Shown piece by piece: positions 1 through 64,000 of a DNA stretch of 64,000 nucleotides. Position 1 is the first letter of the stretch; each line of letters begins with the position of its first letter. The DNA is from an uncultured Chloroflexia bacterium (lineage in GTDB: Bacteria > Chloroflexota > Limnocylindria > Limnocylindrales > CSP1-4): contig CAVTHS010000002.1 of NCBI GenBank assembly GCA_963734535.1, positions 192,001 to 256,000 of the forward strand. The letters run 5' to 3'. The translations under genes and the position numbers were made by a program. The notes under the pieces are model-generated. The model was not told the DNA's origin, did not search any database, and saw only the letters and a program-made list of their open reading frames with translations.

Positions 1-2
1 AG

Positions 3-308
3 CCCGCCTGGATCACCAGCCGCCAGATCGAGGCAGCTCGGCGCGCGATGACTCGCTCGGTCAAGCGCGGCGGCAAGATCTGGATCCGGATCTTCCCGGA
101 CAAGCCCGCCACCAAGAAGCCTGCGGAGACCCGGATGGGGTCCGGCAAGGGCGCCCCGGATCACTGGGTCGCCGTCGTGCGGCCCGGCCGGATCCTCTTC
201 GAGATGGCCGGGGTTGATCGCGAGTCGGCGGTCGAGGCGATGCGTCTTGCCGGCCACAAGCTCCCGGTCGCCACGCGCTTCATCGTGAAGGAGGAGGAGA
301 GCGCGTGA
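3..308 (+). CDS. rplP: 50S ribosomal protein L16 (5' truncated by window)
   Basis: Frame open from window start: [16 protein letters not shown]...[11 protein letters not shown]...ETRMGSGKG, the L16 signature. Confidence 0.97.
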
Positions 309-511
309 TCGACATCGACAAGCTGCGCGCCCTGTCGGACGCGGAGCTGGACCAGGCGCTCAAGGATGCCAAGCGAGACCTCTGGCAGGCCCGCTTCGAG
401 CTCGCCACGCGCCAGCTGAAGGACTACACCGCGATCTCCGGCAACCGCCGGACGATCGCCCGGATCCTCACCGTTCGCCACGAGCGCAAGCTCGTGGAGA
501 CGAGCGCATAG
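305..511 (+). CDS. rpmC: 50S ribosomal protein L29
   Basis: 68 aa helical protein ending [10 protein letters not shown]; position between rplP and rpsQ. Confidence 0.95.
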
Positions 512-521
512 GGGGCCCGGC

Positions 522-902
522 ATGGCAGGAGCAACAGACGTGCAGGGCAATCGCAAGACCAAGGTCGGGCGCGTCGTCAGCGACAAGATGGACAAGACGA
601 TCGTCGTCTCCGTCGAGCGGCTGACGCGCCATCCGCTCTACAAGCGGGTGATCCGGGCCTCCAGCAAGTTCGCGGCTCACGACGAGCTCAACGCGGCGCG
701 CGTCGGCGACACGGTGCGCATCGAGGAGTCCCGACCGCTGTCGCGGACCAAGCGCTGGCGGCTCGTCGAGGTCATCTCGCGGGGTGGCGAGGATCAGCCG
801 ACCGAGCTCGTGGTCGAGGAGCTGGCCACCACCGAGGCGATCCACGCCGCGGCGCATCCGGGCAGGACGCACGCCGCAACCGGGGAGGGGACCGAGGCGT
901 GA
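522..902 (+). CDS. rpsQ: 30S ribosomal protein S17 with C-terminal extension
   Basis: [14 protein letters not shown]...HPLYKR...[13 protein letters not shown]. Confidence 0.97.
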
Positions 903-1267
903 TCCAGCAGCAAACCCGGCTCCGGGTCGCGGACAACACGGGGGCTCGCGTGATCCAGTGCATCCGGATCATGGGCCGCTCGCGCGCGACGACCGCGGAA
1001 GTCGGCGACGTGATCGTCGCCAGCGTGAAGCAGGCGATCCCCAACGCCGCCGTCAAGAAGGGCGATGTCGTGCGTGCCGTCATCGTCCGCACCGCCAAGG
1101 AATACGGCAGGCCGGATGGCAGCTACATCCGGTTCGACGAGAACGCGGCCGTCCTCATCAACAACCAGGGCAACCCGCGCGGGACACGGATCTTCGGACC
1201 CGTGGCGCGCGAGCTGCGCGATCGGAACTACATGAAGATCGTCTCGCTCGCACCGGAGGTGCTCTGA
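899..1267 (+). CDS. rplN: 50S ribosomal protein L14
   Basis: [16 protein letters not shown]...IRFDENAAV...SLAPEVL. Confidence 0.98.
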
Positions 1268-1268
1268 G

Positions 1269-1670
1269 ATGGCACGTGCCGTTGCACCCCGGGTGACGAA
1301 GGTCTCCGAGCTCCGCAAGGGTGACACCATCCTCGTGCTGGGCGGCAAGGATGCCGGCAAGCGCGGGACGGTTGAGCGCGTCGACCGGCCGCTCACGCCC
1401 GGCACCCCGTACCGCGTGGTCGTCCAGGGCCTGAACGTCGCCAAGCGGCACACGAAGCCGCGCCCGCGCATGAACCAGAACGATCGCGTGCCGCAGATGC
1501 AGCAGGGGGGCATGGTCGAGAAGGCGATGCCGATGGCGGTCGGGAAGGTCATGCTGGTCTGCCCCCGCTGCGATCAGCCCACGCGCATCCGCCACCTCCT
1601 CCTGGAGACCGGCGCGCGCGTACGGGCCTGCGGCCACTGTGGCCAGCCGGTGGAGGTGAAGGGCGCGTGA
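1269..1670 (+). CDS. rplX: 50S ribosomal protein L24
   Basis: KOW motif [19 protein letters not shown]; C-terminal CPRC...CGHC. Confidence 0.96.
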
Positions 1671-2209
1671 GCAGCAACCTGAAGGGCCGCTACGCGACCG
1701 AGGTCGTCCCGGCGCTCACCAAGCAGTTCGCCTACGCCAACCCGATGCAGGTGCCGCGACTCGAGAAGATCGTGGTGAACATCGGGCTCGGCGAGGCGCT
1801 CACGAATGCCAAGGCGCTCGACGCGGCCGTCGGAGACCTGACCCTCATCACGGGCCAGAAGCCGATCGTCACGAAGGCCAAGCGCTCCATCGCCCAGTTC
1901 CGTCTCCGGACGGGCAACACCATCGGCGCGAAGGTGACGCTTCGCGGCGAGCGGATGTGGGATTTCCTGGAGCGCCTCACCGTCCTGGCGCTCCCGCGCA
2001 TCCGCGACTTCCGGGGCATCCCGGCCAAGTCGTTCGATGGGCGGGGCAACTACAGCCTCGGGATGCGCGAGCAGCTCGCGTTTCCCGAGATCGATTACGA
2101 CAAGGTCGACCGTCTCCGCGGGCTGGAGATCAGCATCGTGACGACGGCGAAGACCGACGAGGAGTCCCGGAAACTTCTGGAGCTCCTCGGCATGCCCTTC
2201 GCCGGCTAG
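1667..2209 (+). CDS. rplE: 50S ribosomal protein L5
   Basis: [16 protein letters not shown]...LPRIRDFRG...[10 protein letters not shown]. Confidence 0.98.
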
Positions 2210-2225
2210 CGCGGGGAGGAGGACC

Positions 2226-2411
2226 ATGGCCAAGAAATCTCTGATTGCCAAGGCGAAGCGAACGCCCAAGCACAAGGTGCAGGGCTACCACCGGTGCACG
2301 CTGTGTGGCCGGCCGCGAGCGTACATGCGCCGGTTCGCGCTCTGCCGCATCTGCTTCCGGGAACGCGCCCTTGCGGGCGAGGTCCCGGGCGTGACGAAGT
2401 CGAGCTGGTGA
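2226..2411 (+). CDS. rpsN: 30S ribosomal protein S14, short Zn-binding (type Z) form
   Basis: 61 aa, [23 protein letters not shown], ends KSSW. Confidence 0.97.
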
Positions 2412-2418
2412 GCCGACG

Positions 2419-2823
<405 letters not shown>

Positions 2824-2834
2824 GGGGAACGACG

Positions 2835-3386
2835 ATGTCGCGTATCGGCCGCCAGCCTGTCCCCGTGCCCGCGGGCGTCGAGATCGCTCTCGATGGACCG
2901 GTCATCACCGTCACGGGCCCCAAGGGGACCCTGACCCGCTCCCTCCCGGCCGCGATGACGGTGGAGACGGGCGAGGGGAGCCTCCTCGTGACGCGCCCTT
3001 CTGACCTCAAGCAGCACAAGCAGCTCCACGGCCTGACCCGCACGCTCATCAACAACATGGTCGTGGGCGTCACGACCGGCTACCGGAAGAGCCTCGAGAT
3101 CACGGGCGTCGGCTACCGTGCCCAGAAGATCGGCGACAAGCTGCAGCTCAACCTCGGGTACAGCCATCCCGTCGAGATCGTGCCGCCGGACGGCATCAGC
3201 TTCGAGGTCGAGACCCCGATCAAGCTGGCCGTCCTCGGCATCGACAAGGAGCTCGTCGGCCAGGTTGCCGCCCGCGTCCGCGCTACGCGGAAGCCGGAGC
3301 CCTACAAGGGCAAGGGCGTTCGCTACGCCGGCGAGGTGATCCGTCGAAAGGCCGGCAAGGCCGGCAAGATCGGCGGAAAGAAGTAA
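2835..3386 (+). CDS. rplF: 50S ribosomal protein L6
   Basis: MSRIGRQPV...[11 protein letters not shown]. Confidence 0.98.
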
Positions 3387-3402
3387 CGGAAGGACGACCA
3401 CG

Positions 3403-3765
3403 ATGACGAAGGCCGCCACGCGCGGCGCCGCCCGGCAGAAACGGCACGAGCGGATTCGCCTCCGACTGGAGGGGACGTCCGCGCGGCCGCGCCTTGCGGT
3501 CTATCGCAGCCTCAACAACATCTATGCACAGGTGATCGACGACGCCGCCGGTCGCACCCTCGCCGCCGCCTCCTCCCTCGAGCCCGAGCTCAGGGGCGGG
3601 AAGCAGACGAAGGTCGACGAAGCGAAGGTTGTCGGGCGCCTGGTCGCCGAGCGGGCCCGAACCGCCGGGGTCGCGCAGGTTGTCTTCGATCGGGCCGGGT
3701 ATCGCTACCACGGCCGGGTCAAGACGCTTGCCGACGCCGCGCGCGAGGCCGGTCTCGACTTCTAG
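3403..3765 (+). CDS. rplR: 50S ribosomal protein L18
   Basis: [20 protein letters not shown]...[12 protein letters not shown]...GLDF. Confidence 0.98.
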
Positions 3766-3781
3766 GAGGAGAAGACCGCCA

Positions 3782-4315
3782 GTGGCCAGGATCGATCCCG
3801 CCAAGCTCACGCTCGAGGAGCGTGTCGTCCAGATCAACCGCGTCGCCAAGGTCGTCAAGGGCGGCCGGCGCTTCAGCTTCTCCGCGGTCGTCATCGTCGG
3901 TGACGGTCAGGGCCACGTCGGCGCCGGGCTCGGCAAGGCCGGCGAGGTTCCCGAGGCGATCCGCAAGGGCGTCGAGGACGCGAAGAAGAACCTCATCAAG
4001 ATCCCGATGGTGGGGACCACCATCACCCACGAGGTGCGCTCGGAGTTCGCGGCTGCCAAGGTCCTGCTCAAGCCCGCCTCGCAGGGGACGGGCGTCATCG
4101 CCGGCGGCTCGGTCCGCGCGGTGGTCGAGGCTGCCGGCATTCGCGACATCCTGACGAAGGTCCACGGCTCCACGAACCCGGTCAACGTCGTGAGGGCCAC
4201 GATCGAGGCCCTCCGCGACCTCTCGTCGGCCGAGGAGATCTCGGCACGCCGGGGCGTGCCCGTCCGGCTCTTCGTTGCCGGCCAGCCGTCCGCGGAGGCC
4301 GCTGATGGCCGGTAG
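3782..4315 (+). CDS. rpsE: 30S ribosomal protein S5
   Basis: GTG at 3782 after AGGAGGAG; [18 protein letters not shown]...GTGVIAGG. Confidence 0.97.
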
Positions 4316-4514
4316 GCTCCGCGTCACCCAGGTCAAGAGCACCATCAGCCACATCGCCCGCAACCGGGGGACCATCAGGGCGCTGGGCCTCCACCGGATC
4401 GGCGACACGGTCGTCGTGCCAGACAACGACGCGACGCGCGGCATGGTCCGTGCCGTCCGCTTCCTCGTCGAGGTCGAGGAGCTGCCCGAGACGGCGGCGG
4501 AGGAGACCCCATGA
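4305..4514 (+). CDS. rpmD: 50S ribosomal protein L30
   Basis: ATG at 4305 after GGAGG; [10 protein letters not shown]...[11 protein letters not shown]...RGMV. Confidence 0.94.
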
Positions 4515-5068
4515 AGCTTCACGATCTGCGGCCCCCCGAGGGTGCGCACACCGCGAAGACCCGTGTCGGCCGCGGGATCGCCGCCGGCAAGGGCAAGACC
4601 GCAGGCCGCGGGACGAAGGGCCAGAAGTCGCGCGCCGGCAGCTCCATCCCGGCCTGGTTCGAGGGCGGTCAGACCCCGATTCACATCCGGATCCCGAAGC
4701 TTCGCGGCTTTCGCAGCATCAACCGGATCGAGTACGAGGTCGTGAACGTGGGCGCCATCAGCGCCGCGATCGAGCTCGGCCGACTGCCCGAGGGCGACCT
4801 GCCCGGCGGGCCGAAGCGGGCCACGCCCGCCCCGGTCACGGTGAACCAGGAGCTGCTGCGGATGACCGGCCTCGTGCGCAGCCTCGACAAGCCGCTCAAG
4901 ATCCTTGGCAGCGGCGAGGTGAGCCGGCCGATGTTCGTGGTGGCCGACGCCTTCACCAAGAGCGCCCGCGAGAAGATCGAGGGTGCCGGCGGGACGGTCC
5001 AGGTGATCGAGATCCCGACGTCCCTGCTCGCCGCCATCGGCGTCGAGCCCGCGGCCGACGCGGACTGA
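4511..5068 (+). CDS. rplO: 50S ribosomal protein L15
   Basis: RVGRGIAAGKGKTAGRGTKGQKSR...FEGGQTP. Confidence 0.97.
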   Translation: MKLHDLRPPEGAHTAKTRVGRGIAAGKGKTAGRGTKGQKSRAGSSIPAWFEGGQTPIHIRIPKLRGFRSINRIEYEVVNVGAISAAIELGRLPEGDLPGGPKRATPAPVTVNQELLRMTGLVRSLDKPLKILGSGEVSRPMFVVADAFTKSAREKIEGAGGTVQVIEIPTSLLAAIGVEPAADAD

Positions 5069-5080
5069 CGCGGCACCGCC

Positions 5081-6364
5081 GTGTTCGACTCCATCCTCAA
5101 CGCGTTCCGGGCGCCGGACATCCGGCGCCGGATCCTCTTCGTCCTCTTCGTCCTGATCGTCTTCCGGGCGCTTGCCCACGTGCCCGTCCCGGGCGCGGAC
5201 CCGACGAAGCTCGCCCAGTTCTTCAAGGACAACGCGCTGTTCGGCCTGCTGGACCTGTTCTCCGGCGGCGGGCTGTCGCGGTTCTCGGTGGTCGGGCTGG
5301 GCGTCAACCCGTACATCAACGCGTCGATCATCATGCAGCTGATGACGGGCGTCATCCCCGCCCTCACCGCGCTCCAGCGCGAGGGTGAGTACGGGCGCAA
5401 CAAGATCAACCAGTACACCCGCTACCTCTCCGTCCCGCTCGCGGTCCTCCAGAGCTACGGGTTCCTGGCCGTCCTCAACCAGGCCGGCGTGCTCAACACC
5501 CACTTCGACCTCGCCTCGTTCGAGACGCTGACCCAGATCGTCACCCTGACGGCCGGATCCATCCTCCTGATGTGGCTCGGCGAGCTCATCACCGAGAAGG
5601 GGATCGGGAACGGGATCAGCTTCATCATCTTCGCGGGCATCGTGGGTCGCGCGCCCCAGGCCATCGGCACGTTCCTCGATTCGCCCAACATCGCCGCGCT
5701 CGCGATCTTCGCCGTCTTCGGCGTCGCCGCGATCGCCGCGATCGTGTTCATCACGGAGGGCCAGCGGCGGATCCCGATCCAGTACGCCAGCCGTGTCCGG
5801 GGCCGGCGGATGTACCAGGGCGGGACCACGTTCCTGCCGCTCCGGGTCAACCAGGCGGGCGTGATCCCGATCATCTTCGCGGTGAGCATCCTGCTCTTCC
5901 CGAGCCAGATCGCGGGCTATTTCGCCCAGAGCCAGGTTGCCCTCGTCAAGGACATCGCGACGTTCTTCGTCAACACCTTCGGGCCATCCAACCTCGTCGT
6001 GTACGGGTCGCTCTACTTCTTCCTGACCGTCGGCTTCACGTACTTCTACACGGCCTTCACGTTCAAGCCGGACGAGACCGCGGAGCAGCTGCGGAAGAAT
6101 GGCGGGTTCATCCCGGGCATCCGTCCGGGACGGCCCACCCAGGACTACCTTGCCCGGGTGGTGAACCGGATAACCGTGGCCGGGGCGCTCTTCCTCGGCA
6201 TCGTGGCCGTCTCGCCCTACCTCTTCCAGGCATTCATTCCGAGCCTCGCCGGTCTCTCTCTCGGCGGCACGAGCATCCTCATCGCCGTCTCCGTCGTCGT
6301 CGAGACGATGAAGCAGCTCGAGGCCCAGCTCATGATGCGCAACTACGAGGGCTTCATCCGGTGA
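5081..6364 (+). CDS. secY: Preprotein translocase subunit SecY
   Basis: Multiple TM segments; PYINASIIMQL, WLGELITEKGIGNGIS, FIPGIRPG. Confidence 0.98.
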   Translation: MFDSILNAFRAPDIRRRILFVLFVLIVFRALAHVPVPGADPTKLAQFFKDNALFGLLDLFSGGGLSRFSVVGLGVNPYINASIIMQLMTGVIPALTALQREGEYGRNKINQYTRYLSVPLAVLQSYGFLAVLNQAGVLNTHFDLASFETLTQIVTLTAGSILLMWLGELITEKGIGNGISFIIFAGIVGRAPQAIGTFLDSPNIAALAIFAVFGVAAIAAIVFITEGQRRIPIQYASRVRGRRMYQGGTTFLPLRVNQAGVIPIIFAVSILLFPSQIAGYFAQSQVALVKDIATFFVNTFGPSNLVVYGSLYFFLTVGFTYFYTAFTFKPDETAEQLRKNGGFIPGIRPGRPTQDYLARVVNRITVAGALFLGIVAVSPYLFQAFIPSLAGLSLGGTSILIAVSVVVETMKQLEAQLMMRNYEGFIR

Positions 6365-6389
6365 TCACGGCCGCGGGCCAGGGCCCTCG

Positions 6390-7061
6390 ATGAGGATCCT
6401 TGTCCTGCTCGGTGCGCCCGGCGCCGGGAAGGGAACCCAGGCCCACGTGCTCGCGCGCCACCTGGGGCTGCCGCGGGTGGCCACGGGCGACCTCTTCCGG
6501 GCCGCGGCACGCGACGGCAGCCCGCTCGGGCTGTCGGCCCGCGGGTACATGGAGCGCGGTGAGCTCGTCCCCGACGAGCTCACCGTGGGCATGCTGCTCG
6601 AGCGGCTGGATGCCCCGGACGCCGAGCGCGGCGCGATCCTCGACGGCTTCCCCCGGACGCGCTCCCAGGCGGAGGCGCTCGACCGGGCGCTCGCCGACGA
6701 CGGGACCGCGGTCGACGCGGCACTGCTGGTGGAGGTGCCCGCCAGCGAGCTCCTCCAGCGCCTGACCGGTCGCTGGCTCTGCAGCGCCGCCGGCCACACC
6801 TATCACGAGACGGCCTACCCGCCGCGGGTGCCGGGGATCTGCGACATCGACGGCTCGGTCCTGATCCAGCGAGACGACGACCGCCCGGAGATCGTCCAGG
6901 CTCGTCTCGAGAAGCAGCTCGGTGCTCTCGCGGACGTCGTCGAGCACTATCGCGCCGCGGGGGTCCTCCAGGTCGTGGATGGACGCCGGCCCATCGCGGC
7001 CGTCACGAACGACCTGCTCGACGCGATCGAGCCGATCCCGTACTGGCGCACCAGCCCGTGA
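6390..7061 (+). CDS. adk: Adenylate kinase
   Basis: P-loop GAPGAGKGTQ, LDGFPRT, QRDDD. Confidence 0.97.
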   Translation: MRILVLLGAPGAGKGTQAHVLARHLGLPRVATGDLFRAAARDGSPLGLSARGYMERGELVPDELTVGMLLERLDAPDAERGAILDGFPRTRSQAEALDRALADDGTAVDAALLVEVPASELLQRLTGRWLCSAAGHTYHETAYPPRVPGICDIDGSVLIQRDDDRPEIVQARLEKQLGALADVVEHYRAAGVLQVVDGRRPIAAVTNDLLDAIEPIPYWRTSP

Positions 7062-7804
7062 TCACCCGCAGGTCGGCGGCGGAGATCGCCACGATGCGCC
7101 GGGCCGGGCGGGTGGTCGCCGAGGTCCTTGGGCTCGTGGAGGAGGAGCTCCGCCCAGGCGTCTCTACCGCGCACCTCGACCGGATCGCCGAGGAGCACAT
7201 CCGGAAGGCTGGCGGCACGCCGTCCTTCAAGGGCTACTACGGCTATCCGTCCTCGCTCTGCATCTCGATCGACCGCGAGGTGGTCCACGGGATTCCCGGC
7301 GACAGGACGATCGCGAACGGCCAGGTGGTCTCCATCGACGCGGGCGCGATCATCGATGGCTATCACGGCGACGCGGCGCGGACCTTCATCGTCGGCGACG
7401 CGTCGCCCGAGGTCCGCGAGCTGGTCGCGACGACCCGGCGTGCGCTCGAGGCGGGGATCGCCGCGGCGATCACCGGGAACCGGATCTGGGACATCTCGGC
7501 CGCCGTGGAGGACGTTGCCCTGCCGCACGGCTACGGCGTGGTCCGCCCGTACGTCGGCCACGGGATCGGGACGGCCATGCACGAGGATCCGCAGGTCCCG
7601 AACTACCGGACGAAAACGAAGGGGATCGAGCTCGCGCCGGGCATCTGCCTGGCGATCGAGCCGATGTTCACCCTTGGCAGTGCCGACGTCGAGACGCTCG
7701 TCGACGGCTGGACCGTTGTCACCCGTGACGGCTCCGTCGCGGCCCATTTCGAGGACTCGATCGCCGTCACCGAGGACGGCCCGGAGGTCCTCACCAGGCT
7801 GTAG
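7058..7804 (+). CDS. map: Methionine aminopeptidase type I
   Basis: VVHGIP, DGYHGDAART, GHGIGTAMHEDP, AIEPM, AHFE. Confidence 0.97.
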   Translation: MITRRSAAEIATMRRAGRVVAEVLGLVEEELRPGVSTAHLDRIAEEHIRKAGGTPSFKGYYGYPSSLCISIDREVVHGIPGDRTIANGQVVSIDAGAIIDGYHGDAARTFIVGDASPEVRELVATTRRALEAGIAAAITGNRIWDISAAVEDVALPHGYGVVRPYVGHGIGTAMHEDPQVPNYRTKTKGIELAPGICLAIEPMFTLGSADVETLVDGWTVVTRDGSVAAHFEDSIAVTEDGPEVLTRL

Positions 7805-7819
7805 GGCAGGAGCCGGCGC

Positions 7820-7848
7820 TTGCCGGAACCGGCCAAAGTTGATACGCT
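7820..7848 (+). promoter_or_regulatory. Putative sigma70 promoter for infA-rpmJ-alpha operon
   Basis: TTGCCG-N17-TACGCT with TG extended -10. Confidence 0.55.
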
Positions 7849-7909
7849 ACGCGTTCGTGTGTCGGCTCCTGTCGGTACGCGGCGGTGAGCAGGAACACCA
7901 GGGAGCACG

Positions 7910-8128
7910 TTGGCCAAGAAGGACGCGATCGAAGTCGAGGGTACTGTCCTCGAGCCGTTGCCGAACACGATGTTCGCCGTCGAGCTGGAGAACGGCCACC
8001 GCGTTCTTGCCCACATCAGCGGAAAGCTCCGGATGAACTTCATCCGGATCCTGCCGGGCGACCGGGTCCGCGTCGAGTTGTCCCCGTACGACCTCACCCG
8101 GGGTCGGATCACGTACCGGCTGAAGTAG
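7910..8128 (+). CDS. infA: Translation initiation factor IF-1
   Basis: TTG start; [10 protein letters not shown]...LAHISGKLR...[11 protein letters not shown]. Confidence 0.98.
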
Positions 8129-8154
8129 CCGGCACCCAGCGCGAAGGAAGATCG

Positions 8155-8268
8155 TTGAAAGTTCGAGCCTCGGTGAAGGCCCGTTGCGACAACTGCAAGG
8201 TGATCCGCCGCCACGGGACCGTGATGGTCATTTGCGCCAATCCAAAGCACAAGCAGCGGCAGGGCTGA
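8155..8268 (+). CDS. rpmJ: 50S ribosomal protein L36 (Zn-binding form)
   Basis: TTG at 8155: [37 protein letters not shown]. Confidence 0.96.
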
Positions 8269-8273
8269 TCGAT

Positions 8274-8645
8274 ATGGCACGGATCGCCGGCGTCGACATC
8301 CCGCGCGAGAAGCGCGTGGAAGTCGCCCTGACATACATCTACGGGATCGGGCTGCCAACCAGCCAGAAGATCCTCCAGCAGACGAACGTCAACCCCGACA
8401 CCCGGGTCCGGGACCTCACGGAGGACCAGGTCACCCGGCTGCGCGAGCTGATCGATCGGCGGTTCAAGGTCGAGGGGGACCTCCGCCGCGAGGTGGCGCT
8501 CAACATCAAGCGCCTCATCGAGATCGGCTCCTACCGCGGGCTCCGCCACCGGCGGAACCTCCCGGTCCGGGGCCAGCGCACGAAGACCAACGCTCGCCAG
8601 CGTCGCGGACCGAAGAAGACGGTCGGCGCTCGGCGCAAGAAGTAA
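8274..8645 (+). CDS. rpsM: 30S ribosomal protein S13
   Basis: [10 protein letters not shown]...[22 protein letters not shown]. Confidence 0.98.
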
Positions 8646-8664
8646 AGAGGGACGAGCCGGACGT

Positions 8665-9060
8665 ATGGCCGATCGCAAGCGCGCACCCAAGCAGCGTCGG
8701 CGGGAGCGTAAGAACGTGCCCGTTGGGCACGTTCATATCCAGGCGACCTTCAACAACACGATCGTCACGATCACGGACCTCAGCGGGGCCGTGATCAGCT
8801 GGGGATCGTCGGGGATCGTCGGGTTCAAGGGCTCCCGGAAGAGCACGCCGTACGCCGCCGCGCTGTCGGCCGATTCCGCCGCCAAGAAGGCGATGGAGCA
8901 CGGAATGCGCCAGGTCGAGGTCTACGTGAAGGGTCCCGGCGCGGGCCGGGAGCAGGCGATCCGCTCGCTCCAGACCGCCGGGCTCGAGGTGACCGCGATC
9001 ACCGACGTGACGCCCATCCCGCACAACGGCTGCCGCCCGCCCAAGCGGCGCCGCGTCTAG
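8665..9060 (+). CDS. rpsK: 30S ribosomal protein S11
   Basis: [15 protein letters not shown]...[13 protein letters not shown]...[13 protein letters not shown]. Confidence 0.98.
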
Positions 9061-9075
9061 GCCGGGAGAAGCATC

Positions 9076-9702
9076 ATGGCTCGATACACCGGTCCGGTCT
9101 GCCGCCTCTGCCGCCGCGAGGGCGCCAAGCTCTTCCTGAAGGGCTCGCGCTGCTATACGAAGAAGTGCTCCTTCGAGCGGCGTCCGACGCCGCCTGGCCA
9201 GCACGGCGTCCGACGCCGAAAGGTCGGCGACTACGGCCTCCAGCTTCGCGAGAAGCAGAAGGTCCGCCGCATCTATCGCATCCTGGAGCGCCAGTTCCAC
9301 AACTACTTCGAGGAGGCCGAGTCCCGTCCGGGCGTGACCGGCGAGAACCTCCTCCGGATCCTCGAGCTCCGGCTCGACAACGTGGTCTTCCGGCTCGGCA
9401 TCGCGGCCTCGCGCGACCACGCGCGACAGCTCGTGACGCACGGCCACTTCGCCGTCAACGGCCGCCCGACCAACGTTCCATCGTTCCACTGCAAGCCGGG
9501 CGATCGAGTCGAGGTCCGCGCCGCGCGGCGCGAGCGAGAGCCGTTCAAGGCGGTCAGCGAGGCCCTTCGCTCGGGGCAGGTCCCCGAGTGGCTGACCCTC
9601 GACCCGGCCACCTTCACGGGCACGATCATCGCCGCCCCGCGCCGCGACCAGATGCCGCTCGAGCTCAACGAGCAGCTCGTGGTCGAGTACTACTCGAGGT
9701 AG
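9076..9702 (+). CDS. rpsD: 30S ribosomal protein S4
   Basis: [16 protein letters not shown]...[13 protein letters not shown]...VVEYYSR. Confidence 0.98.
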
Positions 9703-9712
9703 CCCCACACCC

Positions 9713-10714
9713 ATGATCGAACTCGACGCCACGACCCAGATCGAGCCCGTCGCCGAGCAGGGCTCGTACGCGAAGTACGAGGCCGGCCCCCTTCCCGCGG
9801 GCTACGGGGTGACCCTGGGGAACGCGCTTCGGCGCGTCCTGCTCTCCTCCCTGGAGGGCGCGGCCGTCACCTCCATCCAGATCCGCGACGTCTTCCACGA
9901 GTTCACGACGATCCCGGGCGTCAAGGAAGATGTCACCCAGATCGTCCTGAACGTCAAGAAGCTCCGCCTGCGCAGCTTCGCGGCCCACCCGGTCCAGCTC
10001 AAGCTGGTCAAGTCCGGCGCCGGCCGGGTCACCGCTGCCGACATCGTGGAGTCGGCCGACGTCGAGGTGATCAACCCCGAGCTCGACCTCATGACGCTCG
10101 ACAGCGACGACGTGACGATCGAGATCGACCTGACGGTCGAGCGCGGCGTCGGCTACCTCGCCGCGGAGCGGCCGGAAGGCCTGCCCATCGGCGTGATCCC
10201 CGTCGACGCGATCTTCACGCCCGTCCGGAAGGTCAACTTCACGGTCGAGAACACCCGCGTCGGTCAGATGACCAACTACGACAAGCTGACCCTCGAGATC
10301 GAGACCGACGGGACGATCACCCCGGAGGACGCGCTCGCCAAGTCGGCCGACATCCTGGTGCGGCAGTTCGCCCTGTTCGCCAACGTGGGCACCGCGGCGA
10401 TCGCCGCCAGCCCGGCGGGCGGCATGCCGCAGATCCCGGCCAACATGCTCGAGATGCCGATCGAGGAGCTGGACCTCCCGATGCGGGCCTACAACTCGCT
10501 CAAGCGGAACAACATCGTGCGGGTTGGCCAGCTCCTGCAGCTGACCGACGACGACCTGCTCCGGATGCGCAACTTCGGCAAGAAGTCGCTCGACGAGATG
10601 AAGGAACGGCTCCGGATGCGGGGCTTCCTGGTCCCCGAGACGGAGCCGTCTGACCTCGACGAGGCCGAGGACGACGGCGACGAGCCGTTCGGCGACGAGT
10701 CGGAGGAGGTCTGA
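9713..10714 (+). CDS. rpoA: RNA polymerase alpha subunit
   Basis: GYGVTLGNALRRVLLSS...alpha-CTD RAYNSLKR...NFGKKSLDE. Confidence 0.98.
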   Translation: MIELDATTQIEPVAEQGSYAKYEAGPLPAGYGVTLGNALRRVLLSSLEGAAVTSIQIRDVFHEFTTIPGVKEDVTQIVLNVKKLRLRSFAAHPVQLKLVKSGAGRVTAADIVESADVEVINPELDLMTLDSDDVTIEIDLTVERGVGYLAAERPEGLPIGVIPVDAIFTPVRKVNFTVENTRVGQMTNYDKLTLEIETDGTITPEDALAKSADILVRQFALFANVGTAAIAASPAGGMPQIPANMLEMPIEELDLPMRAYNSLKRNNIVRVGQLLQLTDDDLLRMRNFGKKSLDEMKERLRMRGFLVPETEPSDLDEAEDDGDEPFGDESEEV

Positions 10715-10717
10715 GCG

Positions 10718-11071
10718 ATGCGCCACCAGATCGGCGGCCGGAAGCTCGGCCGGATGCAGGGCCCGCGGCTCGCGCTCTACAAGAACCTGATCGTATCGGT
10801 CTTCCGCTACGAGAAGGTGATGACCACCGAGGCGAAGGCCAAGGAGATCCGCCCACAGGTGGAGCGGATGATCACGCTCGCCAAGCGGGGGGATCTCTCC
10901 GCGCGGCGGACCGTGGTGGCCGAGCTCCCGGACGAGCCCCTCGTCATCAAGAAGCTCTTCGATGAGATCGCCCCAAAGTACACCGAGCGGACGTCCGGGT
11001 ACACCCGGATCACCCACATCGGCAACCGGAACGGTGACAGGGCGCCGATCGTCCAGATCGAGCTCCTCTGA
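10718..11071 (+). CDS. rplQ: 50S ribosomal protein L17
   Basis: MRHQIGGRKLGR...TTEAKAKE...SGYTRI. Confidence 0.97.
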   Translation: MRHQIGGRKLGRMQGPRLALYKNLIVSVFRYEKVMTTEAKAKEIRPQVERMITLAKRGDLSARRTVVAELPDEPLVIKKLFDEIAPKYTERTSGYTRITHIGNRNGDRAPIVQIELL

Positions 11072-11102
11072 CCGACGAAATGGCGCCCGAGAGGGCGCCC
11101 TC

Positions 11103-11858
11103 GTGCGGTTGCGCGCACGGGTCGAATACGACGGCACGGACTTCGCCGGGTTCCAGCTTCAGCTGGGGGCCCGGACGGTCCAGGGTGAACTCGAAGCCGC
11201 GCTCAGCACGCTCTCCGGCGGACGCCGGGTCCGGGTCGACGCGGCGGGACGCACCGACGCCGGGGTGCACGCGACGGGCCAGGTGATCGCATTCAGCTGG
11301 GCCGGGCGGCTCACGGTGGCGGAGCTCGGCAGGGCGTTCGACGCGCTGCTGCCGACGGATGTCGCGGTTCGCGACCTTCGCCGGGCACCGATCGGGTTTC
11401 GCCCTCGCTACGCGGCGCGGTATCGGGACTACCGCTACTCCGTCTGGAACGGGCCGCGAAGCCCGCTCCGCGAGCGTTACGCGCTCGGGGTGCGGACCCC
11501 TCTCGACGCCGCTGCGATGGCGCGGGCCGGGCTGGTCCTCGAGGGCCGGCACGACTTCTCGGCCTTCGGGGCGGTGGACCGCCAGCCGGTCCGAACCCTT
11601 CACGGGGTCCGGGTGCGGCGGGAAGGTCGCCTCGTGACGGTTGACGTTCGCGGGGACGCCTTCCTGCGGCAGATGGTGAGGCGAATCGTCGCGGCGCTCC
11701 TGCTGGTGGGCCGCGGGGAGGTCGAGGTATCGGCGGTCGCCGAGGCGCTCGCGTCACGGCAGCCGGCCTTCCACGGGGCAGTTGCCCCGGCGAAGGGGCT
11801 CTGCCTGCGGCGGGTCGTCATGGGACGGGTCGCACGGGAGATGAACGGAGAAACATGA
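11103..11858 (+). CDS. truA: tRNA pseudouridine(38-40) synthase
   Basis: GTG at 11103; EYDGTDFAGFQ, AGRTDAGVHATGQV, HDFSAF, FLRQMVR. Confidence 0.95.
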   Translation: MRLRARVEYDGTDFAGFQLQLGARTVQGELEAALSTLSGGRRVRVDAAGRTDAGVHATGQVIAFSWAGRLTVAELGRAFDALLPTDVAVRDLRRAPIGFRPRYAARYRDYRYSVWNGPRSPLRERYALGVRTPLDAAAMARAGLVLEGRHDFSAFGAVDRQPVRTLHGVRVRREGRLVTVDVRGDAFLRQMVRRIVAALLLVGRGEVEVSAVAEALASRQPAFHGAVAPAKGLCLRRVVMGRVAREMNGET

Positions 11859-12286
11859 CCGCGAAGACGTATACGCTCCGGGAGGCGGAGATCGTGCGAC
11901 GCTGGTACGTCGTCGACGCGACGGACGAGACGCTCGGCCGGCTCGCGTCGCGGATCGCCCGCGTCCTCGTGGGCAAGCACAAGCCGACCTACACGCCGAA
12001 CCTGGACGGCGGCGATCACGTGATCGTGCTCAACGCCGCGAAGGTCGCCGTCAGCCGCGACAAGCTCGATGCCAAGATCTATGCGCGGCACAGCGGCTAC
12101 CCGGGCGGGTACAAGGAGGAGACGCTCGGTCACCTGATGGAGCGCCGCCCCGAGGAGGCCGTGCGTCGCGCGGTCAAGGGCATGGTGCCCCACTCCCGCC
12201 TGGGTGCGCAGCAGCTCCGAAAGCTCAAGATCTACGCCGGCGCGGATCACCCCCACCAGGCGCAGCGGCCGGAACCGCTGACCTGA
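11855..12286 (+). CDS. rplM: 50S ribosomal protein L13
   Basis: WYVVDA...LGRLAS...GKHKPTYTP...HPHQAQ. Confidence 0.98.
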
Positions 12287-12302
12287 CGAGGAGCATGCCC
12301 AC

Positions 12303-12701
12303 ATGACCATCCCGTCCTTCTTTCATGGGACCGGGCGCCGGAAGACCGCCGTCGCACGCGTCCGCCTCATCCCCGGCGAGGGCGAGATCGTCGTCAACGG
12401 CCGGTCGCTGGAGCAGCACTTCGGCAACGCCGTGCCCGAGGGCGAGCTGCGCATGCCGTTCCGCGTGACCGGCACCGAGGGCCGCTTCAACACCCTCATC
12501 AAGGTCGAGGGCGGTGGCGTCACCGGCCAGGCCGGCGCGATCCGGCACGGGATCGCCCGCGCCCTCCTGATGGTCGACCCCGAGAGCAATCGCGTCCCCC
12601 TCCGGCAGGCAGGCTTCCTGACCCGCGACCCGCGGATGAAGGAACGCAAGAAGTACGGCCTGAAGCGGGCCCGCAAGGCGCCCCAGTACACCAAGCGCTG
12701 A
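12303..12701 (+). CDS. rpsI: 30S ribosomal protein S9
   Basis: [12 protein letters not shown]...[14 protein letters not shown]...[19 protein letters not shown]. Confidence 0.98.
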
Positions 12702-12707
12702 GAGGCT

Positions 12708-12727
12708 GGGCGCCCTGACGGGCGCCC
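12708..12727 (+). terminator. Hairpin after rpsI (possible terminator)
   Basis: GGGCGCCC-TGAC-GGGCGCCC 8-bp stem; no U-tract. Confidence 0.4.
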
Positions 12728-12755
12728 GATCGGGCTCCACGAACCCAGGCGAGGG

Positions 12756-13767
12756 ATGACCGAGGCCCTCTTCGACCGATACCGGGAGGCCCTCCGGGCC
12801 GGCCACGTGGCCGTCATGCGCGGCAGGCTCGAGGCCGCCGCCGCGTGGTACCGGGAAGCCGCCTCGCTGGCGAGCGATCGTGCCGTGCCTCGGACCGCGC
12901 TCGGCTCCGTGGAGCTCCGGCTCGGCCAGCCCGTGCAGGCGCTCGACAGCTTCGACGCGGCGCTTGCCCTGGCTCCCGCGGACGACGCTGCGCTGATGGG
13001 CCGTGCCCAGGCGCTCGTGGTGCTCGAGCGGCCCGACGAGGCTTCCGCGACGTTCGATACGCTCGCGGACGCGCGCGAGGCGGCCGCGAAGCACCCCGAG
13101 GCGTGCGACGCGCTCCGACGCGCCCTGGAGATCGAGCCCACGCCGGCGCGCCGGGAGCGCTACCGCGCGCTGACCGAGGAGCTCCGCCGCCGGGTCGGGG
13201 ATGCCGAGGCGGAGCGGGCGCTTGCCCTCGCGCCCGGCCTCCTCGAGGACGCTGCCGACGCGCCCGTGCCCGCGCCCGTGGCCACGGCCGATGGGGCCAC
13301 TGCGGAGACGCCGGCCGGATCGCCCGGCGGCGCCCTCGATGGTGCGGGTGGCGCCGATGCGGTTGCGACCGGTCCCGGATCGCTCACCCCCCGGAACGAC
13401 GCGCCCGCACTCGTCGTGGACGGCAATGCGCTCGTGCTTGCCGCGGAGGAGGCGGCGGCACGCGGTGACGCGCAGGGCGCGGTCGCCGCCGCGATGGCGG
13501 CGGCCCGGGCGTTCCGGGCCGCTGGGCACCCGGTCGCGGCGCTCGATGCGTGCGTCGGTGGGTCTGAGCGCAGGGCCGGGCGACGTGGACCTCCACCTCC
13601 TGATCGCGGAGCTCGAGTTCGAACGCGGCGCGGTCGGCTCGGCGGCCGACACGTACCGCAGCCTCCTGCACCTCGTCGAGATCGAAGGCGACGCGGCCGC
13701 GCGTGCGCGCATCGTCACCGCGGCCCGGCAGGTGTTCCCCGACGATCCCGGGTTCGCCCTGCCCTGA
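12756..13767 (+). CDS. Tetratricopeptide-repeat protein with apparent +1 frameshift near 13557
   Basis: TPR-like helices (LGSVELRLGQPVQALDSFDAALALAP); the TPR-like sequence continues in the +1 frame (GLSAGPGDVDLHLLIAELEFERG...) to a stop at 13767. Confidence 0.75.
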
Positions 13768-13883
13768 CGTCGAGCGCCGTCCGCGGTGGAAGCGGGCGAT
13801 GGGGCGCCGCCCAGCCGGGCCGCGCCGGCGCGGTAGCGCGGCCGGGCGGTCGCGACGGACCCCGGTGCTACACTCACCGGACG

Positions 13884-14859
13884 ATGTCGCAGCTCCTCGA
13901 GTCGCTGGTCGGACAGATCCGACCGATCACGCTGGTCGACATCGGGATCACGGCGCTGGTCATCTACTGGCTGTTCAGCCTGATCCGCGGGACGCGCGCG
14001 GTGCGGCTGGTGATCGGCGTCAGCGTGATCCTCACGATCTACGCGATCGCCCAGGCCGTCGGGTTGCGCCTCGTCACCCAGCTCATGCAGGCGGGCGCGG
14101 TCGTCGGCCTGTTCGCCCTCGTGGTCGTCTTCCAGCCCGAGCTGCGCCGCGCACTCGAGCGGATCGGGCGCGTCGGGTCGTTCGCCTGGCTCACGTCACC
14201 CGCCGACCAGCGAAGCGCCGAGCAGATGGCGGCGGCGGTCGCCCGCGCGGCGACCCACCTCGCGGGTTTCGGCTTCGGGGCCCTGGTGGTCGTGGAGCGC
14301 GAGACGGGCCTGGAGGAGATCGCAGAGACCGGGGTGATGATCCACGCGGACCTTTCGTCCGATCTGCTCGAGGCCATCTTCACCCCGAGCGGCGCGCTCC
14401 ACGACGGTGCCGTGATCATCCGCGGCACGACGGTCGTCGCGGCCGGGGCGGTTCTCCCGCTCGCGGAGACGAGCGTGCACTCGGAGCGCTTCGGCACGCG
14501 GCACCGGGCCGCGCTCGGGATCACGGAGCAGACCGACGCGGTGGTCGTGGTGGTCTCGGAGGAGACCGGCCAGGCAAGCATCGTCGAGCGGGCCCGGATC
14601 CGGCGCAACCTCGACGAGCCGCAGCTGGTCCGCGCGATCATCGCCCTGATGCTTCCCGAGCGTGCCGCCGGGGCCGCGCTCCGCGGGCGGTTCCCGTCAC
14701 GAGCCGGCGGGTCCCCCGGGCCACTGGGACCCGGAGCGCTACGTCGGGCGGCGCTGGGCAGCTCGTGGACGCGCCGTCCGCCGCGGGGACGAGCCCGCGC
14801 CGGTCGCCGCCGAGGCTCGCGACGAGGCGGACGGCGCCGCGGCCGGGGCAGGTCGCTGA
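13884..14859 (+). CDS. cdaA: Diadenylate cyclase CdaA/DacA (3' end uncertain)
   Basis: ATG at 13884 after TGCTACACT; three N-terminal TM helices, VVFQPELRRALE, catalytic DGA (LHDGAVII) and RHR (GTRHRAALG). As given, the frame runs into cdaR; an alternative +1 frame stops at 14859. Confidence 0.88.
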
Positions 14860-14864
14860 GCACC

Positions 14865-16136
14865 GTGCGCCGGGTCATCGGGTTCGTCTTCCACAACTGG
14901 CCGCTCAAGCTCGCGGCGATCCTCCTCGCGACCCTCCTGTACGCGGGGTTGATCGTGTCGGCCAGCGCGGAGACATTCCAGGGGCGGATCCCGATCCAGG
15001 TCCTCAACCAGCCGGGCAACGCGTTCATCATCGGCAACCTCGACGATGTCACGGCCATTCGCTACCTGGCGATCGGGGCCAACCGGCCGACCGTCACCAC
15101 GGCCAGCTTCACCGCGACGATCGACCTCGCGAGCGTTCCCGTGGTCGCCGGCTCGCCACCGGTGAGCGTGCCCGTGATCCTCAGGACCACGGATCCGGCA
15201 AGCGTCCAGGTGATCGACTTCTCCCCGTCCCGGATCCAGGTCCGGCTCGATCCCCTGGCCAGCAAGACGGTCCCCGTGCAGGTCGATCGCGGATCCGTGC
15301 CCGAGGGCCTGGACGTGCGCGAGCCCGTCGTCTCGCAGGACAGCGTCACGGTCACCGGCCAGGAATCCTCGGTCGTGCTCGTCGCGGCGGCCGAGGCGCG
15401 CGTGAGGATCCAGCCGTCGGGGATCGACATCAACCAGGTCGTCGACCTGCTCGCGGTCGACGCGCGCGGCGACGTGGTCCCGACCGTCGAGCTGCAGCCC
15501 AGCTCGGTTCGGGTGACGATCCAGATCGGCAGCCAGCTCTCGACCCGGGCCCTGCCCGTCAACCCCGTCGTGTCCGGGATCCCGGACCCGGGCATGCTGG
15601 TCAGCGGGATCACCGCCGCCCCGCTGCTCGTGACGGTCGAGGCGGAGTCCGCGCTGCTCGCCACGCTCGTGAAGATCGACACGAAGCCGGTCTCGATCGC
15701 CGGGGCGACCACCGACGTCGTTGCCGACGCCGCGCTCGACCTGCCGCCTGGCGTCACCGCCCTCGGCGTCACGACCGTCCGCGTGACCGTGGCGATTCGC
15801 CCGCAGGTCGGCACGCGCTCCTTCCAGGTCGGCATCACCCTTGCGAATGCCGATCCCGCGACGCGCTACGATCTGGGCGCAGCCCAGGTCCTCGTCACGA
15901 TCGGCGGTCCGGTCGGGTCGCTCAATGCGCTCGACGGGGCCGCGCTCGTGGCGAGCATCGACGTGGCGGGCCTCGGCGCGGGGACGCATCCCCTCGTCCC
16001 CGTGGTGGCGGTCCCGGCCGCCCTGACCGTCGCGGCGATTTCGCCGCCGGAGGTTTCCGTGACCGTCACACCGCCCAGCTCGCCGTCGCCGTCACCCTCG
16101 CCGTCACCGGCGCCCAGCCCATCCGCGGCCCCGTGA
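14865..16136 (+). CDS. cdaR: CdaA regulator CdaR (YbbR repeats)
   Basis: N-terminal anchor HNWPLKLAAILLATLLY, about four beta-rich YbbR-like repeats, Pro/Ser tail; cdaA-cdaR-glmM synteny. Confidence 0.85.
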   Translation: MRRVIGFVFHNWPLKLAAILLATLLYAGLIVSASAETFQGRIPIQVLNQPGNAFIIGNLDDVTAIRYLAIGANRPTVTTASFTATIDLASVPVVAGSPPVSVPVILRTTDPASVQVIDFSPSRIQVRLDPLASKTVPVQVDRGSVPEGLDVREPVVSQDSVTVTGQESSVVLVAAAEARVRIQPSGIDINQVVDLLAVDARGDVVPTVELQPSSVRVTIQIGSQLSTRALPVNPVVSGIPDPGMLVSGITAAPLLVTVEAESALLATLVKIDTKPVSIAGATTDVVADAALDLPPGVTALGVTTVRVTVAIRPQVGTRSFQVGITLANADPATRYDLGAAQVLVTIGGPVGSLNALDGAALVASIDVAGLGAGTHPLVPVVAVPAALTVAAISPPEVSVTVTPPSSPSPSPSPSPAPSPSAAP

Positions 16137-16138
16137 CG

Positions 16139-17471
16139 ATGGGTCGACTCTTCGGGACCGATGGCATCCGCGGCGTCGCCAACGTCGACCTCCGGCCGAC
16201 GATCGCGTACGCGCTGGGAAGGGCGACTGCCCACGAGCTCGTGGGTGCGGGCGGGAGCCTCGTCGTGGGCCGCGACACCCGGCGGTCCGGGCAGATGTTC
16301 GTGGCTGCCATCGCGGCCGGCGCGGCCAGCCTCGGCGCCGACGTCCATGACGCGGACGTGCTCCCGACGCCGGCCCTCGCGTTCCTGGCGGGGACGAGGT
16401 CCTTCGCCGCCGGGATCATGGTCTCGGCGTCCCACAACCCGGCCGACGACAACGGGCTCAAGGTGCTCGACGGCCGCGGCCTCAAGCTCGACGACGCGGT
16501 GGAGGACCGGCTCGAGCAGCTCATCTGGCGAACCGAGGAGCTCGCCGGGCCGCGAAACGGTGGGATCGGGCGCATGGTCCACGACGCCTCCCTGGTCGAC
16601 CGCGTATCGGGCCGATCGGCTGAACCTCGCCCGGGCGACGCCGTGCCGCCTGCGCATCGTGCTCGACTGCGCGCACGGCTCCGGCGGCGTCACCGCCCCG
16701 GAGCTGCTGGCGGCGACCGGGGCCAGCGTGGAGGTGATCCACAACGACCCGGACGGAGAGAACATCAACGTCGGCTGCGGTGCCACCGCGCCAGCCGACC
16801 TCGCCGGGCAGGTGATCGCCCGCGGCGCGGACCTGGGCTTCGCGCTCGACGGCGACGCCGATCGCCTCGTCGTCGTCGACCGGCACGGCCGGGTCGTCGA
16901 CGGGGACCAGCTGCTGGGCCTCTGCGCGCTCGACCGGCTGGGCCGGGGCGCGCTCACCGGCGGGATCCTCGTCGTCACCGTCCTCTCGAACGGCGGCCTC
17001 GAGATGGCCCTCGGCGCCCGGGGCGGGCAGGTCGTCCGGACGCCGGTCGGCGACAAGTACATCCTCGACGGGATGCAGGTGACGGGGGCGAACCTCGGCG
17101 GCGAGAAGAGCGGCCACGTGATCGTCCTCGACCACGCGTCGACGGGCGACGGGCTGGTCACCGCGCTCGAGGTCCTCGGCATCGTGGGCCGGACCGGCCG
17201 ACCGATCGACGAGCTGGCGGCCGAGGTGCCGCTGTTCCCGCAGGAGCAGCGCGCGATCCACGTCCGTCACAAGGAGCAGTGGGAGGCGGACCCGGAGCTG
17301 CACCGGGCGATTGCCGCCGCGGAGGTCCGGCTGTCGACCGGCGGGAGGGTCCTCGTGCGTCCCTCGGGCACGGAATCGGCGCTCCGCGTGATGGTGGAGG
17401 GCCAGGACCACGAGCTGGTCGGCCGGCTCGCCGACGAGCTCGCGGCGTTGGCGGGCGACCGCCTAAACTAG
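16139..17471 (+). CDS. glmM: Phosphoglucosamine mutase with apparent +1 frameshift near 16600
   Basis: MGRLFGTDGIRG, SASHNP in one frame; DGDADR, GGEKSGH, RPSGTE in the next frame. Confidence 0.92.
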
Positions 17472-17519
17472 CCCGGCGGCCATCGAGGCCCGGTTGGCGC
17501 AACGGAGGCACTCGACGGC

Positions 17520-19349
17520 ATGTGCGGCATCGTCGGTTACACGGGCCCGCGGGCGGCCGGCCCGATCCTCCTCGAGGGGCTTCGGCGCCTGGAGTATCGC
17601 GGCTACGATTCGGCCGGGATCGCGCTGGTCACCGAGTCCGGCGAGCTCTTCGTCGAGAAGCGGGCCGGCAAGCTCGCGAACCTGCGCACGGCGCTCCTCG
17701 ACCGGACGCCGAACGCGGGGATCGGCCTCGCGCACACGCGGTGGGCCACGCACGGGCGCCCGAACGACCTCAATGCCCACCCGCACGTGGACTGCACCGG
17801 CGCGATCACCGTCATCCACAACGGGATCATCGAGAACTTCCGCGAGCTTCGAGACGGCCTGGAGGCCCGGGGTCACGTGCTCAGCTCCGAGACCGACACG
17901 GAGGCGCTGGCGCACCTCGTGGAGGAGGCCTACGCCGGCGACCTCGCGGATGCCGTGCGGGCCGCGCTCGCCCGCGTCGAGGGCGCCTACGCCGTGGCCG
18001 TCATGCACCGGGGCGAGCCGGATCGCCTCGTCGGGGCGCGCCAGAACGTGCCGCTGGTGGTGGGCATCGGGGATGGGGAGGCCTTCATCGCGTCCGACGT
18101 GGCGGCGATCCTCGCCCACACGAACCGGGTGGTCTTCCTCGAGGAGGGCGACGTCGTCGACCTGCGACCGACGCGGGCCATCATCACGGGTGTCGACGGG
18201 TCGCCCCGCGAGCGGCTCGTGACCCGGGTGGACTGGACCCCGGAGGCCGCCGAGAAGGGTGGCTTCGATCACTTCATGCTCAAGGAGATCCACGAGCAGC
18301 CGCAGGCGCTCCGCCAGTGCCTGGCCGGCCGGCTGGGCCCGGACCTGACCATCCGCACCGACGAGCTGGCCGGCATGGCGACGGCGCTCGCCGCCGTGGA
18401 CCGCGTGGAGTTCGTCGCCTGCGGCAGCGCGTCCTACGCCGCCCTCGTCGGCGCCGCCGCGGTCCAGGACTGGACTGGCCTCCCGGCCCGCGTGACCGTG
18501 GGCTCCGAGTTTCGCTACAGCCCGCCGCCGCTCGACGGCCGCACGCTCGTCATCGCCGTCACGCAGTCCGGGGAGACGGCCGACACGATCGCGCCCACCC
18601 GGTTCGCCCGCGAGCAGGGCTGCCCGATCATCGCCGTGACGAACACGGTCGGGTCCGCGATCACCCGCGAGGCGGGCGCGGTCCTCTTCCTGCAGGCAGG
18701 CCCGGAGGTCGCGGTCGCCGCGTCGAAGACGTTCACGACCCAGGTCCTGACCCTCGTCCTCGTCGCGGCGCAGATCGCGCGGCTGCGTGGGACGCTGGAC
18801 CGGGAGGTCGAGGCGGCACTCGTCCGCGAGCTGCGCGCGCTCCCGGAAGCGGCCCAGCGGGCCCTCGACGCGGCCGGCGGGATCGCCCCCATCGCCCGGC
18901 GGTACGTCAACTCCCGCGGTTTCATGTTCGTGGGACGCGGCTACACCTACCCGACCGCCATGGAGGGTGCCCTCAAGCTCAAGGAGGTCAGCTACCTGCA
19001 CGCCGAGGGCTATGCCGCCGGCGAGCTGAAGCATGGCCCGATCAGCCTGCTCGACGCGGAGTGCCCGCTGGTGGCGGTCGCGACGCGTTCCACGGTGTAC
19101 GAGAAGCTGGTCAGCAACATCATGGAGGGCCGGGCCCGCGACGCCCGCGTGATCGCGGTCGCGACCGAGGGCGACGACCAGATCGAGCGCTTCGCAGACG
19201 ACATCATGTGGGTTCCGCCGACCCACGAGGCGCTCGGGCCGATCCTCGCCATCATCCCCCTCCAGCTGTTCGCGTACCACGCCGCGGTTGCCCGCGGGAC
19301 CGACGTGGACCAGCCTCGCAACCTCGCGAAGTCGGTCACGGTCGAGTAG
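17520..19349 (+). CDS. glmS: Glutamine-fructose-6-phosphate transaminase
   Basis: MCGIVG, EYRGYDSAG, HTRWATHG, ends PRNLAKSVTVE. Confidence 0.98.
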   Translation: MCGIVGYTGPRAAGPILLEGLRRLEYRGYDSAGIALVTESGELFVEKRAGKLANLRTALLDRTPNAGIGLAHTRWATHGRPNDLNAHPHVDCTGAITVIHNGIIENFRELRDGLEARGHVLSSETDTEALAHLVEEAYAGDLADAVRAALARVEGAYAVAVMHRGEPDRLVGARQNVPLVVGIGDGEAFIASDVAAILAHTNRVVFLEEGDVVDLRPTRAIITGVDGSPRERLVTRVDWTPEAAEKGGFDHFMLKEIHEQPQALRQCLAGRLGPDLTIRTDELAGMATALAAVDRVEFVACGSASYAALVGAAAVQDWTGLPARVTVGSEFRYSPPPLDGRTLVIAVTQSGETADTIAPTRFAREQGCPIIAVTNTVGSAITREAGAVLFLQAGPEVAVAASKTFTTQVLTLVLVAAQIARLRGTLDREVEAALVRELRALPEAAQRALDAAGGIAPIARRYVNSRGFMFVGRGYTYPTAMEGALKLKEVSYLHAEGYAAGELKHGPISLLDAECPLVAVATRSTVYEKLVSNIMEGRARDARVIAVATEGDDQIERFADDIMWVPPTHEALGPILAIIPLQLFAYHAAVARGTDVDQPRNLAKSVTVE

Positions 19350-19352
19350 CGC

Positions 19353-19901
19353 GTGGCCACGCCGGACCCGCGGGTCCCGGACGCGACGCCGGAGCTCGGG
19401 CTCGACATCATCCGCGTCGAGCGAATCCGCGAGGCGCTGACGCGCTTCGGCGACCGATTCGTCCGGCGCGTGCTCACACCGCGGGAGGCGGCGTATGTTC
19501 GTGCGCGTCCCGAGACGTTCGCAGGCCGGTGGGCGGCCAAGGAGGCAGTGAGCAAGGTGCTCGGGCTCGGCGTGCGCGGGATCGGCTGGAGGGACATCGA
19601 GATCGAGCGGATGCCGACCGGCCAGCCCGCAGTCCGGCTCCACGGGCGAGCCGCCGCCCGGGCCGACCAGCTGGGGCTGGCGCGGATCGCCGTCAGCATC
19701 ACCCACGAGCGCGAGTACGCCCTGGCCGTCGCGTTCGGCGTGCGCACCACCGGTGGCCGCTATGTCTTCCCGCTCGACATCGAGGAGCGGCTGGGCGACC
19801 GCGAGGCGGCGCTGCTCCGCCGGATGGAGCGCATCCGCGGGCTCGGCCGCGAAGCGGCGGCACTGACGGCTGCCGCCGAGGAGCCCGGTCATGACGGCTG
19901 A
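19353..19901 (+). CDS. acpS: Holo-ACP synthase
   Basis: GLDII, AGRWAAKEAVSK, VSITHE; C-terminal extension. Confidence 0.92.
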   Translation: MATPDPRVPDATPELGLDIIRVERIREALTRFGDRFVRRVLTPREAAYVRARPETFAGRWAAKEAVSKVLGLGVRGIGWRDIEIERMPTGQPAVRLHGRAAARADQLGLARIAVSITHEREYALAVAFGVRTTGGRYVFPLDIEERLGDREAALLRRMERIRGLGREAAALTAAAEEPGHDG

Positions 19902-20895
19902 GCGTCCCGATCCGGCCGGGGTCGAGCGGCCGGCCGAGCGCCTGGACGACCGGAGCGCCGGGCTCCTGCTTCCCGGGCGGCCGGTCCGCGGCCACAAGGG
20001 CACGTTCGGGAAGCTGCTCGTGGTGGCGGGGTCGCTCGACTACGCGGGCGCCGCCCTCCTGGTCTGCCAGGCGGCCGGCCGGGCCGGAGCGGGTCTCGTC
20101 ACCCTCGCGGTCCCGGAGTCGCTCCAGCCGCTCTTCGCGGCGAAGGTCGTGGAGGCCACGACGCTGGCACTTGCCGAGGACGATGTCGAGGAGGTGGACC
20201 CGGAGCCCGCCCTGGCGCGAATCCTCGACCACGAGCACGACGCGCTCGTGGTGGGACCCGGGCTGCGGCCGTCCCTCGCGTCGGCTGCGCTGATCCGCGG
20301 CATCCTCGCGGCCGGCACCGGCGACGACGCCGGCCCCGCGGTCGTCGACGCGGAGGCGCTCCGATCGCTTGCCGCCGAGGACGGCTGGTGGGAGGGCGTG
20401 GTCCGGCCGTGCGTGCTGACCCCCCACGCCGGGGAGTTCCGCCGCCTGCGGGCCGCCGCGGGTGTCGCGGCGGAGGCCGACGGGGACCTCGTGGGGGACG
20501 ACGCGGCCCGGCTCGCGGCCGCCCGCGACGCGGCCGGCGCGTGGGGCCAGGTCGTGGTGCTCAAGGGGGCGCACACCGTGGTCGCGGCTCCCGACGGGTC
20601 CGCGGCCGTGGCGCCATTCGAGAACCCGGCGCTCGCCACGGGAGGGACCGGAGACGTCCTGGCGGGCACCATCGGCGGCCTGCTTGCCCAGGGCCTCCGT
20701 CCGTACGCGGCCGCGCGCCTGGGCGTCCACCTGCACGGGATGGCGGGCGAGGCGGTGCGGCATCGCATGGGCGACGCCGGCCTGCTGGCGGGCGATCTGC
20801 CCGTCGAGATCGCTCGGGCACGCCACCGGCTCGCGGTCGATGCCGCGCGTCGGGCGGGCGGCGCCACGCTCGGGTTCGGGACGCCCGCCGGATGA
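19891..20895 (+). CDS. nnrD: ADP-dependent NAD(P)HX dehydratase (stand-alone YjeF C-terminal domain)
   Basis: HKGTFG, GAALL, VVDAEAL, LTPHAGEF, LATGGTGDVLAG. Confidence 0.93.
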   Translation: MTAERPDPAGVERPAERLDDRSAGLLLPGRPVRGHKGTFGKLLVVAGSLDYAGAALLVCQAAGRAGAGLVTLAVPESLQPLFAAKVVEATTLALAEDDVEEVDPEPALARILDHEHDALVVGPGLRPSLASAALIRGILAAGTGDDAGPAVVDAEALRSLAAEDGWWEGVVRPCVLTPHAGEFRRLRAAAGVAAEADGDLVGDDAARLAAARDAAGAWGQVVVLKGAHTVVAAPDGSAAVAPFENPALATGGTGDVLAGTIGGLLAQGLRPYAAARLGVHLHGMAGEAVRHRMGDAGLLAGDLPVEIARARHRLAVDAARRAGGATLGFGTPAG

Positions 20896-22226
20896 TCGGC
20901 GAGGCGTTGCCGATCGAGGCGCGCCTCCGGGCCGCCGGGCTGCCGCCCCTCCCGCGAACGGCGTGGCTGGAGATCGACCTGGACCGGCTCGCGGGGAACG
21001 TCCGGGCGATCGTGGCCGCGCTCCCGGCGGGCACGCTCGTCGAGGCCGTGGTCAAGGCCAACGCATACGGCCACGGTGCCGTCCCGGTCGCCCATGCCGC
21101 GCTGGGGGCCGGGGCGCGCGGCCTCTGCGTGGCGACGCTCGACGAGGCGCTTGCGCTCCGCGGCGCCGGGATCCCGGCCCCGATCCTCGTCCTCTTCCCG
21201 GTCCCGCCGGACGGCGTCGCGGAGGCTGCCCGGGCGGGGATCGCGCTGGCAGCCGGCGACAGCGTGATCTGGGCGCGCGGCCTGGCGGCCTACGCCCGCG
21301 CGCGTCGTCGCGCCCGCGGGCGGCTCGGCGAGCTCGCCGTCCACGTGGGGATCGAGACCGGCCTCGGGCGCGATGGGCTGGCGCCGGACGAGGCGGTGGC
21401 GGCGGTGCGGGCGTTGGCGGCGGTTCCCGGGACGCACTTCGACGGGGCGTGGTCCCATCTCCAGTCGCCCGAGGACGCGGGCAGGACCGCACGCCAGGTC
21501 GCGCGCTTCGAGGTCGCCCTCGACGCCCTGGTCGCGGCCGGGCTGCCTGCCCCGCACCGCCACCTGCTGGCATCGGGTGGCCTGCTCGCCGTGGAGCGGT
21601 ACGTCGGCGGCGAGCGGCCACTCTTCGATGGCCTGCGGGTGGGCCTGGCGCTCTACGGGATCGCGCCGGAGGGGCTCCCGGTCGGCCTGCCGGCGGCCGG
21701 CATCCACGCGGCGCTGCGGCCGGTCCTCTCGCTGCACGCCCGGCCGGTTCGCGTGACGGACCTGCCCACCGGCGAGGGCGTCGGGTATGGCCCGAGCTTC
21801 GTCACGGCCCGCGTCAGCCGGATCGCGACGCTCCCGGTGGGGTATGCGGACGGCTGGGCCCGGGGGCTTGGGAATCGCGCCTTCGCGCTCGTGCGTGGCG
21901 GCCGGGTCCCGCTGGTGGGGACCGTCGCGATGGACGCGGTGATGGCAGATGTCACCGACGTGCCCGGGCCGCCCGTCACGCCGGACGACGAGTTCGTGCT
22001 CCTGGGCGAGCAGGGCGCCGCCCGGATCACCGCCGCGGAGCTGGCGCGGGAACGCACCACGATCAGCTGGGAGGTGGTCGCCGCGATGTCTGCGCGCCTG
22101 CCTCGGGTGTACACTGCGCCGGCCGCGACGGTCGGCATCTGCACGCTCACACAGGACCGGGGGCCATGGCGGAGATCGCGCTCTGGAACGGCGACATCTG
22201 TGACCTCGAGGTGGACGCGATCGTGA
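20892..22226 (+). CDS. alr: Alanine racemase
   Basis: AVVKANAYGHG (PLP lysine), GVGYG, LPVGYADG, VAMD. Confidence 0.95.
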   Translation: MIGEALPIEARLRAAGLPPLPRTAWLEIDLDRLAGNVRAIVAALPAGTLVEAVVKANAYGHGAVPVAHAALGAGARGLCVATLDEALALRGAGIPAPILVLFPVPPDGVAEAARAGIALAAGDSVIWARGLAAYARARRRARGRLGELAVHVGIETGLGRDGLAPDEAVAAVRALAAVPGTHFDGAWSHLQSPEDAGRTARQVARFEVALDALVAAGLPAPHRHLLASGGLLAVERYVGGERPLFDGLRVGLALYGIAPEGLPVGLPAAGIHAALRPVLSLHARPVRVTDLPTGEGVGYGPSFVTARVSRIATLPVGYADGWARGLGNRAFALVRGGRVPLVGTVAMDAVMADVTDVPGPPVTPDDEFVLLGEQGAARITAAELARERTTISWEVVAAMSARLPRVYTAPAATVGICTLTQDRGPWRRSRSGTATSVTSRWTRS

Positions 22227-22696
22227 GCCCGGCGAGCACCAGCATGTGGATGGCGACCGGGGTCGCCGGCGCGATCAAGCGCAAGGGCGGCGAGGCGATC
22301 GAGTTCGCGGCCGTTCGCCAGGGTCCAGCCGGCCTTGGCGACGCGATCGTGACCGGCGGCGGGTCGCTTGCCGCGCGCTGGGTGATCCACGCGGTCTCGA
22401 TCGACCATGCGCGCCGCACCGACTCCGCCACCATCGACCGCGCCGTCCGCAACGCGTTCGCGCGCGCTCGCGAGCTGGGCGTGGAGACGCTCGCGATCCC
22501 CGCGCTCGGGACCGGCGTGGGGGGCTTCCCGATCGCCGAGGCCGCCCGCGTGACGGTCGCGGCGGTCCGCTCGGAGCTGGCGCACTCGCCCCGCGTGACC
22601 CGCGTGACCCTGGCCCTCCGCGGTGCGGCCGCCTACGAGGCATTCCGCCTCGCCCTCGCGGCGGCGACCGTTCCGCGGGCCGGGGTGTCCGCGTGA
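22166..22696 (+). CDS. Macro-domain protein
   Basis: GDICDLEVDAIV...GVAGAI...VIHAV...AIPALGTGVGGFP; overlaps the alr 3' end by 61 nt. Confidence 0.88.
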   Translation: MAEIALWNGDICDLEVDAIVSPASTSMWMATGVAGAIKRKGGEAIEFAAVRQGPAGLGDAIVTGGGSLAARWVIHAVSIDHARRTDSATIDRAVRNAFARARELGVETLAIPALGTGVGGFPIAEAARVTVAAVRSELAHSPRVTRVTLALRGAAAYEAFRLALAAATVPRAGVSA

Positions 22697-22983
22697 CGCT
22701 CCCCTTTCTGCCGGGAGACGAACAGCGCGCTGCTCTCGTGGAAGAGGTCGCGCGCGAGATCCAGCTGCGGGGGATGACGGGTCCGGCCGTGTTGTTCCTC
22801 CACGCGAGCATGCCGGATGGCGGGCTGGCCGGAAGCGCGATGACATTCTTCGACCCGCTCCTGCGCCAGCTGTTCGGGGGCGGAAACGCGCCCGTCAGCG
22901 CGCTGCTGGCGGACGAGGTCGGGATCGAGCAGCTGATCGACCGGCTCGAGGAGCTCGACGAGGAGTCGGTCTGGGACGCGTGA
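22693..22983 (+). CDS. Small hypothetical protein (96 aa)
   Basis: GTGA overlaps with both neighbours; amphipathic helical sequence. Confidence 0.65.
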   Translation: MTLPFLPGDEQRAALVEEVAREIQLRGMTGPAVLFLHASMPDGGLAGSAMTFFDPLLRQLFGGGNAPVSALLADEVGIEQLIDRLEELDEESVWDA

Positions 22984-24728
22984 GCCGCAGAGCGCCGGGG
23001 GCCGTCGAACCGCCGGCCGGCGCCGTCTCCGCCTCCGCGACGGGCCGGCACGCGCGCCCGCCGCGGGCCCGGCCTGCTCGCTCGCCACGCGCGATCGTGG
23101 CCCCCGCCGATGACCGCCAGGCCGCCTTCTACACGCTGGATCACGGATCGGCAACGCTCGCCGGCGCGCTCGTCGGCCGGGTCGACGGATGCTGGCGCCT
23201 GCTTTCGGCAACGGCGCTTCCGACCCGGAGCGGTCCGGATGCGCTCATCGCCCTGCTCGCCCGTCGCCTCGAATCGGTGGACCCGTCACGCGCCGAGGTG
23301 ATCAGGGGCTGGCCGGCCAGCGGGCCGCCGGCCTCTGCGGACGTTCCCCGGCTCGTGGCTCGAAGCCGACCCACCGCGACGCTCGCGGTGATCGCCGCCA
23401 CCGATCGGACGCGGATGAGGCTGGAGGAGGCCGCCGCGGGAGCCGGCTGGAATGTCGTCGCGGGCAGCGCGGAGCGGACCGATCCGCTCGAGCTGACCCG
23501 GCTCGCGACGCGCCCGGGCGTGGTCGCGGTGCTCCTCGGCGTCGCGGATCCGCCCGGTGCCGACGAGCGCGAGCTCGCGACCGAGCTCTCGGTGGCTGCG
23601 GCCGGAATCGCAGCCCGGCGGCCGGGCCTGCGGGTCTTCCTGGCAGGCCCGGTCCCCGACGAGCCCCTGCTGGCGCTCCGGCACGCCCCAGCCATCGAGC
23701 ACTTGCCGGCTCCGCCGAGCGCACCCGGGGAGCTGGCGGGGTCGCCGCTCCGGGATGCCCTGGCCGCGGTCCGCGGGGGTCCCGATGACAGCCGTCGTGC
23801 GCTGGCGGCCGCGGCCGGATCGCTCGCCCGGGTCCTGGGGCTCCGGGTGGAGATCCTCGAGATCGGGGTGTCGGGCGCGGCCCGCGTGCTCGCCTCTCCG
23901 GGACCCGCAGACGACGGGGGAGTGCGGGCCTCGGTCCGGTTGGTCGAGGTTCCCGACGCTGGCCTGTTCCGGATGGACCGGCCCGGCGCGATCGACCGGA
24001 TCGATCACTGGTTCACCCAGGGCGTGGACCGGGCACGGCTCCGAGATCGCCTGGCCGAGCTGGCTGTCGCGCCCTGGGGCGACCTCGATGGAGACGGCGC
24101 GCTCCTGCGGGCAGCCGCGCTCCGCGGAGCGGTGGAGCGCCTGCTCTCGTCGACCGACGCGGAGCTCGGGAGCGCCGGTGTCGACCTCCTTGTCGGCGCG
24201 GGCGGTGCCTGGTCCGCGGTCCCGGGGCCGGCCGCGACCCACATCGTGGCCGACGTGGTCCGTCGTCCCGGCACCGTGCAGGTGGCCATCGATCACGCGC
24301 GCCTCCTCGGGCCGCTCGGCACGATCGAGGACGACGCGGAGCGCGACGCCGTCGTCGCCGATCTCGCGCCGGACCTCCTGCTCCCGGTCGGGACCATCGT
24401 GACGCCGCGTGGCCTGCGGCCGAACCGGCCGGCCGGCCAGCTCTTCCTCGAGACCGCCGCTGGACGATCCGAGATCGACCTGGTCGCCGGGGGCCTGACG
24501 CTGGTGGACCTGCCCCCCGGTGCTCGCGGCACGGCCGAGCTGGCATTCCGCGGAACGCCGGAGCTGGGTCCCCGCGGCCGCCAGTTCCGGGTCGCGGTGA
24601 GCGGCGGCCTTGCCGGGTTGCTGCTCGACCTGCGGGACATCCCGCTCCGGCTCCCCGACCGCCCCGACCGTCGACGCGAGCTGCTGGGGACGTGGGAGCG
24701 GGCGCTCTGGCCCGAGCGCGATTCGTGA
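22980..24728 (+). CDS. Glutamate mutase L (GlmL)-like protein
   Basis: N-terminal LDHGSATL..LVGRVDG.WRL resembles the GlmL/ASKHA phosphate-1 motif; C-terminal GGLAGLLLDLRDIPL; family recognised from memory. Confidence 0.6.
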   Translation: MSRRAPGAVEPPAGAVSASATGRHARPPRARPARSPRAIVAPADDRQAAFYTLDHGSATLAGALVGRVDGCWRLLSATALPTRSGPDALIALLARRLESVDPSRAEVIRGWPASGPPASADVPRLVARSRPTATLAVIAATDRTRMRLEEAAAGAGWNVVAGSAERTDPLELTRLATRPGVVAVLLGVADPPGADERELATELSVAAAGIAARRPGLRVFLAGPVPDEPLLALRHAPAIEHLPAPPSAPGELAGSPLRDALAAVRGGPDDSRRALAAAAGSLARVLGLRVEILEIGVSGAARVLASPGPADDGGVRASVRLVEVPDAGLFRMDRPGAIDRIDHWFTQGVDRARLRDRLAELAVAPWGDLDGDGALLRAAALRGAVERLLSSTDAELGSAGVDLLVGAGGAWSAVPGPAATHIVADVVRRPGTVQVAIDHARLLGPLGTIEDDAERDAVVADLAPDLLLPVGTIVTPRGLRPNRPAGQLFLETAAGRSEIDLVAGGLTLVDLPPGARGTAELAFRGTPELGPRGRQFRVAVSGGLAGLLLDLRDIPLRLPDRPDRRRELLGTWERALWPERDS

Positions 24729-25741
24729 CCGACACGCTCGACCTGGTCCCGGCCCGGCCGTTCATCGTGGAGCGGCCGCGGATTCGGCTGGAGCTGCAGC
24801 CCGGCGACCGGGTGATCGCCGCCGTCGGCGACGAGGTTCACGTCGGCGACGTCCTGGCCGAGCGGATCCGTGACGCTCGGCTGGTCGAGGCCGTCACGCC
24901 GCGGGACGGCGCCGACCAGGGCATCCCGTTGCCAGGTACGTGGCTGCCCGGTGAGCACGCGCGGCCCGGCCGCCATCCCGGCGCACCCGCCGGCGAGCTG
25001 CTCTTCGAGCACGGCGGCCGGCGGCGCCTGGCGACCGGCCCGCACCCCGACCGCCTCCTCGCGCCCGGCGACGGCCGGATCCTCGAGGTGGAGCCGGGCG
25101 TCGCGCTGGTGCTGGAGGTCCAGGGCCCGGGGCTCGCCGCGACCGAGCTGCTCGGGGAGCCCCACTCGGGCCGGCTGGTGGTCCTTCCCGACGACTCCGA
25201 TTCGCGCCTGGCGCTCGACGTGGCCCTCGCCGGGTCGGTGGTGGTCCTGCCCGGACGGGTGGATGCCGAGGCGCTTGCGCGGGCACGGGCGATGGGGATC
25301 CATGGCGCCATCGTGGGCTCGCTCGCCGAGCGCGATCGGCGTGACCTCGTCGCGTCGGCGGCCCGTCAGCAGGCCGGCCTCCACCGCCTGGCGCCGTTCG
25401 GTGTGCTCGTGGTGGGCGGCTACCTCCGCCGCGCATTCCCCCGTGCCGTCCAGTCCGTCCTCGAGGCGGCCGCCGGTTCGCTCGTCGGCCTCGTCGGCGA
25501 TCCGCCGCTGCTGCTCCTCCCGGAGGATCTCGCGCTGCCCGTGCCGGCGCCAGATCGGGTCGTCGTTCGGGGTGGCTCCGAGGCAGGCCTCGAGGGCCGC
25601 TGGCTGGGGCCGGGCGGACTCCGCCGCGTCCGGAGCGGGATCACGGCGGAGACGGGCCTCGTCAGGCTCGATGACGGCCGGACGGTCGCGATCCCGATCG
25701 GAGAGCTGGAGCGGTTCGCCGTCCACGCCGCCAACGGGTAG
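24725..25741 (+). CDS. Conserved hypothetical protein coupled to the GlmL-like gene
   Basis: GTGA overlap; VGDEVHVGDVLA and APGDGRILEV hybrid-barrel-like motifs; SH3/KOW-like C-terminus. Confidence 0.65.
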   Translation: MTDTLDLVPARPFIVERPRIRLELQPGDRVIAAVGDEVHVGDVLAERIRDARLVEAVTPRDGADQGIPLPGTWLPGEHARPGRHPGAPAGELLFEHGGRRRLATGPHPDRLLAPGDGRILEVEPGVALVLEVQGPGLAATELLGEPHSGRLVVLPDDSDSRLALDVALAGSVVVLPGRVDAEALARARAMGIHGAIVGSLAERDRRDLVASAARQQAGLHRLAPFGVLVVGGYLRRAFPRAVQSVLEAAAGSLVGLVGDPPLLLLPEDLALPVPAPDRVVVRGGSEAGLEGRWLGPGGLRRVRSGITAETGLVRLDDGRTVAIPIGELERFAVHAANG

Positions 25742-25822
25742 GCTCTGCAGCGTGTCATCCTCCTCTGCATCTCGCGGCCTGGCTCACCGGCTCGCTGCCC
25801 GCCCGGTGGGCGTGGCCTTCGG

Positions 25823-26293
25823 ATGACCGGTGCGCTGCCCCCGATTCGGCTGCTCGCGCCCGACCCCGCCGCGACGCGCGCCCTCGGCGAACGCCTGGGG
25901 AGGGCCGCCGTGGCGGGTGACGTGATCGCGCTCAGCGGGCCGCTGGGGGCAGGCAAGACCGAGCTCGCGCGCGGGATCGCACGCGGCCTTGGCGTGGTGG
26001 GCCCGGTCAGCTCGCCGACCTTCGTCCTCGTCGCGGAGCACGAGGGTCGCCTGCCGCTCTTCCACCTCGACGGCTATCGCCTTGCCAGTCCCGAGGACGC
26101 GCTCGGGGCGGGGCTGCTCGACGAGCGGCGTGCCGCGGGCGTCACGGTCGTCGAATGGGCCGAGCGCCTCTCCGCCGCGCTGCCGGTCGGCCGTCTCGAG
26201 ATCCGCCTCGACGGGTCCGGCGACGACCCGAGAACGCTTGTCTGCCGTGCGACCGACGTCCGCCACGCGCTGCTCCTCGAGGCCCTGGTATGA
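25823..26293 (+). CDS. tsaE: t6A biosynthesis ATPase TsaE
   Basis: GPLGAGKT, VSSPTF, HLDGYRL, VVEWAE. Confidence 0.95.
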   Translation: MTGALPPIRLLAPDPAATRALGERLGRAAVAGDVIALSGPLGAGKTELARGIARGLGVVGPVSSPTFVLVAEHEGRLPLFHLDGYRLASPEDALGAGLLDERRAAGVTVVEWAERLSAALPVGRLEIRLDGSGDDPRTLVCRATDVRHALLLEALV

Positions 26294-27030
26294 CCGCGAC
26301 GAGCGAAGGCGGGCTGCTGCTGGCGATCGACACGTCGACCTCCCGGGCCGTGCTCGCCCTCGGACGGTCGAACGGAACGCTGCTCGCGGCCGACATGTGG
26401 GATGCGGGCCATCGACATGTCGAGGAGCTGCTGCCGCGCCTCGAAGGGTTCCTCGAGGGTCGCGGCCTCGACCGAGCGGCGCTCGCGAGCCTTTCCGGCA
26501 TCGTTGTCGGGACGGGCCCCGGCGCCTTCACGGGGCTTCGCGTGGGGATCGCGACGGCGAAGGCCCTCGCACTCGCGTTCGACCGGCCGCTGCTCGCGAT
26601 CGGGAGCGGCGCCGCGCTGCTCGCTGCCGCCGCCGACGCCGATCCGGCGACCGACCCGGCGCGCCTCCTGGTCCTGATGCCGGCCGGCCCCACGGGCCGC
26701 TACGTCGTCACGGTGGCCGGCACGCGGGTCGTCATCGGGGATGAGATGCCCGATCTCGCCCCCGGCTCGGTGCCGGTCGCGGTTGACCTCGCCGCGCGCG
26801 CGCCCGACGCCGCCGTCGCGCGCGGCGAGGCCGCCATCGACCGCTTCCCGGGAATGCTTCTTCGGCTGGGCGCTGCGCGGCTCGCGGCTGGTGGCGCCGA
26901 TGAGCCCGCGGAGGTCGTTCCCGAGTACGTCTCGCTCCCGCGCGGCGCTGCGCGCGATGCAGGTGCAGCCCGTTCGGCCGACGCCGCGGGAGCCGGGATC
27001 GTGACGACGTGGTCGCCCGCCCGCCCGTGA
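26290..27030 (+). CDS. tsaB: t6A biosynthesis protein TsaB
   Basis: LLAIDTST, GPGAFTGLRVG. Confidence 0.93.
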   Translation: MTATSEGGLLLAIDTSTSRAVLALGRSNGTLLAADMWDAGHRHVEELLPRLEGFLEGRGLDRAALASLSGIVVGTGPGAFTGLRVGIATAKALALAFDRPLLAIGSGAALLAAAADADPATDPARLLVLMPAGPTGRYVVTVAGTRVVIGDEMPDLAPGSVPVAVDLAARAPDAAVARGEAAIDRFPGMLLRLGAARLAAGGADEPAEVVPEYVSLPRGAARDAGAARSADAAGAGIVTTWSPARP

Positions 27031-27572
27031 GGCTCGTCATCGAGCCGATGGCCCACGTGGACCTGCCTGCGGTACAGGCGATCGAACGCGCCAGCTTCAC
27101 CACGCCCTGGCCGGAGCATGCCTACCAGGCAGAGCTCGAGACGAACAAGCTGGCACGCTACCTCGTCGTCCGGGCCGGGCACGAGGTCGTCGCCTATGCC
27201 GGGATCTGGCTCATGGTGGACGAGGCCCACATCACGACCTTCGCCGTTGCGCCGGCGTGGCGCCGGCGGAGGATCGGGGAGCGTCTGCTCACCGCGGCGC
27301 TGGACCTCTCGATTGCCCGTGGCGCCCGCGAAGCGACGCTGGAGGTCCGCCTCTCGAACCTGCCGGCCCGCCGGCTCTACGAGAAGTACGGCTTCCGGCC
27401 GGTCGGGATCCGGCCCCGCTACTACAGCGACGATCACGAGGACGCGCTGATCATGACCACGGAGCCGCTCCTCTCACCCGGGATGCAGGCGCGCCTCGCG
27501 GCGCTCGGCGCCCAGCTCGCCGCGCTGCCCGACCCGGAGCCGCCGGACGCGCCGCCGGCGATCGGCTCGTGA
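27009..27572 (+). CDS. rimI: Ribosomal protein S18 alanine N-acetyltransferase
   Basis: IERASFTTPW, EAHITTFAV, LEVRLSN, YEKYGF, RYYSD.EDALIM. Confidence 0.93.
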   Translation: MVARPPVRLVIEPMAHVDLPAVQAIERASFTTPWPEHAYQAELETNKLARYLVVRAGHEVVAYAGIWLMVDEAHITTFAVAPAWRRRRIGERLLTAALDLSIARGAREATLEVRLSNLPARRLYEKYGFRPVGIRPRYYSDDHEDALIMTTEPLLSPGMQARLAALGAQLAALPDPEPPDAPPAIGS

Positions 27573-28771
27573 GCCCCCGCGAACCCGTGCTCCTGGCGAT
27601 CGAATCGTCCTGCGATGAGACCGGGGTCGCGCTCGTCGCGGGAGGGCGCCGGATCCTGGCCCAGGCGGTGGCGAGCCAGATCGCGCTCCACGCGCCGGCT
27701 GGCGGGATCGTGCCCGAGCTCGCCGCCCGCGCACACCTGCGCTGGATCGTGCCCGCGCTTCGTGACGTCCTCGAGAGCGCAGGCGTGACCATCCCCGAGG
27801 TCGACGGGATCGCGGTCACCGCCGGCCCAGGCCTCGCAGGCTCGCTCCTGGTCGGCATCGCCTTCGCGAAGACGCTGGCATGGGCGCACCAGCGTCCGCT
27901 CGTCGGCGTCAACCACCTCGAGGGGCACCTCTACGCGGCATGGCTCCTGGAGCGCGACGAGCCGGAGCGCCCGGCGCCCCCCTTCCCGCTCGTGGCGCTC
28001 GTCGTCTCCGGTGGTCATACGTTCCTCGTCGAGATGCGAGACCACCTTGCCTACCGGCTCCTCGGTGAGACCGTCGACGATGCGGCGGGCGAGGCGTTCG
28101 ACAAGGCCGGGCGCCTGCTCGGCCTCGGCTATCCTGGCGGCCCGGCCATTGCCGCCGCCGCGACCGGCGCACGCCGCCGCGACGCGGTCCTCCCGCGGGC
28201 GTGGCTCGGCCGCTCGTACGACTTCAGCTTCTCCGGGCTCAAGACCGCCCTGCGGCGCCAGGTCGAGGCGGAGCTCGCCGCGGGGGCACGGCCCGGCACC
28301 GAGGCAGGCGGCCGCCTCGATGCACTCCGTGTCGCCGAGCTGGCGTGGGGCTTCCAGGAGGCGGTCGTCGACGTCCTGGCGACCAAGACCCTGCGCGCGG
28401 CCGACGAGACGGCCGCACGAGCCGTCGTGCTCGGCGGCGGGGTGGCCTCGAACGTGGCGCTCCGTGAGCGGATCGCCGCCGGCGCCTCCGCGCGCGGCCT
28501 GCCCGTCTTCATCCCGCCGCCGGACCTCTGCACGGACAACGGGGCGATGATCGCGGCGGCCGGCTGGCAGCGGTTCGTGGCCGGGGAACGCGCGGGCAGC
28601 GATCTCGGGGCGCGGCCCGCGTGGCCCCTCGTCCGTCCGTTCGGGACGCCCGACACGCGTCGCCCGCCCCGCCGCGGCCCTGCCGCACGCGCCTACGAGG
28701 CCGCACTCGCCGCCGAGCGAGACGCCGCGGGCGAAGTCCCCATGTCCGTGCCCGGCGAGCGCGCGAGGTGA
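27569..28771 (+). CDS. tsaD: t6A synthase TsaD
   Basis: LAIESSCDET, NHLEGH, VSGGHT, DDAAGEAFDK, FSFSGLKTA, CTDNGAMIA. Confidence 0.97.
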   Translation: MSPREPVLLAIESSCDETGVALVAGGRRILAQAVASQIALHAPAGGIVPELAARAHLRWIVPALRDVLESAGVTIPEVDGIAVTAGPGLAGSLLVGIAFAKTLAWAHQRPLVGVNHLEGHLYAAWLLERDEPERPAPPFPLVALVVSGGHTFLVEMRDHLAYRLLGETVDDAAGEAFDKAGRLLGLGYPGGPAIAAAATGARRRDAVLPRAWLGRSYDFSFSGLKTALRRQVEAELAAGARPGTEAGGRLDALRVAELAWGFQEAVVDVLATKTLRAADETAARAVVLGGGVASNVALRERIAAGASARGLPVFIPPPDLCTDNGAMIAAAGWQRFVAGERAGSDLGARPAWPLVRPFGTPDTRRPPRRGPAARAYEAALAAERDAAGEVPMSVPGERAR

Positions 28772-29829
28772 CCGGCGTGCGGCTCGATCCGGCCGCTGTC
28801 CGGCGGACGCTGCGGGCTGCCGGCCTGCGTCCGCAGCGCCGGTTCAGCCAGAACTTCCTGGTGGACGTCGACGTGCTCGAGGCGATCCTCGACGCGTCCG
28901 GGGCGTCACCCGGCCGGACCGTCCTCGAGATCGGGCCGGGGCTCGGGATCCTGACCGGCGGGCTGCTGGAGGTGGGCGCCGCCGTGACGGCGGTCGAGCT
29001 CGACCGGGGGATGGTGGAGCACCTCGCCGTGGCCTTCGAGCCGGCAATCGCGGGCGCCGCCGACGGGCCCCGCCCGCCCGCGCCCAACCCCCCGGGGACG
29101 CTTCGCCTTGTCGCGGCCGACATCCTCGACGCAGACCTGCCCCGACTGCTGGCCGCCCCGTACGACGTGGTCGCGAACCTGCCATACCACGTGACGAGCC
29201 CGATCCTGCACCGGATGCTCGGCTCGGAGCCGCGCCCCGAGCACTGCATCCTGATGGTCCAGCGGGAGGTGGCCGAACGCGTCGCGGCCCGGCCCGGGTC
29301 GATGAGCTACCTGTCGGTCTTCGTCCAGTATCACGCCGCCGCCTCGTTGGTCCGGACCGTTCCGCGCGACGCGTTCGAGCCGGCCCCGGCCGTCGACTCG
29401 GCGATCCTCGCCCTCGACGTGCGGCCCGCCGACGCCCCGGGCCGCCTCCCGGTCGAGATGGAGGATCACCTCTGGCGGCTCGTCCAGGCGGGCTTCCGTG
29501 AGCGTCGCAAGATGCTCAGGAACGTGCTCGGCCGGCAGCTGCCCGTGGACCAGGCGACGGTGGACGCCGCGCTCGCGGCCGCCGGGATCGCCGGCGACCG
29601 CCGCCCGCAGACGCTCTCGGTGGCGGAATGGATCGGCCTGCTCGGCGCCCTCGGCCCGCTGCCGCCGGACGATCGGGGCCGCCGCGGCGCACGCGCCGGG
29701 ATCCCCGAAGACGACGAACCCGCCCCCGCGACGGCGGACGGGTGGGAAGCTGCGGGCGAAGCCGGTGCCCGGGGCGCGCAGCGTCGCGTCGGCGGTCCCG
29801 AGCGCCGGCGCGATCCAGGCCGTGGGTGA
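28768..29829 (+). CDS. rsmA: 16S rRNA m6,2A dimethyltransferase KsgA
   Basis: SQNFLVD, LEIGPGLG, VVANLPY, MVQREVAER. Confidence 0.96.
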   Translation: MTGVRLDPAAVRRTLRAAGLRPQRRFSQNFLVDVDVLEAILDASGASPGRTVLEIGPGLGILTGGLLEVGAAVTAVELDRGMVEHLAVAFEPAIAGAADGPRPPAPNPPGTLRLVAADILDADLPRLLAAPYDVVANLPYHVTSPILHRMLGSEPRPEHCILMVQREVAERVAARPGSMSYLSVFVQYHAAASLVRTVPRDAFEPAPAVDSAILALDVRPADAPGRLPVEMEDHLWRLVQAGFRERRKMLRNVLGRQLPVDQATVDAALAAAGIAGDRRPQTLSVAEWIGLLGALGPLPPDDRGRRGARAGIPEDDEPAPATADGWEAAGEAGARGAQRRVGGPERRRDPGRG

Positions 29830-29839
29830 GCCGAGCTCG

Positions 29840-30919
29840 ATGAGCGACGCGCTCCGCCGCGTGACGCCCGCGGTTCGGGTGGCGCCGGCCAAGCTCAACC
29901 TGACGCTCGCGATCGTCGGCCGGCGCGAAGACGGCTTCCACGCGCTCCACTCGGTGATGGTCCCGCTCGAGGTCGCCGACCGGCTGGCGCTCGCGCCGGC
30001 GTTCGCGTCGGCCGACACGCTCCACGTGACCGGCACGGCGACGTCCGAGCTGGGATCGCCCGACCTGGGGCCGGATCTGGGGCCGCCCGACCGGAATCTC
30101 GTCCTCCGCGCGATCAGCACGGCGCGGGCGGCCTGCCGCGCCCGGGGCGTCGACGCCGCCCTTCCGGCGCTCGCGGCACGCCTCGAGAAGCGGATCCCGG
30201 TCGCTGCGGGCCTGGGCGGCGGGAGCAGCGACGCGGCCGCGGCCATCGACGCCGCCCTCGAGGCATGGGGCGTCGCGGGGGTCGTCGCCCCTGCGGCTCG
30301 GGCGTCCATCGCGTCGAGCCTCGGCTCCGACGTGCCGTTCTTCCTGGCGGGGGGCTGGGCGCTGGTGGAAGGGCGGGGCGAGCGCGTGACGCCGCTGCCG
30401 GCGCCACGTGGCCCGGAACCGGCAGTGCTGCTCGTGACCCCCGGGACCGGGGTGTCGACGGCCGCGGTGTTCGCCGCGTTCGCAGGTGGGGCCCGGCCGG
30501 CTCCAGGAGCCGCCCTCGCGTCATCGCGCCACCTCGCAGGCGAGCTTGCCGCGGGCATGACGGCTGCGCGTTTCGTCGAGCGCGCCGGGATCATGGCGGT
30601 CGCGAACGACCTCGCTCCGGCAACCGCAGCCGTTGCACCGTCGCTCGTGCCGTTCCGCCGCGCGTTGGGACGCGTCGTGGGGCGACCAGTCGGGCAGTCC
30701 GGGTCGGGGCCGACGCTGTGGGTCCTCTATCCTTCGCTGGCGGCCGCCGAGACGGCGGCGATCGTCGTCCGCGCGGCGCTCGCCTCGGGCGAGCTTCCCG
30801 CCTCGGGCGAGCGACCACCCTTCGTATGCGCCACCCGAATCCGGGCCGGCGATCCCCGCAGCCCCGTCGACGCCGGCCCGGACCGGCCCGCGCCGACCAC
30901 ACACGATGGAGGTACCTGA
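29840..30919 (+). CDS. ispE: 4-diphosphocytidyl-2-C-methyl-D-erythritol kinase
   Basis: APAKLNLTL, KRIPVAAGLGGGSSDAAA, GSDVPFF, SGSGPT. Confidence 0.95.
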   Translation: MSDALRRVTPAVRVAPAKLNLTLAIVGRREDGFHALHSVMVPLEVADRLALAPAFASADTLHVTGTATSELGSPDLGPDLGPPDRNLVLRAISTARAACRARGVDAALPALAARLEKRIPVAAGLGGGSSDAAAAIDAALEAWGVAGVVAPAARASIASSLGSDVPFFLAGGWALVEGRGERVTPLPAPRGPEPAVLLVTPGTGVSTAAVFAAFAGGARPAPGAALASSRHLAGELAAGMTAARFVERAGIMAVANDLAPATAAVAPSLVPFRRALGRVVGRPVGQSGSGPTLWVLYPSLAAAETAAIVVRAALASGELPASGERPPFVCATRIRAGDPRSPVDAGPDRPAPTTHDGGT

Positions 30920-31305
30920 TGCCGCGCACCGCGATCTCGACCCCGCACGCGCCCGGCGCGATCGGGCCGTACAGCCAGGCCATCCGCAGCGATGGCTACC
31001 TCTTCTGCTCGGGTCAGCTGGGCCTCGATCCGGCGACCGGCGACTTCGCTTCGGCAGATGTCGGTGCCCAGGCCGAGCAGGCGCTCCGCAATCTCGCCGC
31101 GGTGCTCGAGGTGGCTGGCCTCTCGTTCGCGGACGTGGTGAAGACGACGATCTTCCTCGCCGACATGGCCGACTTCGCGACCGTGAACGGCATCTACGCG
31201 CGCTTCGTCACCGACCCGCCGCCGGCGCGCTCGACGGTCGCCGTCGCCGCGCTGCCAAAGGGCGGCCGCGTCGAGATCGAGGCGATCGCGCGGCTCGCCG
31301 GCTGA
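30919..31305 (+). CDS. ridA: RidA family enamine/imine deaminase
   Basis: APGAIGPYSQA, CSGQ, PPARSTV.VAALP, VEIEAIA. Confidence 0.95.
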   Translation: MPRTAISTPHAPGAIGPYSQAIRSDGYLFCSGQLGLDPATGDFASADVGAQAEQALRNLAAVLEVAGLSFADVVKTTIFLADMADFATVNGIYARFVTDPPPARSTVAVAALPKGGRVEIEAIARLAG

Positions 31306-31366
31306 GCTGCCGGCCCGGGCCGTCCGGCGCGCCGCCCGGCTCGATCCGCCCGGCGGGTCCGTCCGT

Positions 31367-31396
31367 TTGACACCCTCGATGGCGTGCCCCTACGAT
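31367..31396 (+). promoter_or_regulatory. Putative sigma70 promoter of glmU
   Basis: TTGACA-N18-TACGAT. Confidence 0.6.
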
Positions 31397-31498
31397 CCCG
31401 GGACACCAGATGCCCACTGAACCACCCACGCCGGACGGCAGACGCTCGGACCCGGCGCGCCTCGCGCCCCCGGGATGCCCAGCCGGGCCGAGCCCCCG

Positions 31499-33064
31499 AT
31501 GACCTCCCGGGAGACGCTTCCCGACGCCGCCCACGTTCCCGTTCGGGCTGGTGCTGGCGGGCCGATCGCGGTCATCCTCGCCGGTGGTCTCGGGACGCGT
31601 ATGCGATCGGACCTCCCGAAGCTGCTCCACACGCTCTGCGGGCGACCCATGCTCGCCTTCGTCATGGACGCGGCCCGCGCGGCCACGGGACGCGACCCGG
31701 TCGTGGTGACATCGCCGGCGACGGCCGCGGTCCGCGACGCGTTTCCGGCCGGGGTCGCGTTCGCGCTCCAGGAACGCCCCGACGGATCGGGCGATGCGGT
31801 CCGGGCCGCGCTCGTCGCCGTGCCGGCCGACGCGGCCGAGATCGTCGTCCTCAACGGCGACATTCCGTTGATCGACGCTCGCATCGTGACCGGGGTGCTT
31901 GATGCGCGCCGCGCGGCCGGCGCCGCGATCGCGCTCGTCTCGTTCGAGGCGTGGGAGCCCGGTGCGCTGGGCCGCGTGATCCGGACGCCGGACGGCGAAC
32001 GGGTTGCACGCCTCGTGGAGGCGAAGGATGCCCTGCCGGACGAGCTGATCGTCAGCGAGGTCAACGCCGGGCTCTACGCGTTCGACGCGCGCTGGCTGCG
32101 GGCAGCGATCGGGCTCCTGACGCCGTCCCCGGCGACCGGCGAGTACTACGTGACGCAGCTGGTCGACCTCGCGGTCGCGGAGGGCCGCGCCGTGGTTGCC
32201 CACGAGGCGCCCGACGACGGGACCCTCGACGGGATCAACGACCGCGCCCAGCTCGCCGAGGCGACCGCGATGCTGCGCGAGCGGATCAACCTGGCCTGGC
32301 TCCGGGCGGGGGTCACGATGCACGACCCCGCGACTGCCTACGTCGACGCCGACGTGGAGCTCGCCCGCGACGTGACGCTGGAGCCGAACGTGATCCTGCT
32401 GGGCCGGACGCGGGTCGGGGAGGGGAGCCGCATCGGGGCGGGCAGCCAGATCGCGGACAGCGACGTCGGCCCCCGCTGCCGGGTCTGGGCCAGCGTCCTG
32501 GAACGGGCGACGGTCGAGGAGGGGACCACGATCGGGCCGTTCAGCCACCTTCGATCGGGCAGCTCCATCGGGCCGGACGTCCAGCTCGGCAACTTCGCGG
32601 AGGTGAAGAACAGCCGGCTCGAGCGGGGCGTGAAGCAGCACCACATGAGCTACCTCGGCGATGCGCACGTCGGCGCCGGGACGAACGTCGGGGCGGGCAC
32701 GATCACGGCCAACTACGACGGCACGCGAAAGCACCATACCGAGATCGGGGAGCGGGTCTTCCTGGGCGTCGACACGATGCTCCGGGCTCCGGTCACGATC
32801 GGGGATGGGGCCAAGACCGGCGCCGGCGCCGTCGTGACGCGTGACGTCCCCGCCGGGATGCTGGCCGTGGGCGTGCCGGCGCGGATCCGTGAGATCCGGC
32901 CACCCGAACTGGAGCCGGCACCCGGTGCAGACCCGCAGGCACGTGCCGGGGCCGACGCGCACGCACGTGCCGCGGCCGGCGCAGATGTCCCTGCACGCCC
33001 CGCGGACGAGTCCGGGCCCGGCGCCGACGTCGTGGCCGATTCGCCGGCGACGCCCGACCGCTGA
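31499..33064 (+). CDS. glmU: Bifunctional UDP-GlcNAc pyrophosphorylase/acetyltransferase
   Basis: ILAGGLGTRMRSDLPK, EVNAGLY, hexapeptide repeats, GAGTITANYDG; start could be 31475. Confidence 0.96.
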   Translation: MTSRETLPDAAHVPVRAGAGGPIAVILAGGLGTRMRSDLPKLLHTLCGRPMLAFVMDAARAATGRDPVVVTSPATAAVRDAFPAGVAFALQERPDGSGDAVRAALVAVPADAAEIVVLNGDIPLIDARIVTGVLDARRAAGAAIALVSFEAWEPGALGRVIRTPDGERVARLVEAKDALPDELIVSEVNAGLYAFDARWLRAAIGLLTPSPATGEYYVTQLVDLAVAEGRAVVAHEAPDDGTLDGINDRAQLAEATAMLRERINLAWLRAGVTMHDPATAYVDADVELARDVTLEPNVILLGRTRVGEGSRIGAGSQIADSDVGPRCRVWASVLERATVEEGTTIGPFSHLRSGSSIGPDVQLGNFAEVKNSRLERGVKQHHMSYLGDAHVGAGTNVGAGTITANYDGTRKHHTEIGERVFLGVDTMLRAPVTIGDGAKTGAGAVVTRDVPAGMLAVGVPARIREIRPPELEPAPGADPQARAGADAHARAAAGADVPARPADESGPGADVVADSPATPDR

Positions 33065-34410
33065 TGGAAGTCCTCATCCAGGTCGGCGTGATCGTCATCC
33101 TGACCCTGCTCGAGGGGTTCTTCGTCGCCGCGGAGATCGCGCTCGTCTCCATCCGGCACAGCCGGGTCGAGCAGCTCGTCGACGAGGGAAACCGCGCTGC
33201 GCGGCGTGTCCAGGGGCTTCTCGACAATCCCGGTCGCTTCCTGGCCGTCTCACAGCTCGGCCTGACGCTCCTCGGATTCTTCGCGTCCGCGTACGCCGCC
33301 GTCAGCCTGGCGGACGGCCTTGCCGGGCTGCTGGTGCGGGTCGACGCGCTCCGGGACGGCGCCCACGCCATCTCGCTCGTCATCGTCACGATCGTCATCG
33401 CCCTCTTCACGATCGTCTTCGCGGAGCTCGTCCCGAAGTCGCTCGCGCTCGCCCACACGGAACGCTTCGCGCTGTCCCTCTCGCAACCGATCGAGGTCAT
33501 CGCCCACGTGCTGGGACCCCTGATCAACCTCCTGACCGGGTTGACCCGGACCGTGACCGGGGCGCTCGGGGCGAAGGTGTCGGCGGACGCGCAGATCAGC
33601 GCCGAGGAGCTCAAGCTGATCGTCGAGCGCGGCGGCGAACAGGGCGTCCTCGAGGCTGAGGAGGAGCAGATGATCAACGCGGTCATCGAGCTCGGCGAGC
33701 GCCGCGTCCACGAGGTCATGGTCCCGCGGATCGACATCGTCGGCCTCGAGGCCAGCAGGACGTTCGAGGAGGCCGTCGAGCGGATCATCGCCGAGGGCCA
33801 CAGCCGCCTCCCGGTGTGGGACCAGTCCATCGACCAGATCGTCGGGATCCTCTACGCGAAGGATCTCCTGCAATTCCTCAAGGAGGCATCCGCCGACCCG
33901 CCGCCGATTCGGGCGCTCCTTCGCACGCCGCTCTTCGTCCCGGAATCGATCACGATCGACGATCTCCTGCGTCAGCTCCAGCGCCGGAAGGTCCATCTCG
34001 CGGTCGTCCTCGACGAGTACGGGGGCACGGCCGGGCTCGTGACGATCGAGGATCTCCTCGAGGAGATCGTCGGCGAGATCCAGGACGAATACGACGTGGA
34101 GGAGCCGATGGTCGTCCGGCTCGACGACGACCGGGCCCGGATCGACGGGCGAGCGTCAGTGGACGAGCTCGGCGAGCTGTGGGACGACCTCGACGTCGAC
34201 GCGATCCTCGAGGACCGGGAGGAGTACGACACGCTCGGCGGGCTGCTCTTCCACCGGATCGGTGGCGTCCCGAAGCCGGGCGACGAGATCCGCGTCGGCG
34301 TGCTGACCCTGACCGTCGAGACGACGGATGGGCGGCGGGCGGGCAAGGTCCTCGCGGTCCGGGAGCGCCCGAGGACCGACGGGGACGACGGGGCCGCACC
34401 TGCAGGGTAG
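33064..34410 (+). CDS. CNNM/DUF21-CBS-CorC (hemolysin-family) membrane protein
   Basis: FFVAAEIALVS, FAELVPKSLA, EVMVPR, GHSRLPV, DEYGGTAGLVTIEDLLEEIVGEI. Confidence 0.93.
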   Translation: MEVLIQVGVIVILTLLEGFFVAAEIALVSIRHSRVEQLVDEGNRAARRVQGLLDNPGRFLAVSQLGLTLLGFFASAYAAVSLADGLAGLLVRVDALRDGAHAISLVIVTIVIALFTIVFAELVPKSLALAHTERFALSLSQPIEVIAHVLGPLINLLTGLTRTVTGALGAKVSADAQISAEELKLIVERGGEQGVLEAEEEQMINAVIELGERRVHEVMVPRIDIVGLEASRTFEEAVERIIAEGHSRLPVWDQSIDQIVGILYAKDLLQFLKEASADPPPIRALLRTPLFVPESITIDDLLRQLQRRKVHLAVVLDEYGGTAGLVTIEDLLEEIVGEIQDEYDVEEPMVVRLDDDRARIDGRASVDELGELWDDLDVDAILEDREEYDTLGGLLFHRIGGVPKPGDEIRVGVLTLTVETTDGRRAGKVLAVRERPRTDGDDGAAPAG

Positions 34411-34465
34411 CGGCCGCCCAGCGGTGGGTTCGGCCCACGAATTTCATATCTCCCAAATGAATCAA

Positions 34466-34493
34466 TTGCAAACGCGCCGGCCGCACATATCAT
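34466..34493 (+). promoter_or_regulatory. Putative promoter of the histidine kinase (leaderless geometry)
   Basis: TTGCAA-N16-TATCAT in an AT-rich patch; ATG 6 nt after the -10 hexamer. Confidence 0.5.
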
Positions 34494-34499
34494 CGGTCA

Positions 34500-36041
34500 A
34501 TGTCGATGAGGAGGGCTGCGACACTCGGCCGCTTCGATCGCGTCGACGGGGTGCTCGCCGGTGCCCTCGTCATCGGCGTGATCGGCACGCTCGCGGTCCT
34601 GTCCATCCCCAACTTCCACGGTCATGTCGTCGCCCCTGCGGCCGACCTGACCTTTGACGTCGTCGCCTTCGCGGTGACGTCCGCCGTCGCGACGCTCAGC
34701 TGGATCCGCTATCGAGAGGGCCGCCAGCCGATGGCCCACGCCCAGGCGGCCGCATTCCTCGCGCTCGCGATGGCCGACGGGATGGCCGTCGCCCTCTCCG
34801 TGAGCGGCGATGTCGGGTCGACGGCGGTCCCGGCGGCGATAAGCCCGGACGCGTTCTTCGTGTGGACCGCCGCCCGCCTGCTCGTGGCCTCGATCCTGGT
34901 GGTGGGAGGCCGCGCCTCGCTTCGCGGCGGGAGGCCGCGCTACCCGCTGGCGTTCGTGCTCGGGGTCGGCGCCTTCATGCTGGTCGTGATCGGCGCCGTG
35001 CTCGTCATGGGCGACCGGCTCACGTCCCTGCTCGCGGTCGTCGTGCCGGACGGACGGTCGCCCCGGTCCCTGGATCTCGCGCCGACGTCGGTCGGCGTCG
35101 TCGTCCTCCTGGTCGGCACGCTTCTGTTCCTGGCGGCCGCGGCCGTGAGCCGCCAGCTGTGGCGCCGAGACCGTGCGGTCGGCGATGCCTACCTGGCGCT
35201 CGGGCTCGTGGTGGCGGGGTTCGCCCAGCTCCATGCCGCGATCTTCCCGAGTGCGCATCCGGGGCAGCTGGGCACGGCAGACGTGCTCCGCCTCGTGTTC
35301 GACCTCATCCTCTTCTTCGGGATCCAGGCCGAGGCCGGGGCCGTGATGAAGGCCCTCCGGACCGCCAACGAATCTCTCGCTCGCCTCCGCGACGCGGAAG
35401 GCGAACGGGCCGCGCTGGAGGAGCGCGCCCGGCTGTCGCGAGAGCTCCACGACGGCCTCGCCCAGGACCTGTGGCTGGCAAAGCTGAAGATCGGCCGGCT
35501 CGCCGCGTCGACCGCCCTTTCACCCGGGGATCGGGTGCTGGCCGAGGAAGCCACGAAGGCGGTGGACGTGGGCCTCACGGAGGCGCGGCAGGGCGTGATG
35601 GCCCTTCGGGACGGCGCCGACGCAGGCCAGTCATTCGCGGCCCTCCTCCGGCGGAACGTCGAGGACTTCGTCGATCGATTCGGTGTGCCGGTCGAGTTCG
35701 AGGGCACTGGGAACCTTCCGGAGCTTTCGTCGCGGACAAAGGCTGACCTCCTGCGGATCGTGCAGGAGGCACTCTCCAACGCGACCCACCACTCGGACGC
35801 CGAACGGTTTCGCGTTGAGGTAACCGAGGACAGTGGCAGTGTCTCGATCGCGGTGCAGGACGACGGCCGCGGCTTCGACCCGCAAGCCATCGCCCACGGG
35901 CACGTTGGCATCCAGGTGATGCGCGAGCGGGCGGAGATGATCGGGGCGCTTCTGACGGTCGAATCGAGCCCGAGTGGTGGCACACGCGTTGTTGTCACGG
36001 TTCCGGCCGCCGCGCGAGCTGGTGGAGCGTCGGCCAAGTGA
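34500..36041 (+). CDS. Multi-TM sensor histidine kinase, HisKA_3 (NarX/DesK-like)
   Basis: About 7-8 TM segments, ERARLSRELHDGLAQ, RIVQEALSNA, DDGRGF, MRERAE. Confidence 0.93.
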   Translation: MSMRRAATLGRFDRVDGVLAGALVIGVIGTLAVLSIPNFHGHVVAPAADLTFDVVAFAVTSAVATLSWIRYREGRQPMAHAQAAAFLALAMADGMAVALSVSGDVGSTAVPAAISPDAFFVWTAARLLVASILVVGGRASLRGGRPRYPLAFVLGVGAFMLVVIGAVLVMGDRLTSLLAVVVPDGRSPRSLDLAPTSVGVVVLLVGTLLFLAAAAVSRQLWRRDRAVGDAYLALGLVVAGFAQLHAAIFPSAHPGQLGTADVLRLVFDLILFFGIQAEAGAVMKALRTANESLARLRDAEGERAALEERARLSRELHDGLAQDLWLAKLKIGRLAASTALSPGDRVLAEEATKAVDVGLTEARQGVMALRDGADAGQSFAALLRRNVEDFVDRFGVPVEFEGTGNLPELSSRTKADLLRIVQEALSNATHHSDAERFRVEVTEDSGSVSIAVQDDGRGFDPQAIAHGHVGIQVMRERAEMIGALLTVESSPSGGTRVVVTVPAAARAGGASAK

Positions 36042-36703
36042 GCGGACCCTCCACGGATGGTCTGATCCGCGTCATGATCGTGGACGACCATCCGCTCGTC
36101 CGGGCCGCGGTCCGGCAGGCCATCAGCGCGCCCGACGTCGAGATGGTGGCCGAGGCCGCAAGCGCCGAGGAGGCCCTCGTGTCCGCGCCCGTCGTTCGAC
36201 CGGACGTGCTCCTCGTCGACATCCACCTGCCCGGGATGACCGGGGTGCAGCTTGTTCGTGAGCTCGCCCCGCGGCTGCCGGACACGCGGATCGTGATGCT
36301 CACGGTCTCGGCGTTGGACCGCGACGTCGCCGACGCGATCAGCTACGGAGCCGTCGGCTACCTGACGAAGGACCTGATGCCGGATGCACTCCTTCGCTCT
36401 GTCAGGGCGGCCCATACCGGTGACCTCGCGATGCCCCGCTACCTCGCCGCCCGCCTCATCCGACGCCTCGCGGACAGACCACGAGGCCTGCCGCCTCCGA
36501 ATGACGATTCGGCGACCGAACACATCAGCCCACGCGAGCGCGACGTCCTGCGCCTGATCGCTGACGGCCGGACGGACCGCCAGATCGCGGAGTCGCTCGG
36601 GATCTCCTCACGGACCGTGGCATCCCACGTCAGCAGCATCCTGCACAAGCTTGGCGTGCGGAACCGGGCCGAAGCGGCTCGGCGGTACCACGAGGAAACG
36701 TAG
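36038..36703 (+). CDS. NarL/LuxR-family response regulator
   Basis: IVDDH, LLVDIHLPG, ISPRERDVLRLIADG...TVASHVSSILHKLG. Confidence 0.95.
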   Translation: MSGPSTDGLIRVMIVDDHPLVRAAVRQAISAPDVEMVAEAASAEEALVSAPVVRPDVLLVDIHLPGMTGVQLVRELAPRLPDTRIVMLTVSALDRDVADAISYGAVGYLTKDLMPDALLRSVRAAHTGDLAMPRYLAARLIRRLADRPRGLPPPNDDSATEHISPRERDVLRLIADGRTDRQIAESLGISSRTVASHVSSILHKLGVRNRAEAARRYHEET

Positions 36704-37284
36704 CGACGCGGCGGCCTCGATGGTGCGTCAGCCAAGAGGGCCGCTCGGGGAGGGGCCTGCGCCGGCCAGGGACTGACGACGCGCCTCGCGCGAGCTGCCG
36801 CGATCTGGACGCGCAGCAGTCGCGGCCGATCGACGTCGAGGATCAAACCGGCTCCGTTGCACAGAACGAGCAGGAGGTGCTCCGCGGAGACCACTGCCTC
36901 GCGGATAGCGTCCAGGTCGTACTCCAGCGTCAGCCGGCCGAGGTGGACGAGGCGTGTTGATGTGAGGTACAGATCGCCGGCGAGCCCCGGGTAGAAGGGG
37001 TAGGCCGCGCCTGGCCGCGGCTCGCGGCGGTCGAGCAGTGCGGACCGACGGACCGTGAACACCTCCTCGCCCGGGGCAAGAAGCTCCGCGATTCGCGCGT
37101 CGGGCTCGATCGGCTCGAACGACGCGTCCCGATATCGATCCCGCGCCTCGAGGGCCGCGGCCTCATCCTCTGCAGCCCGGGCGAGGATCGCCTCGGCATC
37201 GCGCAGGGCCGGTGCGGCCGTGGTGGCGTCGTGCACCGCGGCTCCGTCGGTCGTGCCGTCCTCCGGGCGTGGCCTCTCGTCCAT
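36439..37284 (-). CDS. Hypothetical protein with PH/GRAM-like region (3' end uncertain)
   Basis: GDLYLTSTRLVH motif; TAGAGT 6 nt upstream of ATG; last ~88 codons overlap the response regulator antisense. Confidence 0.55.
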   Translation of the reverse strand: MDERPRPEDGTTDGAAVHDATTAAPALRDAEAILARAAEDEAAALEARDRYRDASFEPIEPDARIAELLAPGEEVFTVRRSALLDRREPRPGAAYPFYPGLAGDLYLTSTRLVHLGRLTLEYDLDAIREAVVSAEHLLLVLCNGAGLILDVDRPRLLRVQIAAARARRVVSPWPAQAPPRAALLADAPSRPPRRYVSSWYRRAASARFRTPSLCRMLLTWDATVREEIPSDSAIWRSVRPSAIRRRTSRSRGLMCSVAESSFGGGRPRGLSARRRMRRAAR

Positions 37285-37317
37285 CCGGTGACTCTAGACC
37301 CCGTGGGGCGCTCCGGC

Positions 37318-37337
37318 GATCGGTAGGTCTACCGATC
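37318..37337. promoter_or_regulatory. Perfect palindrome, candidate response-regulator operator
   Basis: GATCGGTAG-GT-CTACCGATC; degenerate second copy GTCGGTAG-AG-GCACCGAT at 37386-37403. Confidence 0.6.
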
Positions 37338-37571
37338 CGCCTACGGATTCGGCGATCCATACGGAGCCCGAGATCGGGCATCTCGGTCGGTAGAGGCACC
37401 GATGGCGTCCTGCTCGCGGTTCCATACGGTTCGGTGACCAGATGCAGGTGGCTCGACCCCAGGCGCGCCATGCATCTTGCCGTGCGCAGGGCCTCGAGTC
37501 CCGCAGCACATCGCGTCGAGCGCGGCCGGGAATGAGCCGCCACCGAAGGATGGGGAGCGGAGAGGGATCGA

Positions 37572-40500
37572 ATGATGAAACGGAAGTTGCTGGCCCTGCT
37601 GGCGGTGCTGGCGCTCTGCACCACAGCCGCTGGGCCGGTCGTCGCGAAGACGGCCCTGCCAGCTGGCGCCTCGCCGGCATCTGCAGTCGTCTCCAACGCG
37701 CCGGCGCCGGTGTCGCCCGTCGACCAGACGAAGGTTCCCCATTACTTCGGGCCATACCCGAACTGGGCGAACAGCCCGCTCACATTGCCCGACGCGACCG
37801 TCACGATCAGCCCAACAGGTGCGCCGGCGGCCTCCATGGCGGTCGGAAATCCACTCATCGCTCGCCAATACGCGAGTGACGACACGATCAACACGGGTAG
37901 CAACACGCTCGGTCAGGGCACTGTCTTCGTGGTCATCCCGGGCGGACTTCCCGCCGGGACACTCACGAGCTTCCAGACATTCGTCCAGAACGCACCCGTG
38001 TCGGGCCTGCCGTCTCCGGGCAACACATTCAATGCGTACGTGCTGCATCCGACGAGCAACCCGCTCGTTGCGAACGAATACAGCATCGTCTATGACAGCG
38101 GGCCTCAACTCGTTCCCGCGATGGCCGATGGCGTTGCGACCTTCGCCGTCGCGGGGACTCCCACGGTTGCGGCCGGCGACGTTCTTGCCTTCTATGGGCA
38201 GGGCATCCCGCTTGACGTGGTCGGCGCCGACCTCGTGGGATATCCCGTCGCGGCAGCGCCGACCAGTCCATTCAGCACGGACACCCTTCCGCAGATCGCT
38301 GGCCGGACATATTCATTCGGCGCGACGATCCAGCTGCCCGCTGGTGCGGCCCCGGGTGCGGGCGCGACTGCCGACGCGACTGTCGGTGCCAACGGCGCCG
38401 TGACCGGACTCACCATCACGAACCCCGGCCACGACTACACGGCTGCGACCGTGGCGATCGACAGCAGCTCCGGCACCGGCGCAACGGCCAGCGCGGTCGT
38501 CCAGACCTCCGGCGTCGTGACCGGCGTTGCGGTTGACGTGGCAGGCGGTCGCTACGCCGCTCCGTCCGTCGCCTTCAGCGGCGGAGGCGCGACCACCGAT
38601 GCCACGGGGCATGTGCTCGGTGGCGTCGATGCCGTCAACCTCTCGGTCCAGGGCGAGGGTTACACGTTCCCAACCGTGGACTTCGATCTGCCTGATGACC
38701 CCGCGGGCGTCCAGGCATCCGGCCACGCGGTGTGCGTCGAGGTCAACTGCGCTCCGGCGGCCTCCGGGACATTCGTGACGGTCACCGGCGTCGCGGTTGA
38801 CAACGCCGGTTCAGGCTACTTTGCCGCGCCGAATGTCATCATTCGTGACGGCACGGTGTTCGACCCGATCAACCCGCCGGCCAGTTTCGTCGCGGCCACG
38901 GGCACGGCGACCCTGAAGGTTCTGTCCGTCGCGCTCGACACCTTCGGCGCCGGCTACACGTCGGCTCCGGCGGTCACCTTCGCCGACACCGGCGCAGGGA
39001 CCGGCGCTCACGCCGTTGCGACGACCGACTTCGGCGCAGTCATCGCCCTCCATCTCCTGACCCCGGGCAGTGGCTACATCACGCCCGGCGGCATCAAGAA
39101 GTTCGTCGACGGCCTGCCCGGCTTGACCCCGGCAGGTGTGAACAACCTCGGCCAGTACATCCCGGTCGCACAGCCCGACACCACGACCTTCGCGGGCATC
39201 GGGACCGGAGCCGACTATTACGTCATCGCGGTCGTCCAGCACCGCGAGCAGATGAGCTCAAGCCTGCCCGCCACCGGCTCGCTGCTGCGCGAGTACGTGC
39301 AACTGTCGACCTCCACCGTGCCCGGCAAGCACGTCGCGCTCATGCAGGACAACCTGACCGGCCCCCAGACGCCGATCCTGATGCCCGACGGCAGCCAGGC
39401 GTACGGCGTCGATGACCCGCACTACCTCGGCCCGACCATCGTCGCGTCGAAGGACCACGCGGTCCGGATCGTCTTCTACAACCTGCTGCCGAAGGGCGCC
39501 GATGGGAACCTGTTCCTCCCCACCGACACGACGCTGATGGGCTCGGGCATGGGTCCCATGGACATGCCGATGGCCTCGCCGACCAACGACGGCACCGTCA
39601 CCGACGGCGTCCGCAACCCGGTGTGCACCGACAACCCCCAGGACCCCAGCTGCTTCACCCAGAACCGTGCCACGCTCCACCTTCACGGTGGCGTGACCCC
39701 GTGGATCAGCGACGGTACCCCGCACCAGTGGATCACGCCAGCCAACGAGACCACCGCATGGCCGCAGGGCGTCTCCGTCCAGAACGTCCCTGACATGGTT
39801 GGCGCTGCAGCCCCGGCCGGCGTGCCGGACTGCACCGCGGCCAACGACGGGTGCCTGACCTTCTACTACACCAACCAGCAGTCGGCGCGGCTGATGTTCT
39901 ACCACGATCACGCGTGGGGCATCACCCGCCTGAACGTGTACGCCGGCGAGGCCGCCGGATACGTCCTCACCGACCCGACCGAACAGAAGCTCCTCAGCTC
40001 GACCGGCCCGCTGGCGGGCATGGGCGAGGGCATCCCGCTCGTCATCCAGGACAAGACCTTCGTCCCGTCGGCCGCCCAGCTGGCCGGACAGGATCCGACG
40101 TGGGACGCCTCCCAATGGGGCGGCTACGGGAACCTGTGGTACCACCACGTCTACATGCCCGCCCAGAACCCGGCGTCGCCGAGCGGCATGAGCGCATTCG
40201 GTCGCTGGTTCTACGGGCCGTGGTTCTGGCCGCCGGCGACCCCGGTCAATGGCCCCATCGCCAACCCCTATTACCAGATGGATCCCGCGGGCCCGGACGG
40301 CGTCATCGGCGCGCCTGGCTCTCCCGCCGCCGCTGACGACTTCACGACGCCGCTGGCGACGCCGTGCGCCCTCGACAACCCCGCCACGTGGCAGTACCAG
40401 GTCGAACCGTTCTGCGAGCCGGCGACGATCCCTGGCACTCCGAACGAGTCCGTCGGGATGGAGCAGTTCAACGACACGCCCCTCGTCAACGGGACGGCGT

Positions 40501-43500
40501 ATCCGACGACCACGCTCCAGCCGCAGACCTACCGCTTCCGGGTCCTGAACGCATCCAACGACCGCGCCTGGAACCTCTCGTGGTACGTCGCTGACAACCA
40601 GACGCCAGGCCTCGATACCGAGGTCGCCCTCAAGGCGTCCGAGCTGGCCGCTGCGCAGACGGATCCCAACATCGTGCCGACTCCCGACACGACCCTCAGC
40701 CCCGAAGGCCCGAGCTGGATCCAGATCGGCGACGAGGGCGGCTTCCTGCCGGCTCCGACGGTCGTGAAGCCCCAGCCCACCACGTGGATCATCGACCCCA
40801 CCCGCTTCGACGTCGGCAATGTCGACAAGCACTCGCTGGTCCTGATGCCGGCCGAGCGCGGCGACGTGGTCGTCGACTTCAGCAAGTACGCGGGCAAGAC
40901 GCTCATCCTCTACAACGACGCCCCCGCTGCGTACCCCGGGCGCGTCGCGACCTACGACTACTACACCGGGATGCCCGACCTGGGCTCCGGCCAGGTGATC
41001 CCCGGCTACGGCCCGAATACGCGGACCGTCATGCAGGTCAGGATCGCCCCCGCGACTCCCGCCCCGGCGTTCAACCTGACGGCGCTCAACAACGCCTTCA
41101 AGCACCACGCTGACGGCTCCGGCGTCTTCGAGTCCTCCCAGGACCCGATCATCGTCGGCCAGGCTGCATACAACAGCGCCTATGGCACGTCCTTCGTGGC
41201 CAGCGGCGACTGCACCAGCCAGACCGCCACGAACAAGTGCGACGGCTTCGCACGGATCGCCCAGCAGGGCGGCCAGACGTTCCGCTTCGACACCCTCAAG
41301 GGCCCGCAGCAGAAGGTCCTGATCGAGCCAAAGGCACTTCACGACGAGATGAACTCAGCCTCATTCGACGAGTTCGGGCGGATGACGTCCAACCTCGGGC
41401 TCGAGGCCGTGCCGGCGACGCCGGCCGGGCAGAACATCCTGCTCTACCCGTATATCGCGCCGCCGACCGAGGTCATCGACGGGACCAACCTCCCGGTGGG
41501 TGACATCAACGTCCAGGCGATCAGCTCGGGCACCGACGGCACCCAGATCTGGAAGATCACGCACAACGGCGTCGACACGCACCCGATCCACTTCCACCTG
41601 TTCAACGTCCAGCTGATCAACCGGGTGACGTGGGACAACATCATCATCCCGCCGGAAGCGAGCGAGCTCGGTTGGAAGGAGACCGTCCGGACCAGCCCGC
41701 TCGAGGACACGATCGTCGCCGTGCGACCGATCACCCCGACGCTGCCGTTCGAGGTTCCGAACAGCATCCGGCCGCTCAGCCCGATGGATCCGCTCGGCGC
41801 CAACCTGGACCCGCAGGGGCTGATCGTTGACCCGCAGGGCAACATCTCGACCCTGACCAACGCGCTCGTCAACTTCGGTTGGGAGTACGTCTATCACTGC
41901 CACATCCTCAGCCACGAGGAGATGGACATGATGCGGCCGGTGCTCTATGCACTGCCGCCGCTCAAGGCGGACACGCTCGCCTTCGATCAGCCTACGAAGA
42001 CGCTGTCGTGGAACGACAACTCCATCACCGAGACGTCGTTCGTCGTGCAGAAGTCTCCTGACGGCATCGTGTGGGCGAACGTCGGTGCGCCCATCGACTC
42101 GCCGCTCGATCAGCCGAACATCCATCAGCCGCGGAGCCTGGTTGATCCGGCGTTCGACCCGAGTGTCCCGACCTACTATCGAGTCGTTGCCCTCAACACA
42201 GTGGGAGCGCTCGACTCGGCGACGACCGGGTACTCGAGCAAGACTGTCAAATCGTTCTCGGCAGCTCTGCTCGTTGGTCTCGCAACGACAACGACGCTGA
42301 CGAGTGACGGCAACCCGTCGCTTGTCGGCCAGAACGTGACGTTCACGGCGACCGTCACCGGCCCCGGTGTGGCCATCCCGACCGGCACGGTCCAGTTCAG
42401 CATCGACGGCACGAACGTCGGCACACCCGTCACGCTGAACGCTTCCGGCGTCGCGACGTACCCGACCAGCACATTGACCGCGGGGAGTCACCCGGTTGTT
42501 GCCACGTACAACGGCGTCCTGCCGTTTGGCGGCAGCAGCGGATCGCTGACACAAACGGTCAACCAGGCCGGCACGTCCACCGTCCTCGCCAGCAGCCTCA
42601 ACCCGTCCACGTTCGGCGATAGCGTGACCTTCACCGTCCAGGTGACCCAGCTTGCTGGCACCGTCGTGCCGACCGGCTCGATCAGCCTTGCGATCGACGG
42701 CACGCCAACCGTCATTCCGCTCGACGCGGCGGGCGTGGCGACGTTCTCCACTTCTGCGTTGGCGGTCGGACCGCACACCGTCACGGCCGACTACCCCGGC
42801 AACGCGGCGTTCACCGCGAGCGCAGCCACGCTGCCGACGCAAACCGTAAACCAGGTTGTCAGCACGACCATCGTGACCAGCAGCCTGAACCCGTCCGTGT
42901 TCGGCGACAGCGTGACGTTCACCGCCACGGTGACCCCGCTTGCGGCCACCGGCACCGTCGAGTTCTTCGACGGCATCACGAGCCTCGGCCTGCCGGTCGC
43001 TCTCACCGGCGGTGCCGCTTCGTTCTCCACGGCCGCCCTCATGCTCGGCGACCACCCGATCACCGCCGTCTACAGTGGTGACGTCAGCAACGCCGGCAGC
43101 ACGAGCGCCGTGCTCACGCAGTCGGTGATCCAGCTCGCGACCGCGACGAGCCTCGTGAGCAGCCTCAACCCCTCCGTCGTTGGCGACAGCGTGACATTCA
43201 CCGCCACGGTCAGCCCGTCCACGGCGACTGGCACGATGACATTCACGGTCGACTCCGTGGCGGTGACGGTGCCGGTCGTCGGTGGCCAGGCGGTGTTCGC
43301 CACGACCTCGATGGCGATCGGCAGCCACGCTGTCACCGCAGCCTACTCGGGAGACGCGAGGTTCCTCGCCAGCACGAGCCTCACGATCACGCAGGTTGTC
43401 GGGCCGTTCCTGCGACCCACGACCACCGTCGTCACGAGCAACCGGGTCCCGACGGCCAACCTCGGCCAGAACATCACCTTCACCGCAACCGTGCGGCCGG

Positions 43501-44297
43501 TGACCGGCACGGGTATACCGACGGGCACGGTCCAGTTCAACATCGACGGCGTGAACGTCGGTGCGCTGGTCACCCTCAACGCCCAGGGCCGAGCGACGTT
43601 CGCGATCGCGACGCTCGCAGCTGGTCCCCACAACGTGGTCGCGACCTACAACGCTTCGGCGGTCTTCGCCGGCAGCGGTAGCCTCGCCTATGTCCAGGTC
43701 GTCAACAGTGCGGCCACGACCACGGTCGTGACCAGCAATCGGAACCCATCGGCCTCCGGGCAGTCAGTCACGTTCACTGCGCGTGTCACGCCGGCGAATG
43801 GACCTGTCGCCACCGGAATCGTCCAGTTCTCGATCGACGGAGCACCCTTTGGTGCCCCGGTGACCCTCAACGCAACCGGGCGTGCAACGCTCGTCCTGAG
43901 CAGCCTCACGGTCGGGGCCCACACGGTCTCCGCCGCCTACCAGGGCAACGGAAGCGATCTGCCCAGCACAAGCGCCAACTTCACCCAGACGGTGAACAAG
44001 GCCACCAGCCGGACGGTCGTCACGACCAGCGGTACCCCGGCCACGCAGGCCACGCCAGCCACCCTCACGGCGACTGTGAGAGCAGTCGCCCCTGGAGCAG
44101 GCATTGCCACCGGCCTCGTTCAGGTCCGCGTCGATGGTGTGAACTTCGGGGCCGCTGTCGCCCTTGACGTCACGGGCAAGGCGACGATCTCGACCGCTGG
44201 CATCGCCATCGGCCGGCACACGATCACCGCCGTCTACGCTGGCGACGCCAGCTTCAACGGCAGCACAAGTGGCGGCATCACCCAGCGGATCAACTAG
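37572..44297 (+). CDS. Giant secreted multicopper oxidase with FN3-like domain and seven Ig-like (Big_3-type) repeats
   Basis: Signal peptide MMKRKLLALLAVLAL; four Cu motifs HLHG, YHDH, HPIHFH, HCHILSHEEMDM; LSWNDNS...YYRVVA; seven ~90-aa repeats. Confidence 0.9.
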   Translation: MMKRKLLALLAVLALCTTAAGPVVAKTALPAGASPASAVVSNAPAPVSPVDQTKVPHYFGPYPNWANSPLTLPDATVTISPTGAPAASMAVGNPLIARQYASDDTINTGSNTLGQGTVFVVIPGGLPAGTLTSFQTFVQNAPVSGLPSPGNTFNAYVLHPTSNPLVANEYSIVYDSGPQLVPAMADGVATFAVAGTPTVAAGDVLAFYGQGIPLDVVGADLVGYPVAAAPTSPFSTDTLPQIAGRTYSFGATIQLPAGAAPGAGATADATVGANGAVTGLTITNPGHDYTAATVAIDSSSGTGATASAVVQTSGVVTGVAVDVAGGRYAAPSVAFSGGGATTDATGHVLGGVDAVNLSVQGEGYTFPTVDFDLPDDPAGVQASGHAVCVEVNCAPAASGTFVTVTGVAVDNAGSGYFAAPNVIIRDGTVFDPINPPASFVAATGTATLKVLSVALDTFGAGYTSAPAVTFADTGAGTGAHAVATTDFGAVIALHLLTPGSGYITPGGIKKFVDGLPGLTPAGVNNLGQYIPVAQPDTTTFAGIGTGADYYVIAVVQHREQMSSSLPATGSLLREYVQLSTSTVPGKHVALMQDNLTGPQTPILMPDGSQAYGVDDPHYLGPTIVASKDHAVRIVFYNLLPKGADGNLFLPTDTTLMGSGMGPMDMPMASPTNDGTVTDGVRNPVCTDNPQDPSCFTQNRATLHLHGGVTPWISDGTPHQWITPANETTAWPQGVSVQNVPDMVGAAAPAGVPDCTAANDGCLTFYYTNQQSARLMFYHDHAWGITRLNVYAGEAAGYVLTDPTEQKLLSSTGPLAGMGEGIPLVIQDKTFVPSAAQLAGQDPTWDASQWGGYGNLWYHHVYMPAQNPASPSGMSAFGRWFYGPWFWPPATPVNGPIANPYYQMDPAGPDGVIGAPGSPAAADDFTTPLATPCALDNPATWQYQVEPFCEPATIPGTPNESVGMEQFNDTPLVNGTAYPTTTLQPQTYRFRVLNASNDRAWNLSWYVADNQTPGLDTEVALKASELAAAQTDPNIVPTPDTTLSPEGPSWIQIGDEGGFLPAPTVVKPQPTTWIIDPTRFDVGNVDKHSLVLMPAERGDVVVDFSKYAGKTLILYNDAPAAYPGRVATYDYYTGMPDLGSGQVIPGYGPNTRTVMQVRIAPATPAPAFNLTALNNAFKHHADGSGVFESSQDPIIVGQAAYNSAYGTSFVASGDCTSQTATNKCDGFARIAQQGGQTFRFDTLKGPQQKVLIEPKALHDEMNSASFDEFGRMTSNLGLEAVPATPAGQNILLYPYIAPPTEVIDGTNLPVGDINVQAISSGTDGTQIWKITHNGVDTHPIHFHLFNVQLINRVTWDNIIIPPEASELGWKETVRTSPLEDTIVAVRPITPTLPFEVPNSIRPLSPMDPLGANLDPQGLIVDPQGNISTLTNALVNFGWEYVYHCHILSHEEMDMMRPVLYALPPLKADTLAFDQPTKTLSWNDNSITETSFVVQKSPDGIVWANVGAPIDSPLDQPNIHQPRSLVDPAFDPSVPTYYRVVALNTVGALDSATTGYSSKTVKSFSAALLVGLATTTTLTSDGNPSLVGQNVTFTATVTGPGVAIPTGTVQFSIDGTNVGTPVTLNASGVATYPTSTLTAGSHPVVATYNGVLPFGGSSGSLTQTVNQAGTSTVLASSLNPSTFGDSVTFTVQVTQLAGTVVPTGSISLAIDGTPTVIPLDAAGVATFSTSALAVGPHTVTADYPGNAAFTASAATLPTQTVNQVVSTTIVTSSLNPSVFGDSVTFTATVTPLAATGTVEFFDGITSLGLPVALTGGAASFSTAALMLGDHPITAVYSGDVSNAGSTSAVLTQSVIQLATATSLVSSLNPSVVGDSVTFTATVSPSTATGTMTFTVDSVAVTVPVVGGQAVFATTSMAIGSHAVTAAYSGDARFLASTSLTITQVVGPFLRPTTTVVTSNRVPTANLGQNITFTATVRPVTGTGIPTGTVQFNIDGVNVGALVTLNAQGRATFAIATLAAGPHNVVATYNASAVFAGSGSLAYVQVVNSAATTTVVTSNRNPSASGQSVTFTARVTPANGPVATGIVQFSIDGAPFGAPVTLNATGRATLVLSSLTVGAHTVSAAYQGNGSDLPSTSANFTQTVNKATSRTVVTTSGTPATQATPATLTATVRAVAPGAGIATGLVQVRVDGVNFGAAVALDVTGKATISTAGIAIGRHTITAVYAGDASFNGSTSGGITQRIN
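42282..44294 (+). repeat. Seven tandem Ig-like domain repeats within the oxidase gene
   Basis: Recurring T..TSS.NPS..G.SVTFTATV...G.VQF.IDG...G.H.V.A.Y.G...Q.V. Confidence 0.88.
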
Positions 44298-44308
44298 CCC
44301 GCCAACAC

Positions 44309-44344
44309 GGGTTCTGCCCGCCGCCCCAAGGGCGGGCAGAACCC
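44309..44344 (+). terminator. Hairpin after the oxidase gene
   Basis: GGGTTCTGCCCGCC-N8-GGCGGGCAGAACCC, 14-bp stem just after the stop codon. Confidence 0.65.
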
Positions 44345-44820
44345 CACGTTCCCAGGCAGGACCGCGCCTCGAGACCGCATCTCCGACCCCAGTTCGGTTT
44401 GACCATCAAGCATGCGGCCCACCTCGATCAGAGGTGGGCCGTCCCCAACCTCGGCGTTCTCGATCGTCCCTCGGGTCGTCGCCCAAGTCGTGGTCAACTC
44501 TCTTCGCTCCAGTTCGACAGCTCGTCACTGGACGACGACTTCGACCGCGTCGTGATCCCGAGCCCGCAGCCATTCGGCATCCGTGTGATGTTCACCGAGT
44601 CGGCATCGGGACTGTGCCAGGCGCCTCGGTCGTCATCTGGCGCCCGAGTCCCAGGTCACGCTGGAGGGGCGGACGCTGACGAGGGTGGCCAACAGCCAAG
44701 GTACGGCCGTGTCTCCTCGAAGCCGCGGGCGGCGTCGCGTTCCAAATCGAGACGAGAGACGAGATCCTCGCGTCGAAGGTTCTTCCGCTCCTCGTTAGGG
44801 CGGGCCCGCGAGCAGCTCGT

Positions 44821-45354
44821 TCAGCCCCCGCCGAACCGCCAGCGCGTGGCGTCGGCCGGGAAGCTGGACCAGCCGAAGACGATATCGGGCGTCACGGCCC
44901 ATATCCCCCCGTCCGGGCTCGACCAGCCGGCCGGGTCCACGACGTACCTTCGAGGCGGCCGGGCGTACTTGGCGAACGCGGCGACCAGGTCCTCGGTCAG
45001 CCCGTCGGGCGCGGCGGCAAGACGGGCGCACGTCCCCTCCACGACGACCGCGCCGTCGCCGGGCAGCTCGATCCCGACGGAGATCGCGGGATTCGCCTCG
45101 ATGTTGCGCGCACGGCGGGTGAGCCGTCCGCCCTCGAACCAGAGCCGGCCCGCGCACCAGGCCGCCCAGATGGGCATCGCGTGCGGTCGCCCGTCAGGGC
45201 GCGTCGTCGCGACCCAGTAGGTCTCCGCAGCGGCGAGGTGCGCCTCCGCCCATGACCACGCGAGCGTTCCCTCGAGCGTGCCGGGGATCCCGTACGTGGG
45301 CACGTCGGGACGCTCGACGATCGGCGGCTCGATCGGCGGGAACGCCTCGCTCAC
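44821..45354 (-). CDS. Pyridoxamine 5'-phosphate oxidase-like (PPOX) protein
   Basis: YWVATTRPDGRPHAMPIW, RNIEANP, VVVEG. Confidence 0.85.
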   Translation of the reverse strand: MSEAFPPIEPPIVERPDVPTYGIPGTLEGTLAWSWAEAHLAAAETYWVATTRPDGRPHAMPIWAAWCAGRLWFEGGRLTRRARNIEANPAISVGIELPGDGAVVVEGTCARLAAAPDGLTEDLVAAFAKYARPPRRYVVDPAGWSSPDGGIWAVTPDIVFGWSSFPADATRWRFGGG

Positions 45355-46373
45355 GCCGAGATCACGCTCCGCATGATCTGCTCGAGCTTCTCGCGCGCCT
45401 CCGGCTGGACGACGCCGGCGGCATCGAGCTCGGCGATCGCCTCGTCACGCCAGCGGCGCGCCTCCCCGCGCGTGTAGTCCTGGGCGCCGGTGCGGTCCAC
45501 GATCGCCATGGCCTGGGCGATCTGGCCCGCGGTCGGGTCGGGGTCCGCGTAGAAACCGAGCAGGCGCGCCCGGTCGTCCGCCGTCGCGTGCTCCAGCGCA
45601 TAGATGACGGGGAGCGTCTTCTTGTGCTTCGCGAGGTCGGACGGCTCCTTGCCGGTCGCCTGCTCGCGGCCCCAGATCCCCAGGAGGTCGTCGTTGAGCT
45701 GGAAGGCGAGGCCCAGTGCCCAGCCGAACTGGCGGTACCGCGTGATCACGGCCTCGTCGTCGGTCGCAAGCAGGGCACCCGCCTCGATGCTCGCCGAGAT
45801 GAGCGCCGCGGTCTTGCGCCCGATCATGTCGAAGTAGAGGTCGACGGTCATCGCGGTGTCGTGCTCGCTCGTCCAGATGTCGATGTACTGGCCCTCGCAC
45901 AGCGCCAGGCAGGTCTCGTCGTAGAGCCGCATGAGGCGAAGCACCGTGGAATCGGAGAACCCGAGCGACGTCAGCCGGTGGAGCGCGATCCTCGAGAGCA
46001 CGAAGACGGCGTCACCGGTGTTGATGGCCTGTGGGATGCCATGCACCGCCCAGAGGGTCGCCCGGTGGCGCCGTTCGCGGTCACCGTCCTCGATGTCGTC
46101 GTGGATAAGGCTGAAGTTGTGGCCCAGCTCCACGGCCGCCGCGCCAGGCAGCGCGCGCTGCCAGGTGCCGGTGATGGAGGCGAAGGCGAGGAGGCCCAGG
46201 AGCGGCCGCAGCCGCTTGCCGGTGGACCCGGAGCCATCGAGGCCCATGTGGTAGCGGACCATCTCGTACATCCCGTGCGTGGTCGGATCGCGATCCACGA
46301 CGAGGCGCAGGATCTCGTCCTCGACGGCGCCGATCAGCTCCGGGAGGTCGAGGGACGCGGGGGAGGTGGGCAC
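45351..46373 (-). CDS. Short-chain polyprenyl diphosphate synthase (GGPPS-like)
   Basis: GKRLRP, NFSLIHDDIED (Phe five residues before the first Asp-rich motif), GQYID, AFQLNDDLLG. Confidence 0.93.
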   Translation of the reverse strand: MPTSPASLDLPELIGAVEDEILRLVVDRDPTTHGMYEMVRYHMGLDGSGSTGKRLRPLLGLLAFASITGTWQRALPGAAAVELGHNFSLIHDDIEDGDRERRHRATLWAVHGIPQAINTGDAVFVLSRIALHRLTSLGFSDSTVLRLMRLYDETCLALCEGQYIDIWTSEHDTAMTVDLYFDMIGRKTAALISASIEAGALLATDDEAVITRYRQFGWALGLAFQLNDDLLGIWGREQATGKEPSDLAKHKKTLPVIYALEHATADDRARLLGFYADPDPTAGQIAQAMAIVDRTGAQDYTRGEARRWRDEAIAELDAAGVVQPEAREKLEQIMRSVISA

Positions 46374-46495
46374 GGGCAGGATGATAGCAACCTCGACTGG
46401 TGCGGCCGTCTCGGGGCGGGTTGTCGTGCGCGACCCGGCTGGTCCTGGCGATGGGTCTTCGTGCCGGCGGCGCGGGCGGATGGTACCGTGCGGAG

Positions 46496-47414
46496 GTGCC
46501 CGGCCGTCGCCTGTACGTCACCGACGCGATCGTCCTCTCGCGCTTCGACTTCGGCGAGGCGGACCGGATCATGACGCTCCTCACGCCGGAGCTCGGGAAG
46601 ATCAAGGCGATCGCGAAAGGGATCCGGCGCCCGACGAGCCGGATCGGTGGGGCCCTGGAGCCATTGGCGGAGCTGCGAATCCAGCTGGCCCGGGGGCGCA
46701 CGTTCGACGTGGTCACGCAGGTCACCATGCAGCACACGTGGCTGGGCCTGCGGGACCGGCTGGAGGTGACCGCTACGGCGTGGTACTGCGCGGAGCTCGC
46801 GGAGCGCTCGCTCGAGGAGCGGCACGCGGCCCTGCCCGTCTACCTGCTGCTGCGCCGCACGTACGAGCTGCTCGATGCGGGGATGTCGCCCGCCCGGGTT
46901 GCGCGCTGGTTCGAGATGCGGCTGTGCGACGAGCTCGGGGTGCGGCCGGAGGTGGACCGCTGCGTCGAGTGCGACCGGCTCCTCGCGCCGGAAGACACCG
47001 TGCGCTGGGTTCCTCCGCTCGGCGGCGTCCTCTGCGCCGATCACGCCGGGCCCTACGGCGATGGCCGCCGGCCTCTCGACCGAGGCGCTCAAGGTGCTCA
47101 AGGCGTACCAGCGCATGGATGTCGAGGCGATCGCCGGCCTCCGCCTGCCACCCGCGGTGGAGCGCGAGGTCGAGGATCGGCTGGGAACGTTCGTGCGCCA
47201 CGTGATGGAGCGCGACGTCAGGTCGCGACGGTTCCTCGAGGAGGTGAAGGCCGGCTACGGGGAGCCGGCGGTCGCGTTCGCCCCGGCGCGGCCGGCGGAG
47301 CGGGGAGTCGTGCCCGCTACGGTCGGACCGGCGCCGCGGACGACGCCCGCGACCGCGTCGACGGTGCTGCCGGTGGCCGCGCCCTCGCCGGCGCCGTCGG
47401 GACGTTCCCGATGA
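46496..47414 (+). CDS. recO: DNA repair protein RecO with apparent +1 frameshift near 47051
   Basis: AIVLSRFDFGEADRIMTLLT..GKIKAIAKGIRR, CVEC, GGVLC; the RecO-like C-terminus (LERDVRSRRFL type) is in the next frame. Confidence 0.9.
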
Positions 47415-47830
47415 TCGACCTCGCGACGGAGGCCGGCGCGCGCGCGGCGTCGCGCCTTCGGGACGAGCTCATCCTCTGGCTGACGACCGTGACCCCGGCC
47501 GGCCAGCCGCAGGCCTCGCCGGTCTGGTTCCTGTGGGTCGACGACGAGATACTCCTCTACAGCCGGTCGGACACGCCGCGGCCCGAGAACATCCGCGCGA
47601 ACCCGCGCGTGGCTGCGAACCTCGACTCCGACGGCGAGGGCGGGGACGTCGTCTCGATCGAGGGTGACGCACGGGTCGTCCACGAGCACGCCGTCGAGGC
47701 CGACGTACCGCCGGCATACGTGGAGAAGTACGCAGCGCAGGTGGCGGCGAACGGCTGGACGATGGCGAGCTTCCTCGTCGACTACCCGGTGGAGATCCGG
47801 ATCCGGCCGACCCGCGTTCGCGCCTGGTAG
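47411..47830 (+). CDS. PPOX-class (possibly F420-dependent) oxidoreductase
   Basis: LWLTTVTPAGQPQASPVWF, NIRANPRV, IRPTRVRAW. Confidence 0.85.
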   Translation: MIDLATEAGARAASRLRDELILWLTTVTPAGQPQASPVWFLWVDDEILLYSRSDTPRPENIRANPRVAANLDSDGEGGDVVSIEGDARVVHEHAVEADVPPAYVEKYAAQVAANGWTMASFLVDYPVEIRIRPTRVRAW

Positions 47831-47891
47831 GAGTCGGCCCCGGACCGGTCCTCCGGACCGTGGGCGCGCATCGTGCCCGGAGCCGGCACTG

Positions 47892-47920
47892 CGTCCCAGC
47901 GCGCGGGGCGCGCTGGGACG
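47892..47920. terminator. 13-bp hairpin between the PPOX gene and glyQS
   Basis: CGTCCCAGCGCGC-GGG-GCGCGCTGGGACG; no U-tract. Confidence 0.45.
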
Positions 47921-48015
47921 AGGCGTCCCGGGGGCCACCCGAACGTCTGGTACGATCCGCGGGACCGTCCTCCCGTCCGCGCATGCCACGCGCGGGCCCC
48001 TCGTGGAGCTGCCCC

Positions 48016-49434
48016 GTGACCGAACCCCAGCCCGACCCGAACGCCGTCGCGCCTTCCGTCGCGAACCTCGACGTCATCGTGAGCCTGGCGAAGCGCCGCG
48101 GCTTCGTCTTCCCCTCGTCGGAGATCTACGGCGGGATCAACGCCGTCTGGGACTACGGGCCGCTCGGTGTCGAGCTCAAGAACAACGTCAAGCGCGCCTG
48201 GTGGCGGGCCATGGTCCAGGAGCGTGACGACGTGGTTGGCGTCGACGCCGGGATCCTCATGCATCCGCAGGTGTGGGTGACCTCCGGCCACGTCGGGTCG
48301 TTCAGCGATCCGCTCGTGGAATGCGCCTCCTGCCGGCGACGCTACCGGCTCGACGAGCTGCCCGGCGCGGAGGAGCTCAGCCAGACCGACATCAAGGACC
48401 CGGAGATCGTCGACCGCCTGAAGCTGACCTGTCCGGCCGACGGCGGGAAGCTCTCGGCGCCGCGGCGCTTCAACCTGATGTTCAAGACGTACATGGGACC
48501 GGTCGAGGACGAGGCGGCGATCGTCTACCTCCGCCCGGAGACGGCCCAGGGCAGCTACGTCAACTTCAAGAACGTGCGTGAATCGACCCGCAAGAAGCTC
48601 CCCTTCGGGATCGCCCAGATCGGGAAGAGCTTCCGCAACGAGATCAGCCCGGGCAACTTCGTGTTCCGGATGCGCGAGTTCGAGCAGATGGAGATGCAGT
48701 ACTTCGTCCGGCCGGGCGAGGGCGCCGCGACCGCGTTCGAGGAGTGGCTTCCGAAGCGCATGGCCTGGTACGAGGCCTACGGCGTCACTCGCTCCCGCCT
48801 GCGCTTCCGCGAGCACGCGCCCGACGAGCTGGCGCACTACGCGAAGAAGGCGATCGACGTCGAGTACCGGTTCCCATTCGGCTGGAAGGAGCTCGAGGGG
48901 ATCCACAACCGCGGCGAATGGGACCTTGGCAACCACGCGAAGGCCTCCGGCGAGAACCTGGAGTACTTCGACCCGGCGACGGACGAGCATTTCATCCCCT
49001 GGGTCGTCGAGACGGCGGCCGGTGCCGATCGCGCCGCGTTCACCTTCCTGATCGATGCCTATCGCGAGGAGGAGGTCCGCGGCGAGAAGCGGGTCGTGCT
49101 TGGAATCCACCCGGACCTCGCGCCGTACAAGGTCGCCGTGCTGCCGCTCCTCAAGAAGCGGCCCGAGATCGTGGAGCTGTGCCACCGGATCAAGGACGAT
49201 CTCAAGCGGCAGACGATGGCCGTCTACGACGACACGGCCGCGATCGGCAAGCTCTACCGCCGCCAGGACGAGATCGGCACGCCGTGGTGCGTCACGGTCG
49301 ACGTGGACTCGCTCGAGGACGGCAACGTCACGGTCCGCGACCGCGATGCGATGACGCAGGAGCGGATCTCGGCCGGCCAGGTCACCCGTTACATCACCGA
49401 CAAGCTCGACGAGGCGCGGCCCCGGGGCCTGTAG
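48016..49434 (+). CDS. glyQS: Glycine-tRNA ligase, homodimeric (alpha2) type
   Basis: KRRGFVFPSSEIYGG, YLRPETAQG, GKSFRNEI, REFEQME, IGKLYRRQDEIGTP. Confidence 0.97.
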   Translation: MTEPQPDPNAVAPSVANLDVIVSLAKRRGFVFPSSEIYGGINAVWDYGPLGVELKNNVKRAWWRAMVQERDDVVGVDAGILMHPQVWVTSGHVGSFSDPLVECASCRRRYRLDELPGAEELSQTDIKDPEIVDRLKLTCPADGGKLSAPRRFNLMFKTYMGPVEDEAAIVYLRPETAQGSYVNFKNVRESTRKKLPFGIAQIGKSFRNEISPGNFVFRMREFEQMEMQYFVRPGEGAATAFEEWLPKRMAWYEAYGVTRSRLRFREHAPDELAHYAKKAIDVEYRFPFGWKELEGIHNRGEWDLGNHAKASGENLEYFDPATDEHFIPWVVETAAGADRAAFTFLIDAYREEEVRGEKRVVLGIHPDLAPYKVAVLPLLKKRPEIVELCHRIKDDLKRQTMAVYDDTAAIGKLYRRQDEIGTPWCVTVDVDSLEDGNVTVRDRDAMTQERISAGQVTRYITDKLDEARPRGL

Positions 49435-49537
49435 CCCAGCGCCGGGCAGGTCTCCCGGGGGAGCGGCACAGCGCGGTTCGAGGTCCGGGCCACGAAGGTC
49501 GGTCGGCGCCGGGGCGGACCTGGCGCCCGTGTCGGCA

Positions 49538-49737
49538 CGCGTAAGGACGCGATACGCGACGCCGACGAGGATTCCCGACGCGGCATCGCGCGTACGCGCT
49601 GGGTACGCGGCAACGGCCAGGATTCCCGAACGTGGCATCGCGCGTAAGCGCTGGGTACGCGGCAACGGCCAGGATTCCCGACGTGGCATCGCGCGTAAGC
49701 GCTGGGTACGCGGCAACGGCCAGGATTCCCGACGTGG
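49538..49737 (+). repeat. Left tandem array, 51-bp period
   Basis: Unit AGGATTCCCGACGTGGCATCGCGCGTAAGCGCTGGGTACGCGGCAACGGCC at 49568, 49619 (52 nt) and 49671, partial at 49722, and a degenerate copy upstream. Confidence 0.95.
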
Positions 49738-50477
49738 ATCCAATTCGACTCGGCCGCTCGCTCCGCGTCATCCGGCGCTCGCGCGGACTGCGGCAGCTCG
49801 ACGTCGCGAAGGCTGGCGGCGTCTCGCAGACGCTGGTCTCGGCGATCGAGCGCGGCCATGGCCAGCATGTCGCCGTAGCGACGCTGGCGCGCGTGTTCGC
49901 CGCCCTCGACGCCGACGTCGAGCTCGTGGTGCGCTATCGCGGCGGGACGCTCGACCGGTTGCTCGACGAGCGCCATGCGGCGACAGTCGCAGCCGTGATG
50001 GCCACCCTGGGCGCACGCCGGTGGTTGACCGCCGCCGAAGTCACGTTCAACCATTACGGCGAGCGTGGATCGATCGACGTCCTGGCGGTCCACCCGGTCG
50101 CGGGCATCGCCCTCGTCGTCGAGGTCAAGACCGAGATCACCTCGGCCGAGGAGACGCTGCGCCGCCTCGACGTCAAGGTCCGCCTCGGGGCCGGGCTCGC
50201 GCGGGAGCGGTTCCGCCTGCCGGTGACCCGCGTCGTTCCTCTCCTCGCGGTCCTCGACTCCACCGCCAACCGAAGCCGGGTCTCGCGTCTCGCGCCCCTG
50301 CTCGATCCTGCGTTCCCGAACCGATCGGCGGACCTGCGCCACTGGCTCGCGAACCCAGCGACGGCGCCCGGCGGGCTCCTTTTCGTCCGGATTTCGCGCG
50401 GTAGTGCTGGTGGTGCTGGTATGTCGGGATCGCACCGCGTTCGACGGCGGGTCACCGTTGTCGCCAGCCAGCCCTGA
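49734..50477 (+). CDS. XRE-type HTH fused to a PD-(D/E)XK nuclease-like domain
   Basis: LRVIRRSRGLRQLDVAKAGGVSQTLVSAIERG (HTH); AEVTF...GSIDVLAVHP...LVVEVKT (E..D..ExK). Confidence 0.8.
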   Translation: MDPIRLGRSLRVIRRSRGLRQLDVAKAGGVSQTLVSAIERGHGQHVAVATLARVFAALDADVELVVRYRGGTLDRLLDERHAATVAAVMATLGARRWLTAAEVTFNHYGERGSIDVLAVHPVAGIALVVEVKTEITSAEETLRRLDVKVRLGAGLARERFRLPVTRVVPLLAVLDSTANRSRVSRLAPLLDPAFPNRSADLRHWLANPATAPGGLLFVRISRGSAGGAGMSGSHRVRRRVTVVASQP

Positions 50478-50529
50478 GCACGAATCGGGATTGGAGGGCG
50501 GGCATGAAGCCCACGATGGCATCGCGAGC

Positions 50530-50731
50530 CGCGCTTACCAGCACCGGGGGTGCTGCCGCGGGCGGGATGGGGACAGTCGGCGCGCTTACCAGCACCCGGA
50601 GTGCTGCCGCGGGCGGGACGCGGGCAGTGGCGCGCTTACCAGCACCGGGAGTGCTGCCGCGGGCGGGATTGGGACGCCGGCGCGCTTACCAGCACCGGGA
50701 CTGCTGCCGCGGGCGGGACGCGGGCGCGCGG
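50530..50731 (+). repeat. Right tandem array, four units of 50-51 bp
   Basis: 38-nt core CGCGCTTACCAGCACCGGGAGTGCTGCCGCGGGCGGGA at 50530, 50581, 50631 and 50681, each followed by a 12-13-nt variable linker. Confidence 0.95.
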
Positions 50732-50774
50732 CGCGCGGCGCACGCCACCAGCCGCGGCCCGCAGACGTCCCGGG

Positions 50775-52341
50775 TCAGCCCCCTGGGGTGGTTCCGGCCG
50801 TTGCCGCCGCCGGGGCGAGCGACGCCGCCGGGGCGAGCGACTCGTCCGTGGGTGGGTACTCGCCGCGCAGCCACGCGTCGACCGACGCCGCCGCGCGCTT
50901 GCCGTCGCCCATCGCGAGGATGACCGTGGCCGCCCCGCGCACGATGTCGCCGCCGGCGAAGACGCCCGGCAGCGACGACATCCCGTGCTCGTCGGTGACG
51001 ATGTAGCCGGCCTGGTTGAGCGCGAGGTCCGGCTCGGATGCGGTCAGCAGCGGATTGGAGCGCGTCCCGATCGCGACCACGACCATCTCGCAATCGATGA
51101 CGAACTCGGAGCCCTCGATCGGGATCGGGCGGCGCCTGCCGGACGCGTCGGGCTCGCCGAGCTCCATCCGGATGCAGCGGAGACCGGTCACCCAGCGGTT
51201 CTCGTCGGCCAGCACCTCGAGGGGCGCGACCTGCAGCTCGAAGCGGATTCCCTCCTGCTCCGCGTGGTGGACCTCCTCGGCCCGGGCGGGGAGCTCGGCC
51301 TTGCCGCGCCGGTAGACGATCGTCGCCTCGTCCGCGCCGAGCCGCTTCGCGGTCCGGACCGAATCCATGGCGACGTTTCCCCCTCCGACCACGACGACCC
51401 GGTGGCCCTTGAGGACCGGCGTGTCGGATTCGGGGTTCCAGGCGCCCATGAGATTGACGCGCGTCAGGTACTCGTTGGCCGAGTAGACGCCCTTGTAGTT
51501 CTCGCCGGGGACGTTCATGAATACCGGCAGGCCGGCGCCCACCGCCAGGAAGACGGCGTCGAACCGCTCGCGCAGCTCCCGCAGCGTGTACGTGCGCCCG
51601 ATGATCGCGTTCGTCTCGATCTTCACGCCCGACGCCACCAGCCGGTCGACCTCCTGCTGGACGATGTCCTTCGGGAGCCGGAACTCGGGAATTCCATAGA
51701 TGAGGACACCGCCGGCCGCGTGGAACGCCTCGAACACCGTGACGTCGTGGCCCTGCTTCACGAGCTCGCCGGCCGCGGTCAGGCCGGCCGGCCCGGAGCC
51801 GACGACCGCGACCGAACGACCCGACGACGTCGGCGCGTTGGCCTTCGAGCGCGTCAGGGTGCTCCATCGCCCAGTCGGCCACGAAGCGCTCGAGGGAGCC
51901 GATGGCGACGGACGCACCCTTCTTCGAGCGAACGCAGCGACCCTCGCACTGGATCTCCTGGGGACAGACCCGGCCCGTCACGCACGGGAGCGCGTTGTCG
52001 TCGAGCAGCGAGGCCGCGGCGCCGTCCATGTCCCCGACGCGGAGCCGCTCGATGAAGAGCGGGATGTTCACCCGGACGGGGCACCCCTCGATGCAGACCG
52101 GGTTCTTGCACTGGAGGCAGCGCTCCGCCTCGAGCATGGCGAGCTGCTGCGAGTAGCCGAGGTTCACCTCGCGGAAATTGGCCGCGCGCAGGAGCGCGTC
52201 CTGCTCCGGCATGTGGCTCCGGTCGATGGTCATCCGCTCCTTGGGGGAAAGCGGGTGGTCGAACGCCGGGGTGAAGGTCGGGTCGCCGAGGGCCGCGTCC
52301 GGTTCCCCCATCCCGGAGGCCGGGGTCGGCTGGTCCGTCAT
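50775..52341 (-). CDS. nfnB: NfnB/SudA-like large subunit (GltD family) with apparent +1 frameshift near 51843
   Basis: RCLQC..CIEGCP, GRVCPQE.QCE in one frame; GSGPAGL, YGIPEFRLP, GGGNVAMD, FAGGDI in the next; ATGA-coupled to nfnA. Confidence 0.85.
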
Positions 52342-53324
52342 GCGCGCGGCTCCCCGGCTGCGGCGGCTGCCTCCTGCCGCTCGGCGGCGGTCGCGAGGCC
52401 CGGGATCAGGCAGCTGCCCTCCGGCGCGTGGATCGGCGCCGAGCCGGACACGCCCGCCGAGAGCGCCGAGTCCGCAGAGCCCGGTGCCGCCGTCTGCGCC
52501 CCGGCCCGGCGAATGCGCGCCACCTCGAGCGCATGCGCCTCGAAGTCCCGGTAGGTGCCGAGCCGATCGGCAAGCTCGCGGAAGTCGACCTGGTGGGCGT
52601 CGAACTCGGGCCCGTCGACGCAGGCATAGACCGTCTTGCCGCCGACGGCGACACGGCACCCGCCGCACATGCCCGTCCCGTCGAGCATGATCGCGTTGAG
52701 CGACGCGAAGGTCGGGACATCGTACGGCCGGGTGAGCTCGGCGACCGCCCGCATCATCGGGACCGGGCCGACCGCGTAGACCGCGTCCACGCCGCCCGCC
52801 TCGATCACCTCGCGGAGCGCGTCCGTGACGAAGCCATGACGCCCGTAGCTGCCGTCATCCGTGCACGTGATGACGCGGCCGGCGCGGCGGAGCTCGTCTT
52901 CGAAGATGACCCATTCCTTCGATCGCCCGCCGATGACGCTGATCACCTCGACCCCGAGCGCGGCCAGCCCGAGCGCGATCGGGTGCACGACCGCCGTCCC
53001 GACGCCGCCGCCGACGCAGACGGCGCGCCCGTGGTCGAGCAGCTCGGTTGCCTTGCCCAGCGGACCGGCGACGTCCGCGATCGCCTCGCCGGGCCGCAGC
53101 GCCACGAGGTCCTCGGTGCTCTTGCCGACGGCCTGGATCACGAGCGTGATCGTGCCGCGCTCCGGATCCGCGTCCGCGATCGTGAGCGGGATCCGCTCGG
53201 CGCCGGGAGCGCGGTGGACGATGACGAACTGGCCGGGCCGGCGAATCGCCGCGATTCGCGGCGCCTCGATGACGAGGCGGGTCACGTTCGGCGAGAGCTG
53301 GGCCGTGTCAATGACGGTGTGCAT
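52338..53324 (-). CDS. nfnA: NfnA/SudB-like FAD/[2Fe-2S] small subunit
   Basis: PGQFVI, ERIPLTIAD, GPLG, GGGVG, DGTGMCGGCRV, CVDGPEF. Confidence 0.88.
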   Translation of the reverse strand: MHTVIDTAQLSPNVTRLVIEAPRIAAIRRPGQFVIVHRAPGAERIPLTIADADPERGTITLVIQAVGKSTEDLVALRPGEAIADVAGPLGKATELLDHGRAVCVGGGVGTAVVHPIALGLAALGVEVISVIGGRSKEWVIFEDELRRAGRVITCTDDGSYGRHGFVTDALREVIEAGGVDAVYAVGPVPMMRAVAELTRPYDVPTFASLNAIMLDGTGMCGGCRVAVGGKTVYACVDGPEFDAHQVDFRELADRLGTYRDFEAHALEVARIRRAGAQTAAPGSADSALSAGVSGSAPIHAPEGSCLIPGLATAAERQEAAAAAGEPRA

Positions 53325-53552
53325 CGGGGCTCCGGAGCGGGGTGGGCATGTTCGACTCCACTATGCACCGCACGCAGGGATTCGATGCATGCGCAAGGGT
53401 GCATGGATCGAGGGGCCGAAAGTCACATCGCCGAGGTGACCGAACCGGCCCGAAGCAGGTGCTGGTTCGGGCCGAATGCGCCGCACCCGGCGCCCGCCGA
53501 CCGGCGGCGTGACCGCGCCCGCCGAGCGGCCCTTGTCAGCCGCCGAGCAGGG

Positions 53553-53774
53553 TCAGATCGCGACCGCCGCCACCGCCGCCGTCGACCTGGAGGCGGCGAC
53601 GATCGCCTCGGTCGGGCAGATCTCGACGCCGACGCATCCGCCCGTCGTGATGCAGTCCGTGCACACGGCGGGGTCGACGACGTAGACCTCGCCCGCCTTC
53701 GAGATCGCCCCACATGGGCACTCCGGCTCGCAGTTCCCGCAGCCGATGCAGTCGTCGGTGATCGCGCTTGCCAT
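53553..53774 (-). CDS. 2[4Fe-4S]-type ferredoxin
   Basis: CIGCGNCEPECP and CTDC..C..CP; ATG at 53774. Confidence 0.85.
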   Translation of the reverse strand: MASAITDDCIGCGNCEPECPCGAISKAGEVYVVDPAVCTDCITTGGCVGVEICPTEAIVAASRSTAAVAAVAI

Positions 53775-53787
53775 GTGCGTGCCCTCT

Positions 53788-54225
53788 CTAGAGCGCGGCG
53801 ACGGCCGGGCCGCCTGCCGCGTCGCCCGGGCCGGGGGGACTGCCGGCGGGCTGCTGCTGATGCCATTCCTGGTGCCCGGGCCGCGGCGCGCCCGGCGCCG
53901 CCCCGGTGTGGAGGTGAACCCGGGGCGCATCCACCGACATGTGGAGGCTGTCCTTGTTGCACGCGTCGACGCACACGCCGCAGGCGATGCAGCGGAGCTG
54001 CTCGATGGCGAAGAAGCGATCCTCCCGCGAGCAGGTCAGCGCCAGGGTCGGGCAGCGCCTGACGCAGAGCCCGCAGAAGACGCACGTGTCCAGGTCGAAC
54101 TCGATCGTCCCGCGGGTCCCGGCGAAATGCGGCCGGGTCTCGCTGGGGTAGCGACGCGTGGCCGGTCGCGACACGAGGTTGCGCAGCGAGCGGCCGACCA
54201 TGGGGAGGTTGAAGGGGTTGGCCAT
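53788..54225 (-). CDS. echF: Ech hydrogenase subunit F (2x[4Fe-4S])
   Basis: PATRRYP, CVFCGLCVRRCP, CIACGVCVDAC. Confidence 0.88.
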   Translation of the reverse strand: MANPFNLPMVGRSLRNLVSRPATRRYPSETRPHFAGTRGTIEFDLDTCVFCGLCVRRCPTLALTCSREDRFFAIEQLRCIACGVCVDACNKDSLHMSVDAPRVHLHTGAAPGAPRPGHQEWHQQQPAGSPPGPGDAAGGPAVAAL

Positions 54226-54226
54226 C

Positions 54227-55312
54227 TCAGCGCTCCGTGCAGCTGATGCAGGGGTCGATCGTCATGATGATGTTCGGCACGTCCGCGAGGTCGCAGCCCT
54301 TGACCAGCTTGATCATGGCCGGGATGTTCGCGAAGGTCGGCGTGCGGGCCCGGAACCGCTCCAGGTTCTTCGTGCCGTTGGCCTTGATGTAGTAGATGAC
54401 CTCGCCCCGAGGCTGCTCGAGCCGCTCGAACGTCTCCCCGGTCGGGTTGCCGCGCACCTTCACGTCGATCGGGGCACCGTCGCCCTTCGGCATCCGCTCG
54501 ACGGCCTGGCGGATCAGCTCGATCGACTGCGTGATCTCGCGCACGCGCACGACGACCCGGGCAAGGCAGTCCCCGGCCGTCTCGAGGACCGGTTCGAAAT
54601 CGAGCCGGTCGTAGAAGTGCGTCCCGGTGAGCCGCGTATCGAGGGCGATGCCGGACGCGCGGGCCATCGGGCCGACCGCGTCCACCGCGTGCGCATCCTC
54701 CCGGCTCAGGACGCCGACGCCGGACAGGCGATGCCGGATCGACGGGTCCGTCTCGAAGATGCGGGCGGTCTCGGTGAAGCCGGCCCCGAGCTCCTGCAGC
54801 GTCGCCACGATCGCGGCGAGCTCGGAGTCCTCGATGTCGCGGCGCACGCCGCCGATCTTGTTGACCGAGAAGATGATCCGGCCGCCGGTCGTCTTCTCGA
54901 AGATGTCGAGGACCTGCTCGCGCGTCCGCCAGCAGTGCATGAAGAGGTTCTCGAAGCCGAACGCATCGGCACCGAGGCCCAGCCACAGCAGGTGGCTGTG
55001 GACGCGCGACATCTCGGCCCAGATCAGGCGCAGCCAGCTGGCCCGCTCCGGGACCTCCACGGCCATGATCTTCTCCATGGCCACGGCGTAGCCCATGCCG
55101 TGCATGAAGCTGCAGATTCCGCAGATGCGCTCCACGACGTAGCCGAACTCGCCGAACTCGATTCGCTCGACGAGCGCCTCCAGGCCGCGATGGATGTAGC
55201 CGATGGTGGGGATCGCGTCCACGACCTTTTCGTCCTCGAGGACGAGGTCGAGCACGAGCGGCTCGGGCAGCACCGGGTGCTGGGGCCCCATCGGGACGAC
55301 GGTGCGCTTCAT
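54227..55312 (-). CDS. echE: Group 4 [NiFe] hydrogenase large subunit EchE
   Basis: GPQHPVLPEP, L1 ERICGICS, L2 DPCISCTER at the extreme C-terminus with no cleavable tail. Confidence 0.93.
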   Translation of the reverse strand: MKRTVVPMGPQHPVLPEPLVLDLVLEDEKVVDAIPTIGYIHRGLEALVERIEFGEFGYVVERICGICSFMHGMGYAVAMEKIMAVEVPERASWLRLIWAEMSRVHSHLLWLGLGADAFGFENLFMHCWRTREQVLDIFEKTTGGRIIFSVNKIGGVRRDIEDSELAAIVATLQELGAGFTETARIFETDPSIRHRLSGVGVLSREDAHAVDAVGPMARASGIALDTRLTGTHFYDRLDFEPVLETAGDCLARVVVRVREITQSIELIRQAVERMPKGDGAPIDVKVRGNPTGETFERLEQPRGEVIYYIKANGTKNLERFRARTPTFANIPAMIKLVKGCDLADVPNIIMTIDPCISCTER

Positions 55313-55704
55313 GCCTTCTTGCCCGCGTGGTCCTTGCCCAGCGCGTCGAGGCGTGCGCGGATCGCGCTCGGCGAGAACGGCACGATGGTCGAGGTCTTGT
55401 AGAGCTGGCCCTTCAGGTCGAGCGCGATCCCGGTGACGTTGACCCCGAAGAGCTCCCGCATCTCGTTCTCGTAGAGGAACGCGGCACCGAAAAAGGCCGA
55501 GATGCTCGGGACCTCCTCGCCGGGGAGGACGTGCTCGCGGAGATGCTCGAGCCTTCCGTCGTCCTGCGCGAACGACCAGCTGATGTCGAAGGCGCCGCCT
55601 TCGGCCTCCTCCGAGGGCAGGATCGAGGTCGTGTTGATGATCGCCAGCCGCCAGCCGTCCCGCTGGTAGGCGCCGACCCGGTCGAGGAATGCCTGGGGGT
55701 CCAT
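55309..55704 (-). CDS. echD: Ech subunit D (NuoC-like)
   Basis: VPSISAFF.AAFLYENEMRELFGV. Confidence 0.85.
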   Translation of the reverse strand: MDPQAFLDRVGAYQRDGWRLAIINTTSILPSEEAEGGAFDISWSFAQDDGRLEHLREHVLPGEEVPSISAFFGAAFLYENEMRELFGVNVTGIALDLKGQLYKTSTIVPFSPSAIRARLDALGKDHAGKKA

Positions 55705-56129
55705 CACGCGGTCCGCCTTCGCTTCTGCTCGAGCGCCGCGATGCCCTGGACCACGCCGTCGATGATGCTCTCTGGGCGGGCGGCGCAGCCGGGAACGTAG
55801 ACGTCCACCGGCACGACCTGGTCGATGCCGCCCTGGATGTTGTAGGCGCGGGCGAAGATGCCGCCCGAGCAGGCGCAGGCCCCAACCGCGACGACGACCT
55901 TCGGGTCGGGCATCTGGCGGTGGAGGTTCTGGATGATCTCGACGTTCCGCTCGTTGACGCTGCCGGTCACCAGCAGGATGTCGGCGTGCTTCGGGTTGCC
56001 GGTGTTCACGACCCCGAACCGCTCGACGTCGTACAGCGGGGTGAGGCACGCGAGGACCTCGATGTCGCAGCCGTTGCAGCTCGACCCGTCGTAGTGAAGG
56101 ATCCAGGGCGAGCGCTTGAAGAGGGACAT
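55704..56129 (-). CDS. echC: Ech small subunit C (NuoB-like)
   Basis: SCNGCDIE, NPKHADILLVTG, VGACACSGG, YVPGCAARPE. Confidence 0.92.
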   Translation of the reverse strand: MSLFKRSPWILHYDGSSCNGCDIEVLACLTPLYDVERFGVVNTGNPKHADILLVTGSVNERNVEIIQNLHRQMPDPKVVVAVGACACSGGIFARAYNIQGGIDQVVPVDVYVPGCAARPESIIDGVVQGIAALEQKRRRTA

Positions 56130-56134
56130 CGGAC

Positions 56135-56989
56135 TCACCTGCCCACGAGGAAGAGCGCGAGCACGTTGCCGCCGGTGAGCAGCAGGGTGACGACCCACGT
56201 CGATCGCAGGACCAGCTGCCACTTCGCCCGCGAGGTCGAGTTGTCGACCAGGATCTCAAGGCCGTAGGCGATCGCGAAGGCGAGCAGCCCGAGCGGCACG
56301 CTCCAGTTGAAGAAGAGCACGACGAAGGCGCACAGCAGCGCCGACTCGTACCAGTGGGCCAGCTCGACGTAGGCGAGCAGGCGCCCCGACATGTCCGAGG
56401 TCAGCCCGCTCACCAGCTCCTGGTGCGGGTGATGGGAGGTCGAGATGTCGAAGGGCGACTTGCGGAGCTTGATCGTGGCCACGAACAGGAAGGCGAGGAC
56501 CACGCCGGGCAGCTGCAGCGCGACCAGCACGGGCGAGGCGAGGACACCCCCGAACGTGCTCTCCCCGGTCACCTTGCAGATGGCCGCCAGCATGAGGATG
56601 AAGAACGGCTCGGATGCCAGCAGGACCACCAGCTCGCGCTCCGCCCCCGCGAAGCTGTAGGGCGAGTTGACCGAGCCTGCCGCGAGGACCAGGCAGAGGG
56701 CGGCGAGGGCGAACACGAACGCGGTGAAGATGAGGTCGGTGCCGCCGACGGCCATCGCCCCTGCCGCGGCCATGAATCCCAGGTGGCCCAGGAGCAGCGG
56801 CTCCACGATCGGGTTGACCTGCCGCGCCTCCTTCTGGAAGAGCTTGCCCACGTCGTAGAAGGGCTGGAGGAGCGGCGGCCCAACGCGGCCCTGCATCCGG
56901 GCGCTGACGATCCGGTCGACCCCGGCGAGGAGGCCGCCGAAGAGCGGCGCGACGACGACGAACACGAAGCCCCAGACGATCGGGTTCAT
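56135..56989 (-). CDS. echB: Ech membrane subunit B (NuoH-like)
   Basis: DRIVSARMQGRVGPPLLQPFYDV.KL, KSPFDIS, HQELVSG. Confidence 0.9.
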   Translation of the reverse strand: MNPIVWGFVFVVVAPLFGGLLAGVDRIVSARMQGRVGPPLLQPFYDVGKLFQKEARQVNPIVEPLLLGHLGFMAAAGAMAVGGTDLIFTAFVFALAALCLVLAAGSVNSPYSFAGAERELVVLLASEPFFILMLAAICKVTGESTFGGVLASPVLVALQLPGVVLAFLFVATIKLRKSPFDISTSHHPHQELVSGLTSDMSGRLLAYVELAHWYESALLCAFVVLFFNWSVPLGLLAFAIAYGLEILVDNSTSRAKWQLVLRSTWVVTLLLTGGNVLALFLVGR

Positions 56990-58917
56990 CGGGCCACCAC
57001 CAGCGCGACGAGGCCCGCGGTGGCCAGGACGACCCCGCACACGAGCGTGCCGGCCCGGAACACGAGCGCCCCGTCGATGACGCCGTCGAGGTAGTAGTTG
57101 CGCAGGGTCACGGTCCGTGTCCCACCGAGCGCCGCGCCCATCAGGTGGCCGGCGTTCGCGCTTCGTCCGCTCGTGTAGAAGTCCGCCTGGTCGTAGCCCG
57201 ACCGGCGCGAGGACCAGAGGGCGAGCGCCGGCAGGAAGAGCACGGCGACCAGCATCACGACGACCATCGCCGGGTCGAGGTGGAGGAAGACCACGGGAGC
57301 GGCCGAGAAGGCGGTCAGCGCGTACGGACCCACGACGTGCTCGGAGATCAGGCCCAGCCCGGCTGCAATGCCGATCACGCCGACGGCGAGGACGACCTCG
57401 GCGAACCACTCGTAGCGGGTCACCCGCGCCTCGACCGAGCGCTCGTACGGCTCGATGCTGCGCATCGAGAGCACCTTGATGAGGAGCTTGCCCCAGTAGA
57501 AGATCGTGAGCGAGCTCCCGAAGGCCATGATGATCAGGAACGCCGCGCCGGCGAAGCCGGGGACGTCGAGGAACGCGCGGATCGCGGTCCACTTGGCCAC
57601 CACGATGCCGAACGGCGCGATGAACATCCCGGCGATCCCCGTCAGGGCGAGCACGCTGACCCGCGGCATCCGGCTCAGGAGCGTGTCGAAGTTCTCCATG
57701 TCCTTCGTGTAGAGCCGGTTCTCCAGCGTGCCGACCACGAGGAAGAGGAGCGCCTTGGCGACCGCGTGGAAGATCACGATCATCACGCCCACCCAGACGA
57801 GCTCGGGCGTGCCGATCCCCGCGCAGCCGACGATCAGGCCCAGGCTGCCGATCGTCGAGTAGGCGAGCACCTTCTTCGTGTTCTGCTCGGTCACCGCGAC
57901 CAGCGAGACGAACAGGAAGGTCAGCAGCCCGACGAACGCCACCAGCGTCCCGACCGCGGAGCCGGCCATGGCCGGCGACAGGCGCAGCAGGAGGAAGACG
58001 CCCGCCTTGACCATCGTGCTCGAGTGGAGCAGCGCGGAGGTCGGGGATGGGGCGTACATCGCGCCAAGGAGCCAGGACGAGAACGGCATCTGGGCGCTCT
58101 TCGTGATCCCTGCCAGCGAGATCAGGGCAATCGCGGGAAGGAGGGCCGCCGCGGCCGGGCCGGCAGTCAGCTTCGCCAGGTCGAGGCCGTCGGGCTGGCC
58201 GGCCAGCAGCAGGATGGCGACCGAGAAGCCCAGCCCGCCGAGCAGGTTCATGTTCAGCGCGTCGAAGGCGTAGCCGACCGTCTCCTTCGTGCGGGTGTAC
58301 CCGATCAGGAGGAAGGAGCACAGCGTCGTGATCTCCCAGAAGACGTGCAGCATCGGCAGGTCGTTGGACACCACGAGCCCGAACATCGACGCGAGGAACA
58401 GGAAGAGCAGGAAGAAGAACGAGGTGCGCCGGCCGCCGATCTGCGGGTTCGAGCGCTGGTAGTCGCGCATGTAGCCGAGGGCGTGGATGCAGATGAGGGG
58501 CCCGATGATCCCGATCACGAGCACCATCACCATCGTGAGCCGGTCGAACCAGAAGAGTCGCTGCGGGTCGGGATCGGGCAGGTGGCCGCCGAGGTCGAGG
58601 TAGAGGGCGATCCCCAGCTGGGCGAGGGCCATGATCGGCGCCAGGACCCGCCTGTTCTGGAGGCTGACCACCACGATGAAGATGGCGATCATGGCCTCCA
58701 TGACCAGGATCGCGTGCCCTGGGGTCAGGCCACCGGGCAGGCCGAAGAAGACCGCATCCCCGTTGCCGAACGTGAACACGGTGACCAGCGCGGCCGCAGC
58801 GACCACGCCGCAGGCCGCGACCACGATCGTGTTCCGGACGGCGCCTTTCGTCACGACGAGGAGCACGCCGCTGACCACGAGCGGGAAGGCGACCAGGAAG
58901 ACGATCAGCGGGCTCAT
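56986..58917 (-). CDS. echA: Ech membrane antiporter-like subunit A (NuoL-like)
   Basis: FWEITTLCSFLLIGY, KSAQMPFSSWLLGAM.AP.PTSALLHSSTMVKAG, HAVAKALLFL. Confidence 0.92.
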   Translation of the reverse strand: MSPLIVFLVAFPLVVSGVLLVVTKGAVRNTIVVAACGVVAAAALVTVFTFGNGDAVFFGLPGGLTPGHAILVMEAMIAIFIVVVSLQNRRVLAPIMALAQLGIALYLDLGGHLPDPDPQRLFWFDRLTMVMVLVIGIIGPLICIHALGYMRDYQRSNPQIGGRRTSFFFLLFLFLASMFGLVVSNDLPMLHVFWEITTLCSFLLIGYTRTKETVGYAFDALNMNLLGGLGFSVAILLLAGQPDGLDLAKLTAGPAAAALLPAIALISLAGITKSAQMPFSSWLLGAMYAPSPTSALLHSSTMVKAGVFLLLRLSPAMAGSAVGTLVAFVGLLTFLFVSLVAVTEQNTKKVLAYSTIGSLGLIVGCAGIGTPELVWVGVMIVIFHAVAKALLFLVVGTLENRLYTKDMENFDTLLSRMPRVSVLALTGIAGMFIAPFGIVVAKWTAIRAFLDVPGFAGAAFLIIMAFGSSLTIFYWGKLLIKVLSMRSIEPYERSVEARVTRYEWFAEVVLAVGVIGIAAGLGLISEHVVGPYALTAFSAAPVVFLHLDPAMVVVMLVAVLFLPALALWSSRRSGYDQADFYTSGRSANAGHLMGAALGGTRTVTLRNYYLDGVIDGALVFRAGTLVCGVVLATAGLVALVVAR

Positions 58918-58920
58918 CGG

Positions 58921-59310
58921 TCAGTGCGCCACGGGGAGCAGGTGATCGACTTCGTACACCAGGACCTCGGGCGAGACCGGCTTCTCCATGAATCGCTGGA
59001 CGGGCATCCACCCATCATCCCGGTCCTGGGTCGCCAGCTCGCGATCGGAGATCACCTCATCCACTCGGCTGAGCATGATCAATGGCAGCGCGGGGAACTC
59101 ACCGGCGAGCGTGCGCGCCAGGTCGAACCCGGCCATCCCGCCATCGAGCATCGCCTCGAGCACCACGACATCGGGCGCCTCGCGACGCACGGCGTCGAGT
59201 CCCTGGGCGGTGGTGGCTGCCGTCGAGACGGCGTGCCCGTCCGCCTCGAGCGCGGCCGCGTTCCGCGCGACGACCCCCGCGTCGTCATCCACGAGAAGGA
59301 TGCGTGCCAT
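58921..59310 (-). CDS. Single-domain receiver protein with Glu at the phosphoacceptor position
   Basis: MARILLVDDD...PDVVVLEAML...IMLS...EKP. Confidence 0.88.
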   Translation of the reverse strand: MARILLVDDDAGVVARNAAALEADGHAVSTAATTAQGLDAVRREAPDVVVLEAMLDGGMAGFDLARTLAGEFPALPLIMLSRVDEVISDRELATQDRDDGWMPVQRFMEKPVSPEVLVYEVDHLLPVAH

Positions 59311-59567
59311 TCCCGTCCAGTCCCGAGGCGGCCCCGCTCCGCCCGCTCCCGTGTCCACGGTCCGTTCGGCCGTTTGGACTGTTGTGCTGTTTCAAGGAAG
59401 AGCGTATCGATCGGCACATGATTGGCCGCCCGTAGATCGGCCCTTCGGCACAGGCCCAACGGCCCGACATGGACGTGCCGAGTCGTCCCGGGCCCCGAGC
59501 TCGTGCTCTCGGACCCGTTGGGTCCGGGTCACCGGCATCTCGGCCCTCGCGCGCTACGATGCTTCGT

Positions 59568-59909
59568 GTGCATGAGTTCTCGATCGCCGAGGCCCTCGCG
59601 GCCCAGGTGCAGCGTCACGCGCCCGCGGTGGGACGGGTGACCGAGGTGGACATCACGGTCGGCGCGCTGCGCGGTCTGGAGCCCGAGGCGCTCCGGATGT
59701 CCTGGGAGGCCGTGACCCACGGGACGCCGATCGCGGGCGCGATTCTGAACGTGGACCTGCGGCCGTGGTCCATTGCGTGCTCGACGTGCGGGCGGGCCTG
59801 GACGAGCCCGGTCCCGTTCGTCTCCTGCGAATGCGGCGATCCGTCACCCGTGCCGAAGGCCGGTGACGAGCTCGATCTCGTCGCGCTCACGATCGAGGAG
59901 GAACCCTGA
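59568..59909 (+). CDS. hypA: Hydrogenase nickel chaperone HypA
   Basis: (M)HEFSIA, VGALRG, CSTC...CEC, GDELDL. Confidence 0.9.
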   Translation: MHEFSIAEALAAQVQRHAPAVGRVTEVDITVGALRGLEPEALRMSWEAVTHGTPIAGAILNVDLRPWSIACSTCGRAWTSPVPFVSCECGDPSPVPKAGDELDLVALTIEEEP

Positions 59910-59910
59910 C

Positions 59911-60567
59911 ATGTCCGAGGGTGCGCTGACGACCCGCATTCCGCTCGTTGAGCGGGTCCTGGAGGCGAACGACGAGGTCGCCGCCGACAACCGCGCCGAA
60001 TTGGAGCGTCGAGGCATCTTCTCGATCGACCTGATCGGGGCGCCCGGCAGCGGGAAGACCGCGCTTCTCGAGGCGACGCTGCGGGCGCTCGAGGGCCGTC
60101 GTCATCCCGCCGTCCTCGTCGGCGACCTCGCGACGCGGCGAGACGGCGACCGGCTGGCACGCTGGTGTGACAAGGTGATCCAGATCTCAACCGGTCAGGG
60201 CTGTCACCTGGAGGCGAACCAGGTCCGCGATGCCCTCGCCCAGATCGAGCTGGACGGGGTGGACCTGCTCTTCATCGAGAACGTCGGGAACCTGATCTGC
60301 CCGGTGGGCTTCGACCTGGGGCAGGCGGCCAAGGTCGGCCTCTTCAGCCTGACCGAGGGCGACGACAAGGCGGCCAAGCATCCCTACCTGGTCGAGGCAG
60401 CCGACCTCATCCTGCTCAACAAGATCGACCTGCTCCCGCACGTGTCGTTCGATCGGGCGACTTTCGAGGCGGACGTGCGCCTGCTCAATCCGGGGGTCCC
60501 GATCCTCGACGTCTCGGCGACGACCGGCGAGGGGCTCGACGCCTGGCTCGCCTGGCTCGACCGCTAG
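59911..60567 (+). CDS. hypB: Hydrogenase nickel insertion GTPase HypB
   Basis: GAPGSGKT, CHLEA, ENVGNLICP, EGDDK, NKIDL. Confidence 0.95.
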   Translation: MSEGALTTRIPLVERVLEANDEVAADNRAELERRGIFSIDLIGAPGSGKTALLEATLRALEGRRHPAVLVGDLATRRDGDRLARWCDKVIQISTGQGCHLEANQVRDALAQIELDGVDLLFIENVGNLICPVGFDLGQAAKVGLFSLTEGDDKAAKHPYLVEAADLILLNKIDLLPHVSFDRATFEADVRLLNPGVPILDVSATTGEGLDAWLAWLDR

Positions 60568-60650
60568 GATCGCCCCGCGGCGGGACCGCGCCGCGGCGGC
60601 CCCACGGCCGGGTGCGCGTGGGTGCGCGTGGCAGCGCGGCGGCCGACCGG

Positions 60651-61472
60651 TCAGCTTCCGGCGGCAGCGGCAACCTCGCCGGGCGCCTTGCCCTTCGGCC
60701 AGTAGAGCTCCTTCTTGACGTGGAACTCCGGGAAGCCGCGCCCCATCAGCGCGCCTTCGACGTTGAGGATCATCTCGGGGTTGCCGCAGATGTAGACGAC
60801 CGTCCGGTCCGCGGACAGGTGCAGGTCGTGGCAGACATCGCCGACCACGGCCTCGACGCGCCCGGTCCGGCCCGCCCAGGCGGCGTTGCGCGGGTCCAGC
60901 GGCCGCGAAACCGTGGGGACGTACCGGAGCGGGTAGGAGGCGTCGCGCTCCAGGCCCTCCAGGATCTCGCGATAGCCCAGCTCCTCGGCGAACGAGACGC
61001 CATGCAGGACAACGGTCTTGCGCGGGCTTCCGGCGAGCTGCGTCTGGCGGATCATCGCGAGGAACGGAGCGATCCCGGTCCCGGTGGAGACATACAGGTG
61101 GGTCCGGTGGTCATCGGGCTCGAGCATGAAGCGACCCTTCGGCCCGATCAGCCGCATCCGTGCCCCTTCGCGGAGGCGCCAGAGGAGCGTCGTGAACCGG
61201 ATCACCGGCACCAGGCGAACATAGAGCTCGTAGCCTTCGGTCCCCGCGACAGCAGGCGCCGACGCGACGGAGTAGGGGCGCTGCCAGAGCTTGCCATCGG
61301 CGAAGACGCCGGCAGTCATGTACTGGCCGGCCTCGAACGGGACCGGATCGCCGTCGAGCCGCACCCAGAAGCTCGCCAGCTCGGCCGAATGATCCTCGCG
61401 GCGGACCAAGGTGGCGTTGTACTGGGGCGCCTCCTCGGCGATGACACGGGTGTCCTCGACGTGATGGCTCAT
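60651..61472 (-). CDS. fpr: Ferredoxin-NADP+ reductase (FNR family)
   Basis: FEAGQY, RPYSVAS, TGTGIAPF, YICGNPEM, ELYW. Confidence 0.88.
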   Translation of the reverse strand: MSHHVEDTRVIAEEAPQYNATLVRREDHSAELASFWVRLDGDPVPFEAGQYMTAGVFADGKLWQRPYSVASAPAVAGTEGYELYVRLVPVIRFTTLLWRLREGARMRLIGPKGRFMLEPDDHRTHLYVSTGTGIAPFLAMIRQTQLAGSPRKTVVLHGVSFAEELGYREILEGLERDASYPLRYVPTVSRPLDPRNAAWAGRTGRVEAVVGDVCHDLHLSADRTVVYICGNPEMILNVEGALMGRGFPEFHVKKELYWPKGKAPGEVAAAAGS

Positions 61473-61736
61473 TCCTCGCGGGGCCTCCTGGCGGCGGTGA
61501 TTCGCGTTCGCCGGACTCGAGTGTAGCCGGAGCCGGGCCTGACTCGCCGGGCCCGCCCCGGCGGGTCGTTGCCGGCCGGCGGCACGAGCGGGCCATTGGA
61601 CCCGCCCGTACGGGCCGGACGCGGGTCGGGAGCGGCGGCGCCCAGCGGTACAATCGCCGGGTCAGCTTGACTTGGTCATCCCCGCGGCACGCTGTCTCGC
61701 GCGTCGCGCCGTGTCCACCACCGGAGGTATCGCTCA

Positions 61737-64000
61737 ATGCCGGAGTCTGCCACGCGCGCTCACGTCGCCGCCAAGCGCTACATCTACGCCTGGGGCGACG
61801 GCCGGGCCGAAGGCCACGGCAGGATGAAGGATCTCCTGGGCGGCAAGGGCGCCGGGCTCGCCGAGATGACGAACGCGGGCCTGCCGACGCCGCCGGGATT
61901 CACGATCACGACCGAGGCCTGCAACGATTACTTCGCCGCCGGCAAGCAGCTGCCGGCCGGCCTCTGGGATGACGTCCTCGCCGCCGTCCGCGACGTCGAG
62001 AAGCAGACCGGCAAGGGCTTTGGGGATCCGAAGAACCCGCTCCTGGTCTCCGTCCGCTCGGGCGCGAAGTTCTCGATGCCGGGCATGATGGATACCGTCC
62101 TGAACCTGGGCCTCAACGAGGAGACGCTGACCGGCCTCGTGGCGCTCACGGGCAACGAGCGCTTCGGCTGGGACGCCTACCGGCGCTTCATCCAGATGTT
62201 CGGACGGATCGTCCTCGACGTCGACGGCGAGCTGTTCGAGCATGCCATCCAGGCGAAGAAGACCGCCCGTGGCGCGGCCGCGGACACGGACCTGGTTGCC
62301 TCCGACCTCCGCGAGCTCGTGACGGAGTTCAAGGCAATCGTCCGCGACGCGACCGGCCGTGACTTCCCGAGCGACCCGAACGAGCAGCTGGACCTGGCCA
62401 TCAAGGCCGTCTTCGCGTCGTGGTTCGGCAAGCGCGCCAACGACTACCGCAACAGCCAGAAGATCGCCCACGACCTCGGTACCGCCGTCAACGTCGTGAC
62501 GATGGTCTTCGGCAACATGGGCGACGACTCGGGGACCGGCGTCGCGTTCACCCGCGACCCGAACACCGGGGAGAAGGAGCTCTACGGGGAGTACCTCGTC
62601 AACGCCCAGGGCGAGGACGTGGTGGCCGGCATCCGGACGCCCCAGAAGATCAGCCATCTCGCCGACGAGATGCCCGAGGCGTACGCGGAGTTCCAGCGGA
62701 TCGCGAACCAGCTCGAGCTGCACTACCGGAACGTGCAGGACCTCGAGTTCACGATCGAGCGCGGCCGCCTCTACATGCTCCAGACCCGCGACGCGAAGCG
62801 GACTGCCGCCGCGGCCGTGAAGATCGCCTGCGACATGGTCGACGACGGCGTCATCACCAAGGCCGAGGCGGTCGCCCGGATCGAGCCGGCCCAGGTCGAC
62901 CAGCTCCTGCGCGACCAGTTCGACCCGGTCGCCCGCAAGGTTGCCAAGCGGATCGCCAAGGGCCTGAATGCCTCGCCCGGCGCCGCCGTCGGGCGGGCCG
63001 TCTTCAACGCGGACGTCGCGGTGGAGTGGGTCGGGCGCGGCGAGAAGGTCGTCCTGGTTCGCGTCGAGACGTCGCCGGACGACTTCCACGGCATGGCCGT
63101 GGCGCAGGGGATCCTGACCGCGCGCGGCGGCGCCACGTCGCATGCGGCAGTGGTCGCCCGCCAGATCGGCAAGCCCTGCGTGGCCGGGTGCGCCGAGCTG
63201 GTCGTCGACTACGCGACGAAGACGGCACACAGCTCGGACAGCGGGCTCAGCTTCGCCGAGGGCGACTGGGTCAGCGTCGACGGCTCCACCGGCGAGGTCT
63301 TCGTCGGCGCGCTTCCGACCGTCTCCGCCCGGTTCGAGGACCAGCCGGAGCTCCAGCGGGTCCTCGGCTGGGCCGACGAGATTCGCCGCCTCCAGATCTG
63401 GACCAACGCCGACAAGCCCGAGGAGGCCGCCCAGGCCCGCTCGTACGGTGCCCAGGGGATCGGCCTTTGCCGGACCGAGCACATGTTCCGCGAGGGCGAG
63501 CGCCTGGAGATCGTGCGGGGTGCCATCCTGGTCGCGAATGCCGCGACCCGGGCAAAGGTGAAGGTGGCCGCGGGCGACGCCCTGGACGCGGACGAGCGGG
63601 CCGTGGTGGCCGAGTTCGACGCGGCGATGCGGAAGCTCGAGGTGCTCCAGCAGGGTGACTTCGAGGGGATCCTGGCGGCGATGAGCGGCCTGCCGGTCGT
63701 CATTCGCCTGATCGATCCGCCCCTCCACGAGTTCCTCCCGAACCTCGAGGACCAGCTCGTCAAGGTGACCAGGGCCGGCGACGCTGCAACGGAAGAGGAC
63801 AAGGAGCTGCTCGCCACCATCAAGTCGATGCACGAGCAGAACCCGATGCTGGGCCTGCGCGGCTGCCGTCTCGGGCTGATGATCCCCGACTTCGTGAAGA
63901 TCCAGACCCGCGCCATCCTCAACGCCGCCGTGGCGGTGAAGCGGGCCGGCAAGGATCCGCGCCCGGAGATCATGATCCCGCTCGTCGGTCACGTGAACGA
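61737..64000 (+). CDS. ppdK: Pyruvate phosphate dikinase (3' truncated by window; absent from the ORF track)
   Basis: ATG at 61737 after GGAGG; read directly: LLGGKGAGLAEM, PLLVSVRSGAKFSMPGMMDT, GGATSHAAVVAR, GIGLCRTEHMF, NPMLGLRGCRLG. Confidence 0.97.
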   Translation, partial: MPESATRAHVAAKRYIYAWGDGRAEGHGRMKDLLGGKGAGLAEMTNAGLPTPPGFTITTEACNDYFAAGKQLPAGLWDDVLAAVRDVEKQTGKGFGDPKNPLLVSVRSGAKFSMPGMMDTVLNLGLNEETLTGLVALTGNERFGWDAYRRFIQMFGRIVLDVDGELFEHAIQAKKTARGAAADTDLVASDLRELVTEFKAIVRDATGRDFPSDPNEQLDLAIKAVFASWFGKRANDYRNSQKIAHDLGTAVNVVTMVFGNMGDDSGTGVAFTRDPNTGEKELYGEYLVNAQGEDVVAGIRTPQKISHLADEMPEAYAEFQRIANQLELHYRNVQDLEFTIERGRLYMLQTRDAKRTAAAAVKIACDMVDDGVITKAEAVARIEPAQVDQLLRDQFDPVARKVAKRIAKGLNASPGAAVGRAVFNADVAVEWVGRGEKVVLVRVETSPDDFHGMAVAQGILTARGGATSHAAVVARQIGKPCVAGCAELVVDYATKTAHSSDSGLSFAEGDWVSVDGSTGEVFVGALPTVSARFEDQPELQRVLGWADEIRRLQIWTNADKPEEAAQARSYGAQGIGLCRTEHMFREGERLEIVRGAILVANAATRAKVKVAAGDALDADERAVVAEFDAAMRKLEVLQQGDFEGILAAMSGLPVVIRLIDPPLHEFLPNLEDQLVKVTRAGDAATEEDKELLATIKSMHEQNPMLGLRGCRLGLMIPDFVKIQTRAILNAAVAVKRAGKDPRPEIMIPLVGHVN

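Follow-up and report, generated by a model that had tools for sequence, protein, structure and literature searches.

A dispensable one-gene cassette encoding a controller-protein-like HTH fused to a predicted PD-(D/E)XK nuclease, flanked by copies of its putative promoter module and by a separate palindrome repeat

Known C-boxes, the operators of restriction-modification controller (C) proteins, are inverted repeats. Direct repeats about one helical turn apart, straddling the -35 region, are bound by the HTH protein CII of phage lambda, and plasmid iterons combine tandem arrays of binding sites with autoregulation. In E. coli, extragenic palindromic repeats form the REP/BIME arrays, which have a cognate Y1 (RAYT) transposase. 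C proteins are commonly expressed from leaderless mRNAs, with their site located 17-18 nt before the start, according to a published study (PMC2632904). The locus described here resembles the C-protein systems in having a putative self-directed site just 5' of the start codon, probably a leaderless mRNA, a short and fixed spacer between site and start (~20 nt here versus the 17-18 nt given there), and control that is coupled to a putative PD-(D/E)XK nuclease. Unlike in C-protein systems, HTH and nuclease form one 247-aa polypeptide rather than a small stand-alone HTH, and neither a methyltransferase nor a separate endonuclease gene adjoins among 12 neighbour-cluster representatives, the neighbours being glyQS and nfnB. 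The boxes are direct and 11 bp apart instead of paired palindromes, and they belong to a module that can be amplified into arrays. The likeness to lambda CII and to iterons is one of site geometry alone, with no relation in sequence or family. Our preferred reading, which we hold to be probable, is a lone cassette with a self-regulated HTH-nuclease gene, an amplified promoter module in front of it and a separate palindrome repeat behind it, which is dispensable and vertically kept.

We analyzed a 64-kb stretch of DNA (the window) from a genome, termed G000, that is 89.9% complete; loci and genomes of relatives carry L and G numbers. These genomes are kin, and all counts drawn from them thus represent non-independent samples. 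Gene calls and intergenic regions come from our own crude GC3-based finder. The left neighbour is glyQS (glycyl-tRNA synthetase; 47860..49434, plus strand), assigned by its Pfam tRNA-synt_2b and HGTP_anticodon domains and conserved across the genus; the GC3-based call places its start at 47983. On the right, an nfnB/gltD-like FAD/NAD(P) oxidoreductase gene (50775-51917, minus strand; Pfam Pyr_redox_2) runs convergently to glyQS and to the ORF between them. Junction comparison within the genus delimits an insert of ~1.34 kb, from the glyQS stop to the nfnB stop (49435..50774), which we refer to as the cassette. Its ORF (49734..50477, plus strand) encodes 247 amino acids from a GTG codon, and this start is supported by 150 listed relatives, most of which have their first residue level with query residue 1 or only a few positions away from it. 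The ORF is a real gene between convergent glyQS and nfnB, as the initial annotation of this DNA had proposed.

The N-terminal domain of the predicted product (residues 5-65; 49746-49928, plus strand) is an XRE/C-protein-like HTH, which scores above the Pfam cut-offs for HTH_31 (33.5 bits, cut-off 27) and HTH_3 (31.2 bits, cut-off 23) and has a profile match in 44/44 relatives. In an AF2 model of the protein (pLDDT 91, pTM 0.72, with a C-terminal tail of low confidence), this domain shows the five helices expected of the fold and aligns with C.AhdI, HigA2 and HipB at Z 10-11.4, the C.AhdI match covering 63 residues (Z 11.4, rmsd 1.8). The best sequence match in the PDB is C.BclI (E 1.7e-10), and C proteins (C.AhdI, C.BclI, C.Esp1396I, C.PvuII) are the closest structural and sequence matches of the HTH overall. 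The C-terminal half models as a PD-(D/E)XK nuclease fold, consistent with what the initial annotation had read from an E..D..EVK motif. Residues ~80-222 (49971-50399, plus strand) align with Upx (9wuf; Z 10.0, rmsd 3.0, 116 residues), an XisH-family protein (2okf; Z 9.8, rmsd 2.9, 112 residues), AF1548 (1y88; Z 9.6, rmsd 2.4, 104 residues) and NucS/EndoMS (2vld; Z 9.0, rmsd 3.1, 105 residues); with Can2 (8bao) included, the common core spans ~100-127 residues at Z 8.4-10.0. Foldseek matches of the model include R2 endonuclease, SduA, XisH and PfoI. Both hallmarks of the PD-(D/E)XK superfamily, the core fold and the catalytic acidic residues and lysine (E ... D ... E-x-K), are found, in the same layout as in these nucleases. 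The motif corresponds to Glu-102, Asp-115, Glu-130 and Lys-132, each conserved in 149/151 aligned sequences; in a 44-sequence alignment the three acidic residues are invariant and the lysine is present in at least 90%. His-81, Lys-148 and Arg-150 are conserved beside this catalytic set. Sequence identity to the structural matches is 12-16%, none of their family profiles reaches threshold, and they are without the N-terminal XRE HTH and the long linker helix seen here. The C-terminal domain is covered by no Pfam, NCBIfam, PADLOC or PHROGs model. Judging from the model, the ORF product is an XRE/C-protein-like HTH fused to a PD-(D/E)XK nuclease fold with an intact catalytic motif, and a function cannot be transferred to it from the fold.

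A homodimer is supported by structure prediction, with a score of 0.54 compared with 0.24 for the best of three controls; the mark applied is reached by 20/30 proteins solved as one-chain pairs and by 1/23 solved as single chains. At least 85% of the contacts agree between runs, the partner chain has a pLDDT of at least 73, and the modelled interface, obtained with our own alignment as input, lies in the HTH (residues 43-69). The pass may stem from likeness to solved XRE/C-protein dimers. That the interface maps to the HTH rather than to the nuclease domain would also suit an ordinary XRE-family transcription factor, whose nuclease-fold domain serves oligomerization or ligand sensing and which regulates near or distant genes through the boxes described below. 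Its canonical HTH, the annotation of relatives as XRE-family regulators only, and the box-bearing palindrome arrays elsewhere in the genome, which could be further targets, point the same way. The conservation of Glu-102, Asp-115, Glu-130 and Lys-132 in 149/151 sequences, together with His-81, Lys-148 and Arg-150, argues against a purely structural role of the domain. The gene is moreover patchy, often frameshifted or lost, fast-evolving and without a conserved functional partner adjoining, and we consider a plain regulator very unlikely.

The left array (49568..49737, plus strand) comprises 3.3 copies of a 51-bp unit with 96% matches (TRF) and ends on the fourth base of the ORF. A fourth, diverged copy (unit 0; 49520..49570, plus strand), an older version of the promoter module with boxes GCGTAAGGA and CGATACGCG, can be aligned with the other units in a five-unit alignment, and with it the count of about four given in the initial annotation is a fair one. 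The left array, with its copy number, occurs in this assembly only; among the Logan contigs of four runs, no listed piece spans either array whole. Each unit contains box 1 (GTAAGCGC), box 2 (GTACGCGG), a -10-like AGGATT, a 7-nt spacer and GTG(G). In the copy next to the gene the two boxes are direct and ~11 bp apart (GTAAGCGC at 49695-49702 and GTACGCGG at 49706-49713, together 49695..49713, plus strand) and would represent the operator/promoter, as suggested by their conservation in the family. The -10-like hexamer (49722..49727, plus strand), recognized from the family profile, is positioned 6 nt 5' of the GTG. We aligned 57 distinct upstream regions of the family on their start codons and found T/A/A/G peaks at -37..-34 and -26..-23, an A at -11 (63%) and a T at -7 (70%), such that box 2 ends ~20 nt and the hexamer 6-7 nt 5' of the start. 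A matrix of the box finds 4.9 sites per kb at threshold 8 and 4.3 at threshold 9 in 25 held-out loci, compared with 0.79 and 0.33 per kb in control intergenic regions of G000, and most of the held-out matches are on the sense strand at ~-40/-39 and -29/-28. By this positional conservation, the two-box promoter architecture is common to the family, and it resembles that of restriction-modification controller proteins.

The promoter reading rests on family conservation, because a scan for the sigma-70 promoter consensus returned 0 sites, as did a scan for the intrinsic terminator consensus. The mRNA is probably leaderless, since the boxes and the -10-like hexamer directly precede the start codon, and by analogy with C proteins. 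The last array copy would then be the working promoter and start codon. As 51 bp correspond to 17 codons, initiation at the earlier copies of the start codon (49632 and 49683) would lengthen the protein in frame by 17 or 34 residues. According to the unit alignment and the positional profile, the left array consists of tandem copies of the 51-bp promoter/box/start module of the gene itself and is not the end of an element. The three most distant paralogs in G000 have no boxes. Against binding by the protein itself stands the near identity of the boxes of paralogs within one genome, which may point to a common promoter element or to recognition by a different factor. As a separate matter, GRTAAGC was tried as a general promoter element and rejected, being rare (72 genome sites) and with a non-coding enrichment not above that of the composition-matched words tested. 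A contig from an RNA library joins the end of glyQS to the start of a relative's ORF via 250 other letters, an arrangement that cannot show transcription.

The right array (50530..50723, minus strand) has a period of 50 bp, 3.9 copies and 87% matches, or 93% at a 100-bp superperiod (TRF), in agreement with the four or so units noted earlier. On the minus strand, each unit has the palindrome CAGCAC-N5-GTGCTG with a box, GTAAGCGCGCC, directly behind it. The palindromes CAGCACC-N3-GGTGCTG are located at 50539-50555, 50590-50606, 50640-50656 and 50690-50706; the first of these is perfect, the next two have one mismatch each, and the last deviates from an exact CAGCAC-N5-GTGCTG. The box GTAAGCGC occurs inverted, on the minus strand, four times, at 50531, 50582, 50632 and 50682 (50531..50689). 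The site GGTAAGCGC has a hand-summed score of 11.4 under the box matrix, which places it near the 95th percentile (11.4) of the sites used for training, and sites scoring 10 or more occur at just 0.08 per kb in control intergenic DNA. Arrays of ~50-bp units are also located behind orthologs in L021/G045 (49 bp, 3.1 copies), L022/G010 (50 bp, 2.7 copies), L024/G004 (50 bp, 4.4 copies) and L037/G021 (50 bp, 2.2 copies), and a related 50-bp unit is retained behind orthologs down to 57-60% protein identity. Dispersed copies share the core CAGCACC-N3-GGTGCTG-GTAWG, the remainder being variable. With one mismatch at most, the palindrome is no commoner than a reversed control in most genomes of the genus; what distinguishes a subclade of the genus is the tandem form with 50-bp units, of which each genome has few. 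Palindrome arrays also stand far from any family gene in the genome, and a six-frame hmmsearch of the whole genome found no family-gene remnants beside these other arrays.

Like REP/BIME, the right array consists of tandem palindrome units in the 3' spacer of convergent genes and belongs to a small dispersed family. In contrast to REP/BIME, the units all have the same orientation, measure 50 bp, are few in each genome and are confined to one subclade of the genus, and no RAYT (Y1, PF01797) was found in G000, 89.9% complete, in a search in which control genomes gave matches. The right spacer (50478-50774) has a predicted RNA folding energy of -160.7 kcal/mol, almost equal to the mean of its shuffles (-161.3; z 0.12), which gives no structure signal. 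An Rfam scan of 49300-50900 at E<=1 returned nothing beyond a SECIS_3 match within glyQS that is due to chance (19 bits, gathering threshold 63). By its sequence and distribution, the right array belongs to a dispersed palindrome repeat of 50 bp that is specific to the lineage and separate from the promoter module.

The two arrays have a word in common, as the initial annotation had pointed out. GTAAGCGC occurs six times in the window, exclusively within the arrays, in two left units on the plus strand and in all four right units on the minus strand, compared with 0.74 copies expected; 0/100 shuffles reach six, with the copies inside one array being non-independent. By our own estimate, any 8-mer common to two 50-bp GC-rich units is not rare (~0.3), and the match gains weight only because GTAAGCGC is the conserved box of the family. 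The 10-mer TGGCATCGCG does recur at 50517 as had been noted, and is found three times in all (49633, 49684, 50517) versus 0.56 expected, a weak signal given that 3/100 shuffles equal this count. Across the family, boxes are barely enriched downstream of the genes (1.2-2x). It is plausible that one protein binds on both sides, because the 8-mer is the conserved upstream box and is inverted and top-scoring in the right units.

We compared the surroundings of family genes to those of other genes. In G000, arrays are found in 8/16 family flanks versus 193/5363 control flanks (3.6%; Fisher p 3e-8), corresponding to 5/8 family genes and 186/2667 control genes. Arrays cover 8-11% of the DNA within 250-500 bp of the gene in 80 loci from other genomes, and their share drops to ~1% farther away. 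Periods that are multiples of 11 bp account for 11/45 arrays near the genes versus 1/46 elsewhere in the same loci (p 0.0017), and periods of 48-52 bp for 7/45 versus 1/46 (p 0.03). Several of the upstream arrays are 11-bp runs of box-like words that end 23-30 nt 5' of the start. A flanking array of any kind is present in 36/80 loci, and arrays on both sides in only 10/80. The flanking repeats expected at homologs are thus seen as an enrichment in G000, whereas the two-sided arrangement does not extend to most relatives. The association between arrays and genes weakens because nearby intergenic DNA as baseline gives 29/101 adjacent regions with an array versus 13/76 others (odds ratio 1.95, p 0.08), in the 61/80 loci where our crude caller found the family gene.

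The near-equal array content of these non-adjacent regions would be expected if arrays were neutral by-products of slippage-prone intergenic DNA in long unconstrained spacers, with no tie to the protein and with the shared 8-mer a coincidence. G000 as a whole has 966 TRF rows and arrays in 90/1623 intergenic regions, and arrays cluster in repeat-rich islands holding two paralogs; the palindrome arrays elsewhere, the modest rarity of the 8-mer and the flat folding signal of the right spacer fit this explanation too. It is opposed by the enrichment at family flanks in G000 and by the left unit, which is exactly the conserved promoter/box module. The 11-bp arrays of box-like words in relatives with their skewed periods, the 50-bp unit kept behind diverged orthologs and the high score of the inverted box in the right units speak against it as well. 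We regard neutral origin as rather unlikely.

The family comprises at least 2001 cluster representatives at E<=1e-3 and at least 229 at 1e-30 in the cluster library. Its ESM Atlas clusters are labelled 'hypothetical protein' and are commonest in Chloroflexota, and other sources annotate relatives as XRE-family regulators only. By these matches the family is large, unnamed and mostly from Chloroflexota (Limnocylindrales). None of the listed titles and abstracts from a literature search, which is no proof of an undescribed family, describes an HTH-nuclease family of this kind, and no paper on tandem repeats in Limnocylindria was found. There are 1-10 family matches per genome in 23/24 genus genomes, so that homologs are not single-copy, and 0/16 sister-family genomes (~1.1 Mb each) have one. 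A six-frame hmmsearch of all of G000 identified eight members and one broken copy, with no pair of paralogs above 49% identity. Each paralog line is a lone gene in a conserved slot between housekeeping genes across genera; in one of these slots, for example, the gene separates the E2 and E1-beta genes of a 2-oxoacid dehydrogenase and is read from the other strand. For the gene studied here, 12-13 additional loci from other genomes have glyQS and nfnB as neighbours. The low identities and shared slots suggest that the paralogs are old, the present gene being one of several per genome.

Of 30 glyQS junctions, 27 can be scored: 7 carry the ORF (2 of them frameshifted) and 20 are empty, with the two stops close together and neither ORF nor TRF array between them (~25-210 bp in the 10 that we read). 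The comparison with relatives suggested in the initial annotation has thus revealed empty sites, and the cassette is a presence/absence polymorphism. It is dispensable and absent from the closest relatives, sister genomes differ in its presence (G000/G023, G010/G056, G003/G002, G052/G017), and the 7 occupied genomes require 7 changes on the glyQS tree. The ORFs linked to glyQS group in a single clade (support 93/95) that excludes the paralogs. Their tree is compatible with the glyQS (host) tree at its resolution, and distances track host distances, in a comparison based on one flanking gene and 8 orthologs. Long-standing vertical inheritance, with the cassette lost many times, fits this pattern.

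Presence or absence of the cassette as a unit at a single site, differing even between sister genomes, is also what a minimal selfish or mobile cassette would produce, whose protein binds phased inverted array sites as ends and moves or homes, or whose cut-and-repair cycles expand its own sites. The cassette resembles free-standing homing endonuclease genes as a lone putative nuclease gene present or absent at one conserved intergenic site, and it resembles Tn7 and Mu ends in having several phased, site-like repeats in opposite orientation on both sides. The right boxes are the top-scoring ones, array periods (multiples of 11 bp, ~50 bp) fit helical phasing, in several slots a single family gene is squeezed between housekeeping genes, and the predicted active site is conserved. 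Unlike in Tn7, Mu or homing genes, we found no terminal inverted repeats, transposase, recent copies, detectable target duplication, tree conflict or co-conversion. None of 18 inverted pairs in 49400-50800 pairs the cassette borders, and the only inverted word shared across the cassette is the 8-mer inside the arrays. The empty junctions that we read (~25-210 bp) are too diverged to be aligned with the cassette borders, and no target duplication is readable. No transposase or methyltransferase occurs in the 12 representatives of neighbour clusters drawn from the 80 loci, and the absence of these genes and of terminal inverted repeats, already remarked on in the initial annotation, is borne out. 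The cassette consists of a single ORF with neither a transposase/recombinase gene nor near-identical copies (paralogs are at most 49% identical, in slots conserved across genera). The signs of a homing endonuclease, tree conflict and flank co-conversion, were not found with 8 orthologs and one flanking gene; there is no co-conversion signal because the glyQS ends closest to G000 (99%) come from empty genomes. The arrays make poor element ends, the left one being the promoter itself and the right repeat occurring away from family genes as well, with both sides occupied in only 10/80 loci. There is no sign of an active jumping element, and the earlier suggestion of a mobile element with Tn7- or Mu-like ends is not supported by these data. 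We consider a selfish or mobile cassette unlikely. The specific version in which a new minimal selfish nuclease binds the phased arrays on both sides, and its cutting expands them and copies the cassette into empty slots, we find slightly less likely still; if true, it would account for scattered presence and absence together with several conserved slots.

Our preferred reading, a self-regulated HTH-nuclease in a vertically kept cassette, would work as follows. A controller-protein-like HTH fused to an active-looking, predicted PD-(D/E)XK nuclease would be transcribed from a leaderless promoter with a pair of direct GTAAGC-type boxes, one helical turn between them, at positions -38 to -21. The pair is likely to be the site where the protein's own HTH, as the modelled dimer, activates or represses its own transcription and thereby may throttle a toxic nuclease, as C proteins do in restriction-modification. 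The promoter module would have been amplified, likely by slippage or unequal exchange, into three recent copies and one old one, providing more boxes and extra promoter copies. Behind the gene, a young dispersed palindrome repeat with a strong inverted box per unit may allow the same protein to sit on both sides. Occupation of the glyQS|nfnB slot would predate the genus, with repeated loss of the cassette afterwards. We regard the nuclease as a defence-type or addictive enzyme and not as a transposase. Two further observations count against the reading: the boxes are direct, whereas a symmetric HTH dimer would use inverted repeats, and the 12 neighbour representatives include no methyltransferase or partner that would explain how the host is spared.

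A family of at least 2001 cluster representatives that databases label only 'XRE regulator' combines a controller-type HTH with a nuclease fold of intact motif. A concrete, testable regulatory architecture is offered by the putative leaderless promoter, whose two boxes are direct and spaced by one helical turn, and the control module itself appears prone to tandem amplification. If the protein turns out to be a defence or addiction nuclease that throttles itself and works without any methyltransferase, the catalogue would gain a one-gene system, and the locus would be a natural case of binding-site copy number tuning a toxic gene. For annotation in Limnocylindria and related Chloroflexota, such cassettes account for recurrent short contig breaks and for variable islets between core genes. 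Among the neighbouring genes, the nfnB homolog in L021 carries a Fer4_20 domain as well.

In the genome that carries the window (G000; 3.2 Mb, 72% G+C, 14 contigs; the window is C2:192001-256000), glyQS (+) ends at 49434 and an nfnB/gltD-like oxidoreductase gene (-) ends at 50775, leaving a gap of 1.34 kb. The initial annotation placed a left array, an ORF and a right array in this order between the two genes, and its description is accurate: a 51-bp tandem array (49568-49737, 3.3 copies, 96%) has an additional unit, older and diverged, at 49520-49570 and is followed by the ORF (49734-50477, +) and by a 50-bp tandem array (50530-50723, 3.9 copies, 87%). The nfnB-like gene itself carries a perfect 18-bp tandem duplication within its 3' coding end (50805-50841, CGCCGCCGGGGCGAGCGA x2.1), which yields a repeated hexapeptide at its C-terminus.

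Pfam, NCBIfam, PADLOC and PHROGs recognize only the N-terminal HTH of the ORF protein; this HTH most closely resembles restriction-modification controller proteins. In an AF2 model (pLDDT 91), an XRE HTH is connected by a long linker helix to an alpha/beta domain. This C-terminal domain is predicted to be a PD-(D/E)XK nuclease, in line with the initial proposal, and structurally matches Upx, XisH, AF1548, NucS and Can2 (Z 8.4-10.0), with Foldseek matches to R2 endonuclease, SduA, XisH and PfoI. Residues E102, G112, D115, E130, K148 and R150 are invariant among 44 aligned sequences, and E102, D115, E130 and K132 are each retained in 149 of 151. The protein could be a non-catalytic regulator, its HTH being all that the databases recognize; with the residues of the nuclease domain so widely retained, we consider this improbable. 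The model supports a homodimer formed via the HTH, with a score of 0.54 versus 0.24 for the best control (20 of 30 proteins with structures solved as one-chain pairs attain the threshold, as does 1 of 23 with single-chain structures), although the prediction ran on our own alignment and resemblance to solved XRE dimers may explain the pass. Contacts agree to at least 85% among runs, and the partner pLDDT is at least 73.

We favor, with moderate confidence, a fusion of a controller-like HTH with an intact PD-(D/E)XK nuclease, for which a leaderless, box-bearing promoter would allow control of its own expression; the promoter module would have been amplified in this lineage, and a dispersed palindrome repeat behind the gene would supply additional boxes. 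A start codon-anchored profile of 57 distinct family upstream regions contains two direct boxes (consensus ~G-A/G-T-A-A-G-C) at -38..-32 and -27..-21 and a cAnnnT hexamer at -12..-7, with no space for a ribosome-binding site. Box density in 25 loci outside matrix building is 4.9/kb at threshold 8 and 4.3/kb at threshold 9, compared with 0.79/kb and 0.33/kb in G000 intergenic control DNA, and most matches are sense-strand sites at ~-40/-39 and -29/-28. The 51-bp left-array unit is exactly this conserved module (GTAAGCGC, GTACGCGG, AGGATT, a 7-nt spacer and GTG(G)), and the array terminates at ORF base 4. Judged by its sequence, the left array is the putative promoter of the gene. For C proteins, transcripts that lack a leader and a site placed 17-18 nt ahead of the start codon are described (PMC2632904), and the predicted promoter geometry of the ORF agrees with that arrangement. 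The upstream promoter copies at 49632 and 49683 retain a GTG, which the unit length of 51 bp, equal to 17 codons, keeps in frame with the ORF; starts there would extend the protein by 34 and 17 residues, respectively (MASRVSAGYAATARIPD repeated).

A single module lies upstream of the orthologs in G003, G010 and L021. G004 differs: in place of the single module stand an 11-bp array, with 11.2 copies of a variant box, and a 33-bp array. In other relatives, an 11-bp array made of CGGTGAGCCGC (11.3 copies) or of GTGAGCCGCGA (5.8 copies) stops 23-30 nt short of the start codon. A period divisible by 11 is seen for 11 of 45 arrays near family genes versus 1 of 46 elsewhere in those loci; of the latter 46, 32 have periods divisible by 3, and such arrays are probably coding.

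Using gene calls from our own crude finder and related, hence not independent, genomes, we found arrays in 8 of 16 G000 family flanks versus 193 of 5363 control flanks (p 3e-8), and array coverage at 80 loci from other genomes is maximal within 500 bp of the gene. That the arrays have no tie to the protein is unlikely in the face of these counts, although the excess is small when intergenic DNA elsewhere in these 80 loci is the reference (29/101 adjacent versus 13/76, p 0.08; 61 of 80 loci usable), repeat-rich islands hold clustered arrays, and arrays flank the gene on both sides at only 10 of 80 loci. In G000, such islands (C6:108000-128000, C8:87000-102000 and C8:361000-364000) contain many unrelated intergenic arrays with periods of 20-72 bp, and two family paralogs (C6:127907, C8:88093) lie within them. 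Long near-perfect tandem repeats also occur in regions called as coding by the crude finder (C11:49373-50381, 393 bp x2, 100%; C14:6203-6559, 69 bp x5.2, 100%; C3:140501-140904, 48 bp x8.4, 99%) and outside its coding calls (C14:315662-316567, 321 bp x2.8, 91%).

On the minus strand, the right-array unit reads CAGCAC-N5-GTGCTG followed directly by GTAAGCGCGCC, a palindrome abutting a box; this box scores 11.4, and control intergenic DNA contains 0.08 sites/kb with a score of at least 10. The core of the repeat is CAGCACC-N3-GGTGCTG, then GTAAG, GTATC, ATATC or GTACG. Four other 50-bp palindrome arrays with this core in G000 (C3:359474-359644, C8:363064-363208, C10:285314-285472 and C6:113579-113738) are located in 580-880-bp intergenic regions, two between convergent and two between divergent genes, and no family gene or remnant was found in these regions. 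Similar arrays are present in a subclade of the genus (G045, G023, G047, G003, G010, G056), several palindrome arrays have no family gene inside 1.5 kb, and ~50-bp arrays related to the right array lie behind glyQS-linked orthologs that share as little as 57-60% protein identity. The arrays behind orthologs and the gene-free copies together indicate that the right array is long-lived at the locus and not private to the gene. It matched no Rfam family, its RNA fold is no better than shuffles, and a RAYT transposase was not found in G000. The C-terminal tail of the ORF, where conservation and pLDDT are both low, contains GGTAGTGCT x2.4 (50397-50421). It terminates in GGTGCTGGTATG, the palindrome core, oriented oppositely to its copies in the right array; this 25-nt repeat is 72-76% complementary to right-array units.

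In an exhaustive profile-free search, 2001 cluster representatives pass E<=1e-3 and 229 of them pass 1e-30; among the relatives listed, nearly all are ~250 aa long and the majority begin at or near query residue 1. Many close relatives reside on contigs of only ~0.9-1.5 kb, scarcely exceeding the gene, which would fit flanking repeats breaking short-read assemblies or may reflect low coverage. Family matches number 1-10 per genome in 23 of 24 genus genomes and are absent from all 16 genomes (~1.1 Mb) of the sister family. G000 has eight members, never more than 49% identical pairwise, and one broken copy (C8:533155-533768) in three frames covering profile positions 5-47, 74-121 and 126-206. 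At the 80 other-genome loci, the neighbors are recurring housekeeping-gene pairs: glyQS with nfnB at 12-13 loci, E2 with E1-beta of a 2-oxoacid dehydrogenase, and others that include genes for an alcohol dehydrogenase, PmbA/TldD and a NiFe-hydrogenase small subunit. Each paralog line has thus long resided in a fixed slot. Among the 12 neighbor representatives scanned, none was a methyltransferase, transposase or integrase. In L061, L082, L085 and L090 (~3001-3650 each), members of one paralog line lie between E2 (2-oxoacid_dh) and E1-beta (transketolase-like), on the strand opposite to these genes and in the interior of what is usually a single operon (2-oxoacid dehydrogenase cluster).

Empty glyQS-nfnB sites, which the initial annotation proposed to seek in relatives, do exist: among 30 glyQS junctions in the genus, 20 are empty, 3 unscorable and 7 occupied (G000, G045, G010, G021 and G004; frameshifted in G003 and G052). 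Coordinate evidence adds G008 as occupied and fragments persisting in G006 and G011. In the empty junctions, the two stop codons lie close together without ORF or array, ~25-210 bp apart in the 10 that were read. On the glyQS tree, the 7 occupied genomes require 7 changes, as many as expected from shuffled labels or more (mean 6.4), and the state differs within four well-supported sister pairs. Such patchiness could point to a truly mobile cassette (49435-50774), as initially suggested, or to a homing one. The glyQS-linked ORFs, however, form one clade (support 93/95) separate from the paralogs, and their branching and distances do not conflict with the host tree as far as it resolves; the glyQS ends most similar to that of G000 belong to empty genomes. 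Since no inverted repeats were found at the cassette borders and no target duplication was readable at the junctions examined, nothing indicates transposition, and we hold mobility to be quite unlikely. We read the cassette as old and repeatedly lost, a loss-only history requiring ~13 losses on the glyQS tree by our count; exchange among relatives via ordinary recombination in conserved flanks is possible. From the control logic, patchiness, decay and fast change, we infer that the nuclease serves in defense or addiction. A 548-nt contig from a metatranscriptome library (read run X14; window 49300-49830), in which DNA carry-over is possible, links the glyQS end of a relative (to 49433) with the start of that relative's ORF (from 49729); its interior of 250 letters is dissimilar to the 295 bp of the window, and this relative thus has a different upstream spacer.
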